A stretch of 64,000 nucleotides of DNA, taken from IMG/VR virus record IMGVR_UViG_3300003322_000571, positions 1 through 64,000 of that record; one strand, written 5' to 3'. Numbering within the stretch: position 1 is the stretch's first letter; the number at the start of each line of letters is the position of its first letter. Below, in pieces: positions 1 to 64,000 of the stretch. The notes beneath the pieces are model-generated. The model searched no databases. It saw only the letters and a list, made by a program, of their open reading frames with translations, and was not told where the DNA came from. The translations under genes were made by a program, and so were the position numbers.

Positions 1-36
1 AGCAGTGGGTCGGGGGTTCGAATCCCTCCACTCCGA
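1..36 (+). tRNA. 3' half of a tRNA truncated by the window edge (anticodon not visible)
   Basis: T-arm GGGGG-TTCGAAT-CCCTC followed by an acceptor 3' strand. Confidence 0.8.
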
Positions 37-88
37 CAAACTTTCTGGTGATTGAGTGGGTAATCAACTTTTAACCAAGGAGATTACT

Positions 89-307
89 ATGAAAGTGTTT
101 GTATGGAATCGTTTGTCTAACGTGTCTGATAATTACCATTCCGGTGGTGGATTAGTAGTATTCGCGGATAACGAGGAACGTGCATGTCAACTGGCAACAG
201 AACATGGTGTTGTATTCAGTGAAGGTGAAACTGTGGCAGATGACGTTCGCGTCGTCGACGGTGGATTCGAAGCTGTCTACATCATGCCAGACGCTGGCTG
301 TTGTTGA
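89..307 (+). CDS. hypothetical phage protein
   Basis: AAGGAG RBS before ATG at 89; ORF MKVFVWNRLS. Confidence 0.7.
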   Translation: MKVFVWNRLSNVSDNYHSGGGLVVFADNEERACQLATEHGVVFSEGETVADDVRVVDGGFEAVYIMPDAGCC

Positions 308-425
308 TCTAAAGGCGTCTGAAGGTGTGGCCACGCCGGATGACGTATCGTGGGTGTAAGGCGAGGGGCTTTACATTCAAGCACACAGGGCTGTAGGCAT
401 ATGGTCCGGGAAAGTGTGCACCCTT

Positions 426-496
426 CAGGATATAGTGTAGTGGTAACATACAACCTTCGGAGCGTTGTGTTGCTGGTTCGATTCCAGCTATCCTGA
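426..496 (+). tRNA. tRNA-Pro(CGG)
   Basis: CAGGATA/TATCCTG acceptor, loop TT-CGG-AG, GGTTCGATTCC T-arm. Confidence 0.85.
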
Positions 497-498
497 CT

Positions 499-743
499 AA
501 GTTGTTGCGTGGGTAGAGACGTTCATCATTTGTTCGACTCAAATATTTCCCGCAATGTACATTTAAGAGACCATCTTGCATGGTGCTGCGATAATCGCCT
601 AAGTGGCTTGGGATGTTGGTTAGTACTCCCTTGAACGACGATCTTGCAGTTAGGACTAATCTGCACGTGTACATTGCGGGAAATCGGGCCTGGTGGCCCA
701 TGGCGGTGTGAAAACCGTAGTTTCTCCGACTTTAACTCAACTT
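499..743 (+). ncRNA. Y RNA-like (YrlA-type) RNA 1: permuted tRNA-like domain with a large insert
   Basis: Shared terminal motif GTTGTTGCGTGG...GTTCATC / TTTAACTCAAC; T-arm ATTTG-TTCGACT-CAAAT, 17-bp stem ATTTCCCGCAATGTACA/TGTACATTGCGGGAAAT, then D-like arm GGGC-CTGGTG-GCCC. Confidence 0.65.
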
Positions 744-747
744 AAAT

Positions 748-856
748 GCGGGCGCTGGTAGCCTCGCTTGGCGACGGCCATAGTAACCAGAAGAGACTCC
801 GGATCTCTATTGTCTGGCGAATGCGAGTATTGGTTCGATTCCAATAAACCTGCACA
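748..856 (+). ncRNA. tRNA-like RNA with an elongated anticodon arm (CCG loop)
   Basis: GCGGG/CCTGC ends, T-arm ATTGG-TTCGATT-CCAAT, distal hairpin AGAGA-CTCCGGA-TCTCT. Confidence 0.55.
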
Positions 857-931
857 GAATTTAGTAAAGCCCTCTGCGAAAGCATTGACACTAAGTTCTG
901 CTACAAGGTTACTTGTAGCAACCAACTGATT

Positions 932-1081
932 ACTGTTGCGAAGTGCAGAATTCCTTCAGAAACTGTCGAGTGTAAACTCTTGGAGGTTCGAATCCTCCCC
1001 AATGGCCATATCGAAAGTGCTGGCAGGTGGCGAAACTGGTAGACGCGAAAGTCCAAAAAGTCTGTACAACTTAATCTCAGT
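932..1081 (+). ncRNA. Y RNA-like RNA 2: circularly permuted tRNA-Leu(CAG)-like domain
   Basis: CTGTTGCGAAG-TGCAGA-ATTCCTTC ... TCTGTAC-AAC-TTAATCTCAG; inside, the variable arm and T-arm come before the D-arm (GGCGAAACTGGTAGACGC). Confidence 0.75.
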
Positions 1082-1089
1082 GTCAAATT

Positions 1090-1174
1090 GGATGACTTAC
1101 TTCCTAGGTGGAAGCACAGCCTCGAAAGCTGATGATCTCGGAAACGGGATGGGGGTCGGTACCTCAGTCATCCG
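1090..1174 (+). tRNA. tRNA-Ser(CGA), non-canonical (probable 8/4 fold)
   Basis: GGATGACT/AGTCATCC acceptor, CAGC-CTCGAAA-GCTG, long variable arm, G73. Confidence 0.75.
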
Positions 1175-1177
1175 CAA

Positions 1178-1320
1178 ATGTGTTGTTGCGTAGTGTAGGA
1201 TTTCTTCATATCCCACGCCGTGTACGTAGGTTCGATTCCTACCTGCCGAGATTCTTGGCAGTCGTCTAGTGGTAGGACAATGGCTTCAAAAAGTGCCTGT
1301 ACGAATTTGACTCAACATAT
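1178..1320 (+). ncRNA. Y RNA-like RNA 3: circularly permuted tRNA domain
   Basis: TGTTGTTGCGTAG-TGTAGG-ATTTCTTC ... CCTGTAC-GAA-TTTGACTCAACA; T-arm GTAGG-TTCGATT-CCTAC, acceptor closed by a loop, then D-arm GTCTAGTGGTAGGAC. Confidence 0.8.
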
Positions 1321-1323
1321 CTT

Positions 1324-1413
1324 GGAACGTAGCGTGCTGAGGATGCACAACGAGCTTTGAACACTCGGGCTGTCGGTGAAGAGCCGGCAATGGTTCGACT
1401 CCATTACGTTCCT
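1324..1413 (+). tRNA. tRNA-Ser(TGA), divergent
   Basis: GGAACGT/ACGTTCC, loop TT-TGA-AC, long variable arm, T-arm. Confidence 0.75.
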
Positions 1414-1427
1414 CTTATAGGTGACAT

Positions 1428-1580
1428 ATGAAATTGATTGAATTGATTGTTACATTGCTTGGTGGACTAATCTCCACAGCACTTTGGATTATCCTTTGGT
1501 TTAACCCGTTGTGGTTCAGAGAGGATTTGCTTAATAAGTACTATCGATCGAACTTTTCATATTTCAACCCGTTCCGATAA
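1428..1580 (+). CDS. small membrane protein (50 aa)
   Basis: AGGTGA RBS; hydrophobic N-terminus MKLIELIVTLLGGLISTALWIILW. Confidence 0.55.
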   Translation: MKLIELIVTLLGGLISTALWIILWFNPLWFREDLLNKYYRSNFSYFNPFR

Positions 1581-1585
1581 TTTTT

Positions 1586-1716
1586 GGTAGATTGGTGTAA
1601 CGGTAGCACGCGTAAACTACCACTAATCGATCTTGTCTCGTCTAGCGACGTTGCGTAGAAAAGTGTTACTTCGCTTTCATTCGCGCGCGGTGGGGGTTCG
1701 AATCCCTCGTCTACCT
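1586..1716 (+). ncRNA. Y RNA-like RNA 4: normally ordered tRNA body with the shared stem in place of the anticodon loop
   Basis: GGTAGAT/GTCTACC acceptor with D- and T-arms; insert TTGTCTCGTC-TAGC-GACGTTGCGTAG...TTACTTC. Confidence 0.7.
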
Positions 1717-1722
1717 CAAATT

Positions 1723-1748
1723 AAAGTCGCTTCGGCGACTTTTCCTTT
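1723..1748 (+). terminator. intrinsic terminator
   Basis: AAAGTCGC-TTCG-GCGACTTTT. Confidence 0.7.
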
Positions 1749-1845
1749 TCCGGGCATGGTGCCCAAACTACAGGAAGACAGATATGGCTGTCGATTGGGA
1801 GTTCGAATCCCCCAATTCCTGCAAACTCAAAACTTACCAATAAAA

Positions 1846-2085
1846 ATGAGTTACAATCTGAAAGAAATGGTCCAAGGTGACCGAAAAGTCCACTTCAACT
1901 TCTACCGTAAGGGCGAACTTTGGTATAAGACAGAGTGTGGATTTGAGTTTCCCGTTCCAGTTGCTGATACAGGTGATGGAACGTTCTTGGCATCCGATCG
2001 AGCGATGCTTTTCATGCGGTACATCCGCAAACAGATTGACTCTATCAAGGAAGGAATGAGCGATGTCTCTTCTGCAACGAATTAA
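1846..2085 (+). CDS. conserved-type hypothetical phage protein
   Basis: ORF MSYNLKEMVQGD...LWYKTECGFEFPVP. Confidence 0.7.
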   Translation: MSYNLKEMVQGDRKVHFNFYRKGELWYKTECGFEFPVPVADTGDGTFLASDRAMLFMRYIRKQIDSIKEGMSDVSSATN

Positions 2086-2506
2086 AGATGACCAACTTGC
2101 TGCTCGTAAAGCACGCGACACGCTGAAAGCGACGTTGCTGACGACGTTGATCGGTGAAGCCACTACTGTCAAGCCTGACGGATCCCGTGGTGGCTCGGAT
2201 GCAGAAGTAACTGCACTGATTAAGAAGTTCATCAAAAACACGAATGAAGTACTGAAGGCGCTAGGTTCGATTGAAGGTGGTGCTGCAATGCAACCGCTTG
2301 CTGAACTGGCAATTCTGGAAACGTACCTTCCGAAGCAACTGTCAGAAGCTGAATTGACCGCAGCAGTTGCCGAAATCGTTGGCCATTTCCGCGAAAAGAC
2401 GAATCCTGTCACGATGGGAATGGTGATGGGTGCACTGAAGGCTGGGTTCGAAGGCCAGTATGACGGTAAGATGGCGAGTGCAGTTGTAAAGGCAGCTGTG
2501 GCGTGA
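2063..2506 (+). CDS. GatB/YqeY domain protein
   Basis: MSLLQRIKDDQLAARKARD; ELAILETYLPKQLSEAEL; MGMVMGALK; DGK motifs. Confidence 0.9.
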   Translation: MSLLQRIKDDQLAARKARDTLKATLLTTLIGEATTVKPDGSRGGSDAEVTALIKKFIKNTNEVLKALGSIEGGAAMQPLAELAILETYLPKQLSEAELTAAVAEIVGHFREKTNPVTMGMVMGALKAGFEGQYDGKMASAVVKAAVA

Positions 2507-2538
2507 CATTTCACGAGACCTAAAGTTGGACAGACCTT

Positions 2539-2916
2539 ATGATTGTTGAACAAATCTTCCTGTTCCTGACGCTGATTACGATTAAGCACTTCATTGCTGA
2601 CTTCCTCTATCAGCCACCGTATCAGTGGATGAACAAAGGTACGTACGGTCACTGGGGTGGAATTGTCCACTCAGGACAACACGCTGTACTGACTGCGATC
2701 ATTCTTGCATTCTTCGTAGATAGTCCTGTTGACATTGGCTTGATTGCACTTCTTGAGTTTGTCATCCACTATCATACTGACTGGGCGAAGATGAACCTGA
2801 ACAAGAAGATGGGATGGGGTGCTACGACGCACAACGAGTTTTGGATCTTGCTTGGTGTTGACCAATTGATTCATTCGTTGACTTATCTTCTGATCGGGTA
2901 TATCGTATTCATGTAA
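2539..2916 (+). CDS. DUF3307-type membrane protein
   Basis: HFIADFLYQ, HYHTD, GVDQLIH motifs. Confidence 0.8.
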   Translation: MIVEQIFLFLTLITIKHFIADFLYQPPYQWMNKGTYGHWGGIVHSGQHAVLTAIILAFFVDSPVDIGLIALLEFVIHYHTDWAKMNLNKKMGWGATTHNEFWILLGVDQLIHSLTYLLIGYIVFM

Positions 2917-2923
2917 ATACAAA

Positions 2924-2997
2924 TGCGGGGTGGTGTAGCCCGGTAGCACACCAGGCTCATAACCTGGAGGTCAGACGTTCAAATCGTCTCCCCGCAT
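2924..2997 (+). tRNA. tRNA-Met(CAT), initiator-like T-loop
   Basis: CCAGG-CTCATAA-CCTGG; TTCAAAT loop. Confidence 0.9.
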
Positions 2998-3286
2998 CAA
3001 AGTGAGCTTTGAAGGTTAGTAACCGAGACACCCTTCTTTATGACACTTAAACTGCTGACAAAGTCGATAAATTCCTTCTCAGGATGTGCAGTTGTCAAGG
3101 TTCACCCCCAAACAGTCTCAGTCCTGCTAATGACTGAGTGGTGGAGGCCGTAACTGTGAAATCAGTTTGCGCCCTACGGTTGCAGAGGACGTCTTTCTCT
3201 GAAAGTCACTGGAAAGAGCTTGCTCGCCGGTTAAAGTGACATACGTCGTGATAACCTATTCGACGAACAATTTAAAGGGGTTTGAT

Positions 3287-3535
3287 ATGTGGAATTTGTA
3301 CTTGTGGATCTGTGGACTGATCGCGTTGTGGGCTTTTGGCTCAGGGATCGTTCAAGACGTCCGTCAAGTATTCCATACGCCAGACCTTGATTTCGATGAG
3401 GACGACGAGACGTACTACAATACGACCGATCCGTTCTTCTGGATGTTTGGTTTTCTGGTCAGTTTCCCCGTCGTAAACTTGATCATCTTGGGATTGATTA
3501 TTTTGTCGGTCGTGTTCAGAAAAGAGACGGTGTAA
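3287..3535 (+). CDS. hypothetical membrane protein
   Basis: Two hydrophobic segments; RBS. Confidence 0.6.
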   Translation: MWNLYLWICGLIALWAFGSGIVQDVRQVFHTPDLDFDEDDETYYNTTDPFFWMFGFLVSFPVVNLIILGLIILSVVFRKETV

Positions 3536-3719
3536 TACAAATGAAAAATCTAGCAGAAATACAACAGATGTTTGAACAACTGGTGCCGTCAGCGCCGTTT
3601 AAACTAGACCTGTCGAAGACAGACGATAAGTATACAGATCCTCAGACACAACGTTGCTTTCAGCAATTTGCTGAAGGTTACTTTGATGGATACGTTGAAG
3701 CTGATCTGGTGTAATGTAA

Positions 3720-3790
3720 GCGGGCATGGTATAGTGGTTGTGCCTCAGCCTTCCAAGCTGATGAGACCGGTTCGATCCCGGTTGCCCGCT
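3720..3790 (+). tRNA. tRNA-Gly(TCC)
   Basis: GCGGGCA/TGCCCGC, TCAGC-CTTCCAA-GCTGA. Confidence 0.95.
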
Positions 3791-3814
3791 CAAATATAAC
3801 ATAAGGTTGCATAT

Positions 3815-4081
3815 ATGATCGGTGACAATTTTGTCCAGCACAAAGATGGTGGTTTGTATTCGATTCTCGCTGTAGGGAAAAGTACTGTTGATCAATCGGA
3901 ACACATCATTTACGTTCACTTGTATCCATTTGAACGTCAAGTGTGGATTCGTCCGATCGAAGAATTCACCGAAGAACGTTTTACGGTTCTAACGCAGGAG
4001 CAAGGCGTTGCGGTGTTGAACCGCGACCGAGAACAGTTCCAAGCAGAAATTACTGCGAACAAGAAAGCTCGTAAGGGCTAA
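3815..4081 (+). CDS. DUF1653-like protein
   Basis: HKDGGLY...IIYVHL...VWIRPIEEF. Confidence 0.65.
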   Translation: MIGDNFVQHKDGGLYSILAVGKSTVDQSEHIIYVHLYPFERQVWIRPIEEFTEERFTVLTQEQGVAVLNRDREQFQAEITANKKARKG

Positions 4082-4093
4082 ATAGGTTTAATT

Positions 4094-4176
4094 GCGGGTA
4101 TAGCTCAGTTGGTAGAGCACCGGTCTTCCAAACCGGAGGCGAATAGTTAACGCAGGTTCGAATCCTGTTGCCCGCT
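4094..4176 (+). tRNA. tRNA-Gly(TCC) with an enlarged variable loop
   Basis: CCGGT-CTTCCAA-ACCGG; variable region of about 15 nt. Confidence 0.85.
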
Positions 4177-4191
4177 CAAATGGAGAAATCC

Positions 4192-4620
4192 ATGATGGAA
4201 TTTGCGCATAACGGTACTGGCATTGTTCGGTACGATCCTCATCGCGGCACGATGAAGTCTAACACGAAGAATTGGTGCGTAATTGACGTTGATCGCGAGA
4301 TCACTCGGTACAACCGGTTCTGGCTTCAACGTGAGAAGCACATCATTCTGCAGCAGCCTGCTTGGGACGCTCACATCTCGGTTGTTCGAGGTGAAAGGCT
4401 TAGCCCCAAAGCACAAAAGCTGTGGAAGAAGTACGAAGGGAAGCGTGTTCCTATTCGGTATGAGCATGGTGATATCCAAATGTCCAAGGACCAAGATCAG
4501 CCTGGTTGGTTCTATTGGATTCGTGTTGACTGCCCGTTCGTGGACGAAATTCGTCAAGAGTTGGGGTTGATCACGAGTTGGAAGTATCATCATATTACGA
4601 TCGGTAGAACTTACTACTGA
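4192..4620 (+). CDS. putative 2H phosphoesterase
   Basis: Two Hx(S/T) motifs: AHISVV and HHITIG. Confidence 0.5.
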   Translation: MMEFAHNGTGIVRYDPHRGTMKSNTKNWCVIDVDREITRYNRFWLQREKHIILQQPAWDAHISVVRGERLSPKAQKLWKKYEGKRVPIRYEHGDIQMSKDQDQPGWFYWIRVDCPFVDEIRQELGLITSWKYHHITIGRTYY

Positions 4621-4631
4621 AGGAGTGGTTC

Positions 4632-4835
4632 ATGAAAGTGGTCACAGATCCTAAAACAGGGAAGCTGCATACTGTTGATAGTCCGTCCGAAGAAAGTATC
4701 AGGCGGAAATTGGCAGAACAGCGTCGTGAACTGCGGGAAATGCTCGCAGGTAACGTTCCTTTTCATGAAGATCAGTGGTCAAAGAAAGAACCACCTGAGT
4801 CTCCTCCCGAAGATCGTTGGGAAGATGACGAATAA
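4632..4835 (+). CDS. hypothetical protein
   Basis: AGGAG RBS; ORF. Confidence 0.6.
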   Translation: MKVVTDPKTGKLHTVDSPSEESIRRKLAEQRRELREMLAGNVPFHEDQWSKKEPPESPPEDRWEDDE

Positions 4836-4836
4836 A

Positions 4837-4938
4837 AGGTCCATGGTGTAACGGCAGCATTCCGGTCTCCTAAGTGCTTGCTCTAATGAGCATTTAGGAA
4901 AACCGTCGGTCGCGGTTCGAATCCGTGTGGACCTGCCA
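4837..4938 (+). tRNA. tRNA-Trp(CCA) with a 28-nt hairpin insertion in the anticodon (4871-4898)
   Basis: AGGTCCA/TGGACCT-G-CCA; removing the insert restores CGGT-CT-CCA-AA-ACCG. Confidence 0.8.
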
Positions 4939-4963
4939 TAACTATAACTATAACAAGGCTCTA

Positions 4964-5206
4964 ATGACAGCTACTGCCAAGAAGATTGTGTTCGCTCCAG
5001 GCGTCCTCGAACAACTCGAATCTGATTTCCAAGGTGAGGAACTCCAACAAGTCCTCGATGAAATTGCACAACTTGCAAATGACCCAACGCAGGGTAAAGC
5101 TGTTAACATGACACAGCTAATGCAAGAAGATCCAGCTTTGTATGCACAGCTGATTACGCAGCTGGAAAGCATTGAAGATAACACTGTAGCACCAACTATT
5201 CAATAA
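4964..5206 (+). CDS. hypothetical protein
   Basis: ORF in operon context. Confidence 0.6.
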   Translation: MTATAKKIVFAPGVLEQLESDFQGEELQQVLDEIAQLANDPTQGKAVNMTQLMQEDPALYAQLITQLESIEDNTVAPTIQ

Positions 5207-5214
5207 GGTGGTAT

Positions 5215-5469
5215 ATGGAAGGCCGTGAACTCGTCAAACTAGCTGCAGACTTTTCTGCAGGTACCGTGACTGCTGCTTATATCAAGCAAACGTTCGGTGA
5301 AGGTGTGTTCTCAACTGTCGCAGCACTAGCAGCTGGTGGAGTTGCCGGCCTTGTTACTGATGCTTTGGTTGAAACTGTGGACCAACACACGGGTGTTGTT
5401 TCTGCAGCGGGTAAAGTAGTAGACTCCGGGATCGGAGCTGTAACTTCTCTGTGGAATGATTGGTTCTGA
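5215..5469 (+). CDS. hypothetical Ala/Gly-rich protein
   Basis: AGGTGG RBS; ORF. Confidence 0.65.
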   Translation: MEGRELVKLAADFSAGTVTAAYIKQTFGEGVFSTVAALAAGGVAGLVTDALVETVDQHTGVVSAAGKVVDSGIGAVTSLWNDWF

Positions 5470-5470
5470 T

Positions 5471-5638
5471 ATGTGGTACGAACAAGAAGATGCAATCTTT
5501 CCACCACGTGTGGCAATTCTACTAGAAGGTAGTATTGTCCAAGTTGGCAATCGTTGTTACGTTAAAAACGATCGTTGGTCAAACGCCCGTGCGGTAACAA
5601 ATTCGCTTGAACAAGCGTTTTTGATTGCTGGATTTTAA
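5471..5638 (+). CDS. hypothetical protein
   Basis: Abuts the upstream gene. Confidence 0.5.
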   Translation: MWYEQEDAIFPPRVAILLEGSIVQVGNRCYVKNDRWSNARAVTNSLEQAFLIAGF

Positions 5639-5658
5639 TTAGACTAAATAGAAAGTAT

Positions 5659-5733
5659 GCCTCGTTAGCTCAGCGGTAGAGCGGCGTCTTTACACGGCGC
5701 GGGTCGGCGGTTCGAACCCGTCACGAGGTACCA
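5659..5733 (+). tRNA. tRNA-Val(TAC)
   Basis: Canonical cloverleaf; encoded CCA. Confidence 0.95.
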
Positions 5734-5740
5734 TATTCAC

Positions 5741-6268
5741 ATGCAACATAACATTGACACGATTGCGTACGACGCAATCAAGAAGATTGGCGAAGAGGAC
5801 CTTCGCATCATTTCTGGTCAAGACCAAACCAGTAATCGTGTCTGGTTTGACATTGCTGTGACGCGCTGGATCCGCAACGAATACGGTCTGTGGCATGATA
5901 GTCCTCTGACTGCTGTTTGGCGCGATAATCCAGACACCCGACGCATTATCGATGGTGTGGATCATAGTTACTGGCATCCAGACGCAGTATCCAACCGCAT
6001 CTACAAGTTCATGCAACAATACTTGAGCTACTACCCTGGACGTAAAGTTCATGTGTATACGTACGGAGTATTTGGACGTCAAGTTGAAGGCGAATACGAA
6101 GTCGTCAAGCGTACAAAGAGTGGTTTGATTGAAGTTTGTCACCCCGTGTACAAGAAAGTACGGCAAACAGTTCACCCTGATCGTATTGCTTTTGTTGATC
6201 AGCCTGTTGAACAACAATACAATAGCAACATTGAAATCATTACTCATGTATGGAAGTATCCTGAGTAA
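5741..6268 (+). CDS. hypothetical protein (N-terminus DUF6794-like)
   Basis: WIRNEYGLW...HPDAVS motif. Confidence 0.65.
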   Translation: MQHNIDTIAYDAIKKIGEEDLRIISGQDQTSNRVWFDIAVTRWIRNEYGLWHDSPLTAVWRDNPDTRRIIDGVDHSYWHPDAVSNRIYKFMQQYLSYYPGRKVHVYTYGVFGRQVEGEYEVVKRTKSGLIEVCHPVYKKVRQTVHPDRIAFVDQPVEQQYNSNIEIITHVWKYPE

Positions 6269-6276
6269 GTGAGTTT

Positions 6277-6366
6277 GGAAGCGTGGTAGAGCGGTTTATT
6301 GCAGAAGTCTTGAAAACTTCCGGTCCTTAACCGGGCCCGTGGGTTCGAATCCCACCGCTTCCTCCA
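6277..6366 (+). tRNA. tRNA-Ser(TGA)
   Basis: GAAGT-CTTGAAA-ACTTC, long variable arm, CCA. Confidence 0.95.
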
Positions 6367-6383
6367 AATACAAACGAGAATAT

Positions 6384-6590
6384 ATGTCAAAGTACGGACA
6401 ACTAGCGAAACAGCTGTGTGGTGGTGTTCGACTAGAGAATCAAATTCTGCAAAGTGCAGCTGGATACTACATCGGAACTTACGATGCAGAAGGTCCTGTT
6501 AGTCGCGAATCTCTAGAATACTGGCCAACACGTAAACTTGCTGAAGAAGCATATGTGACAGGTAACTGGACACAACGAGATCACCCATAA
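6384..6590 (+). CDS. conserved-type hypothetical protein
   Basis: LQSAAGYYIGT...GPVSRESLEYW. Confidence 0.7.
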   Translation: MSKYGQLAKQLCGGVRLENQILQSAAGYYIGTYDAEGPVSRESLEYWPTRKLAEEAYVTGNWTQRDHP

Positions 6591-6601
6591 CTACAACGAA
6601 T

Positions 6602-6805
6602 ATGCCAATCTACGGATACACATGCCAGGAGTGCAATCACTCCGAAGACTATCTTGTCAAATCTTCTGAATCTGCCGTTCCAGCCTGCAAAAGCTGCGGA
6701 AGTGTCAACCAAGAAAAGCAATTGAACACTGGAACAGCGTTCTTGCTGATGGGATACGGATGGTCGAAGAACGGAATGAATTCGAGGAAAGTTGGTAACA
6801 ACTAA
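6602..6805 (+). CDS. FmdB-family zinc-ribbon protein
   Basis: MPIYGYTCQEC...CKSCGS...GYGW. Confidence 0.85.
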   Translation: MPIYGYTCQECNHSEDYLVKSSESAVPACKSCGSVNQEKQLNTGTAFLLMGYGWSKNGMNSRKVGNN

Positions 6806-6811
6806 CACCCT

Positions 6812-6896
6812 GCCCGGGTGGCGGAATTGGTAGTCGCAGCAGGTTTAGGTCCTGCCGCTCATTGCGAGCGTAGGGGTTCGAGTCCCCTCCCGGGTA
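6812..6896 (+). tRNA. tRNA-Leu(TAG)
   Basis: GCAGG-TTTAGGT-CCTGC; long variable arm. Confidence 0.95.
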
Positions 6897-7014
6897 CATA
6901 TGATTCAATTTGAAAGTCCACTTCCATATCCAGTAATTTGGACACCGGAAGATGAAGCGCGACTCGACGCAGCGATCGCCATGATCCGTGAAAAGCGTCA
7001 ACAGAAAGCCCAAC

Positions 7015-7341
7015 ATGACAAAGCCAACGTACTACAGCACAGAGAGGTGCCTCGACAACCTGTCGACGGGCAATCCTGAAACTGTCAAGAACTATGTGAT
7101 CTACGTTCTGTGGGAATGTTCTACGGAGTTCATGGTCAATAACGGAATGCCGACGGATCCTGAAGTCGAAAAGTGGATCGAAGTGCTTGAAAGTCGTGAA
7201 GACAAAAACAATCAGTATATTCAGTCTGCAATTGGTGCTTGCCGCGAGTACATCAAACCTACTCCAACGCCAATGCCACCGTACTCTGGTGAACCGACAA
7301 TTGTCAGTGTTAAGCAAGTCAAGTTGAAACTGAAGAAGTGA
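7015..7341 (+). CDS. hypothetical protein
   Basis: ORF. Confidence 0.55.
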   Translation: MTKPTYYSTERCLDNLSTGNPETVKNYVIYVLWECSTEFMVNNGMPTDPEVEKWIEVLESREDKNNQYIQSAIGACREYIKPTPTPMPPYSGEPTIVSVKQVKLKLKK

Positions 7342-7390
7342 GTGTTATTCCCTGCAGTTGCACATAAATATGCGATTACAGGAGAATCTC

Positions 7391-7621
7391 ATGAAACTGA
7401 ATGAATTGTTTGACCGCGGCGATCACGAACTTCAACAAAGTGTTGCTAATCGCCAACGCGAACTGAACCAGAAAGATCAGGCCACGAAAGGTATTTGGTG
7501 GGTTGATGGAGCTGGAAAGAAACTAGCTGGTCCTTTTGCTGATCAAGAAAAGGCTGACAGCTTCAAGAAGAATCGTCCTGATCGTGTGCCGAAGGGTGCT
7601 AAGGCGATCACGATTCGTTAA
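7391..7621 (+). CDS. hypothetical late (possibly virion) protein
   Basis: TAAATA upstream; MKLNELF N-terminus. Confidence 0.6.
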   Translation: MKLNELFDRGDHELQQSVANRQRELNQKDQATKGIWWVDGAGKKLAGPFADQEKADSFKKNRPDRVPKGAKAITIR

Positions 7622-7626
7622 ACAAT

Positions 7627-7824
7627 GCGGGATGTAGCTCAGGGGTACTAACCTTGCTGTATTGTGAGTGATCATTAACTTGCAGTAAAGGCGTAGGTAG
7701 ACGTTGCATAGGGTGATGTAGAAATCGAAGTAGCTATCCGCTTTCTCGTCCAATACTTTCAATGTCTGCTTAGAGCGGCCGGTATCTAACCGGAGGGTCG
7801 GGGGTTCGATTCCCTCCAACCGTA
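7627..7824 (+). tRNA. tRNA-Arg(TCT)-like gene with a ~125-nt structured insertion in the D-loop
   Basis: TAGCTCAGGGGTA-[7648-7772]-GAGC; CCGG-TATCTAA-CCGG; T-arm; imperfect acceptor. Confidence 0.6.
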
Positions 7825-7830
7825 CTAACT

Positions 7831-7861
7831 GCCCACATGGCTTAGGTAAATCGGTACAGCC
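7831..7861 (+). pseudogene. remnant 5' end of a tRNA-Leu displaced by an HNH gene
   Basis: Starts GCCCACATGGCT with a D-arm-like segment; same first 6 nt as the tRNA at 8364. Confidence 0.5.
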
Positions 7862-7901
7862 ACCACCTAGTCATAAATATAGCTGTTCCGGGGAAAGCTA
7901 T

Positions 7902-8378
7902 ATGGCAGACAAAATTACCAAAGAGAAGATTGAAGCAGTTGTATCCGATTGCCAATCTTTTAGAGAGTTAACGATCAAACTTGGCCGAGCGCCGTTAGGC
8001 GGAAACATCTCAGAGATGAAACGCAGGTGTATCAAACTGGGAATCGACACGTCCCATATGCTTGGGAAATCTCATGCTAAGGGAAGTACATCTAACAAAA
8101 GACGAACACCCGCTGAGATATTGGTGGAACGTGATCGATTGCAAGGACGTGCACCTATTGAACAGTTACGTAGAGCACTAAAAGAAAGTGGTGTACAGTA
8201 TCAATGTCAAGTATGTTCGTTAAAAGATTGGAACGGTAAGCCGTTAACTTTACACATCGATCACATAGATGGCCAATACTGGAACTGTAGATTGACGAAT
8301 TTGAGGTACATTTGTCCTAATTGTCATTCGCAGACACCCACGTATTGTGGCAAAAACGTTAATGCCCACGTATGCTAA
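7902..8378 (+). CDS. HNH homing endonuclease
   Basis: CQVC...LHIDHIDG...NLRYICPNCHSQT. Confidence 0.9.
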   Translation: MADKITKEKIEAVVSDCQSFRELTIKLGRAPLGGNISEMKRRCIKLGIDTSHMLGKSHAKGSTSNKRRTPAEILVERDRLQGRAPIEQLRRALKESGVQYQCQVCSLKDWNGKPLTLHIDHIDGQYWNCRLTNLRYICPNCHSQTPTYCGKNVNAHVC

Positions 8379-8437
8379 TTGGTAACGCAGATGGATTTAA
8401 AATCCGTTGACTGTCGGTTCGAGTCCGACTGTGGGTA
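8364..8437 (+). tRNA. tRNA-Leu(TAA) with a short variable arm, overlapping the HNH 3' end
   Basis: GCCCACG/TGTGGGT; ATGGA-TTTAAAA-TCCGT. Confidence 0.85.
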
Positions 8438-8456
8438 CATATCATAGGAGACGTAC

Positions 8457-8780
8457 ATGATTAATGCAGATGTTGCAGCGTTTGATGCTGCAGTTGCGGC
8501 TGGGAAGCCGGTTGTTGTTGACTTTTGGGCACCTTGGTGCGGGCCTTGCAAGATGGTCGGTCCGGTGTTTGAAGAAATCGCTGGTGAGCGTTCTGAACAG
8601 GCAACGTTCTTGAAGGTCAACGTTGATGCTGAGCCTGAACTCGCTCAGAAGTTCAAGGTCCGTGGCATTCCGACGATTGTCGTTGCAAAGGACGGTGAGA
8701 CAGTTGCCTCGATTACTGGTGCACAGCCAAAGGCGAAGCTCGATCAGTTCATTGCTCAAAACCTTGGACCTGTTGCTTAA
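8457..8780 (+). CDS. trxA: thioredoxin
   Basis: VVVDFWAPWCGPCK. Confidence 0.95.
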   Translation: MINADVAAFDAAVAAGKPVVVDFWAPWCGPCKMVGPVFEEIAGERSEQATFLKVNVDAEPELAQKFKVRGIPTIVVAKDGETVASITGAQPKAKLDQFIAQNLGPVA

Positions 8781-8837
8781 CAGAATCGAAACAAGGTATA
8801 TTCCTAATTGATCTTAAGGTCATTTTGGGAAAAGCCT

Positions 8838-9011
8838 ATGAAATTCGATTTCGACGAATGGATGGAGCTTGCTCGGAAAAATCCAAATGAATTCGAAAGG
8901 CGGCGCCAAAGAATTCTGAAGGAAGAAGAGTTAGTTCCGTTTGAAGTGCAGTTTGTTGTAGCTGCCGAACAGAACGCTGTTCAACTTGAACTTGCCAAGA
9001 AAACCAAGTAA
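8838..9011 (+). CDS. hypothetical protein (DUF3135-like)
   Basis: FDEWMELARKNPNEFERRR. Confidence 0.55.
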   Translation: MKFDFDEWMELARKNPNEFERRRQRILKEEELVPFEVQFVVAAEQNAVQLELAKKTK

Positions 9012-9061
9012 GAAACGGACACTTCGTCCGTTTCTTTCATTAGACTCGGAGGAATACTTCG

Positions 9062-9883
9062 TTGCGTGCAGATTTGAATAAGCAGTTGTGTGAAGAAGAA
9101 CGACACAACTCAAGCGATTGCTACGGCAATTATCGCCATGATCGTCGGGCGAATGAAAAGTACGACGACATGTACGATCTCGACAACGAAGATCGTGAAG
9201 ACGCTTACCAGATGAGCGGTGCTCGTGAGAGCATGAAGCAGCGATACAAGATGCACTGGCATGAGAAGGAGTTCGGTGAACACTTGAACCCCTTGTACGG
9301 TCAGATCCGAAAGGCTGTTGGTCGCAAGTGGGATGACTTCTACAGTGAACTGTCGAAGGTATTCGATACTCGCTCTGTGATTAACCGTCACATTCTGCTT
9401 CACTTGTACGATCATATCGACGTTGACGGTGTATTCGTTGGTGACGACGGAGAACTGTATAGTCGCAATAAGTACAACCAACAGGCGTACCAGATCGGTG
9501 AAGATACGTCTCAGTACTACGTTGATCCTCGTGACGGAATCATCAAGATTAACCGTAAGTACAAACACTACCGTACACAACGTCGTCAGAGGGATGCTGA
9601 GTACGTCACTGAACAACAAAAAGTTCGACGTGTTGTTGACGATACGACAGAGCTTCACAACTTGAACGGCGTGTGGTTTGAAATCAAATTCCGCGTATTC
9701 AAGCCACAAATCAACGTCGTGTGGAAGAACATGACTGGTCCTGGCTATCGATATGCGTACAACGAATACGTGTATCCGTATTTGTACGATGTCCTCAAGA
9801 AGGAAACCGTGTCTTCCAATAAGGTTGCTGTTTCAAAACGTACCCTATCTCATAAAGAGTTGAAGAAACACGGTTTGGTTTGA
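9062..9883 (+). CDS. conserved-type hypothetical protein
   Basis: VGRKWDDFYSEL...YYVDPRDGII. Confidence 0.75.
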   Translation: MRADLNKQLCEEERHNSSDCYGNYRHDRRANEKYDDMYDLDNEDREDAYQMSGARESMKQRYKMHWHEKEFGEHLNPLYGQIRKAVGRKWDDFYSELSKVFDTRSVINRHILLHLYDHIDVDGVFVGDDGELYSRNKYNQQAYQIGEDTSQYYVDPRDGIIKINRKYKHYRTQRRQRDAEYVTEQQKVRRVVDDTTELHNLNGVWFEIKFRVFKPQINVVWKNMTGPGYRYAYNEYVYPYLYDVLKKETVSSNKVAVSKRTLSHKELKKHGLV

Positions 9884-9889
9884 TAAGAT

Positions 9890-9961
9890 ACCTCTTTAGT
9901 TCAGTGGAAAGAACGCGGTCTTCCGAAGTCCGAGGCACAAGTTCGATTCTTGTAAGAGGTA
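9890..9961 (+). tRNA. tRNA-Arg(CCG)
   Basis: ACCTCTT/AAGAGGT; loop TT-CCG-AA. Confidence 0.9.
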
Positions 9962-9965
9962 CAAA

Positions 9966-10196
9966 ATGGCATGTCAAAAATGTGGTAGTACTCGCGTCAT
10001 GAGCTTTAGTGGGAAGTGCAGTGACTGTTTTGGCGGGAGTATCGGATCGAAAGATTTCGATGGATATGTTCCCCATGACATGGGAATTGGTGGCGGTGAC
10101 TACGTCGAGGGCAAATTGTGCCTCGACTGTGGTCAGATGCAAGGTGAGTGGCCACTGCCGTTGTCGGAGATTGAATCCCCTGACGAAGACGAGTAA
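9966..10196 (+). CDS. small Cys-rich protein
   Basis: Three CxxC pairs. Confidence 0.7.
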   Translation: MACQKCGSTRVMSFSGKCSDCFGGSIGSKDFDGYVPHDMGIGGGDYVEGKLCLDCGQMQGEWPLPLSEIESPDEDE

Positions 10197-10203
10197 ATAA
10201 CAT

Positions 10204-10278
10204 ACCGCCTTAGTACAGTGGAAAGTACGAGGTCCTCCTAAGACTTAGACACAGGTTCGATTCCTGTAGGCGGTACCA
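10204..10278 (+). tRNA. tRNA-Arg(CCT)
   Basis: Loop CT-CCT-AA; CCA. Confidence 0.9.
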
Positions 10279-10280
10279 AG

Positions 10281-10310
10281 TTGACACACTAAGGGTAAGC
10301 GATATATACT
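10281..10310 (+). promoter_or_regulatory. sigma70-type promoter
   Basis: TTGACA-N18-TATACT. Confidence 0.65.
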
Positions 10311-10323
10311 TTGCTTATCAGTC

Positions 10324-10397
10324 GCCCCGTTAGCATGAAGGTCGTGCAGTTGCCTTGTAAGCATCAGGTGATGGTTCGATTCCGTCACGGGGCACCA
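10324..10397 (+). tRNA. tRNA-Thr(TGT)
   Basis: Loop CT-TGT-AA; CCA. Confidence 0.9.
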
Positions 10398-10416
10398 CTA
10401 TAATTCCAGGTGACAT

Positions 10417-11076
10417 ATGCCTGCACCCATCACAGACGTTATCTTCGTTGACGTCGACGGCCCAATGATTCCTCAACGGGCTGCATATCTCCCCTTCCAA
10501 TCCAAACGTTACGATGCATTCGATCCTTGTGCATCGTCGCTGCTGCTTCGTCTAATTGAAGACGCACAAGAAGCTGACCGTGTGATCAAGATCGTTGTGT
10601 CTAGCACGTGGCGAAAGCTTGGACGTGCTGCTTGCGATCAACTGTTTGAACAGAATGGAATTGATCCGTCGCATTTCCATGATGACTGGGCTACACCGAC
10701 AAAAATGTCGGCAACACGGACAGACGAAATTCTGTTGTGGCTGCGAGATCATCCAGAAGTGACAACATGGGTTGCACTCGATGATGAACACCTTAGCTGG
10801 GAACATCTGCCGAACGCAATTCAATGCGACTTGTATGATGGTTTCACGTGGCGAAACTACATCGAGTGTCGACTGCTTCTCAATCTTGATGACCCTTCAG
10901 CTCCGTTGAATCAACCATACAACCGTGAGAAATTGGCGTCTCAAGTTGATTTCTTCAAACGTCGTGAGATCACTAGGACGAAACGACGTAGTGAGCCAGG
11001 CTATTATCAGCTGTCTCAGTTTGCCGAACAAGTGTTTCCAATCGTGCGACCTGCACAAGATAAGGACGAGCAATGA
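10417..11076 (+). CDS. HAD-domain protein (Swiss-Army-knife RNA-repair type)
   Basis: IFVDVDG, IVVSSTWR, WVALDD. Confidence 0.8.
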   Translation: MPAPITDVIFVDVDGPMIPQRAAYLPFQSKRYDAFDPCASSLLLRLIEDAQEADRVIKIVVSSTWRKLGRAACDQLFEQNGIDPSHFHDDWATPTKMSATRTDEILLWLRDHPEVTTWVALDDEHLSWEHLPNAIQCDLYDGFTWRNYIECRLLLNLDDPSAPLNQPYNREKLASQVDFFKRREITRTKRRSEPGYYQLSQFAEQVFPIVRPAQDKDEQ

Positions 11077-11576
11077 TCAAGTATGTCGAGTGCCCTGAAT
11101 ACCATCTGGAATCGAAGATTTCGGAGTATACGGTGTTCCTGGCTGGTGGGATTTCGAACTGCCACAATTGGCAGGCTGACATCGTTGATATGTTCGAGGA
11201 CACGTACAAGCCTGAAGACTACGACCTCGATCTGATTCTGATCAATCCTCGTCGTGCCAACTTTGATATTGAAGATCCGGACATGAGCCGTGAACAGATC
11301 GAATGGGAGTTCGAGCATCTTCATGCTGTTGACCTGACACTGTTCTGGTTCCCTCCGGAGACGCTGTGCCCGATCACTCTGTTCGAGCTTGGAGCGGCTG
11401 CGTCTGATCCTAATCGTCAGATCGTCGTTGGTTGTCATCCTGACTATGCACGCAAGTTTGATGTTGAAGTCCAACTTGCGTTACAACGTCCTGGAGCGAA
11501 GGTTGTTGTCCATACCTCGCTTGATGGACTGGTCAAGGAAGTCAACGACACACTGCATCTGTTGAACAATTTTTGA
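11073..11576 (+). CDS. nucleoside 2-deoxyribosyltransferase-like protein
   Basis: VFLAGGI, NPRR, QIEWE, PITLFELG. Confidence 0.85.
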   Translation: MIKYVECPEYHLESKISEYTVFLAGGISNCHNWQADIVDMFEDTYKPEDYDLDLILINPRRANFDIEDPDMSREQIEWEFEHLHAVDLTLFWFPPETLCPITLFELGAAASDPNRQIVVGCHPDYARKFDVEVQLALQRPGAKVVVHTSLDGLVKEVNDTLHLLNNF

Positions 11577-11988
11577 GTAAGGTCTAGTCTACCGCTAGCG
11601 AAAGCTAGAGGAAGTTCGGGGCTGCAAAGAGCAAAGGGTGATCGCTCTGTGGGAGGTCTCGTGTGCGTTTAGGACGCCCTTGCGAGTATCGGACAACCGG
11701 GTTGGTGGGAAGACTTGATGGCGTTAGCCTTGGAAATCTCATCATTAGGCACGTATGACCGCTTGTACCACAACGATTCTGCAGCAAGCCAAACAGTTCT
11801 CGATGACTCTGCTCGACGAGGGAACGGGTTGGTGCACCTATGACCTGGTTTGAAAGCCAGCGAGGATAGGATGGTCATGATGGAAATATCCGCGTAACTG
11901 CAGTGAACACTCCGCATGATTGCCTATAGATGAATGGTAGACACAGTGATTTACGTCACTGCACATAACCCCGGCTATTGACCTTACT
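11576..11988 (+). ncRNA. rnpB: RNase P RNA
   Basis: P1 AGTAAGGTC/GACCTTACT; CR-I-like GAGGAAGTTCGGGGCT pairing with CR-V-like ACATAACCCCGGCTA; AGATGAATG. Confidence 0.85.
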
Positions 11989-12350
11989 CAACTTCTACTA
12001 GCCTTAAGATACTGGACAGCGTTCAACAAAATCTGTTCATTATCTTTGGCTAATCCAAGCAGCAGGTTGCATTCGCGGCAAAGGATACCACGAATGTTGC
12101 CCGTTGTATGGCAGTGATCAACTGCATACGTAGACGGATAGTTTGGATCAAGTGCCTTACAACAGATTCCGCACATGCACGACTGAGCAACAGTCATCTG
12201 TTGCTTCTCGTCCAGTGTGATTCCGTATGTTCGAACTAGATGGTCATTAGGTGAAACCTTGACCTTTGGCTTGAACTTGAGAGGTGCAGGTTCCCCGTCA
12301 AGCAGATGGTCTAGTTCTCGATCTTCCTTACGTCGCTTGTAAATACTCAT
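11988..12350 (-). CDS. endonuclease VII-family endonuclease
   Basis: CGIC...VDHCHTTGNIRGILCRECN. Confidence 0.9.
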   Translation of the reverse strand: MSIYKRRKEDRELDHLLDGEPAPLKFKPKVKVSPNDHLVRTYGITLDEKQQMTVAQSCMCGICCKALDPNYPSTYAVDHCHTTGNIRGILCRECNLLLGLAKDNEQILLNAVQYLKASRS

Positions 12351-12386
12351 GCACGTATTTAACGTAGCAATCTAAGGAGATACATT

Positions 12387-12503
12387 ATGGACTTTCTTAT
12401 TGGTGCTATTGCTGGTCTTGCTGTCGGCGCTTGGTTCTCAGAGCCAACGAAGAAGTATCTGACCAAAGCTTGGGATTGGATTAAGGGTTTCTTCACCCCC
12501 TAA
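12387..12503 (+). CDS. small membrane protein
   Basis: AAGGAG RBS; MDFLIGAIAGLAVGAWF. Confidence 0.6.
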   Translation: MDFLIGAIAGLAVGAWFSEPTKKYLTKAWDWIKGFFTP

Positions 12504-12682
12504 AGCAGACGAGTAATGTCTAAGTAACGACTAGCGTTACTAAATAACCATGTTGACAATGAGAGCGGGTTGCTCATATCATTGTCAACATGTAGTAAAC
12601 AGAGCTTAACTGTACAAAAAGCAATCAACTACAACCAACCAGATAGACTGGTTGCGTACTATTCGCAAAGGAGTTTTGCACC

Positions 12683-14170
12683 ATGAATATTCGTCAATCC
12701 GAAGACATCATCCGTCGCCGCGCTGAACTGTGGGCTGAGCTGGAAGCTCTGGAAGATCCCCGCACAATCACGTCGCTTGCCGACAACCCCATCCTCGATA
12801 CTGACAGCTACAAGCTGTGCCACCAGGCAATGTACAACATTCTTGGTGTGACCAAGTCGTTCTCGTACATCGAGCCTCGAATTCACGACAAGACGATGTT
12901 CTTCGCAGGCCTTCAGATGTATCTGAAGCGTATGAAGCCGATCACGCACAAGATGGTTGATCAGGCGAAGGAATTCTTCGGCAAGCACATCATCGGTGGT
13001 GCTGAGATGTTCCCGGAAGCTGACTGGCGCCGTGTCGTCGATGAATTCGGTGGTTATCCTCCGATCAAGATTCGTGCACTGCCGGAAGGTACTGTGATCA
13101 AGTCGCGTAACGCGCTGGTCACGATCGAATGTGACGTTCCTGGCCTCAGCTGGCTCGCTGCGTACTACGAAACTGCGATCCTTCGCGCTGTGTGGTATCC
13201 GACGACCGTCGCTTCGAAGAGCTACGACATTCGTCAAATGCTTCGCAAGTTCGCTGAACAGACGAGCGATCTGTCTGTCGAAGAAGTCGTCATGTTCATG
13301 TACCATGACTTCGGTGCGCGTGGTGTGTCGAGTTTCGAATCTGCCGGCCTCGGTGGCGCAGCCCACATTCTTGCAGGGTCGTGGGGTACTGACACGATCA
13401 CAGGTGCGATCTTCGCCAACGAACTGTACGGCTCTGACATGAGCGCGTTCAGTGTGTTTGCTACGGAACACAGCATCATGACGATGCGTGGCCGTGAAGG
13501 TGAACTGCAGACGGTTCGTGACATCATCAAGACGTACAACAAGGGTCCTGGGACGATCGTGTCGATCGTTTCTGACGGGTACGACATCTTCAATCTTGCT
13601 GACCATTACTGCACGACGCTGAAGCAGGAAATCATCGACGCAGGTATTCGCCTTGTTGTTCGTCCTGACTCTGGTGATGCTGTTGACGTAATCTGCAAGC
13701 TGCTGCTGAAGTTCGAAGCAGCTTACGGCGTGACGGTCAACAGCAAGGGATACAAGGTGTTGAACACCGTTCGTATCCTGCAAGGTGACGGCCTGTCGAC
13801 GGTCGAAGATTTCGCCAAGATCGTTGGTGCGGTCATCGCTCTGGGATTCGGCATTGAGAACCTCGTGTTCGGTATGGGTGGTGGTCTCTTGCAGATCGTC
13901 AACCGTGACCTGTACAAGTTTGCGATGAAGACTTGTGCTGCGGAAGTCAACGGTCAGTGGATCGATGTGTTCAAGGATCCTGTTACTGACCAAGGAAAGC
14001 GCTCGAAGAAGGGTCGTCTGACGGTCGTCAAGCGCAACGATGAAGCGATCACCGTTCGCTTGGAAGAAGTACTGCCGACTGATGTCGAACTGATGCAAGA
14101 CGTGTGGTATGCCGGTACTCTGTACAAGAGCTACAACGTCGAACAGGTTCGTGCAAACAGCCGTGCATAA
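12683..14170 (+). CDS. nadV: nicotinamide phosphoribosyltransferase
   Basis: DTDSYK, HDFGARG, ATEHS, RPDSGD, QGDG, FGMGG, FAMK motifs. Confidence 0.95.
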   Translation: MNIRQSEDIIRRRAELWAELEALEDPRTITSLADNPILDTDSYKLCHQAMYNILGVTKSFSYIEPRIHDKTMFFAGLQMYLKRMKPITHKMVDQAKEFFGKHIIGGAEMFPEADWRRVVDEFGGYPPIKIRALPEGTVIKSRNALVTIECDVPGLSWLAAYYETAILRAVWYPTTVASKSYDIRQMLRKFAEQTSDLSVEEVVMFMYHDFGARGVSSFESAGLGGAAHILAGSWGTDTITGAIFANELYGSDMSAFSVFATEHSIMTMRGREGELQTVRDIIKTYNKGPGTIVSIVSDGYDIFNLADHYCTTLKQEIIDAGIRLVVRPDSGDAVDVICKLLLKFEAAYGVTVNSKGYKVLNTVRILQGDGLSTVEDFAKIVGAVIALGFGIENLVFGMGGGLLQIVNRDLYKFAMKTCAAEVNGQWIDVFKDPVTDQGKRSKKGRLTVVKRNDEAITVRLEEVLPTDVELMQDVWYAGTLYKSYNVEQVRANSRA

Positions 14171-14241
14171 AGTTGCCCACTTCCAGGGTAACCTAGAATA
14201 TAGAGGGGTCAAAAGACCCCTCTTTTTATTTGGAGAATCAA

Positions 14242-14481
14242 ATGGATATTTTCAACAAGCTGACTGCTCACCTGGACGTTGAACAGCTCCGTGAATTGGT
14301 CAAAGCTGCTGCTGAGAAAGAGTCTGACCGTCCCGTCGAATCGATCACTTTTAATGTCGAGAGTCGCTGTGAGGGATACGGAATGAATGAACGAATGGTT
14401 CAAGTGTTCACCGGTGCAACGATCGTGTTTGGTAAACAAACAGAGCAGTCGGTCACTTTTACTCGTGTTCAGAAGAAATGA
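14242..14481 (+). CDS. hypothetical protein
   Basis: GGAG RBS. Confidence 0.6.
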   Translation: MDIFNKLTAHLDVEQLRELVKAAAEKESDRPVESITFNVESRCEGYGMNERMVQVFTGATIVFGKQTEQSVTFTRVQKK

Positions 14482-14563
14482 CCAAATAAATGAACTGTTG
14501 TTAACCTAATTATTTTAGGTTACTATGTTCTACCTTTAATTGCTCTTTAGGAGGAGGTTTTTT

Positions 14564-15220
14564 ATGAAGGCTTTGATTTCTCTTGCGCTCGCACTGGCGG
14601 CAAGCACAGCAGCTGTTGCTGCACCGGTCACTTCGAACGTGACCGTTGACGGTTTCGCGTACGGTTCTCGTTCTGTCGAATATGACACGAACAAGGCTGA
14701 CGGGCTTGCAGCGGCTGGTGGGTTCAACATCACGTCCGGCAACCAGTCGTTCCTGGCGTACTGCATCGAACTGACGCAAAATACGTACTTCGGTGCGATC
14801 AATACGTACACGTCGCTTTCGCCGTCGTCGTACTTCAGCAGCTCGAAGGTGTCGACTGATCTCGGTCGCCTGTTCGGTACGTTCGGCTCGTCGATTAACA
14901 CGACCGACGAGTCTGCTGCTTTCCAGATGGCAGTCTGGGAAATTGTGTACGAGAACGGCAATGGCAACAACAAGTACGATGTGACGAAGGGGTCTGCGCA
15001 GTTCAACAGCTTCTCCGCTGTTGAGACGCAAGCGAACTACTACCTGTCGCATCTCGGCAACACGTCGTCTTCGCTGACCGTGTTCTCGAACGGTAAATAC
15101 CAGGATCTGATCGCCGCCGTCGTGCCGACCAGCCCGGTTCCGGAACCTTCGTCGATCGCTTTGATCGGCGCTGGTCTCGCTGCTCTCGGCTTCGTTGCCC
15201 GCCGTAAGAAGGCAAACTAA
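14564..15220 (+). CDS. PEP-CTERM sorting-domain secreted protein
   Basis: Signal peptide; AYCIEL, AAFQMAVWEI; C-terminal VPEPSSIALIGAGLAALGFVARRK. Confidence 0.92.
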   Translation: MKALISLALALAASTAAVAAPVTSNVTVDGFAYGSRSVEYDTNKADGLAAAGGFNITSGNQSFLAYCIELTQNTYFGAINTYTSLSPSSYFSSSKVSTDLGRLFGTFGSSINTTDESAAFQMAVWEIVYENGNGNNKYDVTKGSAQFNSFSAVETQANYYLSHLGNTSSSLTVFSNGKYQDLIAAVVPTSPVPEPSSIALIGAGLAALGFVARRKKAN

Positions 15221-15247
15221 GTCTGACCTCAACAAGTAGGAGTGTAT

Positions 15248-16069
15248 ATGTACAAGTGCATGTTTGCGTTTGTCGCTCTGATCTTCAGTGCGTCGACGTT
15301 TGCTGCTGCACCGCAGGTCGTTCCTACTTGTTCGTGGGATCAACCTGGACAAAACCGCTTCACCGGTAACGTCATTGCAGCAGTCGACAACTACAAGGAC
15401 ATCCCTGTAGAGACGCGCGAAAAGCTCAAAAAGCGGCTCGCCAATCCAAAGAATTACGACGACAACGTCGTAATCAAGCGTAACGGAATCGTAGGCTCTA
15501 AGCAATACGATTCTGAACTGTCGCAGATGCATTTCGGTGCAAACAAAGTGTGCCAATCGGTCACACGTGACAAGTGGAAGGAAGACCAAGAAGAACGCGG
15601 TCTTGTGTTCTGTGAAGATGGTTACTGCGTCGTGTTGCCGACTGTATGTGGCAATTTGTCGCGTGTCAATCGTCGTGGATCACTTGGCGGTGGAGCTCCT
15701 GGTGAACACGGTGGTGCCCCGTACGAAGAACTTGCTTACATGCCAGCTCTTCCACCGGAATTGACAACGTTTGCAAATCCGCAAGATCCGTTCGAACCTT
15801 TGCCGGTGTTGAATCCACCACTCCTGCCAACTGATCCATTGTTTGGACCAGGACCTGGAGGTGGTTGGAATGGTGGCTGGTACAATCCACCGGCTGTTGT
15901 GTTCTTCCCGCCGGTCATCTTGCCGCCTGGTAAACCACCGTTCGTTGGACCACCAACTCCACCTGTGATCAATCCACCGACTACACCAGTTCCTGAGCCT
16001 GAAACCTGGGCACTGATGATTATCGGAATCGTAGCACTCGTAGCTGCGAAGAAACTGAAGGGCCGCTAA
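15248..16069 (+). CDS. MHFG-family PEP-CTERM protein
   Basis: CSWDQPG, MHFG, ERGLVFC, PTVCGNLSR; C-terminal VPEPETWALMIIG. Confidence 0.88.
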   Translation: MYKCMFAFVALIFSASTFAAAPQVVPTCSWDQPGQNRFTGNVIAAVDNYKDIPVETREKLKKRLANPKNYDDNVVIKRNGIVGSKQYDSELSQMHFGANKVCQSVTRDKWKEDQEERGLVFCEDGYCVVLPTVCGNLSRVNRRGSLGGGAPGEHGGAPYEELAYMPALPPELTTFANPQDPFEPLPVLNPPLLPTDPLFGPGPGGGWNGGWYNPPAVVFFPPVILPPGKPPFVGPPTPPVINPPTTPVPEPETWALMIIGIVALVAAKKLKGR

Positions 16070-16140
16070 GGCCCTTTTTCTTTGCTTGTTGAATTGAATT
16101 ACGGGTCATTCTATACTGGACGTTACTTTCTGGAGATTCC

Positions 16141-16983
16141 ATGTTTGCCAACATCGTCGCTGTTCCGAAGCTGAATGCACCCGATTCACGAGATGTGCTC
16201 GGATTGGTCAGCCATTCCAAACTAGCTGCACACGAACTGGGAATCAACTGCGAAGTATACGATCCGCAAAAGTCCTACGAAGGTACTACACTGTACCTGG
16301 CACTGGGCGGCGATGGCACAATGATCCATGCAATGAAGCTCGCGACCCAACATGGTGATGATGGATATGCGTACGGGATCAACCTTGGTAATGTTGGATT
16401 CTTGACGGAGCTCGGCTTGCGTGAGTTCCCGTACTTTGAACTGTACGACACGTTGATCGATCTGTTTAAGTTCGACAGTATGTACTACGAAGAGAGGATC
16501 GTCATTGAGACGACCGAACCGTATTCGTTGTCGGTCAACGAAGTTTCAATTTCTCAGCTGTATGCTGACGCAATGATTACGTACAGTCTTCGTGTTGATG
16601 GCCAAGATGCAGGCATTCACAAAGCGAACAGTCTTCTGATCGCTACTTCAACTGGTTCCACTGCCTATGCATTGTCGGCGGGTGGCGCTTTGATGACACC
16701 GACGCTGAAAGCGCTTCAGCTTGTTCCCGTCGCTCCAATTAAACTGACAGCTCGTCCGATCATTGTTCCGCACGATGCAAAGATTCAGGTTGAGGTGTGG
16801 GGCGAAGGTATTGCTGTCCGCACTGATGGCCAAGTGTTGATGCGGAGTTCTGATGTGTGGACAGAAAGCAATCCGTTCAAACTGACGCTGACGTCACACA
16901 ACAAGTTCGCCAAGGTTCTGCACAAGAATGGTTGGAATTTCTTTGATGTTCTCGCGGAGAAACTCGGATGGATGAAGAAGTGA
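16141..16983 (+). CDS. nadK: NAD+ kinase
   Basis: LGGDGT, GINLGNVGFL, NE, TSTGSTAYALSAGG. Confidence 0.92.
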   Translation: MFANIVAVPKLNAPDSRDVLGLVSHSKLAAHELGINCEVYDPQKSYEGTTLYLALGGDGTMIHAMKLATQHGDDGYAYGINLGNVGFLTELGLREFPYFELYDTLIDLFKFDSMYYEERIVIETTEPYSLSVNEVSISQLYADAMITYSLRVDGQDAGIHKANSLLIATSTGSTAYALSAGGALMTPTLKALQLVPVAPIKLTARPIIVPHDAKIQVEVWGEGIAVRTDGQVLMRSSDVWTESNPFKLTLTSHNKFAKVLHKNGWNFFDVLAEKLGWMKK

Positions 16984-17576
16984 AGTACGATTGGGAGAAA
17001 CTGCGGGACGAATTCAGTAAACACACAGTTAGGCATCCGACACTGATAGCAGTGATGCCACTTGTAGACCCACCTCGAGTGTTGAGTAGCCAAACTCCAG
17101 GCATTTATCCTGACAGAGACTACAGTCTCAAACGTATGTTGGACGCACCGATTATTGAGTTCAAGGACAAATACCATTTCCTGTCAAACTTCCACACTTC
17201 GGAGTTTGAATGGAGAGGAATTGTTTGGCCTAACGCAGAAGCTGCATACCAATCCGCGAAATCGGATAATCCGGCAGATTGGGAACGGTTCTCGAAGTTC
17301 ACCAATCCTGTTGTAGCAAAACGCGCCGGTAAGCAACTGAACCTTCGTTCAGATTGGGAGAAGGTCAAGATCCGGATTATGCTTGAAATTGTCCTGGCGA
17401 AATTCAGTCAGAACGATGAGTTGAAGCAACTATTGCTTGATACAGGTGACGCTCATCTTGAAGAAGGTAATTACTGGGGCGATAGGATTTGGGGTGTTAG
17501 CCCCGCGGGTTCAGGCCGAGGTCATAACTACCTCGGTCAAATTTTGATGCAAGTGAGGTCATATCTTCGTGGCTGA
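16968..17576 (+). CDS. NADAR (YbiA) family protein
   Basis: FLSNF, EAAYQSAK, KFSQN, WGDRIWG, NYLGQILM. Confidence 0.92.
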   Translation: MDEEVKYDWEKLRDEFSKHTVRHPTLIAVMPLVDPPRVLSSQTPGIYPDRDYSLKRMLDAPIIEFKDKYHFLSNFHTSEFEWRGIVWPNAEAAYQSAKSDNPADWERFSKFTNPVVAKRAGKQLNLRSDWEKVKIRIMLEIVLAKFSQNDELKQLLLDTGDAHLEEGNYWGDRIWGVSPAGSGRGHNYLGQILMQVRSYLRG

Positions 17577-17604
17577 TAAATGGTATGCTGGAATTGGCCG
17601 CTAA
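17569..17604 (+). pseudogene. orphaned original N-terminus of the SLOG/DprA-like gene (MADKWYAGIGR*)
   Basis: Matches WYAGVGS at the start of ORF 18170; has its own GAGGT RBS. Confidence 0.7.
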
Positions 17605-17624
17605 ATACCCGCATAGGAGGGTAT

Positions 17625-18209
17625 ATGGGACATACGCGATCTAGCACACCACGAGAACTCGAAATTCGTACAGAAAATAGGTACACTTTACATCCGCAGG
17701 ATAAGAAACGATGTACTAAGTGTGAGATGTTATATGTTGGTATAGCTGCTAACTTTGATATTCACCACAAGAAAGTTGATGGTACGGTAGTATACGCAGG
17801 TCAATGTAGAACCTGTTTAGCATCTGTAAGAGCAGAACGGACACATCGGTACAAGCAAGATATTAACTTGTACGTTCGGAGATTCCTACCAGCTGTTCGT
17901 TGCAGGGCGAAAGAAGAAGCATTACAATTTGATTTAGATGCAGAATGGTTAGTTGAGATATGGGCTCGTCAAGACGGAAGATGTTACTACACCAATGATC
18001 TGTTAGATCTATCAGCAACTACGGAAAAAGGTAGTCATCCACATCTCAATTTTCCTTCGTTGGACAGACGTATTCCCGCGGAAGGGTACGTTAAGGAAAA
18101 TGTAGTGTGGACGTCGTACGGTGTAAACCGCATGAAAAATAACTTGACTGACACACAGTTCATAGAATTATGCAAGACAGTAACGTTAAACGTTGGTACG
18201 CAGGAGTAG
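17625..18209 (+). CDS. putative homing endonuclease (zinc-finger plus HNH-like)
   Basis: CTKC, CRTC, QDGRCYYT, PSLDR, GYVKENVVW..VNRMK. Confidence 0.8.
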   Translation: MGHTRSSTPRELEIRTENRYTLHPQDKKRCTKCEMLYVGIAANFDIHHKKVDGTVVYAGQCRTCLASVRAERTHRYKQDINLYVRRFLPAVRCRAKEEALQFDLDAEWLVEIWARQDGRCYYTNDLLDLSATTEKGSHPHLNFPSLDRRIPAEGYVKENVVWTSYGVNRMKNNLTDTQFIELCKTVTLNVGTQE

Positions 18210-18721
18210 GAAGTAGGTCTACACCCGATTCCGTATTAGAATTGATGCGTGAGTTTGCCTTTCAAGCAGCTTACACATATGACTGGGGTCTTCGTTCGGG
18301 AGCAGCACCAGGCGCTGATAGCGCATTTGAAGTTGGTGCAGTTGATGCGGTCGGAGATTGTGAAATCTTCCTGCCGTGGAAAGGGTTTGCGGGACATACG
18401 TCGCAGCTGACCACGTCACTTCCGAATGCACACAAGATCGCTGCAGCAATCCATCCCGTGTGGTTCAAGCTAAAACCAGCTGCTCGTGAGCTGGTTGCTC
18501 GGAACATGCACCAGATTCTTGGTCCTAACCTCGATAACCCTGTCAAGTTTGTCGTTTGCTGGACCAAGGATGGTTGTGAAACAATCGAAGATTATTCGAT
18601 TACGACGGGTGGGACAGGAACAGCAATCGCTTGTGCTTCCGCACGAAACATCCCCGTTTTCAACTTGAAGAACCGCGGACGACTGGAAGCAGCGTACGCA
18701 TTTATGAAAGGATCGGTATGA
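18170..18721 (+). CDS. SLOG/DprA-like nucleotide-processing protein
   Basis: YAGVGSRSTP, LRSGAAPGADSAFE, ARN, GGTGTA. Confidence 0.8.
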   Translation: MQDSNVKRWYAGVGSRSTPDSVLELMREFAFQAAYTYDWGLRSGAAPGADSAFEVGAVDAVGDCEIFLPWKGFAGHTSQLTTSLPNAHKIAAAIHPVWFKLKPAARELVARNMHQILGPNLDNPVKFVVCWTKDGCETIEDYSITTGGTGTAIACASARNIPVFNLKNRGRLEAAYAFMKGSV

Positions 18722-19431
18722 TCATTATTGGTATTATTGCAGCGTTGTTGATCGTTGATTTGTTCTTGCTCGTGCGAGAACGGTTCTACTGGGCTCTCAC
18801 GTTGTACATTGCAGCAATTGCTGTTGCTGTTCACAAAATTGACGGCGTCCAGGAATTCATTCTCAGCAATGGTATCTGGGGTATTGTCAGCGCAGCTGGT
18901 GTATATCTGGCAATCGGTGGTCTCGTGTCAATTCTGAAGTGGTATCAACGTATTCGCAAGTACGGCGTCAAGCTGAAAGCAACAGTTGAGAAGTTCAATA
19001 CATCGTACAAGAATCCTGAACCAAAGCCCGGCGTTGAAAAGACTGTTGATGAGCCAGTTGCAGGTATTCCGATCAAGACGAAGCAGACGCAACCTAAGCA
19101 GTTTACTACCGAAGAATTGACGATCGCACGTCGCAAGGCATTGTATGACAAGCTGTATTCAGCTGGCCTATTGAAAGACGCAGACATTTCTCTTGCGCCG
19201 AGCGAAAAAGTTCTGCTCGACGAACAACTGTTCAAAGATGCAATCACTCCTCGTGCAAGCTGCAACAAGGAACGCATCACGATGTGGATTCTGTTGTGGC
19301 CGTTCGTCGCCGTTACATTCTTCGTGGAAGACTTCCTCGGCAACCTCGCTACATGGATGATGGAGCTGCTTAACGGCGTGTACAGCAAGATCGCCCGTAA
19401 CGCTGTCGACCAAAACATTGGAGAGATCTAA
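18718..19431 (+). CDS. membrane protein
   Basis: Several transmembrane segments. Confidence 0.7.
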   Translation: MIIIGIIAALLIVDLFLLVRERFYWALTLYIAAIAVAVHKIDGVQEFILSNGIWGIVSAAGVYLAIGGLVSILKWYQRIRKYGVKLKATVEKFNTSYKNPEPKPGVEKTVDEPVAGIPIKTKQTQPKQFTTEELTIARRKALYDKLYSAGLLKDADISLAPSEKVLLDEQLFKDAITPRASCNKERITMWILLWPFVAVTFFVEDFLGNLATWMMELLNGVYSKIARNAVDQNIGEI

Positions 19432-19943
19432 TGAGCACAGCACAAGAAGTTGTGCTGGTTGAACAAACAATTCCGGAGGCCGTCAAACAAGATACTGATG
19501 CTGCCCTCCGTGTAATTGACGAAGCCCGTGCACACGGTTTTGTTATCTACCTCGGTGGTTCACGCAGAATGGCCGAGCGTTCCCCTGAATTAGTTTTGAT
19601 CAATCAGGAAACTGATTATGATTTCTACGTTCAGAATAGCCCTGAAATCGAACACTTTTTGATCGACAAAGGGTTTCAGTATAGTGATCGTACGAGGAAG
19701 GTCCAGCAAGGACTACAATCGTATGATTTCGATACGAGCACGGTTCTTGTTTTGAAACAAGGTCGTGTAGAGATTTCACTCCGTAAGGACGTTAATCTGT
19801 ACAGGACAGTGTTTGAAAACATAGATCCGTATGTTTACCAAACGGTGTTGTGGAAATCCTCTCCGCACCAACCGAACCGTGAACTGATTCAACCCATCTT
19901 TAACACTTTTCTTTCTATCGCAAGCGCTGCGAAAGGTCTTTGA
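19431..19943 (+). CDS. putative nucleotidyltransferase-fold protein
   Basis: LGGSR...TDYDF. Confidence 0.5.
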   Translation: MSTAQEVVLVEQTIPEAVKQDTDAALRVIDEARAHGFVIYLGGSRRMAERSPELVLINQETDYDFYVQNSPEIEHFLIDKGFQYSDRTRKVQQGLQSYDFDTSTVLVLKQGRVEISLRKDVNLYRTVFENIDPYVYQTVLWKSSPHQPNRELIQPIFNTFLSIASAAKGL

Positions 19944-19945
19944 TT

Positions 19946-20221
19946 ATGCTGTACATTGCTGCCGACAAGCGCAACCTGTTTGATAATGCCATCCACACTA
20001 CTCTCCAAGCTCTTCGTGAGGCAGAGTGTGATTTCGATGACAAGGATTATGAATCAAACGTTGGTTATCTGATTCTCCACCTGCTGAAGACGACTCACTC
20101 TGCTGACAAGAGTTCTGACGATGTGATTCGTGCACTAGGTGTTCTCGAGACGGTCAAGATGGAATACATGCGCACAATCGGTATTCCAGTAGCAAAACAA
20201 CAACAGTACGACGTCGAATAA
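19946..20221 (+). CDS. hypothetical protein
   Basis: ORF. Confidence 0.65.
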   Translation: MLYIAADKRNLFDNAIHTTLQALREAECDFDDKDYESNVGYLILHLLKTTHSADKSSDDVIRALGVLETVKMEYMRTIGIPVAKQQQYDVE

Positions 20222-20301
20222 CTCGCTGAAGTTCTGTTAAGGAACCCCTTGTTGGTCGTTGCATATATAACGTATGTAACCATCAACAAGGGGTTTTTCT
20301 T

Positions 20302-20481
20302 ATGTTTACTGAAGTTCAACAGACGCTTTATTCGATTCGCGTTAATGGCCGCGTTGTTGCCAGCAATCTCCCTTCACGTCAACTTGCAGAAGCACAGCTG
20401 CTCACGTTGCCAGCAGAGCAACGTGCTCTCGCAGAAATCGTGCCTGTAACCGCTGACGGTCGTTCTCTCCTTCTCGGGTAA
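20302..20481 (+). CDS. hypothetical protein (59 aa, below the ORF-track cutoff)
   Basis: MFTEVQQTLYSIRVNG...DGRSLLLG. Confidence 0.6.
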   Translation: MFTEVQQTLYSIRVNGRVVASNLPSRQLAEAQLLTLPAEQRALAEIVPVTADGRSLLLG

Positions 20482-20549
20482 TTTTTGCCGAACATGGGGC
20501 ACTTTTTGTAAATAGGAACGGATTTTCTGACCTATAAAGAAAGTGCTCG

Positions 20550-20705
20550 ATGGACATCCTTACTACTACCGATCTACTCGAAACCATCAACGAAGTTATT
20601 CGTACGTTGGAGGCAGACGAGAGTGTGTTTTATATCGCTTTGGACGTCGCTCATCAACTGAGAGATGAGGTTCAACAAGCTTTGGCTGAATGCAGCGAAG
20701 ACTGA
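20550..20705 (+). CDS. small acidic hypothetical protein
   Basis: ORF MDILTTTDLLETINE. Confidence 0.45.
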   Translation: MDILTTTDLLETINEVIRTLEADESVFYIALDVAHQLRDEVQQALAECSED

Positions 20706-20729
20706 TAAATACTCCATACGGAGAAAATT

Positions 20730-20957
20730 ATGCGCTTCCTGCGAGAACTACTTCAAGAAATTCATGACAAGCGTGGCGACAATGCCGATAACGCTGTTGA
20801 GGACATCGTCTGCGTTCCAGACGATGAAGCTGTTCCTGCAAACGGCACAAAGACTACTGATGTGCAATCTAAGAGGAAGGTTACCACTCAAGTCGACAGG
20901 GCTACAGACTCGTTGATTAAGACGTTGTGGTACTACAACGATGCAGATGCGAGTTAA
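20730..20957 (+). CDS. hypothetical late protein
   Basis: TAAATA plus GGAG upstream. Confidence 0.6.
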   Translation: MRFLRELLQEIHDKRGDNADNAVEDIVCVPDDEAVPANGTKTTDVQSKRKVTTQVDRATDSLIKTLWYYNDADAS

Positions 20958-20962
20958 TCAAT

Positions 20963-21409
20963 ATGGACGAACTACGTAAACAACTAAAAGAAACACTGGC
21001 CTCGGTGTTTGCCTTCTATCTCAAAGTGCACAATTGTCACTGGAATGTCGAAGGTCCTGAATTCTATGAATATCACAAGATGTTCCAGAAGATTTACGAG
21101 GATGTTTATGATTCTGTCGATGCGCTAGCAGAACACATTCGTACTGTTGGCACGTATGCTCCAGGTGGCCTTAAGCGTTATCAAGAATTGTCGTTGATTG
21201 ACGATGCAACAGAAGTAATGACATCATCTCAGATGATCGAAGTACTGATGCAGGACAACGGTGTGATCATCCAGTCGCTGAATGACGCATTCAAACAGGC
21301 GCAAAAGCAAAATCTCCAAGGGCTAATGAACTATCTAGCGGATCGAATCGATCAACACCAGAAATGGGGCTGGTTCCTCCGCGCGTCATCAAAGAAACGA
21401 GGCGAATAA
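20963..21409 (+). CDS. dps: Dps / ferritin-like protein
   Basis: HWNVEGPEFYEYHKMF, DALAEHIR, HQKWGWFL. Confidence 0.93.
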   Translation: MDELRKQLKETLASVFAFYLKVHNCHWNVEGPEFYEYHKMFQKIYEDVYDSVDALAEHIRTVGTYAPGGLKRYQELSLIDDATEVMTSSQMIEVLMQDNGVIIQSLNDAFKQAQKQNLQGLMNYLADRIDQHQKWGWFLRASSKKRGE

Positions 21410-21410
21410 C

Positions 21411-21569
21411 ATGGAATTCCTAAAGCAATTGCTTGCCGAGAGCAAGGAAGAGAAAAAGAAGAAGGGCATCAAGTCTAAAGCAGCTGATGTCTATCACCGC
21501 GACTATATGAAGACGCGCAACAAGCCGTATCGTAAGTACGACGCTCAAGAGCGTTCAAAGGACGAATAA
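21411..21569 (+). CDS. small basic hypothetical protein
   Basis: ORF MEFLKQLLAES. Confidence 0.55.
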   Translation: MEFLKQLLAESKEEKKKKGIKSKAADVYHRDYMKTRNKPYRKYDAQERSKDE

Positions 21570-22363
21570 TGACATTCAAAAAAGTCTCTCGCCTCGATGA
21601 AGGTCCTCTTGACTTTGCTCGCGGATTCGGACGCGAAGGTGTTCGCCAAGTAAAGAATTCTGGAATTGGCCGTGCTGTAGGTAACATGGTTCAAGCGGGA
21701 CGTGATGCATCTGCAGAGGCTGATGCAAAGGCAGTCCAGACGCAATTGATTCAGTCTGTTCAACAGCTTGGTCAGCTCGTTGCAAAGTACAATCAGCTGA
21801 CAGGTCAAGTTCCCGACGAAGTACCGCAGGGTGATGATCTTCCTGACAACCCACGTCCTGCTGATAATGGTCAACAGCCACATCAGCAACAGAAAGACAA
21901 TGTCAAGATGGGTGTTCCAGATGCTTTCCGCACCACGCAGAAGCCTAAAGGTCGTATCGGTCAGCACGGATTTGAATACACGTTTGACTCATACCTTCGT
22001 CAAGTGTATGGCACAGAAGAACAACTCGACGAAGGATTCTGGGATTTCTTGAAGGGTGCAGGTAAAGAAGGTGCTCGCGCAGGTGTTGAAAAGATTAAGA
22101 CGGCGTTGAACCCTGAGAAGTCAACTCTTGCTAAGATGTACCGTGCTGGCCGTCAAGCATCACATGATGGAAATGTCCGTAACATTCAAGCAAAGATGCA
22201 GCAGGTCGCGGCACAGATTGCTGCACTAGCAGAGAAGGTTCCTCAGAAGGAAGCTGCGATCCGTAGTGCAATTGCACAAGTGCCACAACCCCTACAACGT
22301 GCTACGATGTACTTTATTCGTCAAGCGATTGAAAGCAATGGACGTCAAGATCCAACTGTGTAA
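21569..22363 (+). CDS. hypothetical (possible internal virion) protein
   Basis: Two LDEG motifs, resembling prohead-protease cleavage sites. Confidence 0.65.
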   Translation: MTFKKVSRLDEGPLDFARGFGREGVRQVKNSGIGRAVGNMVQAGRDASAEADAKAVQTQLIQSVQQLGQLVAKYNQLTGQVPDEVPQGDDLPDNPRPADNGQQPHQQQKDNVKMGVPDAFRTTQKPKGRIGQHGFEYTFDSYLRQVYGTEEQLDEGFWDFLKGAGKEGARAGVEKIKTALNPEKSTLAKMYRAGRQASHDGNVRNIQAKMQQVAAQIAALAEKVPQKEAAIRSAIAQVPQPLQRATMYFIRQAIESNGRQDPTV

Positions 22364-22427
22364 TTGTTGACTTATTTCTCTTACCTAATTAAGCTCCAGT
22401 ACCTAAAAATACTGGAGCTTTTTTATT

Positions 22428-22736
22428 ATGGTCTGGAAGCTGTTCCTCGACGACGAGCGTTACCCATCTCAAGAAGGTTGGTTCATTGCACGGAGTTCAC
22501 AAGAAGCAATTGAACTGGTTGAGAAAATTGGAATGCCGTGCGAGATCGCTTTCGATCATGACCTTGGCGGTGACGATACGTCGATCAAGTTTATCTGGTG
22601 GGTAATTGATCAACATTACGACAACGGATTGGAGATTGGTGATCTCCAATATTCGATTCATTCACAGAATCCGATCGGCGCTGCCAACATCAAAGGTTTG
22701 ATGGAGGGGTTCCTCAACGATATCCGGAGTAACTAA
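22428..22736 (+). CDS. cyclic-phosphate-processing receiver domain protein
   Basis: LFLDDER, FDHDLG, HSQNPIG. Confidence 0.85.
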   Translation: MVWKLFLDDERYPSQEGWFIARSSQEAIELVEKIGMPCEIAFDHDLGGDDTSIKFIWWVIDQHYDNGLEIGDLQYSIHSQNPIGAANIKGLMEGFLNDIRSN

Positions 22737-22951
22737 TGGAACTAAAGGTACGAGCAATTGTCCGTGTTAAGCGAGCAAACGTCGAGTTTGCTCCAGGACT
22801 TGGAATTGGTGTCCTTGCAACACAAGAGTTCAAAGTTCAAGTGCCGTTGGGTCGAACTGTGACCGATCACAGAGTTTCAGCTTGCATTCATGATGTTGGA
22901 CAAGCATTGCTTGACGATAGTGTAGAAGTAATCTACGAGGAAGTGAAATGA
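22736..22951 (+). CDS. hypothetical protein
   Basis: Translationally coupled ORF. Confidence 0.6.
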
Positions 22952-24021
22952 AAATCTACCTTGTCGGCGGTGCAGTTCGCGATATCCTTCTTGGTCTTGA
23001 GCCGAAGGATCGTGACTACGTCGTTGTTGGTGCAACTCCTGAAGATATGCTCGCTAAGGGCTTTTCGAAAGTTGGTGCATCGTTTCCTGTGTTCCTTCAT
23101 CCTGAAACTGGTGAAGAGTACGCTCTTGCACGTACCGAACGGAAGACGGGCGTTGGTTACAACGGGTTTGACGTGACGTTCGATACGTCTATCACTCTGG
23201 AAGATGACCTTCGTCGTCGTGATCTGACGATCAATTCAATGGCAATGGACCTCGAAACGAACGAGATCATTGATCCGTTCGGTGGTCAAAGTGATCTCAA
23301 GCGAAAGATCCTCCGTCATACAAGTGAAGCGTTTGCTGAGGATCCGGTTCGTGTTCTTCGTACTGCTCGGTTCGCAGCTCGGTACGGGTTTGATGTGTCA
23401 GAAACGACACTGGAGCTGATGGAACAGGTCGCTCCAGAACTTGACCATGTTCCTGCGGAACGAATCTTCGCCGAGTTCCAGAAGGGCTTGATGGAGAAAG
23501 CTCCGTACAGGATGCTTGGTGTACTGGTACAGTGCTACGCTGACAACGTTAAGTCGGTTGAACCATTTCTTCGTGGTGATCATGATCTGTGGCAACGTCT
23601 GCACCTTGTTCGAGATGATACGCCGTTGCATGTTCGGTTTGCTCTGATCGCTCGTCGCTTCCACCCGGAAGATTACGAAGCGTGCAAGATTCCTACAGAC
23701 CTTGCACGAGTGGCGAAAGCAGTTCAGTCGCACTTCTATCAATGGAAGGGACTTCGTACTTGCTCTGATGAACGGTTCGTTAAGATGTGTGACAGATACC
23801 GTGCTTTCAGCAACCCGGACTTCTTCCAGCAAGTGCTCGATGTATTTGAATTCATTGAACATCCGTACGCGATCAAAGGTGTATGGCGTGAACCTATCAA
23901 CGAACGTCTGGCGTTGGCAACGAGCATCGATGCTGCAACAATTGTTGCTAGTCTGCCGATTAAAGACGGCAAGTTGATTCAGGCGAAGATTCACGAAGCA
24001 CGTCTTGCCGCAATGAAGTAA
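22948..24021 (+). CDS. cca: tRNA nucleotidyltransferase (CCA-adding enzyme)
   Basis: [40 protein letters not shown]. Confidence 0.95.
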
Positions 24022-24084
24022 CAGACTATTCTGGTCTGACATAAAGGGCGCAGGTAAATACTGCGCCCTTTTCTTTTGCTCAAA

Positions 24085-24405
24085 ATGATCAACGTAACAC
24101 AACCAGCTCGCCAACAAATCTTGAAATCCTTAGCTAAGCGTGGCAAAGGACTTGGAATTCGTATTGGAATCAAAACGACGGGATGTTCAGGCTTGTCATA
24201 CGTGCTTGAATACGCAGATCAAATCAACGATGACGACTACATCGTCATGTATGACGGTTTTGGGATTTTTGTAGATCGAAAACACACGGTGTACGTCAAA
24301 GAAATGACGATTGACTATGTTTGTAAGGGATTGAATGAAGGGTTTGAGTTCATTAATCCTTTAGAGAAAAGTCGCTGCGGTTGTGGAGAGTCTTTCCGCG
24401 TGTGA
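24085..24405 (+). CDS. iscA: Fe-S cluster assembly protein, IscA/HesB family
   Basis: TTGCSGLSY, CGCGESF. Confidence 0.93.
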   Translation: MINVTQPARQQILKSLAKRGKGLGIRIGIKTTGCSGLSYVLEYADQINDDDYIVMYDGFGIFVDRKHTVYVKEMTIDYVCKGLNEGFEFINPLEKSRCGCGESFRV

Positions 24406-24468
24406 CGTCAGTGTAAACCAGTGCAGTTCCATAAATATGTACACTAATGTTTGTACAAAGGAATTGCG

Positions 24469-24714
24469 ATGCCTACACTGGATTATCAATTTGACACGGG
24501 CCAAACGGTCTACAACATCGACCCGGATGACGGCATTCGTGATGCTGTTGTGAAGAAGATCGAGGCGACGATTCAGTACGGGAGTACTGCGTTGCAATAC
24601 ACGATTGCGTTCAAAAAGACTGCAGAAGGATTTGCTACAGTCGACGAATCGACACTATTCCCAACTGCTGAATCTGCTTGGGAAGCATACAGGGCCAAGT
24701 ACTTGGATAACTAA
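24469..24714 (+). CDS. hypothetical late protein
   Basis: TAAATA upstream. Confidence 0.6.
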   Translation: MPTLDYQFDTGQTVYNIDPDDGIRDAVVKKIEATIQYGSTALQYTIAFKKTAEGFATVDESTLFPTAESAWEAYRAKYLDN

Positions 24715-24716
24715 TC

Positions 24717-25226
24717 ATGGCAGCAGCTAATCAAGTCATTCGCGTAAAGCGTTCGACGGTACCTGGTCGTGTACCGTCTGTAGGTGACTTGCTGACCGGT
24801 GAAATTGCTATCAACCTTCCTGATGGAAAGATGTATTTCCTGAAGGACAACGGTACACCTCAAGTAGTTGAAGTATCAACATCGGGTGGTTCCGGGGGTT
24901 CGTCTGTTTATACAGAGTTCCAACAGAACTTTGCTTTTTCTTCTGCTGGCATCATTTCACTTGCCGCAATCCCTGCGAACAAAGTTGTAGTTGAAGTGAC
25001 CGTAACGGTGTTAACACCGTTTGATGGTACACCAACTTTGTCTGTAGGCGATAGCGTAAATCAATCATCACTCGTAGCAACCAACGAAAATAATCTAGCT
25101 GTTGCTGCAACATTCGCATTGCATCCGAACGTTTCATACTCGTCTGCTGACGTAGCTAACATCTACTTTACACAAGGTGGAGCTACGCAAGGAACGGGAT
25201 TTGTGACGATCAAAATGCAACAGTAA
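24717..25226 (+). CDS. virion/tail-fibre-associated protein
   Basis: IRVKRSTVPGRVP...GEIAIN..DGK fibre N-terminal motif. Confidence 0.75.
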   Translation: MAAANQVIRVKRSTVPGRVPSVGDLLTGEIAINLPDGKMYFLKDNGTPQVVEVSTSGGSGGSSVYTEFQQNFAFSSAGIISLAAIPANKVVVEVTVTVLTPFDGTPTLSVGDSVNQSSLVATNENNLAVAATFALHPNVSYSSADVANIYFTQGGATQGTGFVTIKMQQ

Positions 25227-25259
25227 CCTAAATATCTTGGGTAAAAAATTGGAGGCCTT

Positions 25260-26189
25260 ATGAGCATGTTTTCCGATCTGTTGGGTACAATTAAGCAGTC
25301 GTTTGCGGTCGGTATCCGCGGCGTGCTGCTTAAGAACAAGAGTGGTACTTCTGCTGGCAGTGAAGTATTGCAAGTCCGTAATGCAACTGATGCAGCATTT
25401 GCTGCTGTTGAAGTTGGTGACGTAACTGCAAATGCGGTTGGCGCTGCTTCTGTTAGCACAACCGGTGGTGTTACCGTTGGCAACGCCCTGACCGTTTCTG
25501 CTGGCGGTGCTAACGTCACCGGTGCTGGTACGTTCTCTGGCGCATTGCAGGGTACAGGTGTAACTGCTACAACTGGTAACATCACAGCAACTGCAGGTAA
25601 CATTTCAGCGACAGCTGGTTCCGTTGCTGCAGGTACGACTGTTACAGCTGGTACTAACCTCGTTGCTACAAGCAGCGTTGTTGTTGGTTCAGGTGCTAAC
25701 CAAGCGACTTTGTCTGCTCCAGCTTCGGGCGGTGCAACAACGTTGACGTTGCCAGTTGGTGGTGGTGCGAGCGGTTATGTTTTGTCGACAAACGGCGCTG
25801 GTGTATTGTCTTGGGTTGACCCAGGTTCTCCTACAACGAATGCAGCACGTTGGACGGCAGCTTCAACGACAATTGCTTTCAACAGTGGTGCTACGGTTGC
25901 AGGTGACGCAATTCCTTCCGGCTCTGTGATCGACAACGTTCAAGTGATTATTGATACACCGTTTGATGCAACAGGTGCAGCTTTGTCGGTAGGTATTACA
26001 GGTACACCTACAAAGTATATGGCTACGACAGACAGTGCTTTGAACTTTGCCGCAGCAACGGTGTTTGCAGTTCATCCAGGACTGCCGGCTGAAGGTTCTG
26101 CAACAGCAGTATCGATCGCCTTCACGGCAGGTACAGGTGGTACAGCAGGTTCTGCGCGAGTAATTGTAACGTACGCAGCTCCTCTCTAA
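25260..26189 (+). CDS. Gly/Ala/Thr-rich virion fibre protein
   Basis: Composition; late promoter; C-terminus similar to the preceding gene. Confidence 0.7.
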   Translation: MSMFSDLLGTIKQSFAVGIRGVLLKNKSGTSAGSEVLQVRNATDAAFAAVEVGDVTANAVGAASVSTTGGVTVGNALTVSAGGANVTGAGTFSGALQGTGVTATTGNITATAGNISATAGSVAAGTTVTAGTNLVATSSVVVGSGANQATLSAPASGGATTLTLPVGGGASGYVLSTNGAGVLSWVDPGSPTTNAARWTAASTTIAFNSGATVAGDAIPSGSVIDNVQVIIDTPFDATGAALSVGITGTPTKYMATTDSALNFAAATVFAVHPGLPAEGSATAVSIAFTAGTGGTAGSARVIVTYAAPL

Positions 26190-26209
26190 TCGTTATTCGC
26201 TTAGATAAC

Positions 26210-26234
26210 AAACCTCGCTTCGGCGAGGTTTTTC
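26210..26234 (+). terminator. intrinsic terminator
   Basis: AAACCTCGC-TTCG-GCGAGGTTTTT. Confidence 0.8.
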
Positions 26235-26279
26235 GTTTGGTCGATAAATATTGCCATCACCTTAAATGGAGTTAAAACA

Positions 26280-26750
26280 ATGGCTGTTCCAGCATACATT
26301 ACTAATGAACACGTTTTCTACAGTGACGTGACAACTGAGGCAGCATTGCTTCTCGATGGTTCACCGCAGTGGCTGTTGCCATGGCAATCTCTCGTCGATC
26401 AGCGCTCTCAAGACGACCTCGATGTACTTGTTCAAGCAAACGGTGGTTCTCTCCCTTTGTCGGATGTCAATATTGCTAAGACGACGATCCTTGATAATGG
26501 CCAATCGTGGTACGATACATATATCGGCGCTACGAAGTATGTTGTATTGGCTGACCTATTCACATACGCCGTATTCCACAACCCATATTCAAGCGGCGGT
26601 GGAGGCGGGGGTGGTAGTTATGTATTGCCACCAGCGACACAATCAGTACTCGGCGGTGTAAGTGTTCCAGCTGATGGTGGGCTTGTTGTCGACGGATCCG
26701 GCGCAATTGCGGTAGATCCAAACGGTAGTGTGGACGGCGGCGACTTCTGA
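26280..26750 (+). CDS. virion protein with a head-fibre-like motif
   Basis: YVLPPATQSVLGGV; terminal DGGDF. Confidence 0.65.
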   Translation: MAVPAYITNEHVFYSDVTTEAALLLDGSPQWLLPWQSLVDQRSQDDLDVLVQANGGSLPLSDVNIAKTTILDNGQSWYDTYIGATKYVVLADLFTYAVFHNPYSSGGGGGGGSYVLPPATQSVLGGVSVPADGGLVVDGSGAIAVDPNGSVDGGDF

Positions 26751-26893
26751 AATTTGTGACTTGAGATAACGAAAAGTTATCAACCTACAAAAGGCCCTGG
26801 AAAATCTTCAGGGCCTTTGTTTTTAGCATTGTTTGTCAAGGGAAAGACAGTAAATATAGACATGTAACGTCTGACGACAAAGGTACACGAATT

Positions 26894-29800
26894 ATGTCAC
26901 AAACAATCAAGATCAAGCGTTCCTCTGACCCAGGTAAGGTTCCTGCTTCATCGGAACTCGAACTTGGCGAATTGGCCATTAACACTTATGACGGTAAAAT
27001 CTTCTTCAAGAGGGATGATGGCACTGAAAGTATCGTCAACGTAACTGGCGAAACAGGCAATACTGGTCAACCAGCTGGTTCCTTGTACAACATTCAGATG
27101 AATGGTGGTGGTAATTCCTTCGCTGCTATTCCTAACGGCACTGACGGTTATATCCTGACGGCTCATGGCAATGCTACTCCAACATGGGAACCAGCACCTG
27201 CCACGGGCGTTACATCGGTTGCTGTTTCCGGTGGTACAACAGGTCTGACAACATCTGGTGGTCCAATTACTGGCGCTGGTACAATCACACTTGGTGGCAC
27301 ACTTGCTATTGCTAACGGTGGTACAGGTGCTACAACGGCAGGTGCTGCTCTGACAGCATTGTTGCCTTCACAAACGGGTAACAACGGTCGTGTCCTCTCC
27401 ACGGACGGCACAACGGCTTCTTGGATTGCTCCTCCTGCAGCAGGCGTGACATCTGTGCAGGCTTCGGGCGGTACGACCGGCATGACATTCTCAGGCGGTC
27501 CAATCACGTCGTCAGGTACATTGACGATGGCTGGTACTTTGGCAATCGCTAATGGTGGTACAGGTGCAACGACAGCTGCTAACGCCATCAATGCTCTCGT
27601 CCCTTCACAGACAGGTAACAGTGGTCGTTATTTGACGACAAACGGTACAGTTGTTTCGTGGTCGGCAGCTGCTCCTGGTACAGTTACATCGGTTCAAGGT
27701 TCAGGTGGCACAACAGGTCTGACGTTCTCCGGCGGTCCAATTACTACTACCGGTACGTTGACACTTGGTGGCACGTTGGCTGTTGCTAACGGTGGTACTG
27801 GTTCGACAACGCAATCGGGTGCTATTAACAATCTGTTGCCAGCACAATCTGGTCAAGGTGGTAAGGTTCTTACGACTGATGGTTCTGCTGTATCATGGAC
27901 GACTGCATCTGCTGGAACGGTCACGTCTGTTGCTATTGATCCAAGCACAACGGGTCTGACTTTTGCTGGTGGCCCAATTACTTCGTCTGGTACATTCACA
28001 GTTGGTGGTACGCTTGCTGTTGCTAACGGCGGTACAGGTGCTACAACTGCCAACAGTGCTTTGAATGCCCTCTTGCCTTCGCAGACGGGTAACTCTGGCC
28101 GCGTGTTGTCTACAAACGGTACTGACGCTTCTTGGATTGCTGCAGCTACGGGTACAGTTACATCGGTCGCTGTTTCCGGTGGTACAACTGGTTTGACGAC
28201 TTCCGGTGGTCCAGTCACAACTTCCGGTACAATCACTCTTGCAGGTACTCTTGCCTTGGCAAACGGTGGTACAGGTGCAACGACACAAGCTGGCGCTGCT
28301 AACGCTGTATTGCCATCACAGACGGGTAACTCCGGTCGCTACTTGACAACAAACGGCACGAACGTTTCTTGGTCAGCTGCTGCACCAGGCACTGTTACGT
28401 CTGTTCAGGCATCTGGCGGTACGACGGGATTGACATTTAGCGGTGGTCCAGTTACGACATCTGGTACGTTGACGCTGTCGGGTACATTGGCACTCGCTAA
28501 TGGTGGTACAGGTGCTACAACGCAAGCTGGTGCAGCTAACGCTGTTCTGCCATCTCAATCGACTTTCGCTGGTCAATTCTTGACGACTGACGGCACGAAC
28601 GTGTCGTGGGCAATGCCTTCGGCATCTGCCACATCGTTGAATGGTATCGGTACGACACCACGTAGTGCTACAACGGCTGGTGTATATGCTGGTATTGATG
28701 GCGGTTCCGATCCGATCGTTACATTGTCTAACCCTGCTGCAGGTGTTGACGGCGGCGTGTTCCAGATGTATGTTATCGATAACGGTTCGTTGAACCTCGG
28801 TTTCTCGAACGATGCATACAACCAAACGAACTTCTTGACGGTTACGCGTCCTGCAGCAAGCAGCACTGCATCGAACATCACGTTCGCAGCAACTGCAATG
28901 CAGATCAACGCTCCTGTAACTGCAACGTCGTTCTCTGGTGTTGGCACGAACTTGACAGCGTTGAACGCTTCGAACGTCAGCTCCGGTACGCTCGCTATCG
29001 CCAACGGCGGTACAGGTCAGACGACGGCATCTGGTGCAATCAACGCTCTGGTTCCATCGCAAACGGGTAACTCTGGTCGTGTTCTCGGTACGAACGGTAC
29101 AGCAGTATCTTGGGTTGCTGCATCGGCAGGTACGGTAACTTCGGTTGCAGCATCTGGCGGTACAACTGGTTTGACGTTCAGCGGTTCGCCAATCACAACG
29201 TCGGGTACTTTGACATTGTCGGGTACTTTGGCTTTGGCAAATGGTGGTACAGGTGCTACAACGCAGGCGGGTGCAGCTAACGCTGTATTGCCATCGCAGA
29301 CAAGCGCTGCTGGTCAGTTCTTGACAACGAACGGTACAAACGTATCGTGGGCAACTGTTTCTGCTACAACGTTGGGCGCGACAGGTATTTCGCCACGCGC
29401 TGCTAGCGGTTCGACGTCTGGTATCTACGCTGGTATTGACACGGCTCCTAACAACGACCCAACGTTCACGATGGTGAGCGGTGATGCTACAACTGGTAAC
29501 AAGGTTTCTCAGTTGTATATCGTTGACAGCGGTCAAATCAACTGGGGCTTCTGCGCTGATAACTTCAGCGGTCAAACAAACTTCTTGACGGTTGGCCGTT
29601 CGTCGGGTACGAACAACGCAAGCACGATCACGTTGACAAGCACAGCGTTCCAAGTTAACGCTGCGTTGACAGCAACGTCGTTGGCTGGTTCTGGTACAGG
29701 TATCACGGCACTGAGTGCTTCGAACATCTCTACTGGTGTTATCCAGGATCCATTGCGATTGGCAACGACGGGTACACCAAGCTCGTCGACGTATCTGCGT

Positions 29801-30358
29801 GGTGACTTGTCTTGGCAGCCAATTTCGTCTGCTGGTACTGTTACTTCGGTACAGGTTGCTGGTGGTACGACTGGTTTGACGTTCTCAGGTGGTCCTATCA
29901 CTACGAGCGGTACGATCACGATGGCTGGTACGCTTGCTATCGCCAACGGCGGTACAGGTCAGACGACAGCTTCTGGTGCAATTAACGCATTGGTTCCGTC
30001 TCAGACTGGTAACGCTGGTTTGTACTTGACAACGAACGGTACTTCTGTCTCTTGGGCTGCTGCATCTGCTACTGCTTCTAATATCCCACGTGTAACAACG
30101 TTCGATATTAACGCTCGTGGTGCTCGTGTTGCATTGACAGCTGACGTCACGGTTAACAGTGGCGTGTTTGCAGTTGGTGATGTTATCAGCTTCTACAACA
30201 CAACAGCTTCTACGCTCCAGTTGATCCAAGGTTCAGGTATGACGGGACGTTTGGATGGTACAGCTAACACAGGTACACGTACAATTCAGCCTTTCGGTGT
30301 GTGCTACATCTGGTTCAACACAACAACGGAATACATCGTTTCCGGTAGCGTTTTGTAA
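26894..30358 (+). CDS. long tail fibre with ~80-aa tandem repeats
   Basis: IKIKRSS...GELAINTYDGK; repeated GTVTSV..SGGTTGLT.SGGPITTSGT...ANGGTG...LPSQTGN. Confidence 0.85.
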   Translation: MSQTIKIKRSSDPGKVPASSELELGELAINTYDGKIFFKRDDGTESIVNVTGETGNTGQPAGSLYNIQMNGGGNSFAAIPNGTDGYILTAHGNATPTWEPAPATGVTSVAVSGGTTGLTTSGGPITGAGTITLGGTLAIANGGTGATTAGAALTALLPSQTGNNGRVLSTDGTTASWIAPPAAGVTSVQASGGTTGMTFSGGPITSSGTLTMAGTLAIANGGTGATTAANAINALVPSQTGNSGRYLTTNGTVVSWSAAAPGTVTSVQGSGGTTGLTFSGGPITTTGTLTLGGTLAVANGGTGSTTQSGAINNLLPAQSGQGGKVLTTDGSAVSWTTASAGTVTSVAIDPSTTGLTFAGGPITSSGTFTVGGTLAVANGGTGATTANSALNALLPSQTGNSGRVLSTNGTDASWIAAATGTVTSVAVSGGTTGLTTSGGPVTTSGTITLAGTLALANGGTGATTQAGAANAVLPSQTGNSGRYLTTNGTNVSWSAAAPGTVTSVQASGGTTGLTFSGGPVTTSGTLTLSGTLALANGGTGATTQAGAANAVLPSQSTFAGQFLTTDGTNVSWAMPSASATSLNGIGTTPRSATTAGVYAGIDGGSDPIVTLSNPAAGVDGGVFQMYVIDNGSLNLGFSNDAYNQTNFLTVTRPAASSTASNITFAATAMQINAPVTATSFSGVGTNLTALNASNVSSGTLAIANGGTGQTTASGAINALVPSQTGNSGRVLGTNGTAVSWVAASAGTVTSVAASGGTTGLTFSGSPITTSGTLTLSGTLALANGGTGATTQAGAANAVLPSQTSAAGQFLTTNGTNVSWATVSATTLGATGISPRAASGSTSGIYAGIDTAPNNDPTFTMVSGDATTGNKVSQLYIVDSGQINWGFCADNFSGQTNFLTVGRSSGTNNASTITLTSTAFQVNAALTATSLAGSGTGITALSASNISTGVIQDPLRLATTGTPSSSTYLRGDLSWQPISSAGTVTSVQVAGGTTGLTFSGGPITTSGTITMAGTLAIANGGTGQTTASGAINALVPSQTGNAGLYLTTNGTSVSWAAASATASNIPRVTTFDINARGARVALTADVTVNSGVFAVGDVISFYNTTASTLQLIQGSGMTGRLDGTANTGTRTIQPFGVCYIWFNTTTEYIVSGSVL

Positions 30359-30367
30359 GGATAACTA

Positions 30368-32458
30368 ATGAGCTTTCTTGCTGGTATGGTTAACGGAACA
30401 ACAGGCCGCTCAGGCCTTGTTGTTCCAACGACCTTTACGTTGAAAACTTCGTCGACTAATAACCAAACGTCGACGAGTAGTATTACTGCCGTTGACAATA
30501 ACTCAGGAACTAACACAGTTCCTGTGACAGTAGTCAACCCAACTCTTGGTTCTGTTTCTTCATTCACACCGTTCTGCAGTCCTCAGGGGTATTGGAGTTA
30601 TTCAGCCAACGCAACAATTGGTGATGGATCAACGATTTATCCTACTAATGCTGCATTGGTGACAAGCACAGGTGACTTTACGTGGGAAGCATATATCACA
30701 CGTAACACGACATCGTCTGCTGTTATGTGCTTGGCTAACACGAGCACAGCTGGACAGGCTATTCTTCGTGTTACAGGTGACACTGCAGCCAACATTCTTG
30801 GTTTGTTCTCGTACACAGGATCTGCTTTTGCAACAGCACTTAAGGGTGGTCAGTGGGCTCACTTTGCTATCGTCCGTGCTTCTAGTACAATCTCTGTTTA
30901 CTTGAACGGTAGGTTGTTGATGCCGCCTGTAACAGGTAACAATACGTCGTTCTCGTTTACAGGATCTGGAGCTTTGATTGGTGGTGCTAACAACAGCGTT
31001 ACAAACCAAGAATGGATTGGTAACATTAGCAACCTCCGTATCACGATCGGTACTGCTGTATACACAGGTCAATTCATTCCATCGAACGCACCACTAACAA
31101 CATTGGCTAACACAAAGCTATTGATGTTCTGCGGTCCATCACACCTTGACTACTCTGGTTCTGGTACGACGTTCACATATTCGACGACTGCGACGTACTC
31201 TGCACGCATCAGCCAAGCTAATCCATTCACAACAACGCAAAGTTTTGTGCCTGCAAGTGATATTGGATCTTTAGCAAACATTAGTCGAGCGGGTGCTGCT
31301 ACGACTATGACTTACATTACGTTGAATTCTGCACCTGCAGCTATCGGAGCTTCTGATTGGACGGCAGAAGGTTGGTTTTACTTTACGTCAAACGTCGCGG
31401 CAGCATCATTTATGAGTTGCTGGATCAACGGAAATAACGGTGCTTCGTCATGGGCTCTTAGTCAAGGTGGAGGCGGTGCCGGTTCAAGTGCGGGCGATCA
31501 GACAAAGCTTCGTATTGTTACGAACGCTGGTGGTGTTAGTGACGTCAACTTCGGTGCACAAGGCACGCTACCTTTAAACAGTTGGGTTCACGTTGCTGTA
31601 TGTCGTTCTGGTGGTACTCTCCGTTTGTACTCTAACGGGGTACAGGTGTTTACCACATCAGGAGGTCCAGGAACTGGAACGTATGCAAACAACCCAACAT
31701 TGACGCTGTTTAACTACAGTAACGCTGGAAGTAACCAATGTAACGGCTATGCGTATAACGTCCGCTATATGATTGGTACAGCTGCTTATACAGGTACAAC
31801 ATACACGATCCCGACGGGGCCACTGGCTGCTACAGGATCAACTGCTATGTTCAACTTCCGCAACCCGGGATTGTATGACGGCACAGGAAATGCGGGAATT
31901 ATTACAGCTGGTGATACTACCCGTTTGACTACAGCTACAGCTGCTTACGGAACGACTTCTGTTAGTTTGCCTAACGCTGGTGACTATCTGTTGCTGACAA
32001 ATCCCCGTGCAGCTTTCCAATTTGGCAACGGTGACTTCACTGTTGAAGGTTGGATTAACTGGACGAATGCTGATTCAACATTGTTCTACATTATCGACGG
32101 TCGCAACCCTTCACAGACGTCGGGTTGGAACTTGTCGCGTAGTGCAGCCAACAAACTGGTATGGTCAAACGGTACTGGTACAGCAGGAGCAATCCTAACG
32201 TCCACAGCAAACCTTGATGTCATGAACACATGGACTCACGTTGCGTACTGCCGTACAGCTGGTGTCGGTCGTTTGTTCATTAACGGTGTTCTCGATTCGT
32301 CGGTTACTGATACGACGGTATATGACATCTCTTCGTACTACGCATACATCGGTGCTGGATCGAACGCTGTGTCTCAAATGAACGGTAACGTTCAAGGTTT
32401 CCGCGTATCAAAGTTTGGTAGGTACACAGCAAACTTCACGCCACCAACAAACATCTAA
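30368..32458 (+). CDS. LamG/concanavalin-like triple-domain adhesin
   Basis: Three D(F/W)TxE(G/A) ... WxH(V/F)A..R ... NG repeats. Confidence 0.85.
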   Translation: MSFLAGMVNGTTGRSGLVVPTTFTLKTSSTNNQTSTSSITAVDNNSGTNTVPVTVVNPTLGSVSSFTPFCSPQGYWSYSANATIGDGSTIYPTNAALVTSTGDFTWEAYITRNTTSSAVMCLANTSTAGQAILRVTGDTAANILGLFSYTGSAFATALKGGQWAHFAIVRASSTISVYLNGRLLMPPVTGNNTSFSFTGSGALIGGANNSVTNQEWIGNISNLRITIGTAVYTGQFIPSNAPLTTLANTKLLMFCGPSHLDYSGSGTTFTYSTTATYSARISQANPFTTTQSFVPASDIGSLANISRAGAATTMTYITLNSAPAAIGASDWTAEGWFYFTSNVAAASFMSCWINGNNGASSWALSQGGGGAGSSAGDQTKLRIVTNAGGVSDVNFGAQGTLPLNSWVHVAVCRSGGTLRLYSNGVQVFTTSGGPGTGTYANNPTLTLFNYSNAGSNQCNGYAYNVRYMIGTAAYTGTTYTIPTGPLAATGSTAMFNFRNPGLYDGTGNAGIITAGDTTRLTTATAAYGTTSVSLPNAGDYLLLTNPRAAFQFGNGDFTVEGWINWTNADSTLFYIIDGRNPSQTSGWNLSRSAANKLVWSNGTGTAGAILTSTANLDVMNTWTHVAYCRTAGVGRLFINGVLDSSVTDTTVYDISSYYAYIGAGSNAVSQMNGNVQGFRVSKFGRYTANFTPPTNI

Positions 32459-32461
32459 CAC

Positions 32462-32485
32462 AGGACCCTTCGGGGTCCTTTTTTA
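32462..32485 (+). terminator. intrinsic terminator
   Basis: AGGACCC-TTCG-GGGTCCTTTTTT. Confidence 0.85.
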
Positions 32486-32616
32486 TACCCTGTTGACTTG
32501 GTCTAAATATTGAGAGAAAGTTTACTTCATCGATTGATTGCTTAGGTAGCTTTTGCTGCACTAAGCATAAATAAAAGGACACGCCACTCTTGGCACAATT
32601 TTTGGAAGCAAACGAA

Positions 32617-32758
32617 ATGTTCAACCACAATGTGATTACCGTCAAGGCAGCCACAAATGCGATTAAAAATTCGCAGGGGGTTCTTCGTAGCTAAAGAAAA
32701 TGCGCAAGCACAGCTAACACAAGAGCCCTGGCAGATGAAAATCACCAGGGCTTTTTTG
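32617..32758 (+). promoter_or_regulatory. putative leader-peptide attenuator upstream of tRNA array 2
   Basis: 25-aa ORF 32617-32694; terminator AAGAGCCCTGG...CCAGGGCTTTTTT; GGGGTTCTT in the ORF can pair with the terminator 5' arm. Confidence 0.65.
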
Positions 32759-32854
32759 TTAACTGTTGTTCTGAGAGTACCGCGAGACCATGCATGAAAA
32801 CTGCTGGCCGGCCTTAGTAGCAACAATCGTTCTTTCACAATTTAGATGTACTTT

Positions 32855-32927
32855 CTTCCGTTGGTGTAATTGGCAGCACACCAGACTTTTAATCTGGCAG
32901 GTCCGGGATCGTTGCCCGGGCGGAGGA
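32855..32927 (+). tRNA. tRNA-Lys(TTT)
   Basis: CCAGA-CTTTTAA-TCTGG. Confidence 0.85.
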
Positions 32928-32944
32928 CAATATGTGTACAAAGC

Positions 32945-33027
32945 TCCACAGTAAGCATAATTGGTACTGCAACGCACTGTTAATGCGTCTTCCTTGAGTC
33001 TTGCTGGTTCGAGTCCAGCCTGTGGAG
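32945..33027 (+). tRNA. tRNA-Asn(GTT) with an enlarged variable loop, nested in an inverted repeat
   Basis: ACGCA-CTGTTAA-TGCGT. Confidence 0.85.
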
Positions 33028-33041
33028 CTTTGTACACATAT

Positions 33042-33119
33042 TCCGGGAGAGGCGCCGTGGTGGCAACCGCTTGACTGTTAATCAAGATTAGACTGGTTCG
33101 ACTCCAGTTCCCGGAGCCA
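33042..33119 (+). tRNA. tRNA-Asn(GTT)
   Basis: CTTGA-CTGTTAA-TCAAG; GCCA end. Confidence 0.9.
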
Positions 33120-33129
33120 AAATAAGGAG

Positions 33130-33516
33130 ATGCATATGAAGCACGTTGCAATTATCGTTGGGGGTTACCATGATTTCGATTATAATGACTACAATTCTGT
33201 TACTAAGCTGATCGCTTCTTCGATCACTGAATGGACAGAAGTGTCCGATGAACAGTTCGAACTGTTGAAGCGTGCTCAATCATATGATTATCACAATCGT
33301 TTTACCTTGATTGAACGTCCTGTTGACGAACCAGCATATGTTCGTAAGACAGTTGACGATTATGTCAAGTGGGCTAAGGCTGAAGAAGACAAGAAAGCTA
33401 AAGAAAAGCAAAAGGCCGCTGAGGCAGCCCTAGCTAAGAAGCTCAAGCGTGAAGCGAAGACGCTTGCTGATAAGCGAAAGCTACTCGACAAGCTAAAGGA
33501 AGAGCTTGGCGAATAA
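33130..33516 (+). CDS. hypothetical protein with a Lys-rich coiled coil
   Basis: AAGGAG RBS. Confidence 0.7.
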   Translation: MHMKHVAIIVGGYHDFDYNDYNSVTKLIASSITEWTEVSDEQFELLKRAQSYDYHNRFTLIERPVDEPAYVRKTVDDYVKWAKAEEDKKAKEKQKAAEAALAKKLKREAKTLADKRKLLDKLKEELGE

Positions 33517-33520
33517 ACAA

Positions 33521-33599
33521 GGGTTCTGTGTTGATGCTGGTTGACTGCTTGCCTTCGGGGGCAGTCAACGCCCGGGTACAAGTCCTGGAGAATCCACCA
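33521..33599 (+). ncRNA. tmRNA tRNA-like-domain mimic (G3:U70, A73, UUCG-capped stem)
   Basis: GGGTTCT/AGAATCC-ACCA; no D-stem; long GTTGACTGC/GCAGTCAAC helix; T-arm CCGGG-TACAAGT-CCTGG. Confidence 0.7.
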
Positions 33600-33603
33600 A
33601 ATT

Positions 33604-33675
33604 GGGACGTTGGCAGAATGGTTATGCACCGGACTCTTAATCCGACTTATCCGAGTTCGATCCTCGGGCGTCCTA
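33604..33675 (+). tRNA. tRNA-Lys(CTT)
   Basis: CGGA-CTCTTAA-TCCG. Confidence 0.9.
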
Positions 33676-33699
33676 CAGTTTAAGGTAATATTGTTTTAT

Positions 33700-33774
33700 G
33701 GGAGTATGGCGTAGCTGGAAACGTACTAGGCTCTTACCCTTGTGTCCACGGTTCGAATCCGTGTGCTCCCACCA
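33700..33774 (+). tRNA. tRNA-Lys(CTT), variant
   Basis: AGG-CTCTTAC-CCT; CCA. Confidence 0.85.
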
Positions 33775-33790
33775 ACTTTGAAAGGATTAG

Positions 33791-34024
33791 ATGACTCTAC
33801 CTTCAACATATCAGATCGGTGACGTAGTACTATACCTTCCGTACGAGATGCGTGAGGATGATCACGTGATTCATATTCGCGCTACGATCGTTGCTGTAAC
33901 GTTTACAAAAGCGAAAGTGTTCTATGACATTGTATTTGAGTTGGAAGGTACAGAGTATCTGAAGCAACGAGTAGATTCAGCTTTTGTGCTGAATGACAGC
34001 ACAAATGTTCGTGTGGTTCATTAA
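33791..34024 (+). CDS. hypothetical protein
   Basis: AAGGA RBS. Confidence 0.65.
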   Translation: MTLPSTYQIGDVVLYLPYEMREDDHVIHIRATIVAVTFTKAKVFYDIVFELEGTEYLKQRVDSAFVLNDSTNVRVVH

Positions 34025-34127
34025 CCTAATCGGTTGACGATAAGTTGTGTGCTGAACTGAATAAATGCGTTGTTGTAAGGTACACGATCGACTACTATCA
34101 ACGGTAGTATACTCTAGAGATTAAATT

Positions 34128-34200
34128 GCCCAGCGGTGTGGCTGGTGAAACTACCTCTCTTACAAAGAGGATTTGCGGGGTTCGAAACCCTGGCTGGGCA
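34128..34200 (+). tRNA. tRNA-Val(TAC), divergent D-arm
   Basis: CCTCT-CTTACAA-AGAGG. Confidence 0.8.
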
Positions 34201-34256
34201 CAGTAACCTAATACGTTGTGAAACAATTAGGTTAACATTAAAATACTTCAAACAAT

Positions 34257-34330
34257 TCCCGGTTAGTTCAATGGCAGAACATCGTGCTGATAACGCGGAG
34301 ACACAGGATCGTAACCTGTACTGGGAACCA
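34257..34330 (+). tRNA. tRNA-Ile(GAT)
   Basis: Loop CT-GAT-AA; CCA. Confidence 0.85.
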
Positions 34331-34343
34331 ATAGGAGACTGAT

Positions 34344-34820
34344 ATGCCTTGGCCTGATGCAATGGATGGCGACATGGACGATTACTATTATGGTCCTATT
34401 GGGCCTGCTGGTCGAATCGGAGGTGGCGCAGATCAACAGTATGCGGAACGATATTCGCATGACAATTCTGCACGTTCATCGCCTTTGTATCAGTTCAATA
34501 GCTTAGAAGAGCTTGTCACTTCTGAAGTGTTCCAGCAACAGCTAGGAATGGCGCTTGAATGCAAGAACAAGCAAATTGCTGAGCTTCGCCAAGAATTGAT
34601 CGACAAACACCCAGGACATCCTAGTACTGAAGCGGTGTTTGATCAGTGGGAATGGATTCAGCAAAACCAGTCGAAGTCGTTCTGGTCGTTTGGATACAAC
34701 ATGATTCGTAAGAATTATTGTTATAGTGGGTTTGGTACGTACGGATTTGGATTTCCATCGTATTACCACGCATATGCTGCAGCAAACAGGTACGAAGCAC
34801 CTGAAAGTGCTGCAGATTGA
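34344..34820 (+). CDS. hypothetical protein
   Basis: AGGAG RBS. Confidence 0.65.
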   Translation: MPWPDAMDGDMDDYYYGPIGPAGRIGGGADQQYAERYSHDNSARSSPLYQFNSLEELVTSEVFQQQLGMALECKNKQIAELRQELIDKHPGHPSTEAVFDQWEWIQQNQSKSFWSFGYNMIRKNYCYSGFGTYGFGFPSYYHAYAAANRYEAPESAAD

Positions 34821-34826
34821 TAGTCT

Positions 34827-34901
34827 GGTGGGGTAGCTCAGAGGCAGAGCAATCGGTCGATAACCGATAGGTCGAGATTTCGAAATTCTCTCTCACCACC
34901 A
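34827..34901 (+). tRNA. tRNA-Ile(GAT), with an unusual C33
   Basis: ATCGG-TCGATAA-CCGAT; CCA. Confidence 0.85.
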
Positions 34902-34911
34902 AATAGTCACT

Positions 34912-34986
34912 GCTCCGTAAACATTGACGGTGATGCCTGGTTTTGTAGTCCAGTTGAAGGCGGTTCGAATCCGTCACGGAGCACCA
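34912..34986 (+). tRNA. tRNA-Thr(TGT)
   Basis: GCTCCGT/ACGGAGC; loop TT-TGT-AG. Confidence 0.8.
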
Positions 34987-34988
34987 AT

Positions 34989-35067
34989 CCTCGTGTTAAG
35001 CGCCCTTGTGCACAGGGTAGCCAATAGGTATGGACAATGTTACTTTCGACGGTAACCACGGGGGCCA
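34989..35067 (+). ncRNA. D-arm-less tRNA-like RNA
   Basis: CCTCGTG/CACGGGG-GCCA; three internal hairpins including a TTCGA loop. Confidence 0.5.
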
Positions 35068-35085
35068 AATAACAAGGGAGCAACC

Positions 35086-35283
35086 ATGATCACATTTAGC
35101 GAACTGCGTAAATCGTACAAGTATTTCAAGAACGAGCTTCAGACGAACGACAAGGCAAAGATTTTCAATGCGATGGTGACAGATTTCACCGCCAGTGATC
35201 AAATCAACCCGTTCGACTATGCTGAAGTTGGTCACTTCTATGTGCGTGTTTCGCTGTACCGCCTGATCGCCTGGTTGTACTAA
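35086..35283 (+). CDS. hypothetical protein
   Basis: GGAG RBS. Confidence 0.6.
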   Translation: MITFSELRKSYKYFKNELQTNDKAKIFNAMVTDFTASDQINPFDYAEVGHFYVRVSLYRLIAWLY

Positions 35284-35290
35284 CAAGAAT

Positions 35291-35369
35291 TTGCGGCTGC
35301 GTAGCAACACGGTTACTTCTTTGACTCTTAATCAAAACCATAACACCGTTAGCGATTTTATCTCCGCAA
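35291..35369 (+). ncRNA. Y RNA-like RNA 5: minimal, displaying a tRNA-Lys(CTT) anticodon arm
   Basis: GCGGCTGCGTAG...GGTTACTTC-[TTTGA-CTCTTAA-TCAAA]...TTTATCTCCGC. Confidence 0.72.
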
Positions 35370-35388
35370 CTTAATTTCTGGACTGACA

Positions 35389-35856
35389 ATGAATCAGTAT
35401 GTCACTGGCGTTCTTGATAACGACGCTAAAGGAACCACAGGTGTCGGCACTATCTTCTTCGTCGATGTAACACTCGACGGAATTAAGACAAGGCATACGT
35501 GGGGACTGGTTGAACAAATTCAAGGGAAGTTCGATCTAGACGCTGTCGTCGCTCCTGTTCGCGAACGTTTGAAAGCAGCTGCTTCTGCACAGAAGGCAGC
35601 TGAAGAACAAGCGAAGAAGGAAAAGATGGAGCAGCGTGAAGCAAGCGTTGTAGTTGATGACGTACTGGCTTCACTTGTCAAGACAGTACTGAACGATTCG
35701 GGAAGCGCAAAAGCGATTTCTGAGTACAAGTCGGGCAAGGAAAAAGCACTGAATGCACTCGTCGGATCTGTGATCAAGCAGATCAGGACCCAGAAGTTGA
35801 ATGTCAGCTTCGATGCATTCACAATCAACAGAGCTCTGCAAGCACAACTTGCATGA
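35389..35856 (+). CDS. protein with a C-terminal GatB/YqeY tail domain
   Basis: EYKSGKEKALNALVGSVIK. Confidence 0.65.
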   Translation: MNQYVTGVLDNDAKGTTGVGTIFFVDVTLDGIKTRHTWGLVEQIQGKFDLDAVVAPVRERLKAAASAQKAAEEQAKKEKMEQREASVVVDDVLASLVKTVLNDSGSAKAISEYKSGKEKALNALVGSVIKQIRTQKLNVSFDAFTINRALQAQLA

Positions 35857-35862
35857 GTCAAT

Positions 35863-35935
35863 TCCGGTGTAGCTCAGAGGTAGTAGCAACTGACTGTTAA
35901 TCAGTGGGTCGGAGGTTCGATCCCTTCCACCGGAG
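35863..35935 (+). tRNA. tRNA-Asn(GTT)
   Basis: ACTGA-CTGTTAA-TCAGT. Confidence 0.92.
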
Positions 35936-35953
35936 CAAATTTAGGAGTGTCAG

Positions 35954-36145
35954 ATGTTCGCATTGACCAAAGAACAGAGTGAAAAGCTGAACGAATGGGC
36001 CAAGGCCCTGAAGAACGGGCCTACAGGTGCTATCGGTGGTCGCTTCACATACAGTTTCACGCCAACGAGTCTTGGTACAATCGTCAAAGTCAAATGTGGC
36101 TTGACGAATGAAGAAGTTGATCTGACGGATTATCAGGACTGGTAA
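35954..36145 (+). CDS. conserved-type phage hypothetical protein
   Basis: GAIGGRFTYSFTPTSLG. Confidence 0.7.
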   Translation: MFALTKEQSEKLNEWAKALKNGPTGAIGGRFTYSFTPTSLGTIVKVKCGLTNEEVDLTDYQDW

Positions 36146-36146
36146 T

Positions 36147-36644
36147 ATGCTAGACTATCTGTACGACGTTGAAGACCGCATTCACGAACTGTTATCGCAT
36201 CCCGAACTATGGAATGATCTTCTCGTTACTTACGAGAAGCCGACCGTAGAACGTCTGTGGATGCAAGACGGCGAGAACCGAATTTACCTGCACAGGATTC
36301 ACACGTGCAATCCAGGTGAAGCGTACTATCACAAGCATCCGTGGCCTTCCGCAATGCGTGTTGTTTCAGGAACGTACGAGATGCAAGTTGGGCTAATGAT
36401 GCCTGGCAATACGGAGCCAACAACGGCTGCAAAGCTTCGTTTGGATCATGGATCTACATACGAGATGACCAACTCTGAAGCAATGCATTCTGTGCGACCT
36501 CTTGCATACGAAACTTTGTCGCTGATGGTAACTGGTCCTCGCTGGACTATTAGTGATTCAGCCGCAAAGCTTGATAACGGTCGACTGACACAGGATCAAC
36601 GAGATAGGTTGTTTGCAGATTTTCTGGACTACTATCTTTGGTAA
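36147..36644 (+). CDS. cupin-like protein
   Basis: HKHPW, GTYE, HSV. Confidence 0.6.
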   Translation: MLDYLYDVEDRIHELLSHPELWNDLLVTYEKPTVERLWMQDGENRIYLHRIHTCNPGEAYYHKHPWPSAMRVVSGTYEMQVGLMMPGNTEPTTAAKLRLDHGSTYEMTNSEAMHSVRPLAYETLSLMVTGPRWTISDSAAKLDNGRLTQDQRDRLFADFLDYYLW

Positions 36645-36649
36645 AAATT

Positions 36650-36718
36650 GGGCTGCCCGCTGGGGCGGAGGGATCCCTTGCAAGGATCTCGGGACGGGTT
36701 CGATCCCCGTGCGGTCCA
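36650..36718 (+). tRNA. tRNA-Ala(TGC), short D-arm
   Basis: G3:U70; GATCC-CTTGCAA-GGATC. Confidence 0.8.
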
Positions 36719-36723
36719 CATAT

Positions 36724-36783
36724 GAGCTTGATGTTGATGCAACCTGCATGCGGAGAGCGGTACGAGTCCGCATAGGTTCACCA
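36724..36783 (+). ncRNA. mini tRNA-like RNA (G3:U70, ACCA end) related to 33521-33599
   Basis: GAGCTTG/TAGGTTC-ACCA; shared TGTTGATGC and TAC(A/G)AGT T-loop. Confidence 0.55.
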
Positions 36784-36804
36784 CAAACATAGACAGGAAT
36801 TAGA

Positions 36805-37086
36805 ATGTACACAGAAATTGTTGTAGATCATACGCACTATTTCGTCGCTACAAAAGTGATGGAAGGACGAGTATTTGATGTATCAACGCACGCAGGACTA
36901 CACAACCTGTTGGCGATGAGTGATTTTGTAGTTCGAAACCAACAGTTCATCAAATGTCGCCATGATTTGGCGTTTATTGTAAGGACATTCTGTGAAAACC
37001 AACAATCAGAAAGTGCCAAGCGCGCAGACGAAATCTTCGAAGTCGCCAAGTACGGACCAGGATTCTTCGACCTCCATCGATATTGA
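36805..37086 (+). CDS. hypothetical protein
   Basis: ORF with RBS. Confidence 0.5.
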   Translation: MYTEIVVDHTHYFVATKVMEGRVFDVSTHAGLHNLLAMSDFVVRNQQFIKCRHDLAFIVRTFCENQQSESAKRADEIFEVAKYGPGFFDLHRY

Positions 37087-37360
37087 ATCGTCTCCCGATG
37101 AGAAGTTCAAGAAGCAGTGGAAAGAGACGGCAGCGCGTCTTGCTGACTTGCAGAAGTTGATTTACGACTTCTATGAGCTTCACGATACGGACGTAATTGA
37201 CGGCAGCAAGAAAAAGAAGATTCCGCCGAGGAGAGACCTTCAATTGCAACGTCAACTGTACCGTCAAGAAGCTACCAGGTTGCATAACTTGAGGGTCAAG
37301 CTGATCATGTCAGCTTACGATGAAAATCGTCGTCTCCGTACAGAACTGTTTGAGGATTAA
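36992..37360 (+). CDS. hypothetical protein
   Basis: ORF; start uncertain. Confidence 0.5.
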   Translation: MKTNNQKVPSAQTKSSKSPSTDQDSSTSIDIESSPDEKFKKQWKETAARLADLQKLIYDFYELHDTDVIDGSKKKKIPPRRDLQLQRQLYRQEATRLHNLRVKLIMSAYDENRRLRTELFED

Positions 37361-37362
37361 TT

Positions 37363-37608
37363 ATGTACGATGCGCTCGAGCGATACATGCGAGCTTGCGA
37401 GGTAGTATTCAACATCATCTCAGCGCCGTTCAAGTTGAGTAAGGATGGCACGCTGGTGTATTACTTCCTGTTTACGTTTGTCGGCGTGCCGTCACTAGCA
37501 GTATCTTTGGTACTTGCTGTATTTGGTTGGTTGACTTGGTGGACAACAGTTGGTGTTATTGTTGTTAACTTGGCTGTAGTTTGGTATTGGTTCATTTACA
37601 AGAAGTGA
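37363..37608 (+). CDS. membrane protein
   Basis: Two transmembrane segments; GAGG RBS. Confidence 0.65.
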   Translation: MYDALERYMRACEVVFNIISAPFKLSKDGTLVYYFLFTFVGVPSLAVSLVLAVFGWLTWWTTVGVIVVNLAVVWYWFIYKK

Positions 37609-37613
37609 ACGCT

Positions 37614-37684
37614 GGGATGCAAACTTTAAGGTGAAGTACCTGGCTTTTAACCAGGAAAACAGGGGTCAGTACCCTGGCGTCCTA
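37614..37684 (+). tRNA. tRNA-Lys(TTT), atypical T-loop
   Basis: CCTGG-CTTTTAA-CCAGG. Confidence 0.8.
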
Positions 37685-37701
37685 CTAACGGGAAGACAGA
37701 C

Positions 37702-38118
37702 ATGACTGAAGACGAAGTAACAGTGATGAAGCAGATCTGGTCGTTGATGATCCATGAAGGTCGTCCGACAGATCCTAATGCTGACTGGTCAATCTACTGC
37801 GGTGATTTTAATGATTACTGGCAGCTTACCAGCACAGGCTGGGATGGATTGAAGAAGCAAAAGGATGCGTTCATCGAACAAATCAAAGAGGTAGGTGTTA
37901 ACATCTACCGCTGCGACGTTCCTGAGTACAATTGTTATGGTCACTTCTGTGATTCCAACTCACCATGCGATCAAGTCCATGTGTGGACAGGGAACATGCT
38001 GTTGAATGATGGGACAAAGATTTTTGTGTCCGCAAAGGATATTGATCTTCGTCCGCTTGTTAATCGATTGACAAGCAAACAAGACCAAGTAGACTTGGTC
38101 AAACTATATTTTGGTTGA
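37702..38118 (+). CDS. hypothetical protein
   Basis: ORF. Confidence 0.65.
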   Translation: MTEDEVTVMKQIWSLMIHEGRPTDPNADWSIYCGDFNDYWQLTSTGWDGLKKQKDAFIEQIKEVGVNIYRCDVPEYNCYGHFCDSNSPCDQVHVWTGNMLLNDGTKIFVSAKDIDLRPLVNRLTSKQDQVDLVKLYFG

Positions 38119-38222
38119 TTTAGCACATACAAGGAGGATGCTATGACACCGCTAAACGCATCGAGCGAACCAATGGAGTTCCGCGTAACAGTGTAAACGG
38201 AATATCGAACAAGTTCAAGAGG

Positions 38223-38513
38223 ATGGCCGAGATCTACAGGATCTTTGCTAAAGACTGGGAACACGTACTCGACTTTTCCGATGACGCTTTATTGCAGTTG
38301 TATAACCACGAATCGTACGGTGGGCGTATTGATTCGAACAATGGTTATGCGCACGGCAAAAAGTATCTTAATTTGCACGTTACGATGTGGAAAGAAGATA
38401 TCGCAAAGGGCTTGCTTTTCAAGCATGAGCTATACGAAGACAACGTCTTCCCTCACTGGTGGCTAGACAACATCTTGAAAGATGTGTACAACAACTATGC
38501 TACCTGGAAATAA
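38223..38513 (+). CDS. hypothetical protein
   Basis: ORF. Confidence 0.65.
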   Translation: MAEIYRIFAKDWEHVLDFSDDALLQLYNHESYGGRIDSNNGYAHGKKYLNLHVTMWKEDIAKGLLFKHELYEDNVFPHWWLDNILKDVYNNYATWK

Positions 38514-38530
38514 TCACAAGAACACATCCT

Positions 38531-38872
38531 ATGAACACGCATTCTGTCCCTCAAGACGTCCTACAAAAATTCTTCACGAACACAGACGACACAGGTCGCT
38601 TTGTGTATACGTCGAAGCGAACAGGCCGCACATACTTTGTCGAGCCTATTGAAACCGCTCACACACCTAAATGGGGTTCTGTTGATCCTGCGACAGGCAA
38701 CCTCATGCATAAGAAGGGCGACGGTAAGTACCGTGGTGGTATCTCTCCTAGCGAATCGTTGATCACGCCGGAGAATGGTTTCAAGAATATTCAGGTGCTA
38801 GACCGCGGTACAAGTCCTTTGCTTGCAATCGACTATATCGATTCAAAGTACCCTGATAAAGTTGACACTTAA
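38531..38872 (+). CDS. conserved-type hypothetical protein
   Basis: TGRF..S.RTGRTYFVEPI, WGSVDPATG, ESLITPENGF. Confidence 0.75.
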   Translation: MNTHSVPQDVLQKFFTNTDDTGRFVYTSKRTGRTYFVEPIETAHTPKWGSVDPATGNLMHKKGDGKYRGGISPSESLITPENGFKNIQVLDRGTSPLLAIDYIDSKYPDKVDT

Positions 38873-39005
38873 ACGGGTTAACTTGACACTGAGCGCGATT
38901 GAGTCTCCTCGCTCATAAAACATACGAAGAGATCCGCGTAGCGCGATCCAGCGCCATCCTGTAAAGGGCAAGTACTGGAAGGTCAGGCAGCGGCTGACCA
39001 ATCAT

Positions 39006-39079
39006 GGGGGCGGAGTGTTTACGGGATAGCACGTTACTCTTGCACGGTTTCAGATCGAGTTCAAGCCTCGACGCCTCCA
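39006..39079 (+). tRNA. tRNA-Ala(TGC), divergent
   Basis: GGGGGCG/CGCCTCC with G3:U70; loop CT-TGC-AC. Confidence 0.75.
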
Positions 39080-39102
39080 CAAACTTCTAGACGAGAATAG
39101 AC

Positions 39103-39543
39103 ATGAAAGTCCGCAAGATCGCTAAGGCGAAACTCTTCACTTATGCACAACGCCAAGCGTTTTACACCGCGCGTTGGTTCAGTCTGCGATTCAGTGCATG
39201 GGGGAGCGACGTACGTCGTGCAGCTCGCCATTTGAAGGTCGGTACAATCATTGAGACGTGTGGCCTTGACGTTGCTGAAATCGTTAACGTTGATTGGCAA
39301 GATGACAGTATCAAATACAAGTCACTGACACGTCCTGACCAAGGGTTTGGATACTGCAGTATTCGTAATTGTGGACCTCTGCCTCTTCGTCCTTACGCTG
39401 TTGAGCGCCGTCTTGACCTGTTTAACAAGTACGGAAAAGACGGTCTGTCTCTGCGTTATTACGTCGAAGATTGCCGGATGCCAATCGAAGAAGCTAAGAA
39501 GCAGCTTGACGCTTTTAAGGCGGAGTGGAATGCGAAAGAATGA
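39103..39543 (+). CDS. hypothetical protein
   Basis: ORF. Confidence 0.65.
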   Translation: MKVRKIAKAKLFTYAQRQAFYTARWFSLRFSAWGSDVRRAARHLKVGTIIETCGLDVAEIVNVDWQDDSIKYKSLTRPDQGFGYCSIRNCGPLPLRPYAVERRLDLFNKYGKDGLSLRYYVEDCRMPIEEAKKQLDAFKAEWNAKE

Positions 39544-39892
39544 TCTGATCAAGATGCTACAGGACCTACCTGGTAATCCTGAAGTTGTGTTCTGGAACGG
39601 ATTTGTCAATGACTACCATCATATTGATCGTAACGTTGAGACGGTGACACTGGTCAAAGAAACACGAGAGTTTGTTCGTCATTGCTTGACGCTTGCTTCG
39701 GGTGGGGTTCCTCCTACGGAGCAAACGTTGGATGCTGCAATGAAACGTCGTGAATGGGAACGTCCGAACGAATTTGTTGATCCTAATGAACATCAACAGT
39801 GGTACGGCACGAAGAAGAAAAAGTTGTACGTGCTACAAGGATTGCCGCGCGGTAAGACTATGTGGGATCGTATGGGTGACATGGAATACTAA
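39530..39892 (+). CDS. hypothetical protein
   Basis: GGAG RBS; MRKNDLIKMLQDLPGNPEV. Confidence 0.7.
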   Translation: MRKNDLIKMLQDLPGNPEVVFWNGFVNDYHHIDRNVETVTLVKETREFVRHCLTLASGGVPPTEQTLDAAMKRREWERPNEFVDPNEHQQWYGTKKKKLYVLQGLPRGKTMWDRMGDMEY

Positions 39893-40075
39893 ATGGCAAC
39901 AACCACAAATCAAAAGGCGATGGCACTGCTTGATTTATGTGAGAAGTTCGTTAACGACCAAAGGATTTCTTGCCCCGAAGCTGTTTACCAAACAGATAGG
40001 GTCATTGAAAATGCATATGACTTCATTACAGAAGTGTGTGAAATCGTAGGCTATTACGAATACCCGGAGGAATGA
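39893..40075 (+). CDS. hypothetical protein
   Basis: Coupled ORF. Confidence 0.65.
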   Translation: MATTTNQKAMALLDLCEKFVNDQRISCPEAVYQTDRVIENAYDFITEVCEIVGYYEYPEE

Positions 40076-40269
40076 TGGGAACTTTGATTTGGTTGGTGTT
40101 CACGACCGTCGTTGGCGGTCTGATCGGCAAGTATGTCCCTGCTGAATCGCAAGCGTTCATCGGTGCTGTGATCGGCTTTGTTGTCGGTCTGGTTCTTCGA
40201 CTGATTGTTGCGGGCGGTGGCGAAGGTCTCGATGATCTTGCTGACGGTATCGGCGACATGATCGACTGA
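40072..40269 (+). CDS. small membrane protein
   Basis: Two transmembrane segments. Confidence 0.65.
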   Translation: MMGTLIWLVFTTVVGGLIGKYVPAESQAFIGAVIGFVVGLVLRLIVAGGGEGLDDLADGIGDMID

Positions 40270-40276
40270 TGGTATT

Positions 40277-40349
40277 GGGGGATTAGCTCAGCTGGGAGAG
40301 CGACGGATTTGCAATTCGTAGGTCAGGAGTTCGATCCTCCTATCCTCCA
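40277..40349 (+). tRNA. tRNA-Ala(TGC)
   Basis: Canonical; G3:U70. Confidence 0.93.
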
Positions 40350-40541
40350 CAAAGAAAGTAACGTATGGTACTGACATTTACATTGGCGTGGTGGATGATT
40401 CCACTAGCGGTTGCAGTAATCGGAACGTTGTTCATGCCAACAGGTTCAGGTGGCTTTGTAGTAGGGCTACTGTGCTGGTTTGCAGCGATTTGTATCGTAT
40501 TAGGTCGTTATGTCGGCCTGTGGTTCGGTTGAACATTTTAT

Positions 40542-40612
40542 ACCTCGTTAGCTCAAAGGTAGAGCGCTGCATTGACATTGCAGATACGGCGGATCGTTAC
40601 CGTCACGAGGTA
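40542..40612 (+). tRNA. tRNA-Val(GAC)
   Basis: CTGCA-TTGACAT-TGCAG. Confidence 0.88.
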
Positions 40613-40633
40613 CAAAGATACGTTATAACGTTT

Positions 40634-40704
40634 GCTCTCATAGTACAGTGGCAGTACACGACCTTGGTACGGTTGAGACATGGGTTCAATTCCCGTTGAG
40701 AGCA
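40634..40704 (+). tRNA. tRNA-Thr(GGT)
   Basis: Loop TT-GGT-AC. Confidence 0.88.
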
Positions 40705-40708
40705 CAAA

Positions 40709-40906
40709 ATGATTGTTTGTATTTGTCATTTTGTCCGTTCCCAAGACATTGAAAAATGTATTGAAGACGGATGTGATTTGGAAGGCATCCAAAAGCGAAC
40801 ACGTGCATGTACATCATGTATGCGCTGCAGAGATGTCATTGAAGACTTGTTACAGAAGGGAACTAGTGATGCTAGGCTATCCAGTGAGGATGACGGGACG
40901 AGATAG
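40709..40906 (+). CDS. Bfd-like (2Fe-2S) protein
   Basis: MIVCIC...CTSC. Confidence 0.75.
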   Translation: MIVCICHFVRSQDIEKCIEDGCDLEGIQKRTRACTSCMRCRDVIEDLLQKGTSDARLSSEDDGTR

Positions 40907-41138
40907 TTGGTCCGGTCCTGAAGATAACGGTTACTACGTGTTCAACAGCGATGCTGCACGTAAGGCGTATATCAACGACCAGATGAAGGATCGACGTGGT
41001 GCTGCTCCGGAATACTACGTTGAGTACACTTCCGAACAACCGTTCGAGCTGTTGCCTGAAAGCGTCAACAAGTTCGACGAAGATGGCAAGTTCTTTGCTG
41101 AAAAGATCAGCAAGACTGTCAAAATCAACTTGGTGTGA
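40869..41138 (+). CDS. hypothetical protein
   Basis: ORF. Confidence 0.6.
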   Translation: MLGYPVRMTGRDSWSGPEDNGYYVFNSDAARKAYINDQMKDRRGAAPEYYVEYTSEQPFELLPESVNKFDEDGKFFAEKISKTVKINLV

Positions 41139-41350
41139 ACATGAAACTGGTTGAAGTCACCGGAACTATCCCTGCAGGCTCGTATCCAGCTGTATGCAGC
41201 GGATACGTGTCTGAGTTCAAAGTGAACGGTCAAACATACCGTGCGAAATTCAAGATTGGAGTTCGCGGTATCAACATTCAAGACACCGTGACGGTTACCC
41301 CTGAAGGGATTACGTCGCAGCATCTTGGCGCCAACGGTATTATCGTTTAA
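41135..41350 (+). CDS. hypothetical protein
   Basis: Coupled ORF. Confidence 0.6.
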   Translation: MNMKLVEVTGTIPAGSYPAVCSGYVSEFKVNGQTYRAKFKIGVRGINIQDTVTVTPEGITSQHLGANGIIV

Positions 41351-41763
41351 TGTCGTACGCAAAAAAGACGATCACTTGTATCTATTGCGGTTGTACCAAA
41401 GATCAAAGCCGGCATTCTGCCAAAGGTAAGTACTGTTCCAATAAATGTCAACAGGACTTCCAATATCAACAATACGTCACTCAATGGAAATCAGGCGAGG
41501 TGACTGGTCTCGTTGGTAAGACAGGTATTAGTTACCATGTTCGCAGATATGTGTTTGCGAAATATAACAACAAGTGCTGTATTTGTGGCTGGCGTGAACA
41601 GCATCCCACAGATGGTTCAATCCCTCTAGAAATTGATCATATTGATGGCGATTGGACTAACACCATTGAGAGTAATCTTCGGTTGCTATGTCCCAACTGT
41701 CATAGTTTGACCCCTACATATAAAAGTAGGAATCGTGGTAAGAGTTCACGAACGTATAAATAA
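41350..41763 (+). CDS. HNH endonuclease
   Basis: YCSNKC, LEIDHIDG, NLRLLCPNCH. Confidence 0.9.
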   Translation: MSYAKKTITCIYCGCTKDQSRHSAKGKYCSNKCQQDFQYQQYVTQWKSGEVTGLVGKTGISYHVRRYVFAKYNNKCCICGWREQHPTDGSIPLEIDHIDGDWTNTIESNLRLLCPNCHSLTPTYKSRNRGKSSRTYK

Positions 41764-41770
41764 CTCCATT

Positions 41771-41841
41771 GCCCTTGTAGTATATTGGTATTACAATTGC
41801 CTTGTAAGCATTAGAAGACGGTTCGATTCCGTACTGGGGCA
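41771..41841 (+). tRNA. tRNA-Thr(TGT)
   Basis: Loop CT-TGT-AA. Confidence 0.85.
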
Positions 41842-42041
41842 CAGTCCGAATGTGGTAGCACGGCCGTAAAGGTATAGTCGACCAGCATTTCCGCAGTCGT
41901 AAGCGGATTCATCGAAGCTAGAAAGGCGTACTAGCGCTCGAAAGAGAGATGAGGAAAAAGAAGGCCTTGCAGGTTCTTACCTGGACAAGGGGACTGACCG
42001 TAGGTCAGAAGCCGGTTCTTCTGCCGTCCTTCGATGTTTTT

Positions 42042-42112
42042 GCTCTGTTAGTATAGTGGTATTATGCGACACTCGTAACGTTGAGACTGCAGTTCGATTC
42101 TGCAACGGAGCA
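42042..42112 (+). tRNA. tRNA-Thr(CGT)
   Basis: Loop CT-CGT-AA. Confidence 0.85.
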
Positions 42113-42304
42113 CAAAGCAAGTAGCATTAAGGTCGGTTGTTACAGTTCAGCCCGAATAGATGCGCATCAAGTGACAAACAAGCAACTGTATGCTGTCGCA
42201 TGAGCTTGCCTCCCCTTAAACAAGTACATCTAAATTGGTCTTTTGACCCGTTTTCTTTAATTGCGAACCCTCCTATAGTTGCTGAAACTTAGGAGGGTTT
42301 CCCT

Positions 42305-42706
42305 ATGCAATACAGGATCACCGTGACGGCTGTTCCGTCCGATCTTGCACGCGGTAACAATAAGCCGTACATTGACTGGATTCGTCAGCTGACCGGTGAT
42401 GCACTTGCTGATGGCCATCGCAAGTTCTGTGCGATCCGTGATGGCATGCCGTTGTCATACGTGACGTGGTATCGTCCGACCAAGCCTGCTCCTCTTGGAT
42501 TGTCAGTCGAAGTTGAGGAAATCCTGACGGAGCAGGAACTGAAAGACCGTGAAGCTGCGCAGCTCCGTGAGTTCATGGTCGAAAAGTTCCAAAACCTGCT
42601 CAAAGAGGGCGCTGAGGGATTCAGCGGCTCCGCTGTCGAAGCATGCCGCATGCTGATCAAAGATCCGACACTGATCGGTCACAAGTACATCGCAGCGGGT
42701 GGTTGA
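42305..42706 (+). CDS. hypothetical protein
   Basis: AGGAGG RBS. Confidence 0.65.
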   Translation: MQYRITVTAVPSDLARGNNKPYIDWIRQLTGDALADGHRKFCAIRDGMPLSYVTWYRPTKPAPLGLSVEVEEILTEQELKDREAAQLREFMVEKFQNLLKEGAEGFSGSAVEACRMLIKDPTLIGHKYIAAGG

Positions 42707-43205
42707 TATGGATCGATATACACCATTCGTCATTGCTGGCGTTCTTGCGTTTGGATCGGTCGCTGTACTACGCACCTGTTCCCCGAGTTACCGTGAGGTG
42801 GTTGACAAGCCTGCGGTTTCGATCACCGTCAATCACACGAAGGCTCCGTACCAATGGAAAGTGATCCGTGTGCTCGACGGTGATACCGTTGAAGTCGATG
42901 CAAAGTTCTTCCCCGAAGAGCTCGGCAACATCCGCGTGCGGATTGAAGGAATCGATACACCCGAATCAGGTGGCCGAGCAAAATGTGACGACGAACGTGA
43001 CCGTGCGAAAGTCGCAAAGAAGTTCGCCAAGGACACTCTGGAAGGCAAAGTGATCGAAGTCCGTCAAGTGAAGACAGACAAGTACGGTGGTCGTATCGTC
43101 GGTGACATCTACATCGATGGCAAACCCTATCGCCAGCTGTTGCTTGAAAAGGGACTTGCGAAGTCGTATGATGGTGGTACAAAATCATCATGGTGTCGCC
43201 TATGA
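42699..43205 (+). CDS. thermonuclease (SNase) family protein
   Basis: RVLDGDT, RIEGIDTPE, DKYGGR, GLAKSY. Confidence 0.9.
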   Translation: MVDMDRYTPFVIAGVLAFGSVAVLRTCSPSYREVVDKPAVSITVNHTKAPYQWKVIRVLDGDTVEVDAKFFPEELGNIRVRIEGIDTPESGGRAKCDDERDRAKVAKKFAKDTLEGKVIEVRQVKTDKYGGRIVGDIYIDGKPYRQLLLEKGLAKSYDGGTKSSWCRL

Positions 43206-43362
43206 AAAAGCTATTCACTTACGTCCCTCAGAAACTAAGCAAATTCTTCGGTCAAGACCGGTACACACTGTTTGCGTTGTACGGGTTCTGGTGGACATTC
43301 TTGTCTGAAATTGTCCTCTTGATTTTGATCTCCGGCTTGGCGCTGTTCTACTGGCTGTTCGA

Positions 43363-43563
43363 ATGAAAGTCAATGTAGGCCATAAGCCATACTCTGCAGG
43401 GATGCGTCTGATGCTGTCTCATGCAGTACGGCAGCATTTTCAGGACTGGACTTCTGTTGTTGTCGTGCATCATTACACTGATAATAGCGATAAACTTCAA
43501 CTTGAAGTAGAGCGCCGTCATCAAGACGGGACAATCACATTTGAACGGTTGATTTTCAAATGA
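43363..43563 (+). CDS. hypothetical protein
   Basis: Coupled ORF. Confidence 0.5.
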   Translation: MKVNVGHKPYSAGMRLMLSHAVRQHFQDWTSVVVVHHYTDNSDKLQLEVERRHQDGTITFERLIFK

Positions 43564-43940
43564 AAACGCGAATCACGAAACAACATGAGCTGATGTCCGA
43601 AGAACGTTTCGACGACATCAAGAACAAGCTTCGCCATCTGTTGATTGACGGCGTGATCCTGTATTTCGACGACAGCACGCAAGTGCGTTGGCTCGACGCC
43701 GGCCAAACGTACGAAGCAGGCGACTACATTTACAAGGCGATGGAAAGTGGTGTGTTCATCCTGTGGCCTGGAAATGATGAACACCACTGGATGTATCACG
43801 GTTCGTTCAAGATGTACGAATCTGCTCTGTTCGACGGAATCCTCGAGAGCGCCGAAAAGGCATATGAACTCGAAGGATGGTTCACTGGCGTTCTTGCCAG
43901 TAAGGTGCTGACTGACATGCGCCGCGAAAGGAAAATCTAA
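43560..43940 (+). CDS. hypothetical protein
   Basis: Coupled ORF. Confidence 0.65.
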   Translation: MKTRITKQHELMSEERFDDIKNKLRHLLIDGVILYFDDSTQVRWLDAGQTYEAGDYIYKAMESGVFILWPGNDEHHWMYHGSFKMYESALFDGILESAEKAYELEGWFTGVLASKVLTDMRRERKI

Positions 43941-44797
43941 TGCTGCCCCATCGCCTTAACAAGGATGCTGAATCGTATGAAGATGTTTTTCAGTACTTTC
44001 AGACACGTGCTCTCCAACTGACGCCGTACGGCGTACGGTGGAATCGACGTCTCGAAAAAGTCGATGGCGGCTATACGACTGTGCTGACTTACCTCGGACG
44101 GAACTATAGCTCGTTCTATACTGTTCTGTCTGAACGTGGTAAGGGCAAGACTGAAAAGATGGCAAGGGCACTGCCGTACGAAGTGTTGACTGTTCCTGAC
44201 TGTCATATCGCAGGATTCCTTGACTACCACAAGATTCCGTACGACATGTTCTCGGGAATTATTTCGAATACTGTTGAGTACGAAAAGATCGAGCAGTACT
44301 ACGGTACACGTCAGCCGAATCGCGCTCCTGTTTACTTCATGAATCACGTCGACGAAGGGATGTATATCCTCGACAAGATTGGTGCTAGTGATGCGGCAAT
44401 GCGGGCATTTGCGCTCCATCCGATCATCCAAGATGACAAGGACATGCCTGTCAACTACAAGTCGTTGCTTGATTGCAACCCTGAAGCGTTGATTTTGGCT
44501 GTAGAATATCGGAATATTGCCAATCAGTACCTGTCCAATAAGGTAACTGTGTCTGGTGATACGTTCGATTACCACGGAGGTCCGGTGCTCGGTCCTGTCA
44601 AGGCTGTCAACGACATGTTGATTGCTGACAAGATTCAGAACTACAAGGACTTCCTGCTGTATCACCACAAGACGCACCCCCGGTCCCGGGAACTGGAAGC
44701 GTATTTCAAGGTCTGGCTTGAAGCGCTTGGGATCACGAACTTCAAGGATTGGTTCGATGAATTGAACGAACTCAATCCGCCACACAATATGCGATGA
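43940..44797 (+). CDS. conserved-type hypothetical protein (possible HD-like)
   Basis: MNHVDEG, LHPIIQ, MLIADKIQN. Confidence 0.7.
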   Translation: MLPHRLNKDAESYEDVFQYFQTRALQLTPYGVRWNRRLEKVDGGYTTVLTYLGRNYSSFYTVLSERGKGKTEKMARALPYEVLTVPDCHIAGFLDYHKIPYDMFSGIISNTVEYEKIEQYYGTRQPNRAPVYFMNHVDEGMYILDKIGASDAAMRAFALHPIIQDDKDMPVNYKSLLDCNPEALILAVEYRNIANQYLSNKVTVSGDTFDYHGGPVLGPVKAVNDMLIADKIQNYKDFLLYHHKTHPRSRELEAYFKVWLEALGITNFKDWFDELNELNPPHNMR

Positions 44798-45393
44798 CAT
44801 CAATTAAACACTTTGGGATTCCTGGATTTGGCTCAGGAATTCTCCAACCGAAACTCTCGCGGAACTTCCGCGTTCGATTCCTTGACACGGACGGTAATCC
44901 ACTACCGTACTCTGAACACCTGTCAAAGCAGGTAACAACGACTGATCCAATTCCGGTGTGGACCTTGCGTAGTCGCACATCTCAGTGGGGAACTCTCGTT
45001 GGTCAAGAGGAGTTCACGATCGTCTTCGAAGACGACGTCCAGGACCTCGTTGCTAGTAGCTTGCTGAAACTGCAGCAGGAGCTGACGTTCACTGTAGCGA
45101 TCGACTACCTCGACGGGAATGACACTGTCATTCGAACAATCAGTTTGACGACCGCAAACGTGGAGAAGCTGTTGTTTGACAGCTTGAGCTACGCGAGTAA
45201 GAGTGCGGTAAGTACGTTCGACGCTAAGTACAGTACAGATATCAGTGATAATGAGTCTGACATTGCGTTGGCCTTGAACGACCTCAAGTCGACGACTACG
45301 ATGTACAATTGCCGTGAATCAGACGTACTGTCGATCTTTGTGACGATCAACTACACTGACGTCAAATTTCAATTCAACAATCCAAACCTCTAA
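44794..45393 (+). CDS. tail-tube (gp19-like) paralog
   Basis: ILQPKL...FRVRF, TIVFEDD, LDGN, LSYAS pattern. Confidence 0.55.
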   Translation: MTSIKHFGIPGFGSGILQPKLSRNFRVRFLDTDGNPLPYSEHLSKQVTTTDPIPVWTLRSRTSQWGTLVGQEEFTIVFEDDVQDLVASSLLKLQQELTFTVAIDYLDGNDTVIRTISLTTANVEKLLFDSLSYASKSAVSTFDAKYSTDISDNESDIALALNDLKSTTTMYNCRESDVLSIFVTINYTDVKFQFNNPNL

Positions 45394-45403
45394 AGGACGA
45401 ATC

Positions 45404-45661
45404 ATGCAATAGGTTTTCGAAAACACCGCTATCGTTTTTCACTTCAACAAGGGACACCTCGCTGACCCTACGATCCCTATGTGGGTGTTGAAGATTAAGG
45501 GTGAGTCACATTACGTCACTCATGTTACCGTCAAACCTGGTATTGGCTTTAGTACTAAGGAAACGCCTGATAATGCTCACACCAAAGGTGCGATCAAGTT
45601 CAAAGGCAGTGCACGGATCTTTACTAACGATGCGGGAGAACCTGAAGCAGAGATTTACTGA
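45404..45661 (+). CDS. hypothetical protein with an in-frame TAG at codon 3 (read-through or pseudogene)
   Basis: AAGGA-N6-ATG CAA TAG GTT... is in frame with ORF 45479. Confidence 0.5.
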
Positions 45662-45662
45662 T

Positions 45663-45869
45663 ATGACTAACCCACTGTTCCCTGTGCCTGATCCTTCTGA
45701 ATTGAAATCGTTCATGATCAACGTCAAGATTCCTGGGTCGACGCGCCTTGTTCCATACAAGGCGAAGCAATACCTCGTCGACCAAGGAACACTGCTCGTA
45801 GAGCTAGCGACTGGTAAGCGTGTTGTTTACGCACAAGGACAGTGGCTGATGGTTACGGAACCGGAGTAA
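45663..45869 (+). CDS. hypothetical protein
   Basis: ORF. Confidence 0.6.
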   Translation: MTNPLFPVPDPSELKSFMINVKIPGSTRLVPYKAKQYLVDQGTLLVELATGKRVVYAQGQWLMVTEPE

Positions 45870-45871
45870 GT

Positions 45872-46456
45872 ATGCCAATTAAGTTCGTTGAACGCGACGA
45901 TAAGGTTGAAGAGATTTACGGTGGTGATCTGTTCCTTGGTGAAGTGGGCGGATACGTCCGCTCTTTGCCCGACAACCCTTTTGAAGTGTATAACCTCGAA
46001 CAAGAGTACAAGTATCATTTCAACCTTGCGTGGGTGGATCAAAATACTTGGTGGGCTCTTGCAGCGTTGCCTGGGCTGAGTAACGATGCCGTCCGTTATC
46101 TTAACATGGCGGCGCGGTACAAATGCCCGTACACAGACAACTGGTTCACTGTGATCGTCCCGCATACGATTATGTCAAAGCATAATCTGTTTGGCGAAAC
46201 ATACCTTGAAGGAAAAGAACCTTGGTATCTTGAGTACGCTGTCAGAGACGTTAGCGATACCGATGATGAGGAAGAGGAAGAAGAGGATGTGGACTACGAA
46301 GACAATGTCCCTACAATTCAACAGTTCCTTCTCGGCCCTGGGTACTCTCAAATGACTTTGATGTCTGACGGATCGACTTACGTTCGAGAAGTGCTGATTG
46401 ACTTGGATAACGGTGACTTGCTTCGTGCTTGGGTCCACGTTTGGTATAACAAATGA
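45872..46456 (+). CDS. hypothetical acidic protein
   Basis: GGAG RBS. Confidence 0.65.
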   Translation: MPIKFVERDDKVEEIYGGDLFLGEVGGYVRSLPDNPFEVYNLEQEYKYHFNLAWVDQNTWWALAALPGLSNDAVRYLNMAARYKCPYTDNWFTVIVPHTIMSKHNLFGETYLEGKEPWYLEYAVRDVSDTDDEEEEEEDVDYEDNVPTIQQFLLGPGYSQMTLMSDGSTYVREVLIDLDNGDLLRAWVHVWYNK

Positions 46457-46559
46457 AAGCACTGAAATCACCTCTTGCGAGACGAATCCTAGCCAGAGCA
46501 TTTTACGATCGAGTATTCGCTAGGCAGTTTCGCAGTGGATTGTTTCTGTTTGAAGGTAT

Positions 46560-46925
46560 ATGGTACAAACAAAAGAAGAACGACTAATTGATGTACTGCG
46601 GTCGTACGGTTGGAATACAACGATTCCTCTAGTGTTTGATGTTGTTTATGGACCAGTGTTCCTTCATAGTCGTCCTGACGGTAGCAAACAAGCGTGTGAA
46701 GTTCGGTCACGAATGCTAGCTCCTCACCGGTCGAAGACAGAACAGGTGATCGAAGAGATTGAGAACGATATCAGTTGGATGACTGAGCACCAGCTGAAAC
46801 CACACGCGTATACGTTCAATGTATATGTGTTTGGTGACTACAACCTGCTACGGTACAACAAAATTGTCGATGGTAACTTCTCTATGTCACCAATCTGGAC
46901 GTATTACTCGTCTTTAGGACAATAA
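46560..46925 (+). CDS. hypothetical protein
   Basis: AAGGT RBS. Confidence 0.6.
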   Translation: MVQTKEERLIDVLRSYGWNTTIPLVFDVVYGPVFLHSRPDGSKQACEVRSRMLAPHRSKTEQVIEEIENDISWMTEHQLKPHAYTFNVYVFGDYNLLRYNKIVDGNFSMSPIWTYYSSLGQ

Positions 46926-46936
46926 ATAACGTACAT

Positions 46937-47007
46937 GCCTCAGCCGATGGAGCGGCGGGACGCCTTCTAAGCGACCTTTGATGGGGGTTCGAATCCCTCC
47001 TGAGGCA
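46937..47007 (+). tRNA. tRNA-Arg(TCT), short D-arm
   Basis: GCCTCAG/CTGAGGC; loop CT-TCT-AA. Confidence 0.8.
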
Positions 47008-47022
47008 CATAAGGAGATAAAT

Positions 47023-47223
47023 ATGATCAATGAAGTATGGCACATCAAAGTGCCGGGCAAGGCAAAGCTTGTCACAAAACGCGTTGTGGAACAAACAGAA
47101 CTTACTACTGTGCTTGAGGATACGGAAAGTCCTTTGGAACAGTTTGGACTCAATGTATTCGCACGAGAACGTAGTCGTTACTTAACCGATGATCTCAAGT
47201 TTGTTGAACAGGTGTCAGAATAA
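47023..47223 (+). CDS. hypothetical protein
   Basis: AAGGAG RBS. Confidence 0.65.
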   Translation: MINEVWHIKVPGKAKLVTKRVVEQTELTTVLEDTESPLEQFGLNVFARERSRYLTDDLKFVEQVSE

Positions 47224-47238
47224 CCTAGGAGAAGTACG

Positions 47239-47919
47239 ATGAAGTACATCGTTGAAGTTCATGCCGCTGAGGGCGGTGACGATAGCAAGTTGTTCGTGAA
47301 GGACCTTGCGCAAGCATACACGAAGTTGTTCCAGCGTTTTGGCTGAAAGCACCGGGTTGTTGTAGAGAAGGACGGCGAAATTCACATTGAAGTGAGTGGC
47401 TCTGATCTATCACAGCTCAACAATGAACCCGGTGGCCATAGGCTTCAACGAATTCCTCCCACGGAAAAACGTGGAAGAGTTCATACGTCCACTGTTACTG
47501 TCGCTGTAATCGATACAGATAGCTATGCGACACCTGATTTTACTCAGATTGATCCTAGTGATTTCAAGATTGAGTGGTACTCAGGAACAGGTGCAGGTGG
47601 ACAGCACCGTAATAAACATCAGAACAGTATCCGACTTACACACGTACCTACGGGGTTAGTTGAGACGTCTCAGTGCCGGAGCCGGGAGGCTTCTCACAAA
47701 GAGGCGATGAGTCAGATGGTGAAGCGGTTGCAGAGCAATGCAAGTTACCAGCGTGTAGTAGCTCAATCAATTGAGCGTAAGCGTCAAATGGGAACAGGTA
47801 TGCGAGGTGACAAAATTCGTACATATCGCTTCCAAGATGATGTTGCCACAGACAACCGTACAGGTAAGAAGGTCAACCTTTCAAAAGTAATGAACGGACA
47901 ATTCGACCTTCTTTGGTAA
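47239..47919 (+). CDS. class-I release factor (RF1-like PxT motif, lacking domain 1) with an in-frame TGA at codon 36
   Basis: EVHAAEGGDDSKLF...FG*K; EPGGHRLQRIPPTEKRGRVHTS; GAGGQHRNK; KIRTY. Confidence 0.9.
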
Positions 47920-48456
47920 TCATTTGTTCAGTGTTTGTAGAATAGCCTTGACTTTGGCGGAGTTGATCTCTTTCGGATCCTCCGCCTTTTCCTTTGCTGG
48001 ATGCAGAACACTATGAATGATCGATTCAGCGATCTTCTTAGCACCCGATACTGGCTTGACTTCCTCTTCTACGACTGGTTGTTCCGTTTCCTCTTCTGGT
48101 TCAGTTTCACTTTCCGTAATCATCTCTGGCAATGATTCAGAATGGACTTCAACGATTGGTTTACTGTCGTAGCTAATGTCACCCTTTGCAGCTTCGAAGA
48201 AATATCCGTCAACAATCACTTCAATGCGGAATTCGGTCGGCTTGTCTTCCATCTCCTTCAATGCTGCAACATCAACTGTCCATCCCGTTTTTGATGTTGG
48301 TACGCGTTTTGCATGGAACAACGTTTCTGTAAACGTATCACCAACACACAGACGAACTTTCGGAACTTCGAATCCATCGATGTTCATGATGTTGACATCG
48401 AACTCAACCTCTGTCGTTTCGTTCAGATTTAGATTGATTGTCGTTGAATCAGCCAT
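47920..48456 (-). CDS. hypothetical (late/virion) protein
   Basis: Minus-strand operon. Confidence 0.7.
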   Translation of the reverse strand: MADSTTINLNLNETTEVEFDVNIMNIDGFEVPKVRLCVGDTFTETLFHAKRVPTSKTGWTVDVAALKEMEDKPTEFRIEVIVDGYFFEAAKGDISYDSKPIVEVHSESLPEMITESETEPEEETEQPVVEEEVKPVSGAKKIAESIIHSVLHPAKEKAEDPKEINSAKVKAILQTLNK

Positions 48457-48463
48457 ATGCTAC

Positions 48464-48853
48464 TCACTTACGTTTGAAGGTGACGCTCAATGATTCAGCA
48501 ATCTGCGACATCTTGCGTTTGAAACTGTTACCGTACTTCAGCATTTTGACAATGATGTTCGCCTTCTTCTGATCGACAACGAACATCTTACGCCAAGTGC
48601 TGTTTTTTGCCTTAACAGTGATCATTACGACCTTTTGGTTCGGCAACATCATCTTATTCGATACCGGGGTATATGCTTGGTTGACGAACACAGGCGTAAC
48701 AGCATATCCACCAGTTGCTTGACGAGGTGGTTGAGGAGGAACGTAGATTGTGCACTTGAACAAACCAAACCCCATCGTCAACATGCCGCAGCATGCATCC
48801 ATTCCGAGGCCTTTCGTGATCAAGCCACTATACGTGTTCTTAAACAGTGCCAT
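48464..48853 (-). CDS. hypothetical (late/virion) protein
   Basis: Coupled to the upstream gene. Confidence 0.65.
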   Translation of the reverse strand: MALFKNTYSGLITKGLGMDACCGMLTMGFGLFKCTIYVPPQPPRQATGGYAVTPVFVNQAYTPVSNKMMLPNQKVVMITVKAKNSTWRKMFVVDQKKANIIVKMLKYGNSFKRKMSQIAESLSVTFKRK

Positions 48854-49434
48854 CAGCAATTACCACCACGTGGAACGCGTTCACACACTTCCTGAACGCT
48901 TGGCATACCGTGGAAGTCTTTAAGATCAAACACCGTCAGAGGCGTTGTGCAGTCATCATCGTAGATTGTCAACGTCGCATTTGCTACGTCAATTTCTGTA
49001 CGGTTGCGTTCGTACTTAAGCAATGTCTCTAGTAACGTTACGATCATTACTTCTGTAATCATCATTGAAGCGACATTAGCACTAATTTGATTCAACTCGA
49101 GACCTGCTGATCCTGGTATAGTATGTTCGACAGCTTGTTCATCCCACACAGCTGGAGCAATGTCCTCTACGTAACTATCATTCCCGCCGTATTTGTACCT
49201 GTCATTCTCGTCGAGTGTGACTCCACCATCAAACGTAAACACGTAACTGGTCAGTGGATTATACGTAGAGAAGTTATAGCGATACCAACCATTACCAATT
49301 TCAGCTACCGGAGCATCTACGACAATTGGGTCATTACTGTTGGTGTTCAACTGATAAATGGTGATCGTTGGAGTCAAACCAGGTTGCGGGACTCCGTCGT
49401 TGGTGAAGAACGCTGTGATGATTTTGGTAGCCAT
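48853..49434 (-). CDS. putative virion protein
   Basis: TAAATA upstream on the minus strand; EIGNGWYRY, TIYDDD.TTPL..FDL. Confidence 0.7.
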   Translation of the reverse strand: MATKIITAFFTNDGVPQPGLTPTITIYQLNTNSNDPIVVDAPVAEIGNGWYRYNFSTYNPLTSYVFTFDGGVTLDENDRYKYGGNDSYVEDIAPAVWDEQAVEHTIPGSAGLELNQISANVASMMITEVMIVTLLETLLKYERNRTEIDVANATLTIYDDDCTTPLTVFDLKDFHGMPSVQEVCERVPRGGNC

Positions 49435-49516
49435 TGAAAGACCCTCATGAGCATCGTATTTATTTTCAGCTGGTTAGCAGGAAGGAAATAAATACCGTTA
49501 CAATTAGGAGTCATCG

Positions 49517-50587
49517 ATGAGCGTCATTGTAGCGAAGTCGAACAGAAAGGTTTGCTCAACACCAACGTACAATTGTTTTCCAGCTGTCACAGAACAAGTA
49601 ATTGTTCCTGCCGGCGCAACTGTATTCATTGATGGTTTGTTGACAGACAAGTTCGCCGCTGGCAAATGGTTCATCACATTAGCTACTTCTGATGATCGTC
49701 TTCAAGGGTATGAGCTCTACGCTACCCACCGTAATGGTACTTCACCAACACACGTAATCTACGGTGAAGTTGGCTCACTGATCAATCACACAACGAATGT
49801 TGTGATCAATGCGTCACGTTTGACGTTGACTATCGAAAACAACGAATCGATTGATTTGCTTGTTTGTTTCACACGCGTTGCTGTTCCAAAGGTTCTCAAT
49901 TACGTTGAGACACTCGATGTTGTTGAAGTTGGTAATTTGAACGGCTTTGTTCCAGCAAACACTTCAGGTTCTGTTGATTTCATCGGCAACCAACAAGCAA
50001 TCGGTGTTAAATGGGTTGTTGCTGTTACAACGTCTACAGGTGAGCGTAGTTCTGCTCAAGTGTATGCATCGCTCGGTACAACTGTCCAGGCAGTAACGTA
50101 CGGATTCATTGGTGATCAACTAGCGTATTCAATTGACGTCGAACAGGTAGCCGGCTTTGGATATAATCTCGTTGTGTCGAATCTGACGAGTAATCCGATC
50201 CGCGTAGATATCACACGTGTTCCTATTCAGTTGACCACAGGCGTGTCATATTGTGGTCCTAGCGCAGGTCTTGACCTGTGGATTCCACAACCTGTCACGG
50301 TTCAGCCAACACAGACGACAACTGTCGACACATTGTCAACGACGCAGGCATATGCTGCTGCGAAATGGCTTGCGGTGTTGTCAAATACGACAAATCAAAC
50401 AATGGCTTTTGAAGTTGCATCTGTTGAATCGGGTGTTACTTCAGACACTATGTACGCAATTATCTCCGACTACTTTGATGTAGACGTAGAGACCGTTGTA
50501 TCAGGTCAGACCGTACAACTTAACGTCACTAATAATCAACCTGATGCAATTACTGTTCGAATGCTGCGCATTCCGGTAGCCTTGTAA
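49517..50587 (+). CDS. virion protein with three internal repeats
   Basis: Three (A/V/G)KW...Y(G/A) beta-rich repeats. Confidence 0.7.
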   Translation: MSVIVAKSNRKVCSTPTYNCFPAVTEQVIVPAGATVFIDGLLTDKFAAGKWFITLATSDDRLQGYELYATHRNGTSPTHVIYGEVGSLINHTTNVVINASRLTLTIENNESIDLLVCFTRVAVPKVLNYVETLDVVEVGNLNGFVPANTSGSVDFIGNQQAIGVKWVVAVTTSTGERSSAQVYASLGTTVQAVTYGFIGDQLAYSIDVEQVAGFGYNLVVSNLTSNPIRVDITRVPIQLTTGVSYCGPSAGLDLWIPQPVTVQPTQTTTVDTLSTTQAYAAAKWLAVLSNTTNQTMAFEVASVESGVTSDTMYAIISDYFDVDVETVVSGQTVQLNVTNNQPDAITVRMLRIPVAL

Positions 50588-50607
50588 GCATCGAAGTGTG
50601 AGTTAAT

Positions 50608-51396
50608 ATGGCAATTGAACTATTCAGGATCAGGAAAGGTATTGAGATTGACAACTCCGTGTGTATTCTGTACGGAGATGGTCCACCCGGCTCTTCACAA
50701 GATACTGATGATGCAGGCGTAGGTTCGATGTACCTTGACGCTACGAATGGTGATTCGTACTCAAAGATCAATCCAAGCGCAGGATCGAACTCTTGGCAGC
50801 GCATCGCTGCTGAAGGTCAAAACTTATACCGTGAGCATCCTGTTACACCAGCACCTGGTCTGGCAGCTGGTCCTAATTCGATGGCTTTCGGTCAAGCTGC
50901 TCAAACAGCTCCTGAGGCGCACGATGCTGTAGCTATTGGTCCTCAGTCGTATGCACGTCTTCCAGGTTTGGTTCAAGCGTCGGGTCGTTTTGGAAGTTCG
51001 GGCGATGCACAAGCTGGTCGTTACATTTTGCGAACAGTTTCCGTTAATCAGTTTGCAACAACGATGTTCTTCGACGGAACCAACGGAACAGAACGGTTGA
51101 CATTGCCTGATGACTGCACATGGAGGTTCAAAGCGACAATCGTAGGACACCGTATTGATGCAGAAGGCCACGCAGGTTATACGATTGAAGGTTTAGCATA
51201 TCGATTGGCAGGCCCTGGTACGACAAGTATCTTGGGATCGACAATCAAAAATATCATAGCAGAGAGCGATCCAGCATGGGATGTTGAAGTAGTCGCTGAT
51301 ACAGTTAATGGTAGTTTGAACATTAACGTCACAGGTGAGTCTGGAAAGACGATTCGTTGGGTCGCCATCGTTGAAACGGTAGAAGTGACCAACTGA
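50608..51396 (+). CDS. fibre-associated virion protein
   Basis: YadA-like A(I/F)G motifs; C-terminal domain shared with 51453. Confidence 0.7.
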   Translation: MAIELFRIRKGIEIDNSVCILYGDGPPGSSQDTDDAGVGSMYLDATNGDSYSKINPSAGSNSWQRIAAEGQNLYREHPVTPAPGLAAGPNSMAFGQAAQTAPEAHDAVAIGPQSYARLPGLVQASGRFGSSGDAQAGRYILRTVSVNQFATTMFFDGTNGTERLTLPDDCTWRFKATIVGHRIDAEGHAGYTIEGLAYRLAGPGTTSILGSTIKNIIAESDPAWDVEVVADTVNGSLNINVTGESGKTIRWVAIVETVEVTN

Positions 51397-51452
51397 AAGG
51401 AATAATGCATTTAGGGTAAATACACCTACACGTCCAACATTGGAGAAATTCT

Positions 51453-54173
51453 GTGAATTTTAACCACGACACTGGCTTAGTCGATAGCCTTCTTACAATC
51501 GACACAACAGTTGCGCCACCACTTGGTGGTTTGACGAACACTCTTGCTATCACAGGCACAGGTTCGCTGGTTCTTCCTCATGGTTCAACAGCTGAGCGTC
51601 CGGGTACGCCTGTTGAGGCTATGATTCGCTACAACAACAGCACACAGGATCTTGAATTCTACGACGGCACAAGTTGGGTTGAAGTTTCTTCTTCCGTAGG
51701 TACTGTGACATCTGTGACTGTGACAACATCAACAGGTATGACAGTATCTGGTGGTGTTACACAAACAGTTACTGACAACGGAACGTTCGCTCTTGTATTG
51801 TCACCAGAACTGCAAGGATTGTCGGCACTTGCTGTAACTGGTATTGTTACACGTACAGCAGCTGGTACATATGTATCACGCACGATCGCTGGTACAGCTG
51901 GTGATATCGTTGTTGCGAACGGTGATGGCGTATCTGGGAATCCAACATTGTCGCTTGCTACAGTCGGTACTCCTGTATCGAATGGCTTCCTTAAAATCAC
52001 TACAGATACGAAGGGTCGTGTAACAGGTACAACAGCAGTTACAACTGCGGATGTTACGACACTTGTTGATGGAACATACGTCAACATTTCTGGTGATACA
52101 ATGGCGTCAGGTGCAAACTTGACGTTTACGGGCGGTGGTGAAATTCTAGGTTTGCCTGCGATGCCGTCAGATCCAACATCTGCCGCTTCAAAGGCGTACG
52201 TTGATGCTACTGCTCAAGGTTTGGCGACTAAAGATTCCGTCCGTGTTGCTACAACAGGCCCGGGTACACTTTCTTCGTCGTTTGCAAACGGTCAAACAGT
52301 TGACGGTATTGTTCTTGTAACAGGCGACCGTATCCTGATCAAAAACCAGACGAGCCAAGCCGAAAACGGTATCTATGTTGTACAAGCAGCAGGTACGCCT
52401 GTCCGTGCTGTCGACATGGACATTTGGGCGGAAGTTCCTGGCGCTTACTGCTTTGTAAGCGGAGGTACATTAAATCACGATACTGGTTGGGTGTGTACAT
52501 CTCAACCTGGCGGTACAATCAACGTTAACCCAATCACGTTCACGCAGTTCTTTGGTGCTGGTGCTTACACAGCTGGCGTTGGTTTGACGCTGAACGGTAC
52601 TGAATTCTCGTTAACGTCTCCTGTTGCAACAACGCTTGGTGGTACTGGTTTGACGACTGTAGGTGGTGCTAACACTGTTCTTGGTGTCAATGCTGCTGGT
52701 ACAGCTTATCAAGCTAAGACTATTGCTGCTGGTACGGGTGTTTCTGTAACGCACAGCACAGGTACGATTACGCTCGCTAACACAGGTGTTACTTCCGTCG
52801 CTGGTACAGCTGGTCGTGTTACGGTTTCTGGTTCGACAGGTGATGTTACAATCAGCTTGCCTAACGATGTTTCCGTCGCTTCTGTTACTGCTACAGGTTT
52901 GACACCGAACGGTGCTTTGTTTGCAAGTGCTGGTGGTCTCGTAAGCTCAACAACAGCAATGACGAACGGTCAGTTGTTGATCGGTAATACAGGCACAACA
53001 CCATCAGTTGCTACACTTGCCACAGGTACGGGTATTTCTGTAACAAACGGTGCTGGTACAATCACGCTTGCTAACACGGGCGTTACATCCCTGACTGCTG
53101 GTACAGGTATCAGCTTGTCTGGTGCAACAGGTGCGATCACTGTTACGAACACAGGTGTGACATCAGTTAACGCTTCAGGCGGTACAACAGGTTTGTCGTT
53201 CAGTGGTGGTCCAGTTACAACGACAGGTACGTTGACGCTCGGTGGTACTCTTGCTCCATCGAACGGTGGTACGGGGTTGACAGCACTTGGTGTTGCTAAC
53301 TCTGTTCTAGGTGTCAACGCTGCTGCGTCGTCAGCAGAATACAAGACTGTTGAAGCTGGCACAGGTATTTCCGTAACACACAGCGCAGGTCAAATTACAG
53401 TTGCTAACACAGGTGTAACATCGGTTGGTCTTGCTGCGCCAAGCATCTTTACGGTTGCCGGCACGCCTGTTACAACAACAGGTACGTTGACACTCAGTCT
53501 TGCAACACAAACTGCAAATACAGTATTTGCAGGTCCTACTTCAGGCGGTTCTGCAGCACCAACGTTCCGTTCGCTGGTATACAACGACTTGCCAATCGCA
53601 TTGTACAAGGAAAATCCATCGACGCCTACAGCGCCTGTAGCTTCTGGTACAAACGCAATTGCTATTGGTAGCGGCTCGTCAGCTACTGCACAAGGTGGTT
53701 TGGCTCTCGGTATTGGTTCTGCAGCTCGTGTATACGGTCAAGTTGCTGTTGCTAACGGTCAATTCACTTCTGTCGGTGATGCACAACAAGGTACATACAT
53801 CTTCCGCAACATCACCACTAACGCAACGCAAACGGAATTGTTCCTTGATGGTGTCACAGGTACACAGCGTCTTGTAATGCCTAACAACAGTGCAATGACG
53901 TTCTCGATCCTGGTAACAGGTCGTCGTACCGATGCTGTAGGTGGTGGCGCTGGTTACCGTATCGACGGCGTTGCTCGTAAGGATGCAACAGCTGCTTCTG
54001 CAACAATCATTGGTGCTGTTGTTAAGTCGGTCCTTGGTGAAACAAATGCGGCATGGGATGTAACGGTTGACGCTGACACAACAAACGGTTCGCTCCGTGT
54101 TCGTGTAACAGGTGAAGCTGCTAAAACAATTCGTTGGGTTGCTGTTGCAACGACTGCGGAAGTAACAAACTAA
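51453..54173 (+). CDS. tail fibre protein
   Basis: GSTAERP..MIRYN, SVRVATT, GDRILIKNQT..ENGIY, NTGVTS repeats. Confidence 0.85.
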   Translation: MNFNHDTGLVDSLLTIDTTVAPPLGGLTNTLAITGTGSLVLPHGSTAERPGTPVEAMIRYNNSTQDLEFYDGTSWVEVSSSVGTVTSVTVTTSTGMTVSGGVTQTVTDNGTFALVLSPELQGLSALAVTGIVTRTAAGTYVSRTIAGTAGDIVVANGDGVSGNPTLSLATVGTPVSNGFLKITTDTKGRVTGTTAVTTADVTTLVDGTYVNISGDTMASGANLTFTGGGEILGLPAMPSDPTSAASKAYVDATAQGLATKDSVRVATTGPGTLSSSFANGQTVDGIVLVTGDRILIKNQTSQAENGIYVVQAAGTPVRAVDMDIWAEVPGAYCFVSGGTLNHDTGWVCTSQPGGTINVNPITFTQFFGAGAYTAGVGLTLNGTEFSLTSPVATTLGGTGLTTVGGANTVLGVNAAGTAYQAKTIAAGTGVSVTHSTGTITLANTGVTSVAGTAGRVTVSGSTGDVTISLPNDVSVASVTATGLTPNGALFASAGGLVSSTTAMTNGQLLIGNTGTTPSVATLATGTGISVTNGAGTITLANTGVTSLTAGTGISLSGATGAITVTNTGVTSVNASGGTTGLSFSGGPVTTTGTLTLGGTLAPSNGGTGLTALGVANSVLGVNAAASSAEYKTVEAGTGISVTHSAGQITVANTGVTSVGLAAPSIFTVAGTPVTTTGTLTLSLATQTANTVFAGPTSGGSAAPTFRSLVYNDLPIALYKENPSTPTAPVASGTNAIAIGSGSSATAQGGLALGIGSAARVYGQVAVANGQFTSVGDAQQGTYIFRNITTNATQTELFLDGVTGTQRLVMPNNSAMTFSILVTGRRTDAVGGGAGYRIDGVARKDATAASATIIGAVVKSVLGETNAAWDVTVDADTTNGSLRVRVTGEAAKTIRWVAVATTAEVTN

Positions 54174-54189
54174 AACTATAAGGTGATAT

Positions 54190-56289
54190 ATGGAGTTTGA
54201 CTACAGCTTAGAGACGATTAGTCCTACGCTAACTCCTACTCTCACGATTGGTGGTACAGGCAGTCTGACGATTCCAGTAGGAACGTCAGCTGCTGAACCA
54301 ACTGGTGTGACGGGTACGATGCGATACGATACGGATCTCAACAAGTTCCGTTTCTACACAACTAGTTGGAATAACATTGCGACAGAAGGATACGTTGCGT
54401 CAAACTTCCAACCACTTGATTCCGACTTGACAGCACTGGCTAATACGTCAACAACAGGATTGTATGTTGTGACAGGTGCTGGTACATCTACCACCCGAAC
54501 ACTGACAGCACCTGCAGCTGGTATTACCGTTTCAAACGGTAACGGTGTTGCGGGTAACCCCACTCTGTCTCTTGCTAATGACTTGAGTGCTCTTGAAGCT
54601 CTCGCAAGTACAGGATATGCGGTACGTACAGCAACTGATACATGGGCACAACGTTCAATCGTTGCCGGTTCCTCTAAGTTGTCCGTAACAAATGGTGACG
54701 GCGTTGCGGGTAATACATCTGTCGACGTAGTTGAAGCAAACCTGACGTTAAACAACATTGGCGGTACTCTTAGCATTGCCAAAGGCGGCACGGGATTGAC
54801 TGGTGCAGGTACAGCAAACCAGATGTTTGGCATGAATGCTGCAGCAACAGCTCCCGAATACAAAACGCTTGTTGCTGGTACAGGGTTGTCTATTCTTCAT
54901 GCACCTGGACAAATTACATTTGCAAATACTGGTGTAACATCAGTCGCTGCAACAGTTCCCGCTGCAGGTATTACTGTTAGCGGAAGTCCGATCACAACAA
55001 CTGGTACACTTGCATTCAATCTTGCCAACGATCTCGCTGCTTTGGAAGGTCTTGCAAGCACGGGATTTGCAACTCGTACTGCAACTGATATCTGGGCGCA
55101 ACGTACTCTGACATCTGGCTCTTCCAAGTTGTCGTTGACGAATGGTGACGGTGTTGCTGGCAATCCTACATTCGATGTTGTTGAAGGAAACTTGACACTA
55201 AACAATATCGGCGGGACGCTTGGTATTGCTAAAGGCGGTACAAACTTGACGACACTTGGAACAGCGAACCAAGTACTTGGTGTCAATGCAGCTGCTACAT
55301 CACTTGAATACAAATCGCTTGTTGCGGGTACGGGCATTAGTATTGGACAAGGTGCTGGTGCGGTGACGATCAACAACACAGGTGTAACGTCAGTAGCAGC
55401 TTCTGCACCAAGCGCTGGTTTTACGATTACGGGTAGTCCGATCACAACGACAGGTACGTTGACGTTTACATTGGCAAATGACTTGGCAGCTGTTGAAGGA
55501 TTGGCAGGAACAGGATATGCGGTACGTACTGCAGCTGATACATGGGCTCAACGTTCGTTTGCAGCTGCCTCTTCCAAAGTTGCTATCACGAATGGCGATG
55601 GCGTTTCGGGAAACACTACGGTTGATGTAGTTGAAGCGAACCTATCATTGAACAACATTGGCGGCACGCTCAGTGTTGCAAAGGGCGGTACAAACCTGAC
55701 AGCGGTTGGATCTGCAAATCAGGTGATGGGTGTTAATGCTGCTGGTACAGCTCTTGAATACAAAACGATTGCAGCTGGTACAGGTATTACTGTAGCACAC
55801 ACAGCAAATACGGTAACGATCACAAACAACTCGAAGTCGATTGCGCAGTTGATTCCAAGTGCAATTACAGCAGCAACTGGCTCAACAACAATCCCCGTAG
55901 ACAACACTCCTCCGTTGAATACGGAAGGTACGCAAGTGTGGTCAGGTACTATTACACCAACAGCAACAACTTCGACGGTACGAATTGAAGTTTGTACTAA
56001 CGTAGGTGTTGACGCAAACCAAGCATTTGTTACAGTTGCATTGTTCCGTGGTACGACTTGTATTGCTGTTAAATCTGCCGCGGCTATTGGTGCTGGACTA
56101 GCGTCAGCTGTTCAACAAGCTGCTTCGTTGAACCTGTGTTTCTATGATACCCCTGCTACTACATCAGCTGTGACATACTCTGTACGTGTGGGTTCTAGTA
56201 CAGGCAACTGGTATTTTGGACGAAGTGCTGTTGCTACATATAACGGATTAGCATCAGGACAAGTAGTATTAACAGAGTTCCGCGCATAA
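54190..56289 (+). CDS. tail fibre protein with three ~150-aa repeats
   Basis: Three copies of LANDL.A.E.LA.TG.A.RTA.D.WAQR. Confidence 0.85.
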   Translation: MEFDYSLETISPTLTPTLTIGGTGSLTIPVGTSAAEPTGVTGTMRYDTDLNKFRFYTTSWNNIATEGYVASNFQPLDSDLTALANTSTTGLYVVTGAGTSTTRTLTAPAAGITVSNGNGVAGNPTLSLANDLSALEALASTGYAVRTATDTWAQRSIVAGSSKLSVTNGDGVAGNTSVDVVEANLTLNNIGGTLSIAKGGTGLTGAGTANQMFGMNAAATAPEYKTLVAGTGLSILHAPGQITFANTGVTSVAATVPAAGITVSGSPITTTGTLAFNLANDLAALEGLASTGFATRTATDIWAQRTLTSGSSKLSLTNGDGVAGNPTFDVVEGNLTLNNIGGTLGIAKGGTNLTTLGTANQVLGVNAAATSLEYKSLVAGTGISIGQGAGAVTINNTGVTSVAASAPSAGFTITGSPITTTGTLTFTLANDLAAVEGLAGTGYAVRTAADTWAQRSFAAASSKVAITNGDGVSGNTTVDVVEANLSLNNIGGTLSVAKGGTNLTAVGSANQVMGVNAAGTALEYKTIAAGTGITVAHTANTVTITNNSKSIAQLIPSAITAATGSTTIPVDNTPPLNTEGTQVWSGTITPTATTSTVRIEVCTNVGVDANQAFVTVALFRGTTCIAVKSAAAIGAGLASAVQQAASLNLCFYDTPATTSAVTYSVRVGSSTGNWYFGRSAVATYNGLASGQVVLTEFRA

Positions 56290-56291
56290 AG

Positions 56292-56318
56292 AAAAAGCCC
56301 ACCTAGGTGGGCTTTTTT
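56292..56318. terminator. bidirectional intrinsic terminator
   Basis: AAAAGCCCACC-TA-GGTGGGCTTTTT between convergent genes. Confidence 0.8.
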
Positions 56319-56319
56319 A

Positions 56320-56688
56320 TTAGTGAATCGACTGAGCGTCCTGTTGTCCCATTCCGCCTGGTTGACCCTGCGGAGCTGTTTGACGTACAGGAGGTGTTGC
56401 TTTTTGCTGACCACCTTGGCCGCCTTCTTCTGCAGCGATACGGCGTTGTAGAGCGCCGCGAATCTTGTTCAAGTTAACGAATACTGCAGAACGCCAGCGC
56501 TTACGGAGAGCTGGATTAGGTTCTTTGTTTACGAGCTTGAGAGCGCGGCTGCATGCAGCAAGACGTTCGCTCAAGTCCTCATCAGACATGTCGTCAGACA
56601 ATTGAACTACCTCCTGGAGATAAGCGAGATTTTTGTCAGCTTCATTGAGCTTCATACCTGCGAGCTGTTTGATACGTGTGGAATCCAT
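56320..56688 (-). CDS. hypothetical late protein
   Basis: RIKQLAG N-terminus; TAAATA upstream. Confidence 0.7.
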   Translation of the reverse strand: MDSTRIKQLAGMKLNEADKNLAYLQEVVQLSDDMSDEDLSERLAACSRALKLVNKEPNPALRKRWRSAVFVNLNKIRGALQRRIAAEEGGQGGQQKATPPVRQTAPQGQPGGMGQQDAQSIH

Positions 56689-56863
56689 AAATTACCCCTG
56701 TTTTAAGGTTGTTGTGTATTTATGTACGTCATGTGATAGTGCACATAACTATTACCGGAGATCTGAAATGCTGTTCAAGTTCGTTTTCAAGTGACGTTGA
56801 TCTACTCGATCGAAATCTCAGTGCTGTGAGAGCACTAACTACGTCTATTTGAAAAGGAACTAT

Positions 56864-57472
56864 ATGTTGCAGTATCCCTCTATTGTCGGCTGGAAAAAAG
56901 CACCTATTGGCAAACCGTGTATCGCATTTAACAAGTACGATGGATCAAACCTTCGTTGGGAGTATTCACCCAAACGTGGTTGGAATAAAATGGGTACACG
57001 TCGTTGCATGTTTGATGCAAACACTCCCCTGTATAACCAAGCAATCGAACTGTTTCACGACAGTGGAATGGCTCAGACGATCGTTGATACGACGAATCAT
57101 GCGTTCGGTCGTAAAGTTGAACGTATCACAGCGTTCACGGAGTTCTTCGGTCCGTCGAGTTTTGCAGGTTATCACAAACACGATGAAGCAAAGCAATTGA
57201 AGCTGTTTGATGTGTTTGTGTTCAAGAAGGGGTTCATTCCACCTAAGCAATTTGTCAAGTTGTTCGGTAAACAAGAATGGGCTGCGGAAGTTGTTTACCA
57301 AGGCAATATGAACCAAGAGTTCATTGAAGATGTCCGTAACGGGAAGTATCCTGTGTATGAAGGCGTCATCTGCAAAGGTGAGGACTGGAATGCAAAAATC
57401 AAGACGATTCAATTCCTTGAACGTCTGAAGAACACTCATGCAGATTTGTATGAGGAGGAAAAGAACGAATGA
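56864..57472 (+). CDS. putative ATP-dependent RNA ligase-family protein
   Basis: KYDGSN (motif I), EFFG, LFDV, EGVICK, KIK. Confidence 0.7.
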   Translation: MLQYPSIVGWKKAPIGKPCIAFNKYDGSNLRWEYSPKRGWNKMGTRRCMFDANTPLYNQAIELFHDSGMAQTIVDTTNHAFGRKVERITAFTEFFGPSSFAGYHKHDEAKQLKLFDVFVFKKGFIPPKQFVKLFGKQEWAAEVVYQGNMNQEFIEDVRNGKYPVYEGVICKGEDWNAKIKTIQFLERLKNTHADLYEEEKNE

Positions 57473-57669
57473 CAGCGAACGAAGTCGCAGCAAGGTTCGG
57501 AGAGGACCTTGTTGAATTGAATGCACGCATTGCAATTACCCACGCGAAGTATTTGTTTGACAGTTACTCTGAACGTGGGTATCACAGTCATGCGGAACAT
57601 GCTCAAATGATTGTTCAATCCCTCGAACAACTACTCGAATTCTACCTAAACCATAAGGAAAACAAATGA
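57469..57669 (+). CDS. hypothetical protein
   Basis: Coupled ORF. Confidence 0.6.
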   Translation: MTANEVAARFGEDLVELNARIAITHAKYLFDSYSERGYHSHAEHAQMIVQSLEQLLEFYLNHKENK

Positions 57670-57962
57670 CCGAAACACAAATTGAATGGTTCTCCCAACA
57701 ATTCAGCGCAATCTTGGTGACGTTCGCCTTCGACCCGAATGACAACGACACGCGACAGAATGTTCACAATGCCTTCTTCAACTTTCTGAGTGAACAACCA
57801 GAGGTGTATGATTTTGCCGTCGTTTGTAATGAAACCAACAACGCTGGAGACCGACCTACAAAGTTGCGTGCTGACATCTGCTTGAAGGTTGAAGAAGACG
57901 GTCCGTTTTTCTATTTCCCGTTGACACTCGATTTAGTGGAGACGACAGATGTGGTCGCTTGA
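57666..57962 (+). CDS. stand-alone tail-sheath C-terminal-like domain
   Basis: FAFDPNDNDTR, YDFAVVCNETNN, LRADI.LK. Confidence 0.7.
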   Translation: MTETQIEWFSQQFSAILVTFAFDPNDNDTRQNVHNAFFNFLSEQPEVYDFAVVCNETNNAGDRPTKLRADICLKVEEDGPFFYFPLTLDLVETTDVVA

Positions 57963-58275
57963 GTTCTGGGGCATTACATGCTTCGTGTTTGTCGCTCTGT
58001 TTACTTTCAGAGCGTACAAACTTGAACCAGGCAAAGGACAATCACCGCGTAGCTCGATCATTGAAGCTTGGGTCAACATCGTCATTGGTTTCACTATCAG
58101 TTACGGTGCGAACTTCCTAATTTTCCCTCTAATTGGCTCGCATCTAACCGCTGGACAGAACTTTTGGATTGGCTGGATTTACACAGCAATTTCAATTGTT
58201 CGTCAGTATACAATTAGGCGTTGGTTCAACGACCACGTCCACAATATGGCACTGCGCTTGGCAGGAGACAAATGA
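57949..58275 (+). CDS. membrane protein
   Basis: QSPRSSIIEAWVN...SIVRQYTIRRWFN. Confidence 0.7.
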   Translation: MWSLEFWGITCFVFVALFTFRAYKLEPGKGQSPRSSIIEAWVNIVIGFTISYGANFLIFPLIGSHLTAGQNFWIGWIYTAISIVRQYTIRRWFNDHVHNMALRLAGDK

Positions 58276-58823
58276 TTTACTTGTTTTTAGATACGGAGTT
58301 CACCTCGTTTGAACAACCAGAGCTGATCTCCATTGGCATCGTTTCGGAAGACGGTCAACATGAATTCTACCGTGAAGTGTCCGACCACAATGCGTATAAA
58401 CGTAGCCAGTTCGTCAAGGACGTCGTCATCCCGTTGTTGTTCAACGACTACGCAACAAGCATGATTCGTGAGTACGTTGCTATGGATCTCAACAAGTGGA
58501 TCGATAGCCTCCCAACCGATCAAGTGACAATTGTTGTTGATTATCCTGGTGACTGGCATCTCGTTAAGCCATTGCTTGATAAGGTGTCTGAGCGACGCGT
58601 TAAGATCAATGCTGAGATGCGTAATCACTCGTTCCTTGCTGCTGCACGGTACCGAGCTGTTGATGTCTCGCCTGAAAAGACATTGGAAGCAATGTTCGTG
58701 ATGGAGGAGTCTGAAGAGGCTTACTTCAAGACAGATCCTCGTCAACATCACGCTTTGGTCGATGCACGAGCAATGCGTGCTGGATGGATTGCAGCTTTGG
58801 AGGTTCTCAATGGACAGCAATAA
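58272..58823 (+). CDS. DEDDh 3'-5' exonuclease
   Basis: FLDTEF, LISIGIV, HHALVDA. Confidence 0.88.
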   Translation: MIYLFLDTEFTSFEQPELISIGIVSEDGQHEFYREVSDHNAYKRSQFVKDVVIPLLFNDYATSMIREYVAMDLNKWIDSLPTDQVTIVVDYPGDWHLVKPLLDKVSERRVKINAEMRNHSFLAAARYRAVDVSPEKTLEAMFVMEESEEAYFKTDPRQHHALVDARAMRAGWIAALEVLNGQQ

Positions 58824-59766
58824 ACTACTAGGAGGCTTTTATGGCCTCGTTCTTGGTGATGCTGTTGGTGTTCCGTTTGAATTTCAACAGCCGCGCCAAC
58901 TACCGCCGCTGTCAAAAATCGACATTGTGATGGCTGATGTTCCCAAGTTCACCAAAACATATCCGCAAGTCCCGTACGGTACCTGGTCCGATGACACAGC
59001 ATTGTCATTGTGTCTTCTTGATGCGTTGCTTGATTTTACCGAGCCGGAGATGTGGCACGGCGACTTTGTCGAGAATATGCAAAATTGGCGATTCCATGGC
59101 AAATTTACTCCGTATAACGAGAAGAAATTTGACATTGGGTTGCAGACTGCCATGGCATTGACTGAACTGGAAGACGGATTGAGTATTCAGGCGCGTGTGG
59201 ACGGCCCAGATCGTTGTGGAAACGGTGCTTTGATGCGTAGCCTTCCAGTTGCCCTCGTGTATGCTTACGTACCAGACCACGACGTTCGTGCAAACTTAAT
59301 TGCCAATGTTACACTCGATCACGTCAATGCTACCCACGCGAACATGATGAGCAAGATTGTCAGTTTGGCGTATACGTTGCTGGCATCATATCTTCTCGAT
59401 GGAGTGTATTGGTTCGATGCCATTGATCTGGCGCTTGATAAGACCGAACAACTTCTTGGTGAAGCTTATAAGGATGACATGTTGAAGTTCCGAGCTTATG
59501 AGCATCGTGAACCAACAGGAACAGGCTACTCTGTTGATACATTCTGGTCTGCGATTTATGCATTGAAGGCTGGTTCAGACTTCCGTACAACGATTCAGCA
59601 TGCTATTTCACTTGGCAACGATACAGACACAACTGCATGCGTTGCTGGTGGACTCGCGGGGATTATCTACGGGTTTGATCGTCTTCCTGTTGATTGGCTT
59701 GCACATCTTCGCGATAAGCAACAAATTGATCAATATGCTCAGCGACTACTAATTATCTCACTATGA
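58810..59766 (+). CDS. ADP-ribosylglycohydrolase
   Basis: GDAVGVPFEF, WSDDT, GNGALMR, GNDTDT. Confidence 0.93.
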   Translation: MDSNKLLGGFYGLVLGDAVGVPFEFQQPRQLPPLSKIDIVMADVPKFTKTYPQVPYGTWSDDTALSLCLLDALLDFTEPEMWHGDFVENMQNWRFHGKFTPYNEKKFDIGLQTAMALTELEDGLSIQARVDGPDRCGNGALMRSLPVALVYAYVPDHDVRANLIANVTLDHVNATHANMMSKIVSLAYTLLASYLLDGVYWFDAIDLALDKTEQLLGEAYKDDMLKFRAYEHREPTGTGYSVDTFWSAIYALKAGSDFRTTIQHAISLGNDTDTTACVAGGLAGIIYGFDRLPVDWLAHLRDKQQIDQYAQRLLIISL

Positions 59767-59957
59767 AAGACAAAATAGGTCAGAAACTAGCTGTACATGA
59801 CCGCGTAGCGACGACGTTGTATGGTGCTTTGTGCGTTGGAGTTATTACAAAGTTGACAAAGGCGTATGTCTACGTACTAGCCCTTGACGAGACGGCGATG
59901 TTAGCGACCTTTAAGACGACTTCCAGCAACGTGATTAAGATTGGAAACACAGAATGA
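59763..59957 (+). CDS. hypothetical protein
   Basis: Coupled ORF. Confidence 0.55.
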   Translation: MKDKIGQKLAVHDRVATTLYGALCVGVITKLTKAYVYVLALDETAMLATFKTTSSNVIKIGNTE

Positions 59958-60382
59958 TTCTAAAAGAAAAGACACTAATGAGGGTAGATGCCCCTAATCG
60001 TAATATGCGTCAATATCCACGCGAGGTCGTTGAAGCTGCTCTTGCAACGAAAACGACGATGTACGGATTGCTAGGCGAACCGGCAATTGTTGGTGATGAC
60101 GAGGGAACGTTTAAAATTGATGTCCCAACTGCCGAGAACGCTGCTTTTGTTGCTTCCAACTTCAAGTTTGATGGTGACTACGTTGTCTGCGATGTTGAAA
60201 CACTTGATACTCATACAGGACGAATTTTCGAGCAATTGACAACTTTGCCTAAAGGTTGTGGATTCTATCCAGTTCTGACCGTCGGTGGCTATATTGGATC
60301 AACGATGAGTGATGGTGTTCAATTAGTCACGGAGTGGGATTTTATCGTTCCGTACGCAACTGTTATTCCTATGTGGGATTAA
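59954..60382 (+). CDS. degenerate prohead protease (T4 gp21-like) paralog
   Basis: PNRNMRQYPREV, LLGE, LDT.TGR; catalytic His not evident. Confidence 0.55.
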   Translation: MILKEKTLMRVDAPNRNMRQYPREVVEAALATKTTMYGLLGEPAIVGDDEGTFKIDVPTAENAAFVASNFKFDGDYVVCDVETLDTHTGRIFEQLTTLPKGCGFYPVLTVGGYIGSTMSDGVQLVTEWDFIVPYATVIPMWD

Positions 60383-60383
60383 A

Positions 60384-60425
60384 ATGAGTCATCCTAAACA
60401 AGTTATTGTGATGCGCAAAGCATAA
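60384..60425 (+). pseudogene. orphaned original N-terminus of Pth2 (MSHPKQVIVMRKA*)
   Basis: Duplicates PKQVIVMR of ORF 61142. Confidence 0.85.
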
Positions 60426-60449
60426 ATACCTTCCAAAGAAGGTATTTGA

Positions 60450-61172
60450 ATGTACATCATCTACAAACACACTTGTACTGCCACTGGTAAAAGTTATGTT
60501 GGACAAACCAAAGAACTAACTAAGCGTACAAACGCACACAAGAGTTCAAGGTCGGGGTGCGTTGCGTTCAGGAACGCCATTAGCTGCTACGGGTGGGAGT
60601 CATTTGTCACGGTTGAGTTGGCTTGTTGCACGACGGTTGGAGACGCCAACGTTGTAGAGAGCTTGTTGATATCCGAATACAACACCATAGCACCCAGTGG
60701 ATATAACTTAACAAGTGGTGGCAAAGCATGTCAGATCAGCGAATTGACCAAGCGGAAAATTTCTGAGTCACTGAAAGGTAGGCCGAAGCCTCCCCGGACA
60801 TCATCTCACATAGAAAATCTGGCTGCACGGCGTCGAGGAAAGTCGTATGAGGAGTTATACGGCGTTGAACGAGCCAAAGAGTTAAAGAAAAACAAAGGGC
60901 ACGCGTTTGATGAGTACCATTCACAGCGACGAGGAAAAGGGTTTAACGACTTGTTTGGTGAAGACAAAGCCGCAGAGATACGCGCAAAGATGTCGAGGAC
61001 TAGGTTGACCAAAATTCCCGAATCAACCCAAGTGTTGATAGAAACAACATACGATCGTGACAAGTGTGTGACAAAAACGTTTGCGGAATCAATCGGGTTG
61101 ACAGTATACATTGTAGTTAGATATTTGAAGGACATCGGTAAATGGAATCCAAAGCAGCTCCCAAGCAGGTAA
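60450..61172 (+). CDS. GIY-YIG homing endonuclease
   Basis: IIY..T...GKSYVGQT, GYNLTSGG, NUMOD3-like repeat. Confidence 0.9.
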   Translation: MYIIYKHTCTATGKSYVGQTKELTKRTNAHKSSRSGCVAFRNAISCYGWESFVTVELACCTTVGDANVVESLLISEYNTIAPSGYNLTSGGKACQISELTKRKISESLKGRPKPPRTSSHIENLAARRRGKSYEELYGVERAKELKKNKGHAFDEYHSQRRGKGFNDLFGEDKAAEIRAKMSRTRLTKIPESTQVLIETTYDRDKCVTKTFAESIGLTVYIVVRYLKDIGKWNPKQLPSR

Positions 61173-61558
61173 TCGTAATGAGACGCGATCTGAAGATGCC
61201 GCGAGGAAAGATTGCGGCACAGGCAGCACATGCTTCAATGGCAGGCCTTCTCAACCATGTTACCTTCCGTCTTGAGGAAGACACGATGGAGGGATGGGCG
61301 TTGTCGATGCCGAAGAATGGTGCGATGTCACAGTGGTTGCGTGGCGCTTTCACCAAGGTTTGCGTTTGCGTTGAGAGTGAAGCTGAACTTGAGGCTGTGT
61401 ACAAGCAAGCTCAATTGGCTGGCCTCAACGTGTCAAAGATTGTCGATAACGGTTTGACTGTATTCGACAACGTTCCCACTTGGACGTGCATCGGTGTGGG
61501 GCCGGACTTCCCTGAGCGAATTGATCCAATCACTGGCCATTTGAAACTATACAATTGA
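61142..61558 (+). CDS. pth2: peptidyl-tRNA hydrolase Pth2
   Basis: KQVIVMRRDLKM..GKIAAQAAHA, IVDNGLT, IGVGP, ITGHLKLY. Confidence 0.93.
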   Translation: MESKAAPKQVIVMRRDLKMPRGKIAAQAAHASMAGLLNHVTFRLEEDTMEGWALSMPKNGAMSQWLRGAFTKVCVCVESEAELEAVYKQAQLAGLNVSKIVDNGLTVFDNVPTWTCIGVGPDFPERIDPITGHLKLYN

Positions 61559-62183
61559 CATAATACCAGTCTGTAACAGTTGGACTGTTGAGTTTAGCCA
61601 TTATTGACGAACGATGCATGTTGAGCGTACGAATAGCATCTCCTATTGAGTTGTACTTAACGCCAGCACATACCACTGGTTTTAATCGAGCTTGATTAGA
61701 AGAACGAAGTTTCACCTTTTGCTCTTCTGTCATTGGCACTCCTTTGTTGGATGCTGTTCTTCCGGTAAGCTTTTCGCGTTGTTCCAATGTCCATGGCTTT
61801 CCTTTGTTGGGCGCAGGTCGTCCCTTCAAAGATTCGGAGATCATCCGCTTGGAAAGTTCCGTGTGTGTTTTTCCGATGAATGTGCCGGATGTATTTCCGT
61901 TAGGATTTCCCTTTCCACCAACAGTTATATTCAAGCATAGTGGATCTCGTAACAACTCAGTGGTAACCAGTTCACTCTCAATCACCAACGCTTCTGCGCG
62001 TGTAGAGCAGATGCGAAGAACTTCACGCTTGAACAGCGATCGTCCGTATTTCCTGACGCTAGCTCTGATACGATTACCCGAACCTAAATAGTCATCTGTG
62101 CTCGCATTCTCCCCTGAATGTACGCCAATGTAAAATTGGTTTGTGTCAATGTTGACGGTCTTGTAAACAATGTGCTCTCTCAT
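61530..62183 (-). CDS. GIY-YIG (Seg-like) homing endonuclease
   Basis: IVYKTVN...FYIGVH, YLGSG, NUMOD3/NUMOD1 repeats. Confidence 0.9.
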   Translation of the reverse strand: MREHIVYKTVNIDTNQFYIGVHSGENASTDDYLGSGNRIRASVRKYGRSLFKREVLRICSTRAEALVIESELVTTELLRDPLCLNITVGGKGNPNGNTSGTFIGKTHTELSKRMISESLKGRPAPNKGKPWTLEQREKLTGRTASNKGVPMTEEQKVKLRSSNQARLKPVVCAGVKYNSIGDAIRTLNMHRSSIMAKLNSPTVTDWYYVNCIVSNGQ

Positions 62184-62206
62184 GATACCCCTCCAACGCT
62201 TATTTA

Positions 62207-62284
62207 TGGACTTGCATTGCGATTGGTCCAGACTTCCCTGAGAAGATCGATCCGATCACTCGTCAACTCAAGTTGTACAACTAA
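62207..62284 (+). pseudogene. orphaned original C-terminus of Pth2
   Basis: WTCIAIGPDFPEKIDPITRQLKLYN* versus WTCIGVGPDFPERIDPITGHLKLYN*. Confidence 0.9.
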
Positions 62285-62292
62285 GTACACCT

Positions 62293-62390
62293 GCCAGCGT
62301 TTCTAATATTGGCCTTAGGGGTGCCCTTATAAAGCACTAAGACCCGTCTAGATCAGGCGGTTAATGTGGGTTCGATTCCCATCGCTGGTA
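62293..62390 (+). tRNA. tRNA-Ile(TAT)-like with a long variable arm
   Basis: GCCAGCG/CGCTGGT; loop CT-TAT-AA; extra arm of about 28 nt. Confidence 0.7.
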
Positions 62391-62446
62391 CACACAACCC
62401 TAATATTTCTGTTGGGGTAACGTACTCAACCATATATACTTTCTTC

Positions 62447-62513
62447 AGCTGTTGCGTAGTTCAAGGGTTACTTCTTTTGGTGAAACTATCCCCTTGACGT
62501 TTTAATCTCAGCT
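62447..62513 (+). ncRNA. Y RNA-like RNA 6: minimal
   Basis: AGCTGTTGCGTAG-TTCAAGGG-TTACTTC...CCCTTGAC-GTT-TTAATCTCAGCT; TATACT -10 box just upstream. Confidence 0.75.
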
Positions 62514-62526
62514 TTAACATATGTAC

Positions 62527-62588
62527 GCACGTGGGTGCAAGGTTAACTGTTCCCGTCTCATGACCGGACGTTAGTCTCCACGCTGCCA
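62527..62588 (+). ncRNA. CCA-ended hairpin displaying a Met(CAT)-like anticodon loop
   Basis: Paired ends GCA-CGTGG/CCACG-C-TGC-CA; apical loop CTCATGA. Confidence 0.4.
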
Positions 62589-62600
62589 ACTTTTGGTTGA

Positions 62601-62635
62601 AGCCCTGGTATGCAACACTGCTACCAGGGCTTTTC
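62601..62635 (+). terminator. intrinsic terminator
   Basis: AGCCCTGGTA...TACCAGGGCTTTT. Confidence 0.7.
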
Positions 62636-62652
62636 CTTTTTGGAGAAAATAA

Positions 62653-63057
62653 ATGTCGCTAGGTACAATTAAAGATGTCGTAATTGCTACGGTGGATGTC
62701 GCTAATCTCAACAATCGCGTTTACCCAAAGAACGTGATTGAAGAAGCTGTTCGTCAGCGTGTTCATCCGATTTTCGGCCGAGTCGGTATGCCGGAAGCAG
62801 GATCGTCTTGTGAGGTCGACCTTCGTGATGTATCACATCAAGTTACCGATCTCCGAATCACCGAAGATGGTAACTTGACTGGCACAGTTGTCGTCCTTGA
62901 CACGCCTCCCGGTAGGTTGCTGACATCATTGTTGACAGAGAACCTCGACATCACCTTCCGCATGGCAGGATATGGTGATCTAATTGATAAGGATGGATAC
63001 ACAGAAGTGACCAACTTTCGTCTATCATCGATCAATGCTGTCGCAGACGGTGCTTGA
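62653..63057 (+). CDS. degenerate prohead protease (gp21-like) paralog
   Basis: NLNNRVYP, VSHQVT, VLDTPPGR. Confidence 0.65.
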   Translation: MSLGTIKDVVIATVDVANLNNRVYPKNVIEEAVRQRVHPIFGRVGMPEAGSSCEVDLRDVSHQVTDLRITEDGNLTGTVVVLDTPPGRLLTSLLTENLDITFRMAGYGDLIDKDGYTEVTNFRLSSINAVADGA

Positions 63058-63075
63058 TCTCATTAAGGGTCAACC

Positions 63076-63375
63076 ATGAAACTCCTCGAAGAACTTGAAG
63101 CACAGTTTACTGATGGTCGTCAACTGTCTTCTGAACTGTTTGGTTACATCTTGCGTTGGTATCAAACAGGTGAGATCGACAAAGTTGATGAGCTGCTGAA
63201 GTCGATCGAGTTCAAGCCCACGATGCTGCATGTTGCTGCTGGCGTGATCCGTATCACAGCAGGCTGGCGACACCTTCTTCCGTCTTGGGAAGAAGCAAAG
63301 GATCGGGCGGTGTTGGCGATCACGGAAAGTGGTCATGATCCTCACAAGCTGTTAATGGGAGTTCGTCCGTTATGA
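63076..63375 (+). CDS. hypothetical protein
   Basis: ORF. Confidence 0.6.
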   Translation: MKLLEELEAQFTDGRQLSSELFGYILRWYQTGEIDKVDELLKSIEFKPTMLHVAAGVIRITAGWRHLLPSWEEAKDRAVLAITESGHDPHKLLMGVRPL

Positions 63376-63560
63376 AACGTGACATCAAAGATCATCCGTT
63401 ATTGAAAACGATGACGGCTGAGCAACTGTTGCAAATGCTCGTTGATGTTCGAGAAGTTGCATGGGTCGAAGGCCAAGATGGACGAACGAAAGAAGATTTT
63501 TACAACGCTTTAACGCAAATTTGTCGCATCACACGTGATGTTGACAACTACCATTTTTAA
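63372..63560 (+). CDS. hypothetical protein
   Basis: Coupled ORF. Confidence 0.55.
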   Translation: MKRDIKDHPLLKTMTAEQLLQMLVDVREVAWVEGQDGRTKEDFYNALTQICRITRDVDNYHF

Positions 63561-63573
63561 CTGGAGAAACGAT

Positions 63574-64000
63574 ATGTCAAAACTCAATCCAACTGGTCGT
63601 AACGTTACGACAAACATTGTTGCGGTTGCTGCGAACCGTGGTGAACAGCTTGCTGTTTCTGCGAATGGCAACTTGCAATTCAAGAAGGACTCCTACCAGA
63701 CGTTGTACGAAACAACTGTTTCGACGATGCTTGGCAAGGGCAACCAACTGAATTCTGCTGATGCGCTTGTGCAAAAGCTGAAGGCGTCCGTTCGTTCTGT
63801 TGTTGCTGATGGCGCCAGCTCATTCGACTTCATTGCGAACCTCGCAATCCACGCACGTACGGAGATGAACGTCCGTACGATCCCAATCGTTCTTGTGGTT
63901 GAATTTGCGAAGGCGCTCGCCGATCAGCGTCAACCGTTGGTTGCACGTGTTGATGCGATTGAACAAGAACTGACTACAGCTCGTAAGGCTAAGCGTGCGA
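63574..64000 (+). CDS. Ro60/Rsr-like TROVE-domain protein (N-terminal part; runs off the window)
   Basis: GGAG RBS; open to the window end; DFIANLAIHARTEMNVRTIPIVLVVE resembles the TROVE F.A.LA.YAR..M.LR..P helix. Confidence 0.72.
   Translation, partial: MSKLNPTGRNVTTNIVAVAANRGEQLAVSANGNLQFKKDSYQTLYETTVSTMLGKGNQLNSADALVQKLKASVRSVVADGASSFDFIANLAIHARTEMNVRTIPIVLVVEFAKALADQRQPLVARVDAIEQELTTARKAKRA

What the first reader, a model, noticed from the sequence alone, without database searches (positions are those of the whole stretch)
1586..1716. Inside-out Y RNA: a normally ordered tRNA with the shared stem inserted at the anticodon
Seen: acceptor, D- and T-arms are in normal order with free ends. 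The anticodon loop is replaced by the shared motif with its strands swapped (TTGTCTCGTC-TAGC-GACGTTGCGTAG...TTACTTC), closed by a tetraloop. This is the circular permutation of copies 2 and 3. Inference: it could be matured by RNase P and the CCA enzyme and may be aminoacylated while bound to Ro60, making it a possible intermediate between tRNA and YrlA. The 3' side keeps CTTTCATTC, readable as a CAT or TCA anticodon remnant.
Basis: partly seen in the sequence, partly recalled or inferred. Interest (0 to 1): 0.85.

Follow-up and report, generated by a model that had tools for sequence, protein, structure and literature searches.

The report
tRNA-ordered phage Y RNA (un-permuted YrlA)
A giant phage carries a small RNA gene built like a normal tRNA whose anticodon arm is replaced by the hairpin-capped binding site for the Ro60 protein; it is a previously undescribed, widespread strand-order variant of the known bacterial/phage Y RNAs.

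Summary
Window 1586-1716 has a 7-bp acceptor stem with free ends, a D arm and a T arm in tRNA order. In place of the anticodon arm there is an ~80-nt module.

The module carries the motifs of phage YrlA-type Y RNAs in swapped order. The 3' tail motif (GAUCUUGUCU) comes first, then a CGUC-UAGC-GACG hairpin, then UUGCGUAG, an 8-nt stem strand and UUACUUC.

- Re-permuting the element in silico aligns it end to end with a canonical YrlA.
- I collected 24 such elements from phage and metagenome contigs.
- RNAalifold finds the same five helices. 93% of cells pair, against 40-48% when the partners are slid, and the Levitt 15:48 pair covaries.
- Many copies sit directly upstream of Ro60 (TROVE) genes.
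- This phage's own Ro60 gene starts at window 63574, with a YrlB-like RNA 1 kb upstream of it.
- Six of the 24 encode CCA after the discriminator (P about 1.5e-6).

Best reading: a Ro60-binding Y RNA matured like a tRNA.

Not supported: the "anticodon remnant" (it is a variable stem-loop), a role as an ancient tRNA-to-YrlA intermediate (the two strand orders are interspersed in the tree), and aminoacylation.

I found no description of this strand order in the literature I could search. I rate it a new variant of a known kind.

The parts
1586..1592 (+). acceptor stem, 5' strand (GGUAGAU); free 5' end of the predicted RNA
   Evidence: Pairs 7/7 with 1709-1715. All 7 pairs show double compensatory changes across 24 relatives.
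1595..1609 (+). D arm (GUGU / AACGGUA / GCAC); A15 at 1600
   Evidence: A15 pairs with U48 (1691). Across the family the Levitt pair is G:C x14 and A:U x7.
1610..1620 (+). junction GCGUAAACUAC between the D arm and the module; conserved AAACUA
   Evidence: Sequence conserved in L104, L138, L342 and in canonical copies (CUAAAACU).
1621..1628 (+). inner-stem strand CACUAAUC (equivalent to the 3' strand of a canonical YrlA stem)
   Evidence: Pairs with 1658-1665 at 6 of 8 positions, with two A.A mismatches. RNAalifold predicts the helix unprompted. All 6 pairs of this helix in the 24-sequence consensus (A6) covary.
1629..1638 (+). GAUCUUGUCU: homolog of the canonical Y RNA 3' tail (CGCUUUUAUCUC); one side of the conserved internal loop
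   Evidence: Aligns with the tail of L196 and other canonical copies.
1639..1650 (+). closing hairpin CGUC-UAGC-GACG, which replaces the open 5'/3' ends of canonical Y RNAs
   Evidence: The 3 consensus pairs covary (C-G, G-C, A-U). Loops differ between relatives: GUAA, GAAA, UAGC.
1651..1657 (+). UUGCGUA: conserved Y RNA motif (variant of GNCGAA / CGAA); presumed Ro60 contact
   Evidence: Nearly invariant in 24 relatives. The same motif occurs in Y RNAs next to TROVE genes. The motif is defined in PMC4201824 and PMC12135203.
1658..1665 (+). inner-stem strand GAAAAGUG
1666..1672 (+). conserved UUACUUC
   Evidence: Five of its seven positions are invariant, and a sixth nearly so, in the 24-sequence alignment. 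It is also present in canonical copies.
   Evidence: Loop size and sequence vary among relatives: UCAU/AUGA in L104, UUCG/CGAA vs UUCA/UGAA in L159/L285, GCUC/GAGC in L155. Read by eye and not scored.
1692..1708 (+). T arm GGGGG-UUCGAAU-CCCUC
1709..1716 (+). acceptor stem 3' strand GUCUACC plus discriminator U; followed by CAA, not CCA
1723..1752 (+). intrinsic-terminator-like hairpin AAAGUCGC-UUCG-GCGACUUU followed by a U-rich run, 7 nt after the discriminator
1554..1581 (+). weak sigma-70-like promoter match (TTTTCA-16-GATAAT) ending 4 nt before the 5' end
   Evidence: It matches 9 of 12 positions, and the number of such sites in the region is no higher than in shuffles, so this is only a hint.
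1183..1316 (+). canonical YrlA paralog: motif, V, T arm, loop-closed acceptor CUGCCGA/UUGGCAG, D arm, 3' strand and tail
933..1085 (+). YrlA-like paralog in canonical order (CGAAG motif, V hairpin, T arm, D arm, tail CAACUUAAUCUCAG); the acceptor stem-loop is irregular in this copy
   Evidence: The L104 ortholog has a clean CCUAAUG-GCAA-CAUUAGG acceptor.
62446..62516 (+). YrlB-like Y RNA (no tRNA domain) with the same motif and tail, about 1 kb upstream of Ro60
   Evidence: The fold gives a stem, an internal loop and a stem.
63574..64000 (+). 5' part of the phage Ro60 gene; the 558-aa ORF runs off the window
   Evidence: L300 is the same contig at 59652-69205. Pfam finds TROVE at 7e-21 plus VWA_2.
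22948..24021 (+). phage tRNA nucleotidyltransferase (CCA-adding enzyme family)
   Evidence: Pfam PolyA_pol 2e-22 and PolyA_pol_RNAbd.

Best explanation
Window 1586-1716 encodes a Y RNA of the YrlA family in which the strand order of the tRNA-like domain is that of a real tRNA.

Shown:
- The molecule has a 7-bp acceptor stem with free ends, a D arm, a T arm and the 15:48 tertiary pair.
[quoted passage not shown] One side is UUGCGUA and the other is GAUCUUGUCU.
- A 3-4-bp hairpin caps this helix. Canonical Y RNAs have their 5' and 3' ends at that point.
- The element is the exact circular permutation of canonical phage YrlAs.
- The design recurs in many uncultured phages, often in the YrlA slot right upstream of Ro60.

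Inferred:
- It is transcribed as its own short unit. A terminator hairpin follows it.
- It is trimmed like a tRNA by RNase P and 3' processing, and receives CCA from the phage or host CCA-adding enzyme.
- Its internal loop binds the phage's own Ro60.
- The L-shaped domain, here with a free CCA end, tethers Ro60 to a tRNA-binding partner or to an exoribonuclease, as known Y RNAs do.
- The permutation most likely arose by fusing the D half of one tandem YrlA copy to the T half of the next.
For: Anatomy.

The syntenic ortholog in a 183-kb relative has a compensated acceptor (AGUCAGA/UCUGACU) and a compensated hairpin (CGC-GUAA-GCG).

Unprompted RNAalifold consensus:
- 10 sequences: five helices, 19 of 27 pairs with double changes.
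- 24 sequences: 22 of 25 pairs with double changes.
- Pair counts: 92.9% of cells paired against 40-48% when slid; covariation 0.87 against at most 0.21; 0 of 500 shuffles reach the observed values; Levitt pair G:C x14 and A:U x7.

Permutation: the re-ordered element aligns colinearly with the canonical L196 copy (score 112, native order 70, shuffled 21 +/- 4).

Link to Ro60:
- The same motif occurs in four tandem Y RNAs upstream of a TROVE+vWA gene. Two of these hit Rfam YrlA below its gathering score (50.3 bits, E 7e-9, and 32.4 bits). Another canonical copy hits at 39.4 bits.
- tRNA-ordered copies lie 86-163 nt upstream of Ro60 in L155, L159 and L164. Others lie upstream of Ro60 in L095 (two copies), L036, L054, L060, L285, L288, L223 and L271.
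- The window's own contig encodes Ro60 starting at 63574, with a YrlB-like RNA upstream.

Acceptor end in use: NCCA is encoded in 6 of 24 copies (P = 1.5e-6), C74 in 15 of 24, and discriminator A in 15 of 24. A phage CCA-adding enzyme is present. A terminator follows the gene.

Origin: tandem arrays and long-linker forms (L137, L178, L183, L185) look like intermediates.

Precedent: M. smegmatis YrlA is cut by RNase P and receives CCA in vivo (PMC4201824). A phage Ro60 binds phage Y RNAs with a CGAA internal loop and recruits host PNPase (PMC12135203).
Against: - There are no expression, processing or binding data.
- The minimum-free-energy fold of the window copy does not give the consensus. 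It is -38.4 kcal/mol, against -33.1 with the consensus enforced, and the z-score against shuffles is only -0.86.
- The inner stem of the window copy has two A.A mismatches.
- The motif reads UGCGUAG, not the published GNCGAAG.
- Rfam YrlA and tRNA models do not hit the window copy at E <= 10.
- The Ro60 gene is about 62 kb away rather than adjacent.
- I picked relatives partly by acceptor and D-arm pairing, so those two helices are partly selected for. The inner stem, the hairpin and the Levitt pair were not.
- The CM E-values are rough.
- Six cultured Ro60-encoding phages that I checked have only canonical or tandem copies.
Confidence: 0.75

Rival explanations
1. It is a real tRNA gene, for example an opal suppressor with anticodon UCA, interrupted by a 60-nt intron that is removed to give a decoding tRNA.
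For: ARAGORN with introns allowed draws an anticodon stem GCGUA/CGCGC and a loop UUUCAUU with UCA. The window holds other odd tRNA-like genes with insertions.
Against: - The proposed anticodon stem and the UCA are absent from the closest ortholog and from most relatives.
- The 'intron' is the most conserved part. It carries Y RNA motifs and covarying helices.
- No group I intron or other ribozyme family matches.
- 60 nt is far below the size of bacterial self-splicing introns, and bacteria lack a tRNA splicing endonuclease (established knowledge).
- Relatives sit in the YrlA slot upstream of Ro60.
Confidence: 0.03
2. It is a by-product of tandem YrlA arrays: the D half of one decayed copy happens to lie next to the T half of another, and no single functional RNA is made.
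For: Tandem canonical arrays give weaker matches to my model, at 25-63 bits (L007, L097, L062, CcrColossus). The neighbouring window copies 933-1316 can be read either way.
Against: - There is no partner T half upstream and no D half downstream of 1586-1716. An ORF and a terminator flank it.
- The two acceptor strands pair 7/7 and covary in 24 independent elements.
- A short capped hairpin of conserved length joins the halves.
- CCA is encoded exactly after the discriminator in 6 of 24.
- In several Ro60 loci it is the only tRNA-like Y RNA I saw upstream of the gene.
Confidence: 0.07
3. It is a tRNA-like decoy or regulator that acts through its acceptor/CCA end, for example by titrating a host tRNA-targeting nuclease or a tRNA-modifying or charging enzyme. 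Ro60 would not be the essential partner.
For: The element lies in the phage's tRNA island, 62 kb from Ro60. Copies in other jumbo-phage contigs (L104, L138, L142, L181, L184, L191) have no Ro60 within the fetched flanks. CCA ends are enriched.
Against: The most conserved nucleotides are those of the Y RNA internal loop, not of the acceptor end, which varies freely. The same module is found in YrlB-like RNAs that have no tRNA domain, next to Ro60. The window's genome does encode Ro60.
Confidence: 0.12

Closest known systems
YrlA (Y RNA-like A; Rfam RF02553; Chen et al. 2014, PMC4201824; crystal structure in Wang et al. 2018, bioRxiv 10.1101/312249)
   Same: - The tRNA-like domain has T arm, D arm, 7-bp acceptor, Levitt pair and V stem-loop.
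- The Ro60-binding helix projects from the anticodon position.
- It has a CG(A/U)A motif in an internal loop.
- It is encoded by phages that carry Ro60, often directly upstream of the gene and beside a YrlB-like RNA.
- Both halves of the window element align with canonical phage YrlAs.
   Different: - The strand order is D before T, as in tRNA.
- The 5' and 3' ends are at the acceptor stem, and some copies encode CCA.
- The Ro60-binding helix is closed by a small hairpin instead of carrying the RNA ends.
- The Rfam model does not detect it.
[quoted passage not shown]
   Same: The end product is a tRNA-like domain with an opened 7-bp acceptor stem and a CCA end, attached to a Ro60-binding helix.
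   Different: There the opened form consists of two RNA pieces made by cleavage of a canonical precursor. Here the same shape would be one continuous chain, fixed in the gene.
Deinococcus radiodurans Yrn1
   Same: It is a Y RNA in which D-like and T-like elements follow tRNA order (PMC4201824).
   Different: In Yrn1 the 5' and 3' ends form the Ro60-binding helix at the acceptor position, and a small stem-loop sits at the anticodon position. Here the ends form a true acceptor stem and the Ro60 module is at the anticodon position.
Circularly permuted tRNA genes of red algae and some archaea (cited in 10.1101/312249)
   Same: They show that tRNA-shaped RNAs can exist in both strand orders and convert between them.
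   Different: Those are precursors that are processed into decoding tRNAs. This element has no anticodon arm and carries a protein-binding module.
tmRNA
   Same: It is a tRNA-like acceptor/T domain with a CCA end joined to a large non-tRNA insert.
   Different: tmRNA has no proper D arm, carries a tag ORF and pseudoknots, and is charged with alanine through G3:U70. None of these is present here.

Membership tests
YrlA-type Y RNA (Chen 2014; Rfam RF02553) | Conserved Ro60-contact motif GNCGAA(N)G in a bulged or internal-loop helix | tested here: inconclusive
   The window copy has UUGCGUAG (CGUA for CGAA, U for the first G). The paralog at 935 has UGCGAAG. The motif is nearly invariant in 24 relatives and is shared with Y RNAs flanking TROVE genes. 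Binding was not tested.
YrlA-type Y RNA (Chen 2014; Rfam RF02553) | tRNA-like domain: T arm, D arm, acceptor stem, conserved tertiary nucleotides including a covarying 15:48 pair | tested here: met
   U8, A14 and G18 (and G19 in 23 of 24 copies) are conserved, as is the T-loop UUC(G/A)A. The 15:48 pair is G:C x14 and A:U x7.
YrlA-type Y RNA (Chen 2014; Rfam RF02553) | Topology: 5'/3' ends in the Ro60-binding helix, T arm 5' of D arm, acceptor closed by a loop | tested here: not met
   The order is acceptor 5' strand, D arm, module, T arm, acceptor 3' strand. The module is closed by a hairpin.
YrlA-type Y RNA (Chen 2014; Rfam RF02553) | Encoded next to a Ro60/TROVE gene | tested here: inconclusive
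   In the window's genome Ro60 starts at 63574, about 62 kb from the element. At least 11 tRNA-ordered relatives lie within about 50-800 nt upstream of Ro60 (most within about 350 nt), for example L155, L159, L164, L285, L288, L223, L271, L036 and L060.
YrlA-type Y RNA (Chen 2014; Rfam RF02553) | Rfam RF02553 score at or above the gathering threshold (69 bits) | tested here: not met
   No hit at E <= 10. This is expected for a permuted sequence. Even canonical relatives reach only 32-50 bits.
YrlA-type Y RNA (Chen 2014; Rfam RF02553) | Physical association with Ro60 | not testable with these tools
   This needs co-immunoprecipitation or a gel-shift assay with the protein of L300:3923-5596.
Decoding tRNA (Rfam RF00005) | Acceptor, D and T arms in order, with free ends | tested here: met
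Decoding tRNA (Rfam RF00005) | 5-bp anticodon stem with a 7-nt loop carrying an anticodon | tested here: not met
   No conserved helix joins the segment after the D arm to the segment before the variable region. The ARAGORN stem GCGUA/CGCGC is missing in L104 and others.
Decoding tRNA (Rfam RF00005) | Detected by standard tRNA finders | tested here: inconclusive
   Default ARAGORN and Rfam do not call the window copy. ARAGORN -i calls it with a 60-nt intron. The L005 ortholog scores 40.4 bits on RF00005.
tRNA with self-splicing (group I) intron | The insert folds as a group I intron or matches an intron or ribozyme family | tested here: not met
   There is no Rfam match at E <= 10. The insert is 60-80 nt with a simple stem, loop and stem.
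Yrn1-type Y RNA (Deinococcus) | Ro60-binding helix formed by the paired 5' and 3' ends of the RNA | tested here: not met
   The ends form a 7-bp acceptor stem, and the Ro60 module is internal.

The most novel reading that the evidence does not exclude
These tRNA-ordered Y RNAs are mature, CCA-tailed and possibly chargeable tRNA mimics. They would carry Ro60 into the tRNA world: to EF-Tu and the ribosome, to tRNA repair or CCA-turnover enzymes, or to host anticodon nucleases. Phages with large tRNA sets would then use a Ro60 RNP to police or protect their tRNA pool. Because both strand orders interconvert, nature would also have supplied a set of matched pairs for testing what the free acceptor end adds.
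Probability: 0.12. Interest if true: 0.85.

Novelty: new variant of a known kind. Interest (0 to 1): 0.64.

Why it matters
YrlA RNAs are described as circularly permuted tRNAs with a closed acceptor loop and no free CCA end. What their tRNA-like domain binds is still unknown.

A recurrent, conserved version with tRNA strand order and, in a quarter of cases, an encoded CCA has three consequences.

- A free acceptor end is compatible with Y RNA function and may be used by it.
- It offers natural matched pairs, canonical and un-permuted, sometimes in one genome as here. These allow direct tests of RNase P processing, CCA addition, charging and partner binding.
- It bears on the dimeric-tRNA model for the origin of YrlA, because tandem arrays and long-linker forms show how the two orders interconvert.

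It also matters for annotation. Standard tRNA finders and the Rfam YrlA model did not call the window copy, so similar copies in phage genomes may go unannotated or be called tRNA pseudogenes or intron-containing tRNAs.

Tried and rejected
- **Rfam on the window.** Only tRNA hits appear at gathering threshold or at E <= 10. There is no YrlA, intron or ribozyme hit for 1586-1716.
- **Single-sequence folding.** The MFE does not recover the module, so thermodynamics alone is uninformative for this copy.
I paired UCUUGUCU with AGAAAAG. This was rejected because L138 cannot form it and RNAalifold prefers CACUAAUC/GAAAAGUG.
- **Hammerhead-like CUGAUGA...GAAAC at about 1128-1150.** There is no room for stem II and no Rfam hit, so I dropped it.
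- **Looking for Ro60 in the window by tblastn with L007-type proteins.** This was negative because only the divergent N-terminal 142 residues lie inside the window.
- **Two related-loci runs for Ro60.** Both listed only the best 80 loci and missed the contig. A third run with jumbo-phage Ro60s found it.
- **Syntenic relatives found through the downstream 79-aa protein.** Of 35 loci, only the L104 contig keeps the element, so this gave no extra orthologs.
- **blastn of the element against 50,697 GenBank phages.** No homolog.
- **Six cultured Ro60 phages scanned with my model.** Only canonical or tandem arrays.
- **ARAGORN 'tRNA' at 59206-59432.** It lies inside the ADP-ribosylglycohydrolase ORF and is a false positive.
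- **Two reviews on bacterial Y RNAs (PMC10870794, PMC6047535).** They are not held in the library, so the claim of novelty rests on the papers I could search.

Full report
**Source and setting.** The window is the first 64 kb of a 350,089-bp viral contig, IMGVR_UViG_3300003322_000571. It holds about 30 tRNA genes, a CCA-adding enzyme, a YqeY-like protein, PTH2, NAMPT and NAD kinase, and tail-fibre-like repeats. No close relative exists among 50,697 GenBank phages. Positions 300-1830 are about 1.5 kb of almost ORF-free sequence packed with T-arm motifs.

**The observation.**
- The acceptor stem is 7 bp: 1586-1592 pairs with 1709-1715, and the discriminator is U1716.
- The D arm is 1595-1609.
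- The T arm is 1692-1708.
- Between them lies TTGTCTC, the hairpin CGTC-TAGC-GACG, TTGCGTAG and TTACTTC.

Default ARAGORN and Rfam do not call it.

The motif GTTGCG(A/T)(A/G)G recurs at 504, 935, 1185, 1650 and 62451. A 23-nt repeat family links the copies at 935, 1185 and 1650, each 44-50 nt upstream of a T arm.

**What the shared motif is.**
- A pattern scan found the motif in another viral contig, L007. There, four tandem small RNAs carry it.
- Those RNAs lie directly upstream of a 440-aa ORF that Pfam assigns to TROVE plus the Ro60 vWA domain.
- Two of them match Rfam YrlA below its gathering score of 69 bits: 50.3 bits (E 7e-9) and 32.4 bits. Another canonical carrier of the motif scores 39.4 bits.
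- In these canonical RNAs the order is motif, V stem-loop, T arm, loop-closed acceptor, D arm, 3' strand, and a U-rich tail ending in CUC. This is the published YrlA layout (PMC4201824).
- The window copy at 1183-1316 has exactly this layout, with a 7/7 loop-closed acceptor.

**The phage has its own Ro60.** Two Ro60 searches listed only their best 80 loci and missed the contig. A third search, seeded with Ro60 proteins from related ~350-kb phages, found it. L300 is the window's own contig at 59652-69205. It carries a 558-aa ORF with TROVE (7e-21) and VWA_2 domains. The start codon is at window 63574, so only 142 codons lie inside the window. About 1 kb upstream, at 62446-62516, is a YrlB-like RNA with the same motif and tail. 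It folds as a stem, an internal loop and a stem.

**Structure of the element.**
- A metagenome scan for the motif plus a T arm gave 62 loci.
- A script sorted the hits by where the partner of the acceptor 3' strand lies. About 25 were canonical. Ten were stand-alone tRNA-ordered elements of 127-135 nt.
- RNAalifold on a plain MAFFT alignment of the ten predicted five helices: acceptor, D arm, an inner stem, a 3-bp capped hairpin and the T arm. It had no input from me on the structure. Nineteen of 27 pairs showed double compensatory changes.
- A covariance model built from this alignment found more copies upstream of Ro60 genes and in a 330-kb contig binned as a bacterial MAG.
- With 24 sequences, RNAalifold gave the same five helices, and 22 of 25 pairs showed double changes.
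- Counts on that alignment: 92.9% of cells pair, against 40-48% with partners slid by 1-3 columns. The covariation score is 0.87 against at most 0.21. None of 500 shuffles reaches the observed values.
- The 15:48 tertiary pair reads G:C in 14 sequences and A:U in 7.
- Acceptor and D-arm pairing were part of my selection, so those two helices are partly circular evidence. The inner stem, the hairpin, the Levitt pair and most of the T stem were not selected for.

**Register of the module.** The comparison fixes the layout in the window as follows:
- D arm
- GCGUAAACUAC
- [CACUAAUC]
- GAUCUUGUCU
- [CGUC-UAGC-GACG]
- UUGCGUA
- [GAAAAGUG]
- UUACUUC
- V stem-loop
- CGCGGU
- T arm

The GAUCUUGUCU run is the homolog of the canonical 3' tail (CGCUUUUAUCUC). 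It lies opposite UUGCGUA in a conserved internal loop. This is the kind of CGAA-containing internal loop that a phage Ro60 was shown to need (PMC12135203).

**Direct test of the permutation.** I cut the window element in the tetraloop and joined the T half to the D half. The result aligns colinearly with the canonical YrlA of L196 across both halves. The score is 112, against 70 for the native order and 21 +/- 4 for shuffles. The T arm plus acceptor strand and the D arm are nearly identical.

**Link to Ro60 for the tRNA-ordered form.** tblastn shows Ro60 genes 86-163 nt downstream of the element in L155, L159 and L164. The copies in L095 (two), L036, L054, L060, L285, L288, L223 and L271 also lie just upstream of Ro60. 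In several of these a YrlB-like RNA lies close by, upstream (L285, L288, L223, L271) or downstream (L095, L036, L054, L060). In those loci the element occupies the YrlA slot.

**Is the acceptor end used?**
- Six of 24 elements encode CCA right after the discriminator. About 0.4 would be expected by chance (P = 1.5e-6).
- Fifteen of 24 have C74, and 15 of 24 have discriminator A.
- Among 22 canonical copies, 2 have NCCA at the start of the acceptor loop.
- The window copy has UCAA, so it would need CCA addition. The phage encodes the enzyme.
- A terminator-like hairpin starts 7 nt after the discriminator. A weak promoter-like match ends 4 nt before the 5' end.

**Evolution.**
- In a maximum-likelihood tree of 16 tRNA-ordered and 22 canonical elements, all put in one order, the two topologies are interspersed. 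The best-supported branches force at least two switches, and the label is no more clustered than in shuffles.
- The tree is poorly resolved and unrooted, so the direction of change is unknown.
- Tandem arrays (L007, L137) and elements with 90-150-nt linkers (L178, L183, L185) show a simple route: fuse the D half of one copy to the T half of the next.
- This argues against a single ancient intermediate between tRNA and YrlA. It fits repeated interconversion.

**What is not supported.**
- The CTTTCATTC "anticodon remnant" lies in the loop of the V stem-loop. Its length and sequence vary, and the stem shows compensatory changes such as UUCG/CGAA versus UUCA/UGAA.
- ARAGORN's anticodon stem is not conserved.
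- Nothing speaks for aminoacylation. Acceptor stems vary freely and there is no G3:U70.

**Limits.**
- The window copy's MFE fold differs from the consensus. It is 5.3 kcal/mol more stable than the best fold with the consensus enforced, and it is no more stable than shuffles. The L342 copy folds into the consensus on its own.
- The distance to Ro60 is 62 kb.
- No cultured phage among the six I examined has the form.

**Literature.** Full-text searches found the YrlA papers, a 2025 phage Ro60 study, a jumbo-phage survey that mentions TROVE proteins, and a 2026 preprint on other tRNA mimics. None describes a tRNA-ordered Y RNA. Wang et al. describe YrlAs as resembling circularly permuted tRNAs and speculate that some might be processed toward tRNA-like forms. 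Two reviews were not available.

**Verdict.** The element is best filed as a new topological variant of the YrlA family. It works like a YrlA but fails the family's defining strand order.

Noticed in passing
window 63574-64000 (continues in L300:3923-5599): Phage Ro60 ortholog: a 558-aa ORF with TROVE and VWA_2 domains. A gp23-like major capsid gene follows at L300 6163-7485, and a prohead protease-like ORF lies at L300 3002-3406.
   Followed up: yes
window 62446-62516: YrlB-like Y RNA with no tRNA domain. It carries the same UGUUGCGUAG...UUACUUC...CGUUUUAAUCUCAG motifs and lies about 1 kb upstream of Ro60.
   Followed up: partly
window 498-745: A long (~250 nt) Y RNA-like element directly after tRNA-Pro. 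It has the 5' motif GUUGCGUGG, a degenerate T-arm-like UUGUUCGACUCAA, a perfect 17-bp inverted repeat (545-561 / 668-684) and the 3' tail CGACUUUAACUCAAC. It is conserved in L104/L005.
   Followed up: partly
window 933-1316: Two YrlA paralogs lie in tandem. The D half of the first (acceptor strand UGGCAGG, 1021-1027) also pairs 7/7 with the acceptor 3' strand after the T arm of the second (1243-1249). ARAGORN therefore calls 1021-1249 a tRNA with a 141-nt intron. This may be alternative or daisy-chain pairing.
   Followed up: partly
window 1768-1822 and window 1-39: Mini tRNA-like elements consisting of an acceptor stem (CAGGAA/UUCCUG), one small hairpin and a T arm, with no D arm. The sequence at the very start of the contig is 76% identical to 1787-1827 and is cut by the contig end.
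   Followed up: no
window 4837-4938: A tRNA-like gene (Rfam tRNA 41.4 bits). Its anticodon stem is extended by a ~30-nt hairpin whose end loop reads CUCUAAU (CUA). It ends in an encoded GCCA. Default ARAGORN misses it.
   Followed up: no
window 62293-62390: A tRNA-like gene (Rfam 32.4 bits) with a 9-nt loop CCUUAUAAA (possible UUA or UAU anticodon) and a long variable arm. It could be a suppressor-type tRNA. I did not test the coding sequences for in-frame stops.
   Followed up: no
window 61178-62285: A PTH2 peptidyl-tRNA hydrolase gene (61178-61558) is followed on the opposite strand by a GIY-YIG/NUMOD3 homing-endonuclease-like ORF (61530-62183). After that comes a second, diverged copy of the last ~70 nt of PTH2 (62217-62285). 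It looks like a homing-endonuclease insertion with duplication of the target end.
   Followed up: partly
L347 (Caulobacter phage CcrColossus JX100810) ~1978-2140: A canonical YrlA whose acceptor 'loop' is ACCA, then a GC-rich hairpin, then AUGAC. This layout suggests cleavage and a CCA end, as in M. smegmatis. The GenBank record annotates its T half as tRNA-Gln.
   Followed up: partly
L137 8600-8833; L178 1539-1698; L183 1355-1512; L185 219-441: tRNA-ordered Y RNAs with long (90-150 nt) linkers instead of the short capping hairpin. There is also a tandem array in which one D half can pair with either neighbouring T half. These are plausible intermediates of the permutation.
   Followed up: partly
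L342/L338 (CAZFPB010000002.1, 330,120 bp, labelled Pseudobdellovibrionaceae MAG): This contig carries a close relative of the window element (108.9 bits, ends in ACCA) and two more motif copies. Its size and content suggest a jumbo phage binned as a bacterial MAG.
   Followed up: no
L161 1408-1804 (-): A permuted (two-piece) tmRNA gene (Rfam tmRNA_permuted, 123 bits) lies in a contig that also carries Ro60 and a canonical YrlA.
   Followed up: no

What the first reader, a model, noticed from the sequence alone, without database searches (positions are those of the whole stretch)
4837..4938. tRNA-Trp with a 28-nt hairpin splitting the anticodon, with a CUCUAA tip
Seen: removing 4871-4898 exactly restores CT-CCA-AA. 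Unspliced, it forms an 11-bp extension CCTAAGTGCTT/GAGCATTTAGG with loop GCTCTAAT, which contains an amber-type CT-CTA-A. It is too small for a group I intron. Inference: either a protein-spliced mini-intron (a candidate ligase lies at 56864) making tRNA-Trp conditional, which could link to UGA read-through of the release factor, or a long-armed decoy.
Basis: partly seen in the sequence, partly recalled or inferred. Interest (0 to 1): 0.75.

Follow-up and report, generated by a model that had tools for sequence, protein, structure and literature searches.

The report
Phage tRNA-Trp gene split by mini-intron
A giant soil phage's only tryptophan tRNA gene has a 28-base hairpin inserted inside its anticodon; related phages show the same oddity beside homing-endonuclease genes, so these look like protein-spliced introns in a bacterial virus, but no RNA data yet show splicing.

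Summary
Window 4837-4938 is a canonical tRNA-Trp(CCA) body with 28 extra bases (4871-4898) between anticodon positions 35 and 36. They form a 12-bp hairpin with the anticodon (z = -5.75). Six insert-free relatives place the insertion point without ambiguity. An independent 2025 sample holds the same DNA.

It is the only Trp tRNA gene in a 350-kb jumbo myovirus that has uninterrupted genes for the other 19 amino acids. I found four analogous genes: Val in a related IMG/VR contig, and Asn, Lys and Thr in Agrobacterium phage Atu_ph07. All inserts lie inside the anticodon triplet. Four of the five genes are the only one for their amino acid.

HNH homing-endonuclease genes adjoin three of the interrupted tRNAs, including this one in a ~99%-identical strain.

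Best reading (about 0.5): a real mini-intron, kept because it shields the gene's DNA from a homing endonuclease. It would be removed from the RNA by a staggered double-strand cut (RNase III-like geometry) and resealed by one of three phage ATP-dependent RNA ligases.

No RNA data exist. A dead gene or an unspliced decoy is not excluded. The only precedent is the "enigmatic" tRNA introns of Lak megaphages.

The parts
4837..4938 (+). Interrupted tRNA-Trp(CCA) gene with encoded CCA end (4936-4938)
   Evidence: Rfam RF00005 gives 41.4 bits over model positions 1-71. The seven nearest tRNA bodies are all Trp. It aligns with six insert-free Trp tRNAs.
4837..4870 (+). 5' exon: acceptor strand, D arm, anticodon-stem 5' strand 4862-4866, and loop positions 32-35 (CUCC)
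   Evidence: Read from the sequence and from the orthologue alignment.
4871..4898 (+). 28-nt insert (putative mini-intron) between anticodon positions C35 and A36
   Evidence: Absent from six relatives. Single copy in the genome. Identical in an independent sample.
4868..4899 (+). 12-bp helix (4868-4879 paired with 4888-4899) and 8-nt loop GCUCUAAU (4880-4887). The two junctions lie opposite each other with a 2-nt 3' stagger.
   Evidence: RNAfold minimum-free-energy and centroid structures agree; z = -5.75.
4899..4938 (+). 3' exon: loop positions 36-38 (AAA), anticodon-stem 3' strand 4902-4906, variable loop, T arm, acceptor strand, G73 and CCA
4183..4620 (+). 2H-family phosphoesterase (2H-SAK) gene two ORFs upstream of the tRNA. 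It could heal 2',3'-cyclic phosphate RNA ends.
   Evidence: Pfam PF22547, 29.8 bits, above the cut-off. The same gene lies upstream of the interrupted tRNA-Val in the related contig G004. It is widespread in Rak2-like jumbo phages, so it is not specific to interrupted tRNAs.
4632..4835 (+). 67-aa ORF ending 1 nt before the tRNA. In the run-X2 strain an HNH-endonuclease cassette is inserted between this ORF and the tRNA.
56864..57472 (+).
   Evidence: No Pfam or PHROG hit for this protein itself. It has 571 homologues, and a few of them carry PF09414. K24xD26G27, E93, E166G167..K171 and K178xK180 are invariant. The AlphaFold2 model (pLDDT 92) matches REL1, T4 Rnl1, NgrRnl and T4 Rnl2 at E 1e-8 to 1e-6.

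Best explanation
The locus is the phage's tRNA-Trp(CCA) gene carrying a 28-nt intervening sequence between anticodon nucleotides 35 and 36. That much is shown.

What follows is inferred. The precursor folds so that the insert and the anticodon form one long hairpin stacked on the anticodon stem. The hairpin is cut out by a double-strand-specific endonuclease that cleaves both strands with a 2-nt 3' stagger, at C35|U and G|A36. The first candidate is the host's RNase III; an HNH-type nuclease is the second. Such a cut leaves 3'-OH and 5'-phosphate ends. One of the phage's three ATP-dependent RNA ligases then reseals the anticodon loop and yields a normal tRNA-Trp.

The insert probably persists because it interrupts, at the DNA level, the target site of a free-standing HNH homing endonuclease that attacks uninterrupted tRNA genes of competing phages. 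This would resemble the collaborative homing of an intron and a separate endonuclease gene, except that the intron is a hairpin removed by proteins rather than a ribozyme.
For: **Identity and insertion point**
- Rfam gives a full-length tRNA hit with the insert in the anticodon loop.
- The seven nearest tRNA bodies are all Trp.
- Six insert-free relatives align flush on both sides of the 28 nt.

**Signs that the gene is needed**
- It is the only Trp tRNA among about 57 tRNA genes, which cover the other 19 amino acids.
- The same pattern recurs. Contig G004 lacks any tRNA-Val except one with 29 nt between U34 and A35.
- Atu_ph07 was published as lacking only Asn and Thr tRNAs (PMC6102473). I find Asn, Thr and a Lys gene there with 46, 33 and 48 nt between positions 35 and 36.

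**Geometry**
- In four of the five genes the last two intron bases can pair with the two exon bases just 5' of the 5' junction. That gives a 2-nt 3' stagger.
- In this gene and in Atu-Thr the stagger lies within a long continuous helix.

**Enzymes in the phage**
- A DraRnl-family ligase at genome 68642-69790.
- An HNH-Rnl2 fusion at 309484-310650.
- The ligase-fold ORF at 56864.
- An HD plus polynucleotide-kinase-like protein at 221144-222268.
- A 2H phosphoesterase next to the tRNA.

**Homing-endonuclease link**
- An HNH cassette abuts this tRNA in a ~99%-identical strain and is absent from this genome.
- Paralogous HNH genes (41% identity, E 9e-19) sit 67 and 83 nt from the interrupted Lys and Thr genes of Atu_ph07.
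- In Atu_ph07 the orthologue of the ligase domain lies 1 kb from the interrupted tRNA-Lys.

**Not a repeat element**
- The insert is single copy and has no target-site duplication.
Against: - No RNA evidence at all. No RNA run was listed.
- The insert is absent from every orthologue found, so it may be too recent for gene decay to show.
- The phage encodes no RNase III, EndA, RtcB or Tpt1, and the host is unknown.
- The ligases, kinase and 2H enzyme are common RNA-repair genes of jumbo phages that have no interrupted tRNAs. RsoM2USA has the HNH-Rnl fusion but no interrupted tRNA that I saw.
- Rnl2/DraRnl-type ligases are known to prefer nicks in duplexes rather than anticodon loops (from my own knowledge).
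- The 2-nt stagger rule was noticed after the fact on five cases. Atu-Asn fits only half of it, and three of the helices are only 3-4 bp long.
- The isotype assignments of the four other genes rest on alignment and identity elements, not on experiment.
Confidence: 0.5

Rival explanations
1. Dead gene. A recent 28-nt insertion inactivated the tRNA-Trp gene. The RNA is never spliced, the phage uses the host's tRNA-Trp, and the gene has not yet decayed.
For: The insert is absent from all six orthologues found, so it is young. No RNA data exist. Bacteria and this phage lack a tRNA-splicing endonuclease. The homing-endonuclease neighbourhood shows that the locus is a hot spot for mobile DNA, and mobile DNA can simply damage genes.
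Against: The interrupted gene is the only Trp gene in an otherwise complete set. Only about 4 of roughly 57 tRNA genes here are single-copy for their isotype. The same coincidence recurs for Val in G004 and for Asn and Thr in Atu_ph07. The insert is not random sequence: it pairs with the anticodon to form a 12-bp helix (z = -5.75). All five inserts sit inside the anticodon triplet rather than at random places in the genes.
Confidence: 0.2
2. Functional unspliced RNA. A tRNA-shaped molecule with a long anticodon arm could act as a decoy or sponge for host anticodon nucleases or other tRNA-binding defence proteins. Alternatively it could present a CUCUAA tip for some other interaction.
For: The acceptor, D and T arms and the CCA end are intact while the anticodon is buried in a helix. 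The phage and its relatives carry further tRNA-like genes with large inserts in place of the anticodon arm, such as window 1586-1717, which do not parse as simple introns. Phage tRNAs with altered anticodon loops that evade host nucleases have been described (PMC10264068, listed).
Against: A decoy need not be the sole representative of its isotype, and need not restore a perfect 7-nt loop on exact removal. The tip loop has 8 nt, not 7. The hairpins of the five inserts share neither sequence nor tip motif. The link to homing endonucleases is unexplained by this reading.
Confidence: 0.13
3. Archaeal/eukaryal-type splicing. A bulge-helix-bulge motif would be cut by an EndA-like endonuclease, leaving 2',3'-cyclic phosphate and 5'-OH ends. 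The 2H phosphoesterase, the kinase and an ATP-dependent ligase would then heal and seal them, as yeast Trl1 does.
For: The phage has the healing and sealing parts: 2H-SAK beside the tRNA, a kinase and ligases. The anticodon pairs with the insert, as in archaeal and eukaryal precursors.
Against: No two 3-nt bulges separated by 4 bp appear in the predicted structure. The position is 35/36, not 37/38. There is no EndA catalytic domain and no Tpt1 in the genome.
Confidence: 0.07
4. Self-splicing or self-cleaving RNA: a group I intron or a small ribozyme.
For: All bacterial tRNA introns characterised so far are group I introns in the anticodon loop (from my own knowledge).
Against: 28 nt is far below any known group I intron or self-cleaving ribozyme. 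An Rfam E-value scan of 4700-5100 finds only the tRNA.
Confidence: 0.02

Closest known systems
'Enigmatic' introns in tRNA genes of Lak megaphages (Devoto et al. 2019, PMC6784885; noted again for jumbo phages in PMC13037316)
   Same: Both are phage-encoded tRNA genes with short non-group-I insertions in the anticodon loop. The insertions are present in some alleles and absent from others, are identical where present, and have no known splicing machinery.
   Different: The phage clade and host are different: a soil XacN1/Atu_ph07-like myovirus against gut Prevotella phages. Here the insertion point is fixed inside the anticodon (35/36) by six insert-free relatives. The Lak introns were predicted at the canonical position and found to be offset by one nucleotide. 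The two long Lak-A1 tRNA hits I read did not parse like these. The homing-endonuclease association and the 2-nt stagger are not described there.
Archaeal and eukaryal protein-spliced tRNA introns (bulge-helix-bulge, EndA/Sen, RtcB or Trl1)
   Same: Both are short introns in the anticodon loop that pair with the anticodon and are removed by proteins. A cut-heal-seal logic is possible with the ligase, kinase and 2H enzymes.
   Different: There is no bulge-helix-bulge motif, the position is 35/36 or 34/35 rather than 37/38, there is no EndA, RtcB or Tpt1, and the host is bacterial.
Group I introns in bacterial tRNA genes (cyanobacterial tRNA-Leu, Agrobacterium tRNA-Arg, Azoarcus tRNA-Ile)
   Same: Both interrupt the anticodon loop of a bacterial-type tRNA, sometimes within the anticodon itself.
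   Different: Those are self-splicing ribozymes of 200 nt or more. This insert is 28 nt and has no ribozyme signature.
Intervening sequences of enterobacterial 23S rRNA excised by RNase III
   Same: Both are extra hairpins grafted onto a stable-RNA helix. The predicted cut sites lie opposite each other with the 2-nt 3' overhang typical of RNase III.
   Different: rRNA fragments are not religated and still work. A tRNA cut inside its anticodon must be resealed. RNase III cleavage is not shown here.
Collaborative homing: a free-standing homing endonuclease plus an intron that disrupts its target (cyanophage psbA intron/F-CphI; T4 SegB in the tRNA region).
   Same: Free-standing HNH endonuclease genes lie directly beside the interrupted genes. 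They show presence/absence polymorphism between near-identical strains.
   Different: The intron in the known cases is a self-splicing group I intron. The cleavage specificity of these HNH enzymes is untested.
T4 Pnkp/Rnl1 repair of anticodon-loop breaks
   Same: A phage ATP-dependent ligase would seal a broken anticodon loop through 3'-OH and 5'-phosphate ends.
   Different: That system repairs damage by a host nuclease and does not remove a genetically encoded insert. The ligases here belong to the DraRnl and Rnl2 families or are a minimal ligase domain, not Rnl1.

Membership tests
tRNA-Trp (bacterial type) | Cloverleaf with the conserved tRNA nucleotides | tested here: met
   RF00005 matches at 41.4 bits over model positions 1-71. 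U8, A14, G18G19, A21, the TTCGAAT T-loop and G53-C61 are read from the sequence.
tRNA-Trp (bacterial type) | CCA anticodon, A1-U72 and G73 (identity elements, from my own knowledge) | tested here: met
   The CCA anticodon appears only after removal of 4871-4898. A1-U72 and G73 are present. The seven nearest tRNA bodies are all Trp(CCA).
Protein-spliced BHB tRNA intron (archaeal/eukaryal) | Bulge-helix-bulge: two 3-nt bulges separated by a 4-bp helix that carry the splice sites | tested here: not met
   The predicted structure is a continuous 12-bp helix with only a 1x2 internal loop below it.
Protein-spliced BHB tRNA intron (archaeal/eukaryal) | EndA/Sen-family splicing endonuclease available | tested here: not met
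   PF01974 is absent from the 350-kb genome while the archaeal controls are positive. The host genome is unknown.
Protein-spliced BHB tRNA intron (archaeal/eukaryal) | Intron is removed from the RNA and the exons are ligated | not testable with these tools
   No RNA run was listed.
Group I intron in tRNA | Ribozyme core (P3-P9), about 200 nt or more | tested here: not met
   The insert is 28 nt, and no Rfam family other than tRNA matches 4700-5100 at E <= 1.
Phage tRNA 'enigmatic introns' (Lak type) | Phage tRNA gene with an anticodon-loop insertion that is absent from related alleles and is not group I | tested here: met
RNase III-processed hairpin | The two scissile bonds lie across a double-stranded RNA helix with a 2-nt 3' overhang | tested here: met
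   C34-G and C35-G pair with the last two insert bases, and the first insert base pairs with the third from last. This is geometry only.
RNase III-processed hairpin | Actual cleavage by RNase III | not testable with these tools
   The phage has no RNase III gene. The host enzyme is presumed, not shown.
Collaborative homing pair (free-standing endonuclease + intron) | Homing-endonuclease gene adjacent to the interrupted gene and variably present | tested here: met
   The X2 strain has an HNH cassette abutting the tRNA that is absent here (the Pfam HNH score of 18.3 bits is below the cut-off, but the pairwise E is 8e-4 against the Atu HNH). Atu_ph07 has paralogous HNH genes 67 and 83 nt from two interrupted tRNAs.
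Collaborative homing pair (free-standing endonuclease + intron) | The endonuclease cuts the uninterrupted allele and spares the interrupted one | not testable with these tools
   Needs an enzyme assay.
ATP-dependent RNA ligase (ORF 56864-57472) | Nucleotidyltransferase fold with motifs I (KxDG), III, IV (EGxxxK) and V (KxK) | tested here: met
   The motif residues are invariant in 20 aligned homologues. Foldseek against the PDB gives REL1 at E 1.4e-8 and T4 Rnl1 at 2e-7. Pfam does not detect this protein itself.

The most novel reading that the evidence does not exclude
XacN1/Atu_ph07-like jumbo phages carry a previously undescribed class of anticodon-splitting mini-introns of 28-48 nt, inserted between tRNA positions 34/35 or 35/36. 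In this reading the introns are removed by a staggered double-strand RNA cut (host RNase III or a phage HNH nuclease), and the loop is resealed by a phage ATP-dependent RNA ligase. They spread or persist as immunity tags against free-standing HNH homing endonucleases that target tRNA anticodon DNA. This would give jumbo-phage 'RNA repair' ligases a housekeeping splicing role. It would also be the first protein-dependent tRNA splicing pathway in a bacterial system.
Probability: 0.25. Interest if true: 0.88.

Novelty: new variant of a known kind. Interest (0 to 1): 0.72.

Why it matters
Bacteria are thought to have no protein-dependent tRNA splicing. Their only known tRNA introns are self-splicing group I ribozymes. 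Short non-ribozyme inserts in phage tRNAs were flagged as 'enigmatic' in 2019 and have not been explained.

This locus and its four analogues do three things:
- They fix the insertion sites exactly, inside the anticodon.
- They show that the interrupted genes are usually the phage's only gene for that amino acid, so they are probably needed.
- They tie the inserts to homing endonucleases and to phage RNA ligases.

Three of the analogues lie in a cultivable phage, Atu_ph07 on Agrobacterium tumefaciens C58. The question can therefore be settled with ordinary RT-PCR or tRNA-seq. If splicing is found, it would reveal a new RNA-processing pathway and a new use for phage RNA ligases. It would also correct the published tRNA inventories of these phages.

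Tried and rejected
**Searches for the tRNA or its insert that found nothing**
- Exact-pattern scans of viral contigs for the interrupted tRNA or its halves.
- A protein-anchored search with the neighbouring 2H gene.
- blastn of the tRNA against GenBank phages, which gave only generic T-arm matches.
- A search for RNA-seq runs: none was listed.

**Calls and ideas I rejected or revised**
- ARAGORN's own intron call, 'tRNA-Pro(AGG), 26-nt intron at 31/32'. It needs a C-A mismatch and an A34 anticodon, and it contradicts the orthologue alignment.
- A CCU (Arg) reading with the intron at the canonical 37/38 position. The body is Trp, and the genome already has tRNA-Arg(CCU) at 10204-10278.
- My first idea of a fixed 35/36 position. 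The G004 gene turned out to be Val(UAC) interrupted at 34/35.
- A repeated mobile element: the insert is single copy and has no target duplication.
- A transcription terminator: none was called at the hairpin.

**Leads that were uninformative**
- Long Rfam tRNA hits in LR756508, which proved to be long variable arms, and one in Phosso, which is an insert-bearing tRNA-like RNA and not a simple intron.
- The two long tRNA hits of Lak-A1, which did not parse like these.
- Profile comparison of the 56864 protein family with the Atu ligase and with PDB sequences. Only the structure search worked.
- The 2H-SAK gene as a marker of interrupted tRNAs: it is widespread in Rak2-like phages.

**Not run**
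- Complex prediction, because binding of any tRNA by a repair ligase would not discriminate between the hypotheses.

Full report
**1. Genome context**

The window is the first 64 kb of a 350,089-bp IMG/VR virus record from a root metagenome. It is a jumbo myovirus with a tail sheath, portal and large terminase. The terminase is 47% identical to that of Xanthomonas phage XacN1 and 41% to that of Agrobacterium phage Atu_ph07. It is 76% identical to those of four IMG/VR contigs, one of which (183 kb) I call G004.

The assembly is circularly permuted, and a tRNA-Pro gene spans its ends. The genome holds about 57 tRNA genes, a tmRNA and a GOLLD RNA.

**2.

Rfam's tRNA model matches 4837-4935 over its whole length at 41.4 bits, with a 30-nt unaligned block in the anticodon loop. 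Default ARAGORN misses the gene.

The body is canonical:
- acceptor AGGUCCA/UGGACCU;
- a D arm with G18G19;
- a TTCGAAT T-loop;
- G73 and an encoded CCA end.

Removing 4871-4898 gives the arm CCGGU-CUCCAAA-ACCGU. The junction cannot slide, because the bases on either side of each boundary differ.

RNAfold pairs 4868-4879 with 4888-4899. That is 12 bp including two G-U pairs, with the 8-nt loop GCUCUAAU. For 4862-4906 the energy is -20.9 kcal/mol against -7.2 +/- 2.4 for shuffles (z = -5.75).

**3. The insert is real DNA**

Contigs of the source run and of an independent 2025 rhizosphere run carry it. The latter holds a strain about 1% diverged in the flanking genes. It has no difference in 4835-4938, and no insert-free allele was seen.

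**4. It is tRNA-Trp, and the insertion point is exact**

With anticodon loops removed, the seven most similar tRNA bodies among 310 from this phage and its relatives are all Trp(CCA).

I ran a degenerate pattern built on the D arm and anticodon arm, allowing a 0-30-nt gap. It found six further genes:
- G004 c40930-41004;
- one more IMG/VR contig;
- four metagenome contigs.

All six lack the insert. In the alignment they read ...CGGTCTCC|AAAACCGT..., and this genome alone has 28 extra bases at the bar. The insert lies between C35 and A36, and among the orthologues found it is unique to this lineage.

**5. It is the only Trp gene**

ARAGORN and Rfam together find uninterrupted genes for 19 amino acids, plus two CUA suppressors, but no other CCA anticodon. 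Only Met, His, Tyr and Cys are otherwise single-copy.

**6. The same thing occurs in relatives**

Scanning relatives with the Rfam tRNA model and looking for over-long hits gave four more genes. I assigned each by alignment to uninterrupted tRNAs.

| Gene | Isotype | Insert | Junction |
|---|---|---|---|
| G004 c26466-26567 | Val(UAC) | 29 nt | U34\|A35 |
| Atu_ph07 c323905-324023 | Asn(GUU) | 46 nt | GU\|U |
| Atu_ph07 c68159-68280 | Lys(UUU) | 48 nt | UU\|U |
| Atu_ph07 c335108-335213 | Thr(UGU) | 33 nt | UG\|U |

- The G004 gene is nearly identical in its exons to the XacN1 and Xoo-sp13 tRNA-Val genes, and G004 has no other Val gene.
- The Atu-Asn gene has U1-A72 and G73.
- The Atu-Thr gene has G1-C72, C2-G71 and A73.
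- The Atu_ph07 paper reports tRNAs for all amino acids except Asn and Thr (PMC6102473). These are exactly the two I find as interrupted genes.
- The record's feature table lists no tRNA at the Lys locus.

So all five inserts lie inside the anticodon triplet, and four of the five genes are the sole gene of their isotype. That is hard to reconcile with random gene damage.

XacN1, Xoo-sp13, RAS14, RsoM2USA, Phosso and LR756508 showed no clear case.

**7. Structure at the junctions**

I folded the five anticodon arms with the anticodon stem enforced. In this gene and in Atu-Thr, positions 34 and 35 pair with the last two insert bases and the helix continues into the insert. The two junction phosphates therefore face each other with a 2-nt 3' overhang. 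That is the geometry left by RNase III-family enzymes (my own knowledge).

The same register is possible in short helices for Val (UU/GA) and Lys (UU/AG). It is only half possible for Asn.

By a rough estimate, four of five full matches would arise by chance about twice in a thousand. However, I found the rule after trying several others. There is no bulge-helix-bulge motif.

**8. Enzymes**

The phage lacks RtcB, RNase III, the EndA catalytic domain and Tpt1.

It does encode:
- a DraRnl-family RNA ligase at genome 68642-69790 (TIGR02306, 239 bits);
- an HNH-Rnl2 fusion at 309484-310650;
- an HD plus polynucleotide-kinase-like protein at 221144-222268;
- a 2H phosphoesterase at 4183-4620, two ORFs upstream of the tRNA.

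It does have 571 homologues, a few of which carry PF09414. The motif residues K-x-D-G, E, E-G-x3-K and K-x-K are invariant. A confident model (pLDDT 92) matches REL1, T4 Rnl1, NgrRnl and T4 Rnl2.

All three ligases are of the type that joins 3'-OH to 5'-phosphate. These are the ends left by RNase III or HNH nucleases.

These genes are also common in jumbo phages without interrupted tRNAs (PMC7824862). They therefore permit the model rather than prove it.

**9. Homing-endonuclease link**

In the near-identical strain of the 2025 run, two contigs show a cassette inserted exactly between the stop of the 67-aa ORF and the tRNA. AAAGGTC flanks it on both sides. It ends in a protein with the HNH signature (...CEVCGE...FHH...N...CHNCH...). 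Pfam scores it at 18.3 bits, below the cut-off, but it matches the Atu HNH at E 8e-4. This genome lacks the cassette.

In Atu_ph07 the arrangement repeats:
- The interrupted tRNA-Lys has an HNH gene (Pfam 30.8 bits) 67 nt from its 5' end, divergently oriented.
- About 1 kb downstream of that tRNA lies the 40%-identical orthologue of this phage's HNH-fused ligase domain.
- The interrupted tRNA-Thr has a gene annotated 'homing endonuclease' 83 nt from its 5' end in the same arrangement.
- The two endonucleases are paralogues (41% identity, E 9e-19).

This looks like the known pairing of a free-standing homing endonuclease with an intron that breaks its target site.

**10. Mechanism, and what is shown versus inferred**

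- Shown: the gene identity, the exact insert, the hairpin, its reality as DNA, the analogues, the gene inventories and the endonuclease neighbours.
- Inferred: that the RNA is spliced at all; that the cut is a 2-nt-staggered double-strand cut; that a phage ligase seals it; and that the insert protects the DNA from the HNH enzymes.

I put 'spliced to a working tRNA-Trp' near 0.55-0.6. The specific RNase III-like-plus-ligase route is about half as likely as that.

The rivals are a recently killed gene (0.2), an unspliced decoy (0.13), EndA-style splicing (0.07) and self-splicing (0.02).

**11. Comparison with the literature**

The only precedent I found is the 'enigmatic introns' of Lak megaphage tRNAs (PMC6784885), echoed in PMC8346664 and PMC13037316. 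Searches for a described mechanism found none.

The present case differs from that precedent in four respects:
- the phage clade;
- the position inside the anticodon;
- the junction geometry;
- the endonuclease link.

I therefore rate it a new variant of a known but unexplained kind.

**12.

The RF1-like ORF 47392-47919 has PPT and GGQ motifs and PCRF plus RF-1 domains. It shows no in-frame stop in its match and no connection to this tRNA.

The CUCUAA tip resembles the loop of the phage's own CUA suppressor at genome 332868 (CUCUAAA). However, it sits in an 8-nt loop, and none of the other four inserts has such a tip.

Noticed in passing
window 1586-1717; also L030:17023-17151(-), L031:4369-4498(-), L063:55-226: A family of tRNA-like genes has normal acceptor, D and T arms (D arm GUGUAAYGGYAGCAC) but 50-100 nt where the anticodon arm should be. 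Its members in this genome and in G004 share the block TTGTCTCG...GTTGCGTAGA.AAAG.GTTACTTC. ARAGORN calls two of them 'SeC(UCA) with intron'. They do not parse as simple anticodon introns.
   Followed up: partly
window 62293-62390: A 98-nt Rfam tRNA hit (32.4 bits) that ARAGORN misses. It has a 9-nt anticodon loop (CCUUAUAAA) and a variable arm of about 27 nt. The isotype is unclear.
   Followed up: no
window 4094-4177: tRNA-Gly(UCC) with an unusual variable region of about 17 nt. It is 77% identical over 91 nt to the tRNA-Gly of Yersinia phage fHe-Yen9-04 and other Rak2-like jumbo phages.
   Followed up: no
genome 330097-330508 (L003:10097-10508), outside the window: A GOLLD RNA (207 bits) lies 2.4 kb upstream of a CUA suppressor tRNA. 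XacN1 and RAS14 also carry GOLLD next to their tRNA arrays, and XacN1 and Xoo-sp13 also show tmRNA-family hits there.
   Followed up: no
genome 304537-304906 (-), 332868-332944 and 344214-344286, outside the window: A phage-encoded tmRNA (betaproteobacterial type, tag ANEGNFRLAA) and two CUA (amber-reading) tRNAs. Stop-to-stop ORF statistics do not clearly indicate a recoded genome.
   Followed up: partly
window 47392-47919 (+): A 175-aa release-factor fragment (end of the PCRF domain plus an RF-1 domain, with PPT and GGQ motifs). It lacks the N-terminal part of a full RF1 and lies just after tRNA-Arg(UCU).
   Followed up: partly
window 4835-4841 compared with Logan contigs L075 and L072: A strain about 99% identical (2025 rhizosphere run) has an extra gene cassette ending in an HNH-type endonuclease. 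It is inserted immediately 5' of the interrupted tRNA and flanked by AAAGGTC on both sides. The middle of the cassette is not covered by the two contigs.
   Followed up: yes
genome 346357-346437 and 349474-349554, outside the window: Two paralogous tRNA-like genes with enlarged anticodon arms (inner loops UUCAGAC and CUCAAAC). ARAGORN reads them as carrying 7-8-nt 'introns'. Further odd cases are a 4-base anticodon call at 342827-342896 and a 6-nt anticodon loop at 344595-344667.
   Followed up: no
window 4846-4861 (D stem of the tRNA-Trp): This tRNA-Trp and its insert-free relatives have U11-A24 in the D stem. From memory, that is the pair created by the Hirsh UGA-suppressor mutation of E. 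coli tRNA-Trp. It is a lead on UGA reading that I did not test.
   Followed up: no
L062 (LR756508.1 437352-437467): A weak tRNA-like hit (25 bits) in an uncultured 484-kb phage. Its insert contains UGAUGAG ... GAAAC, which recalls a hammerhead ribozyme core. I did not check this with a ribozyme model.
   Followed up: no
genome 308844-309374 (-), outside the window: An Acb1 anti-CBASS gene (118 bits) lies directly next to the HNH-Rnl2 ligase gene. A CYTH-domain gene and a TelA gene flank the DraRnl-type ligase.
   Followed up: no

What the first reader, a model, noticed from the sequence alone, without database searches (positions are those of the whole stretch)
7627..7824. tRNA-Arg(TCT) with a ~125-nt structured insertion in the D-loop
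Seen: D-stem halves GCTC and GAGC are separated by two long hairpins (CCTTGCTGTA/TGCAGTAAAGG and TAGGTAGACGTTG/CAATGTCTGCTTA). The anticodon loop has a non-canonical TA-TCT-AA and the acceptor is imperfect. Inference: an atypical intron, or a tRNA scaffold displaying an RNA domain.
Basis: seen in the sequence. Interest (0 to 1): 0.62.

Follow-up and report, generated by a model that had tools for sequence, protein, structure and literature searches.

The report
Broken tRNA-Arg gene with folded insert
In the tRNA gene array of a 350-kb soil phage there is a tRNA-Arg-like gene split in its D-loop by a 125-base self-folding insert, but its two halves would not make a working tRNA, so it is most likely a leftover of gene shuffling, not a new kind of intron.

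Summary
Bases 7627-7647 read as tRNA positions 1-21. Bases 7773-7824 read as positions 22-73 of a tRNA-Arg(UCU)-type gene. The 125 nt between them (7648-7772) fold into two hairpins, on the transcribed strand only (z = -3.2 against +0.9).

The arrangement is not an assembly error. An independent 2024 soil metagenome contig spans both junctions with one change, and that change keeps a base pair (C-G to U.G).

It is not a functional tRNA-Arg with an intron:
- The acceptor stem has 4 of 7 pairs.
- Position 33 is A, not U.
- No single deletion makes ARAGORN call a tRNA (0 of 1778 tried).
- There are no group I or bulge-helix-bulge features.
- The phage has no splicing endonuclease or RtcB.
- The insert was not found in the three nearest related phage records, which are fragments (27-53% complete).

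The next tRNA gene downstream is visibly split by an HNH homing endonuclease gene that a sister strain lacks, so this array is being actively rearranged.

Best reading (about 0.5): a relic, possibly a chimera of two tRNA gene pieces. Main rival (about 0.27): a non-decoding tRNA-like RNA that carries an extra domain.

A second D-loop-interrupted gene in the same genome (343500-343672) has otherwise intact arms, though C at position 33, and keeps a more novel reading open.

The parts
7627..7647 (+). 5' tRNA-like piece (positions about -1 to 21): acceptor 5' strand, U8 A9, D-stem 5' strand GCTC (7637-7640), D-loop AGGGGTA carrying G18 G19 A21
   Evidence: Read. Aligns with the 5' ends of phage tRNA-Arg(UCU) genes. 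TAGCTCAG is largely a tRNA motif in this genome: 7 of its 10 copies lie in called tRNAs. Too short for an Rfam hit on its own.
7648..7772 (+). 125-nt insert between tRNA positions 21 and 22. It is unique in the genome and folds into P1 and P2.
   Evidence: Fold -37.7 kcal/mol, z -3.24 on the + strand; z +0.9 on the - strand. No other copy in the genome by BLAST or by covariance model R1. Stops in all three + frames.
7652..7692 (+). P1 hairpin. MFE register: 7656-7658/7690-7692 plus 7660-7669/7678-7687.
7694..7772 (+). P2: 13-bp closing stem 7694-7706/7760-7772 (three G.U pairs) around an inner branched hairpin. Its 3' strand abuts the D-stem 3' strand.
   Evidence: The sister-strain change C7702T turns C-G into U.G.
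7773..7824 (+). 3' tRNA piece (positions 22-73) of tRNA-Arg(UCU) type: GAGC, anticodon arm with a G27.A43 mismatch and loop TATCTAA (A33), canonical T arm, 3' acceptor CAACCGT, discriminator A
   Evidence: Rfam tRNA model positions 21-71, 23.9 bits, E 0.0013, when searched alone. BLAST hits to phage tRNA-Arg genes. Alignment A1.
7831..7864 (+). Context: orphan 5' half of a Leu-type tRNA gene, cut off from its T arm (8412 onward) by the HNH cassette
   Evidence: A sister-strain contig joins 7864 to 8412 through 21 other letters. That join gives an 82-nt tRNA-like gene with a 7/7 acceptor stem, which ARAGORN calls.
7902..8378 (+). Context: HNH homing endonuclease gene, absent from the sister strain. 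Its 3' end overlaps the replacement tRNA-Leu(UAA).
   Evidence: phrog_10822, E 6e-47. Pfam HNH_3 and HNH, both below their cut-offs. Presence/absence seen.
8364..8438 (+). Context: intact tRNA-Leu(UAA), whose 5' two-thirds arrived with the HNH cassette
7358..7621 (+). Context: upstream orphan ORF (87 aa) ending 6 nt before the element, on the same strand as all the tRNA genes
   Evidence: No homologue found anywhere.

Best explanation
The element is a relic of a tRNA-Arg(UCU)-type gene in the tRNA array of an uncultivated 350-kb soil/root phage. Its 5' piece may come from a different tRNA gene than its 3' piece.

Shown: it is collinear with a tRNA from position 1 to 73, and it is interrupted between positions 21 and 22 by a 125-nt segment that folds on its own into two hairpins on the transcribed strand.

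Shown: it cannot work as tRNA-Arg. The acceptor strands pair at only 4 of 7 positions, position 33 is A, and pair 27-43 is G.A. No tRNA finder accepts it, with or without the insert.

Inferred mechanism: the array is being reshuffled by homing endonuclease genes and by recombination between paralogous tRNA genes. One such event is caught 7 nt downstream. Events of this kind leave tRNA pieces and foreign segments behind, and this element is one such product.

Inferred: it lies 6 nt after an ORF and 6 nt before the next tRNA-type gene, on the same strand. It is therefore probably still transcribed with the array and trimmed by the tRNA-processing enzymes that cut its neighbours.

Inferred: nothing splices the insert out, and the RNA is neither charged nor used in decoding.
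For: - Not called by ARAGORN or by the Rfam tRNA model at E<=10 on the whole region.
- In-silico removal of the insert gives no call at default or mildly relaxed thresholds. None of 1778 single-deletion variants is called, whereas comparable elements elsewhere in the genome are rescued.
- No 7-mer within 420 nt upstream pairs at 6 of 7 or better with the 3' acceptor strand. Most of the other uncalled T-arm elements have a 7/7 partner.
- The three acceptor mismatches sit in a 5' piece whose other 14 nt are canonical. The 3' end carries the trailer ACTA, as do four other tRNA-type genes here. This fits two pieces of different origin.
- A sister strain lacks the adjacent HNH gene and joins the orphan half at 7831-7864 to the T arm at 8412. 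More tRNA scraps lie at 1257-1323 and elsewhere.
- The insert is absent from the three nearest related phage records by BLAST and by covariance model.
- AGA is the rarest Arg codon in the phage, 3.9% of Arg codons.
- No Rfam intron or ribozyme match. No EndA or RtcB gene in the phage.
Against: - The insert's fold is strong and strand-specific.
- All three non-Watson-Crick pairs in the 13-bp stem are G.U on the transcribed strand, and the only substitution seen in the sister strain keeps pairing.
- Every tertiary-core nucleotide of the tRNA body is intact: U8, A14, G18 G19, A21, G53 T54 T55 C56, A58, C61. The D stem has 4 of 4 pairs and the T stem 5 of 5.
- P2 ends exactly against the D stem, as expected for an insertion that a folded tRNA can tolerate.
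- A second gene in this genome (343500-343672) has a roughly 100-nt insert at the same place and otherwise intact arms, though C at position 33.
- A plain decaying relic need not show any of this.
Confidence: 0.5

Rival explanations
1. A functional, non-decoding tRNA-like RNA. The transcript folds into an L-shaped tRNA body. P1 and P2 project from the D-loop corner as an added domain. The damaged acceptor stem and A33 are tolerated or intended, because the RNA is not charged. It would act as a decoy for tRNA-targeting host nucleases, as a processing or stability element of the array transcript, or as a ligand for a phage protein.
For: - Strand-specific stable fold of the insert.
- G.U-only exceptions in the P2 stem, and a pair-preserving change in a sister strain.
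- Intact tRNA core nucleotides and a canonical T arm.
- P2 is positioned to stack on the D stem, and a cloverleaf-plus-insert fold is feasible at -56.8 kcal/mol against an MFE of -66.4.
- Part of the insert (7697-7762) is still recognisable at about 82% identity in a third metagenome.
- A second D-loop-insert gene exists in the genome.
Against: - No homologue of the insert in the nearest related phage records or elsewhere in the genome.
- No RNA data.
- The comparative support is one substitution in a 99.7%-identical strain.
- The inserts of the two D-loop-interrupted genes share no significant sequence similarity.
- No known family matches.
Confidence: 0.27
2. A true intervening sequence. The 125 nt are cut out of the precursor and the halves are joined, for example by a host or phage endonuclease plus one of the phage's RNA ligases. 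The product would be a tRNA-Arg(UCU) that reads the rare AGA codon.
For: - The insert lies exactly between positions 21 and 22, a site where some archaea carry non-canonical introns (PMC3241643).
- Huge phages are reported to carry tRNAs with 'enigmatic introns' (bioRxiv 10.1101/356790).
- The phage encodes one Rnl1-type and two Rnl2-type RNA ligases and a CCA-adding enzyme.
- The phage's other tRNA-Arg(UCU) candidate (46937-47008) is itself abnormal.
Against: - The joined product would still have a 4 of 7 acceptor stem, A33 and G27.A43, and is rejected by ARAGORN.
- The junctions have no bulge-helix-bulge (inspection).
- There are no group I or group II hallmarks and no Rfam hit.
- The phage has no EndA or RtcB.
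- No insert-less allele was seen in any run.
Confidence: 0.08
3. An expanded but working tRNA-Arg. The insert stays in the mature RNA as a giant D-loop, and the molecule is charged and used on the ribosome.
For: The D-loop region after G18 G19 is a place where tRNAs vary in length. The core nucleotides are intact.
Against: - U33 is close to universal in elongator tRNAs (established knowledge), and here it is A.
- Three acceptor mismatches would impair RNase P, CCA addition, charging and EF-Tu binding.
- No precedent for a 125-nt D-loop in a decoding tRNA.
Confidence: 0.04

Closest known systems
tRNAs with 'enigmatic introns' in huge phages (Lak megaphages; bioRxiv 10.1101/356790, read)
   Same: Over-long tRNA-like genes in the tRNA sets of very large phage genomes. 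The inserts match no Rfam family. The inserts are identical or nearly so between samples. The mechanism is unknown.
   Different: The Lak inserts were found with eukaryote-mode tRNAscan, which looks for anticodon-loop introns. Their host tRNAs were assignable, and insert-less alleles exist. Here the insert is in the D-loop, the 'exons' fail as a tRNA, and no insert-less allele was seen.
Non-canonical archaeal and red-algal tRNA introns at D-loop positions (for example Aeropyrum pernix, PMC3241643; Cyanidioschyzon merolae, PMC3728597)
   Same: An intervening sequence in the D-arm region of a tRNA gene, with pairing that brings its ends together.
   Different: Those introns are defined by a bulge-helix-bulge at the junctions and are cut by the EndA/Sen endonuclease. 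Neither the motif nor the enzyme is present here, and the setting is a bacterial virus.
Homing-endonuclease-driven turnover of phage tRNA gene clusters (T4 SegB, PMC2330249; PMC13096335)
   Same: A free-standing endonuclease gene sits among phage tRNA genes. Its presence varies between close strains, and flanking tRNA sequence is co-converted. This is seen directly at 7831-8438.
   Different: The 125-nt insert of the finding carries no endonuclease ORF or recognisable remnant. Its link to homing is therefore inferred from the neighbourhood, not shown.
Ordinary tRNA pseudogenes and tRNA gene fragments
   Same: Loss of acceptor pairing and of U33. Rejection by tRNA finders. Location in a duplicated, fast-changing array.
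   Different: The damage is confined to a few positions. The insert is unusually well folded on one strand.
Stable small RNAs of unknown function encoded in the T4 tRNA cluster (species 1 and 2 RNAs; recalled from memory, not checked here)
   Same: Non-tRNA structured RNAs co-transcribed and co-processed with phage tRNAs.
   Different: No sequence or structural comparison was made. This is only a lead.

Membership tests
Canonical elongator tRNA (Rfam RF00005) | 7-bp acceptor stem formed by the 5' and 3' ends | tested here: not met
   4 of 7 pairs in either register. The best alternative is 6 pairs plus a bulge and an A.A mismatch.
Canonical elongator tRNA (Rfam RF00005) | 7-nt anticodon loop with U33 on a 5-bp stem | tested here: not met
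   The loop is TATCTAA, so A is at position 33. Pair 27-43 is G.A.
Canonical elongator tRNA (Rfam RF00005) | D arm and T arm with the conserved core nucleotides | tested here: met
   GCTC/GAGC, A14, G18 G19, A21; GGGGG TTCGATT CCCTC. The D arm is split by 125 nt.
Canonical elongator tRNA (Rfam RF00005) | Scores above the family threshold, or is called by a tRNA finder | tested here: not met
   No Rfam tRNA hit at E<=10 on the whole region. The 3' piece alone scores 23.9 bits against a 29-bit gathering score. ARAGORN finds nothing, with or without the insert.
Group I intron in a tRNA gene | Catalytic core P3-P9; terminal G at the 3' end; insertion in the anticodon loop; usually 200 nt or more | tested here: not met
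   No RF00028 or other intron hit at permissive thresholds. The insert is 125 nt, ends in A, and lies in the D-loop.
Bulge-helix-bulge (archaeal/eukaryal-type) tRNA intron | Two 3-nt bulges separated by a 4-bp helix at the two junctions | tested here: not met
   The 5' junction (7647/7648) is single-stranded or in a small local hairpin. The 3' junction (7772/7773) lies between two stacked helices with no bulge (folds; judged by inspection).
Bulge-helix-bulge (archaeal/eukaryal-type) tRNA intron | Cognate splicing endonuclease (PF01974) and RtcB-type ligase available | tested here: not met
   Neither is in the phage genome. The positive controls of those searches worked. The host is unknown and could not be tested. 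Rnl1- and Rnl2-type ligases are present.
Huge-phage 'enigmatic' tRNA inserts (Lak type) | Insert in an otherwise assignable tRNA, with insert-less alleles in related genomes | tested here: inconclusive
   The tRNA type is assignable only from the 3' piece. Sister strains in other runs keep the insert, and no insert-less allele was seen. Element G of the same genome fits this definition better.
Homing-endonuclease cassette inserted in a tRNA gene | An endonuclease ORF, or its remnant, inside the insert; presence/absence between strains | tested here: not met
   No open frame in the insert. No similarity to the neighbouring HNH gene or to anything else in the genome. The neighbouring tRNA gene does meet this test.
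tmRNA or other tRNA-like RNAs in Rfam | Match to the family model beyond the T arm | tested here: not met
   Only an 18-nt T-arm match to the tmRNA model, 13.6 bits against a 47-bit gathering score.

The most novel reading that the evidence does not exclude
This soil phage carries a small class of tRNA-type genes with large structured inserts in the D-loop. One is the finding. The other is a tRNA(CUA) gene at genome 343500-343672 with intact arms (7/7 acceptor) but C at position 33. The inserts would be either removed by a non-archaeal pathway, such as an unknown endonuclease plus the phage's Rnl-type ligases, or kept as functional expansions. That would make them a bacterial-virus counterpart of non-canonical archaeal tRNA introns, or natural 'tRNA scaffold' RNAs.
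Probability: 0.12. Interest if true: 0.8.

Novelty: new variant of a known kind. Interest (0 to 1): 0.4.

Why it matters
If it is a relic, the locus is a clean, dated snapshot of how homing endonucleases and recombination break and remake tRNA genes in huge-phage tRNA arrays. It is also a warning that over-long 'tRNAs with introns' in such genomes can be debris.

If the structured insert is functional or spliced, bacterial viruses would have D-loop intervening sequences or tRNA-scaffolded RNA domains. Neither is known at present. Together with the phage's three RNA ligases, that would point to an undescribed RNA-processing route.

Tried and rejected
Searches for relatives that found nothing useful:
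- Megablast and blastn of the region against 50,697 phage records. Only the T-arm and anticodon part hits tRNA-Arg genes.
- tblastn and pattern searches with the flanking ORFs in phages, IMG/VR, JGI metagenomes and the 5.8-billion-protein set. No relatives.
- Exact and gapped DNA patterns from the junctions, the odd anticodon arm and the 3' end, in IMG/VR and JGI metagenomes. Nothing, or chance hits next to ordinary bacterial tRNAs.
- Covariance model R1 of the insert against its own genome and the three nearest relatives. It finds only itself.

Ideas tested and dropped:
- A shared motif (GTTGCRTAG, ATCCGC) between this insert and those of other long tRNA-like genes. Pairwise local alignments are no better than shuffles, or only marginally so. 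GTTGCGTAG belongs to a separate roughly 30-nt box that this element lacks.
- A hammerhead-like CUGAUGA...GAAA in the 1020-1250 element. It does not fit the core and has no Rfam hit.
- The 98-aa ORF on the minus strand (7523-7819). It is the usual antisense-of-T-arm artefact.
- A partner for either acceptor strand elsewhere within 1.4 kb. None lies next to a T arm.
- A wider scan for D-stem-split tRNAs in the relatives. It gave mostly tandem-array artefacts.
- A promoter and terminator scan. Uninformative.

Limits:
- No RNA run holds this DNA, so expression could not be tested.
- The joined (insert-less) sequence was never sent to a database search tool. The two pieces were searched separately by reference. 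Deletion variants were built and run only with local ARAGORN inside the Python box.

Full report
**Setting.** The window is the first 64 kb of a single 350,089-bp virus record classed as complete. It has 48% G+C. ARAGORN finds 56 tRNA genes and one permuted tmRNA. PHROG matches include virion structural and baseplate proteins, a CCA-adding enzyme and NAMPT, so this is a jumbo phage. The tRNA-rich region runs from about 341.9 kb across the contig ends to about 47 kb. All these genes are on the + strand, interspersed with small ORFs. The DNA comes from a 2016 root metagenome.

Bases 7627-7647 read G, CGGGATG, TA, GCTC, AGGGGTA. That is a tRNA from its 5' end to position 21, with U8, A14, G18 G19 and A21 in place. 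Bases 7773-7824 read GAGC, G, GCCGG, TATCTAA, CCGGA, GGGTC, GGGGG TTCGATT CCCTC, CAACCGT, A. That is a tRNA from position 22 to the discriminator. Searched alone, this 3' piece aligns to Rfam tRNA model positions 21-71 as a 5'-truncated hit (23.9 bits, E 0.0013). By BLAST and alignment it belongs with phage tRNA-Arg(UCU) genes. The 5' piece is too short to score. Its TAGCTCAG occurs 10 times in the genome, 7 of them inside called tRNAs.

**The insert is structured.** Between the two pieces lie 125 nt (7648-7772). They are unique in the genome, and all three + frames are closed. They fold into a hairpin P1 (7652-7692) and a longer P2 whose 13-bp closing stem (7694-7706 with 7760-7772) ends directly against GAGC. 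The insert folds at -37.7 kcal/mol, z = -3.24, with 0 of 200 shuffles as good. Its reverse complement gives z = +0.9. The asymmetry comes from G.U pairs, so the structure belongs to the transcribed strand.

**The arrangement is real DNA.** The source-run contig covers it without a difference. An independent 312-nt contig from a 2024 soil metagenome spans 7496-7807, both junctions included, with one change. That change, C7702T, turns a C-G pair of P2 into U.G. A 2025 rhizosphere run holds 7697-7762 at about 82% identity.

**It is not a tRNA-Arg with an intron.**
- The acceptor strands pair at 4 of 7 positions. The best alternative needs a bulge and an A.A mismatch.
- No 7-mer within 420 nt upstream pairs at 6 of 7 or better with the 3' strand. 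Most of the other uncalled T-arm elements in this genome have a perfect partner.
- Position 33 is A, and pair 27-43 is G.A.
- ARAGORN and the Rfam tRNA model reject the locus.
- With the insert removed inside a local script, ARAGORN still rejects it at default and mildly relaxed thresholds.
- None of 1778 single-deletion variants is called.
- The joined sequence was not sent to any database search tool. The pieces were searched one by one, by reference.
- Nothing in Rfam matches the insert. It is too short for a group I intron, lies in the wrong loop and ends in A.
- The junctions form no bulge-helix-bulge.
- The phage has no EndA-type endonuclease and no RtcB. It does have one Rnl1-type and two Rnl2-type RNA ligases.

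**The neighbourhood shows how such objects arise.**
- Seven bases downstream, 7831-7864 is the orphan 5' half of a Leu-type tRNA gene.
- Then comes an HNH homing endonuclease gene (7902-8378; phrog_10822, E 6e-47).
- Its end overlaps an intact tRNA-Leu(UAA) (8364-8438).
- In the sister strain, a contig runs from 7864 through 21 other letters straight to 8412.
- That join gives an 82-nt tRNA-like gene with a perfect acceptor stem.
- So the endonuclease cassette, which carries its own 5' tRNA part, has split a tRNA gene here, as known for SegB in the T4 tRNA cluster (PMC2330249).
- Divergence from the sister strain jumps from about 8% (7087-7325) to under 1% (7371-7864), which suggests recent exchange.
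- Other scraps and over-long tRNA-like genes are scattered through the array.
- The three acceptor mismatches sit in an otherwise canonical 5' piece. The 3' end has the same ACTA trailer as four other tRNA-type genes here. Together these suggest that the two pieces may come from different genes.

**Conservation is shallow.** The flanking ORFs have no relatives anywhere. The nearest phages, found through NAMPT at 62-65% identity, have dense tRNA arrays. Neither BLAST nor a covariance model of the insert finds a counterpart there. Those records are fragments (27-53% complete).

**What speaks against a plain relic.**
- The insert's helices look selected at the RNA level: only G.U exceptions in the stem, and a pair-keeping substitution in the sister strain.
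- The tRNA core is untouched.
- P2 is placed where a folded tRNA could tolerate it.
- The genome holds a second case at 343500-343672. That gene has a 7/7 acceptor stem, a D stem GTGT/GCAC split by about 100 nt right after the D-loop GG, a normal T arm and a CUA anticodon with C at position 33.
- That second gene becomes an ARAGORN tRNA in 125 deletion variants, all within the D region.
- Its insert is not significantly structured (z = -1.1) and shares no sequence with this one.
- Huge phages have been reported to carry tRNAs with 'enigmatic introns' (bioRxiv 10.1101/356790).

**Verdict.**
- Most likely (about 0.5): a relic or chimera left by the turnover of the array, probably still co-transcribed but neither spliced nor charged.
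- About 0.27: a functional non-decoding tRNA-like RNA that carries an extra domain.
- About 0.08: a genuine intervening sequence.
- About 0.04: an expanded working tRNA.
- RNA data, and orthologues at about 80% identity, would decide between these.

Noticed in passing
genome 343500-343672 (L001:3500-3672), + strand: A second D-loop-interrupted tRNA-type gene. It has a perfect 7/7 acceptor stem, a D stem GTGT/GCAC split by about 100 nt after the D-loop GG, a normal T arm, and the anticodon loop CCCTAAG (CUA, reading amber, with C33). It becomes an ARAGORN tRNA when the insert is deleted. It is better preserved than the finding itself.
   Followed up: partly
window 7831-8438: An HNH homing endonuclease cassette has split a Leu-type tRNA gene. 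It leaves an orphan 5' half at 7831-7864 and brings a replacement 5' part. A sister strain in a 2024 soil metagenome lacks the cassette.
   Followed up: yes
window 1586-1716, 4837-4935, 1020-1250; 1257-1323: More over-long tRNA-like genes with good acceptor stems. Their inserts appear to lie in the anticodon region: 131 nt; 99 nt with a 10-bp hairpin that sequesters the anticodon loop; and 231 nt. There is also a truncated copy of the 5' half and insert start of the 231-nt one.
   Followed up: partly
window 62293-62390: A 98-nt tRNA-Ile(UAU) with a 25-nt extra arm. Rfam calls it (32.4 bits) but ARAGORN misses it.
   Followed up: partly
window 1650, 62451, (1185); genome 349909, + strand: A conserved box of about 30 nt, GTTGCGTAG, 7 nt, GTTACTTC, then T-rich. 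It is repeated in non-coding spots of the tRNA region and may be a phage promoter or a nuclease site.
   Followed up: no
whole genome; suppressor-type tRNAs at 332868-332944 and 344214-344286: TAG ends only 4 of 153 long ORFs, while the phage carries two or three tRNAs with a CUA anticodon. This hints at amber read-through or recoding in part of the genome.
   Followed up: no
window 500-1320: An 800-nt stretch with no convincing ORF. It holds four T-arm-like hairpins outside any called tRNA (T54 at 533, 834, 987, 1231) and a 16-bp long-range inverted repeat (545-560 with 669-684). No Rfam match.
   Followed up: no
window 46937-47008: The phage's only ARAGORN-called tRNA-Arg(UCU) lacks the 5' D-stem strand and most of the D-loop, and it gets no Rfam call. 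So both Arg(UCU)-type genes of this phage are abnormal in the D arm.
   Followed up: partly
genome 346357-346436, 349474-349553; window 8364-8438: Leu-anticodon tRNA-type genes of 75-82 nt without the long variable arm expected of bacterial tRNA-Leu. Some have an enlarged D-loop (GGTAAATTGGTAC).
   Followed up: no
genome 350026-350089 joined to window 1-36: The contig ends overlap by about 25 nt inside a tRNA-Pro(UGG) gene, so the record is a closed circle or permuted and that tRNA is normal.
   Followed up: partly
genome 69143-69739 (+), 309586-310059 (-), 336990-337586 (+); 304515-304896 (-): Two Rnl2-type and one Rnl1-type RNA ligase genes, and a permuted tmRNA. With the CCA-adding enzyme at 22948-24021 this makes a large RNA-repair and translation toolkit.
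   Followed up: no
L046:3845-3954, minus strand (relative G003, 18845-18954): A related phage has a stand-alone 110-nt tRNA-Arg(UCU) with a perfect acceptor stem and a doubly extended anticodon arm. Its extra segment contains GTATCTCAACCG, close to the odd anticodon arm of the finding (GTATCTAACCG). This may be chance.
   Followed up: partly
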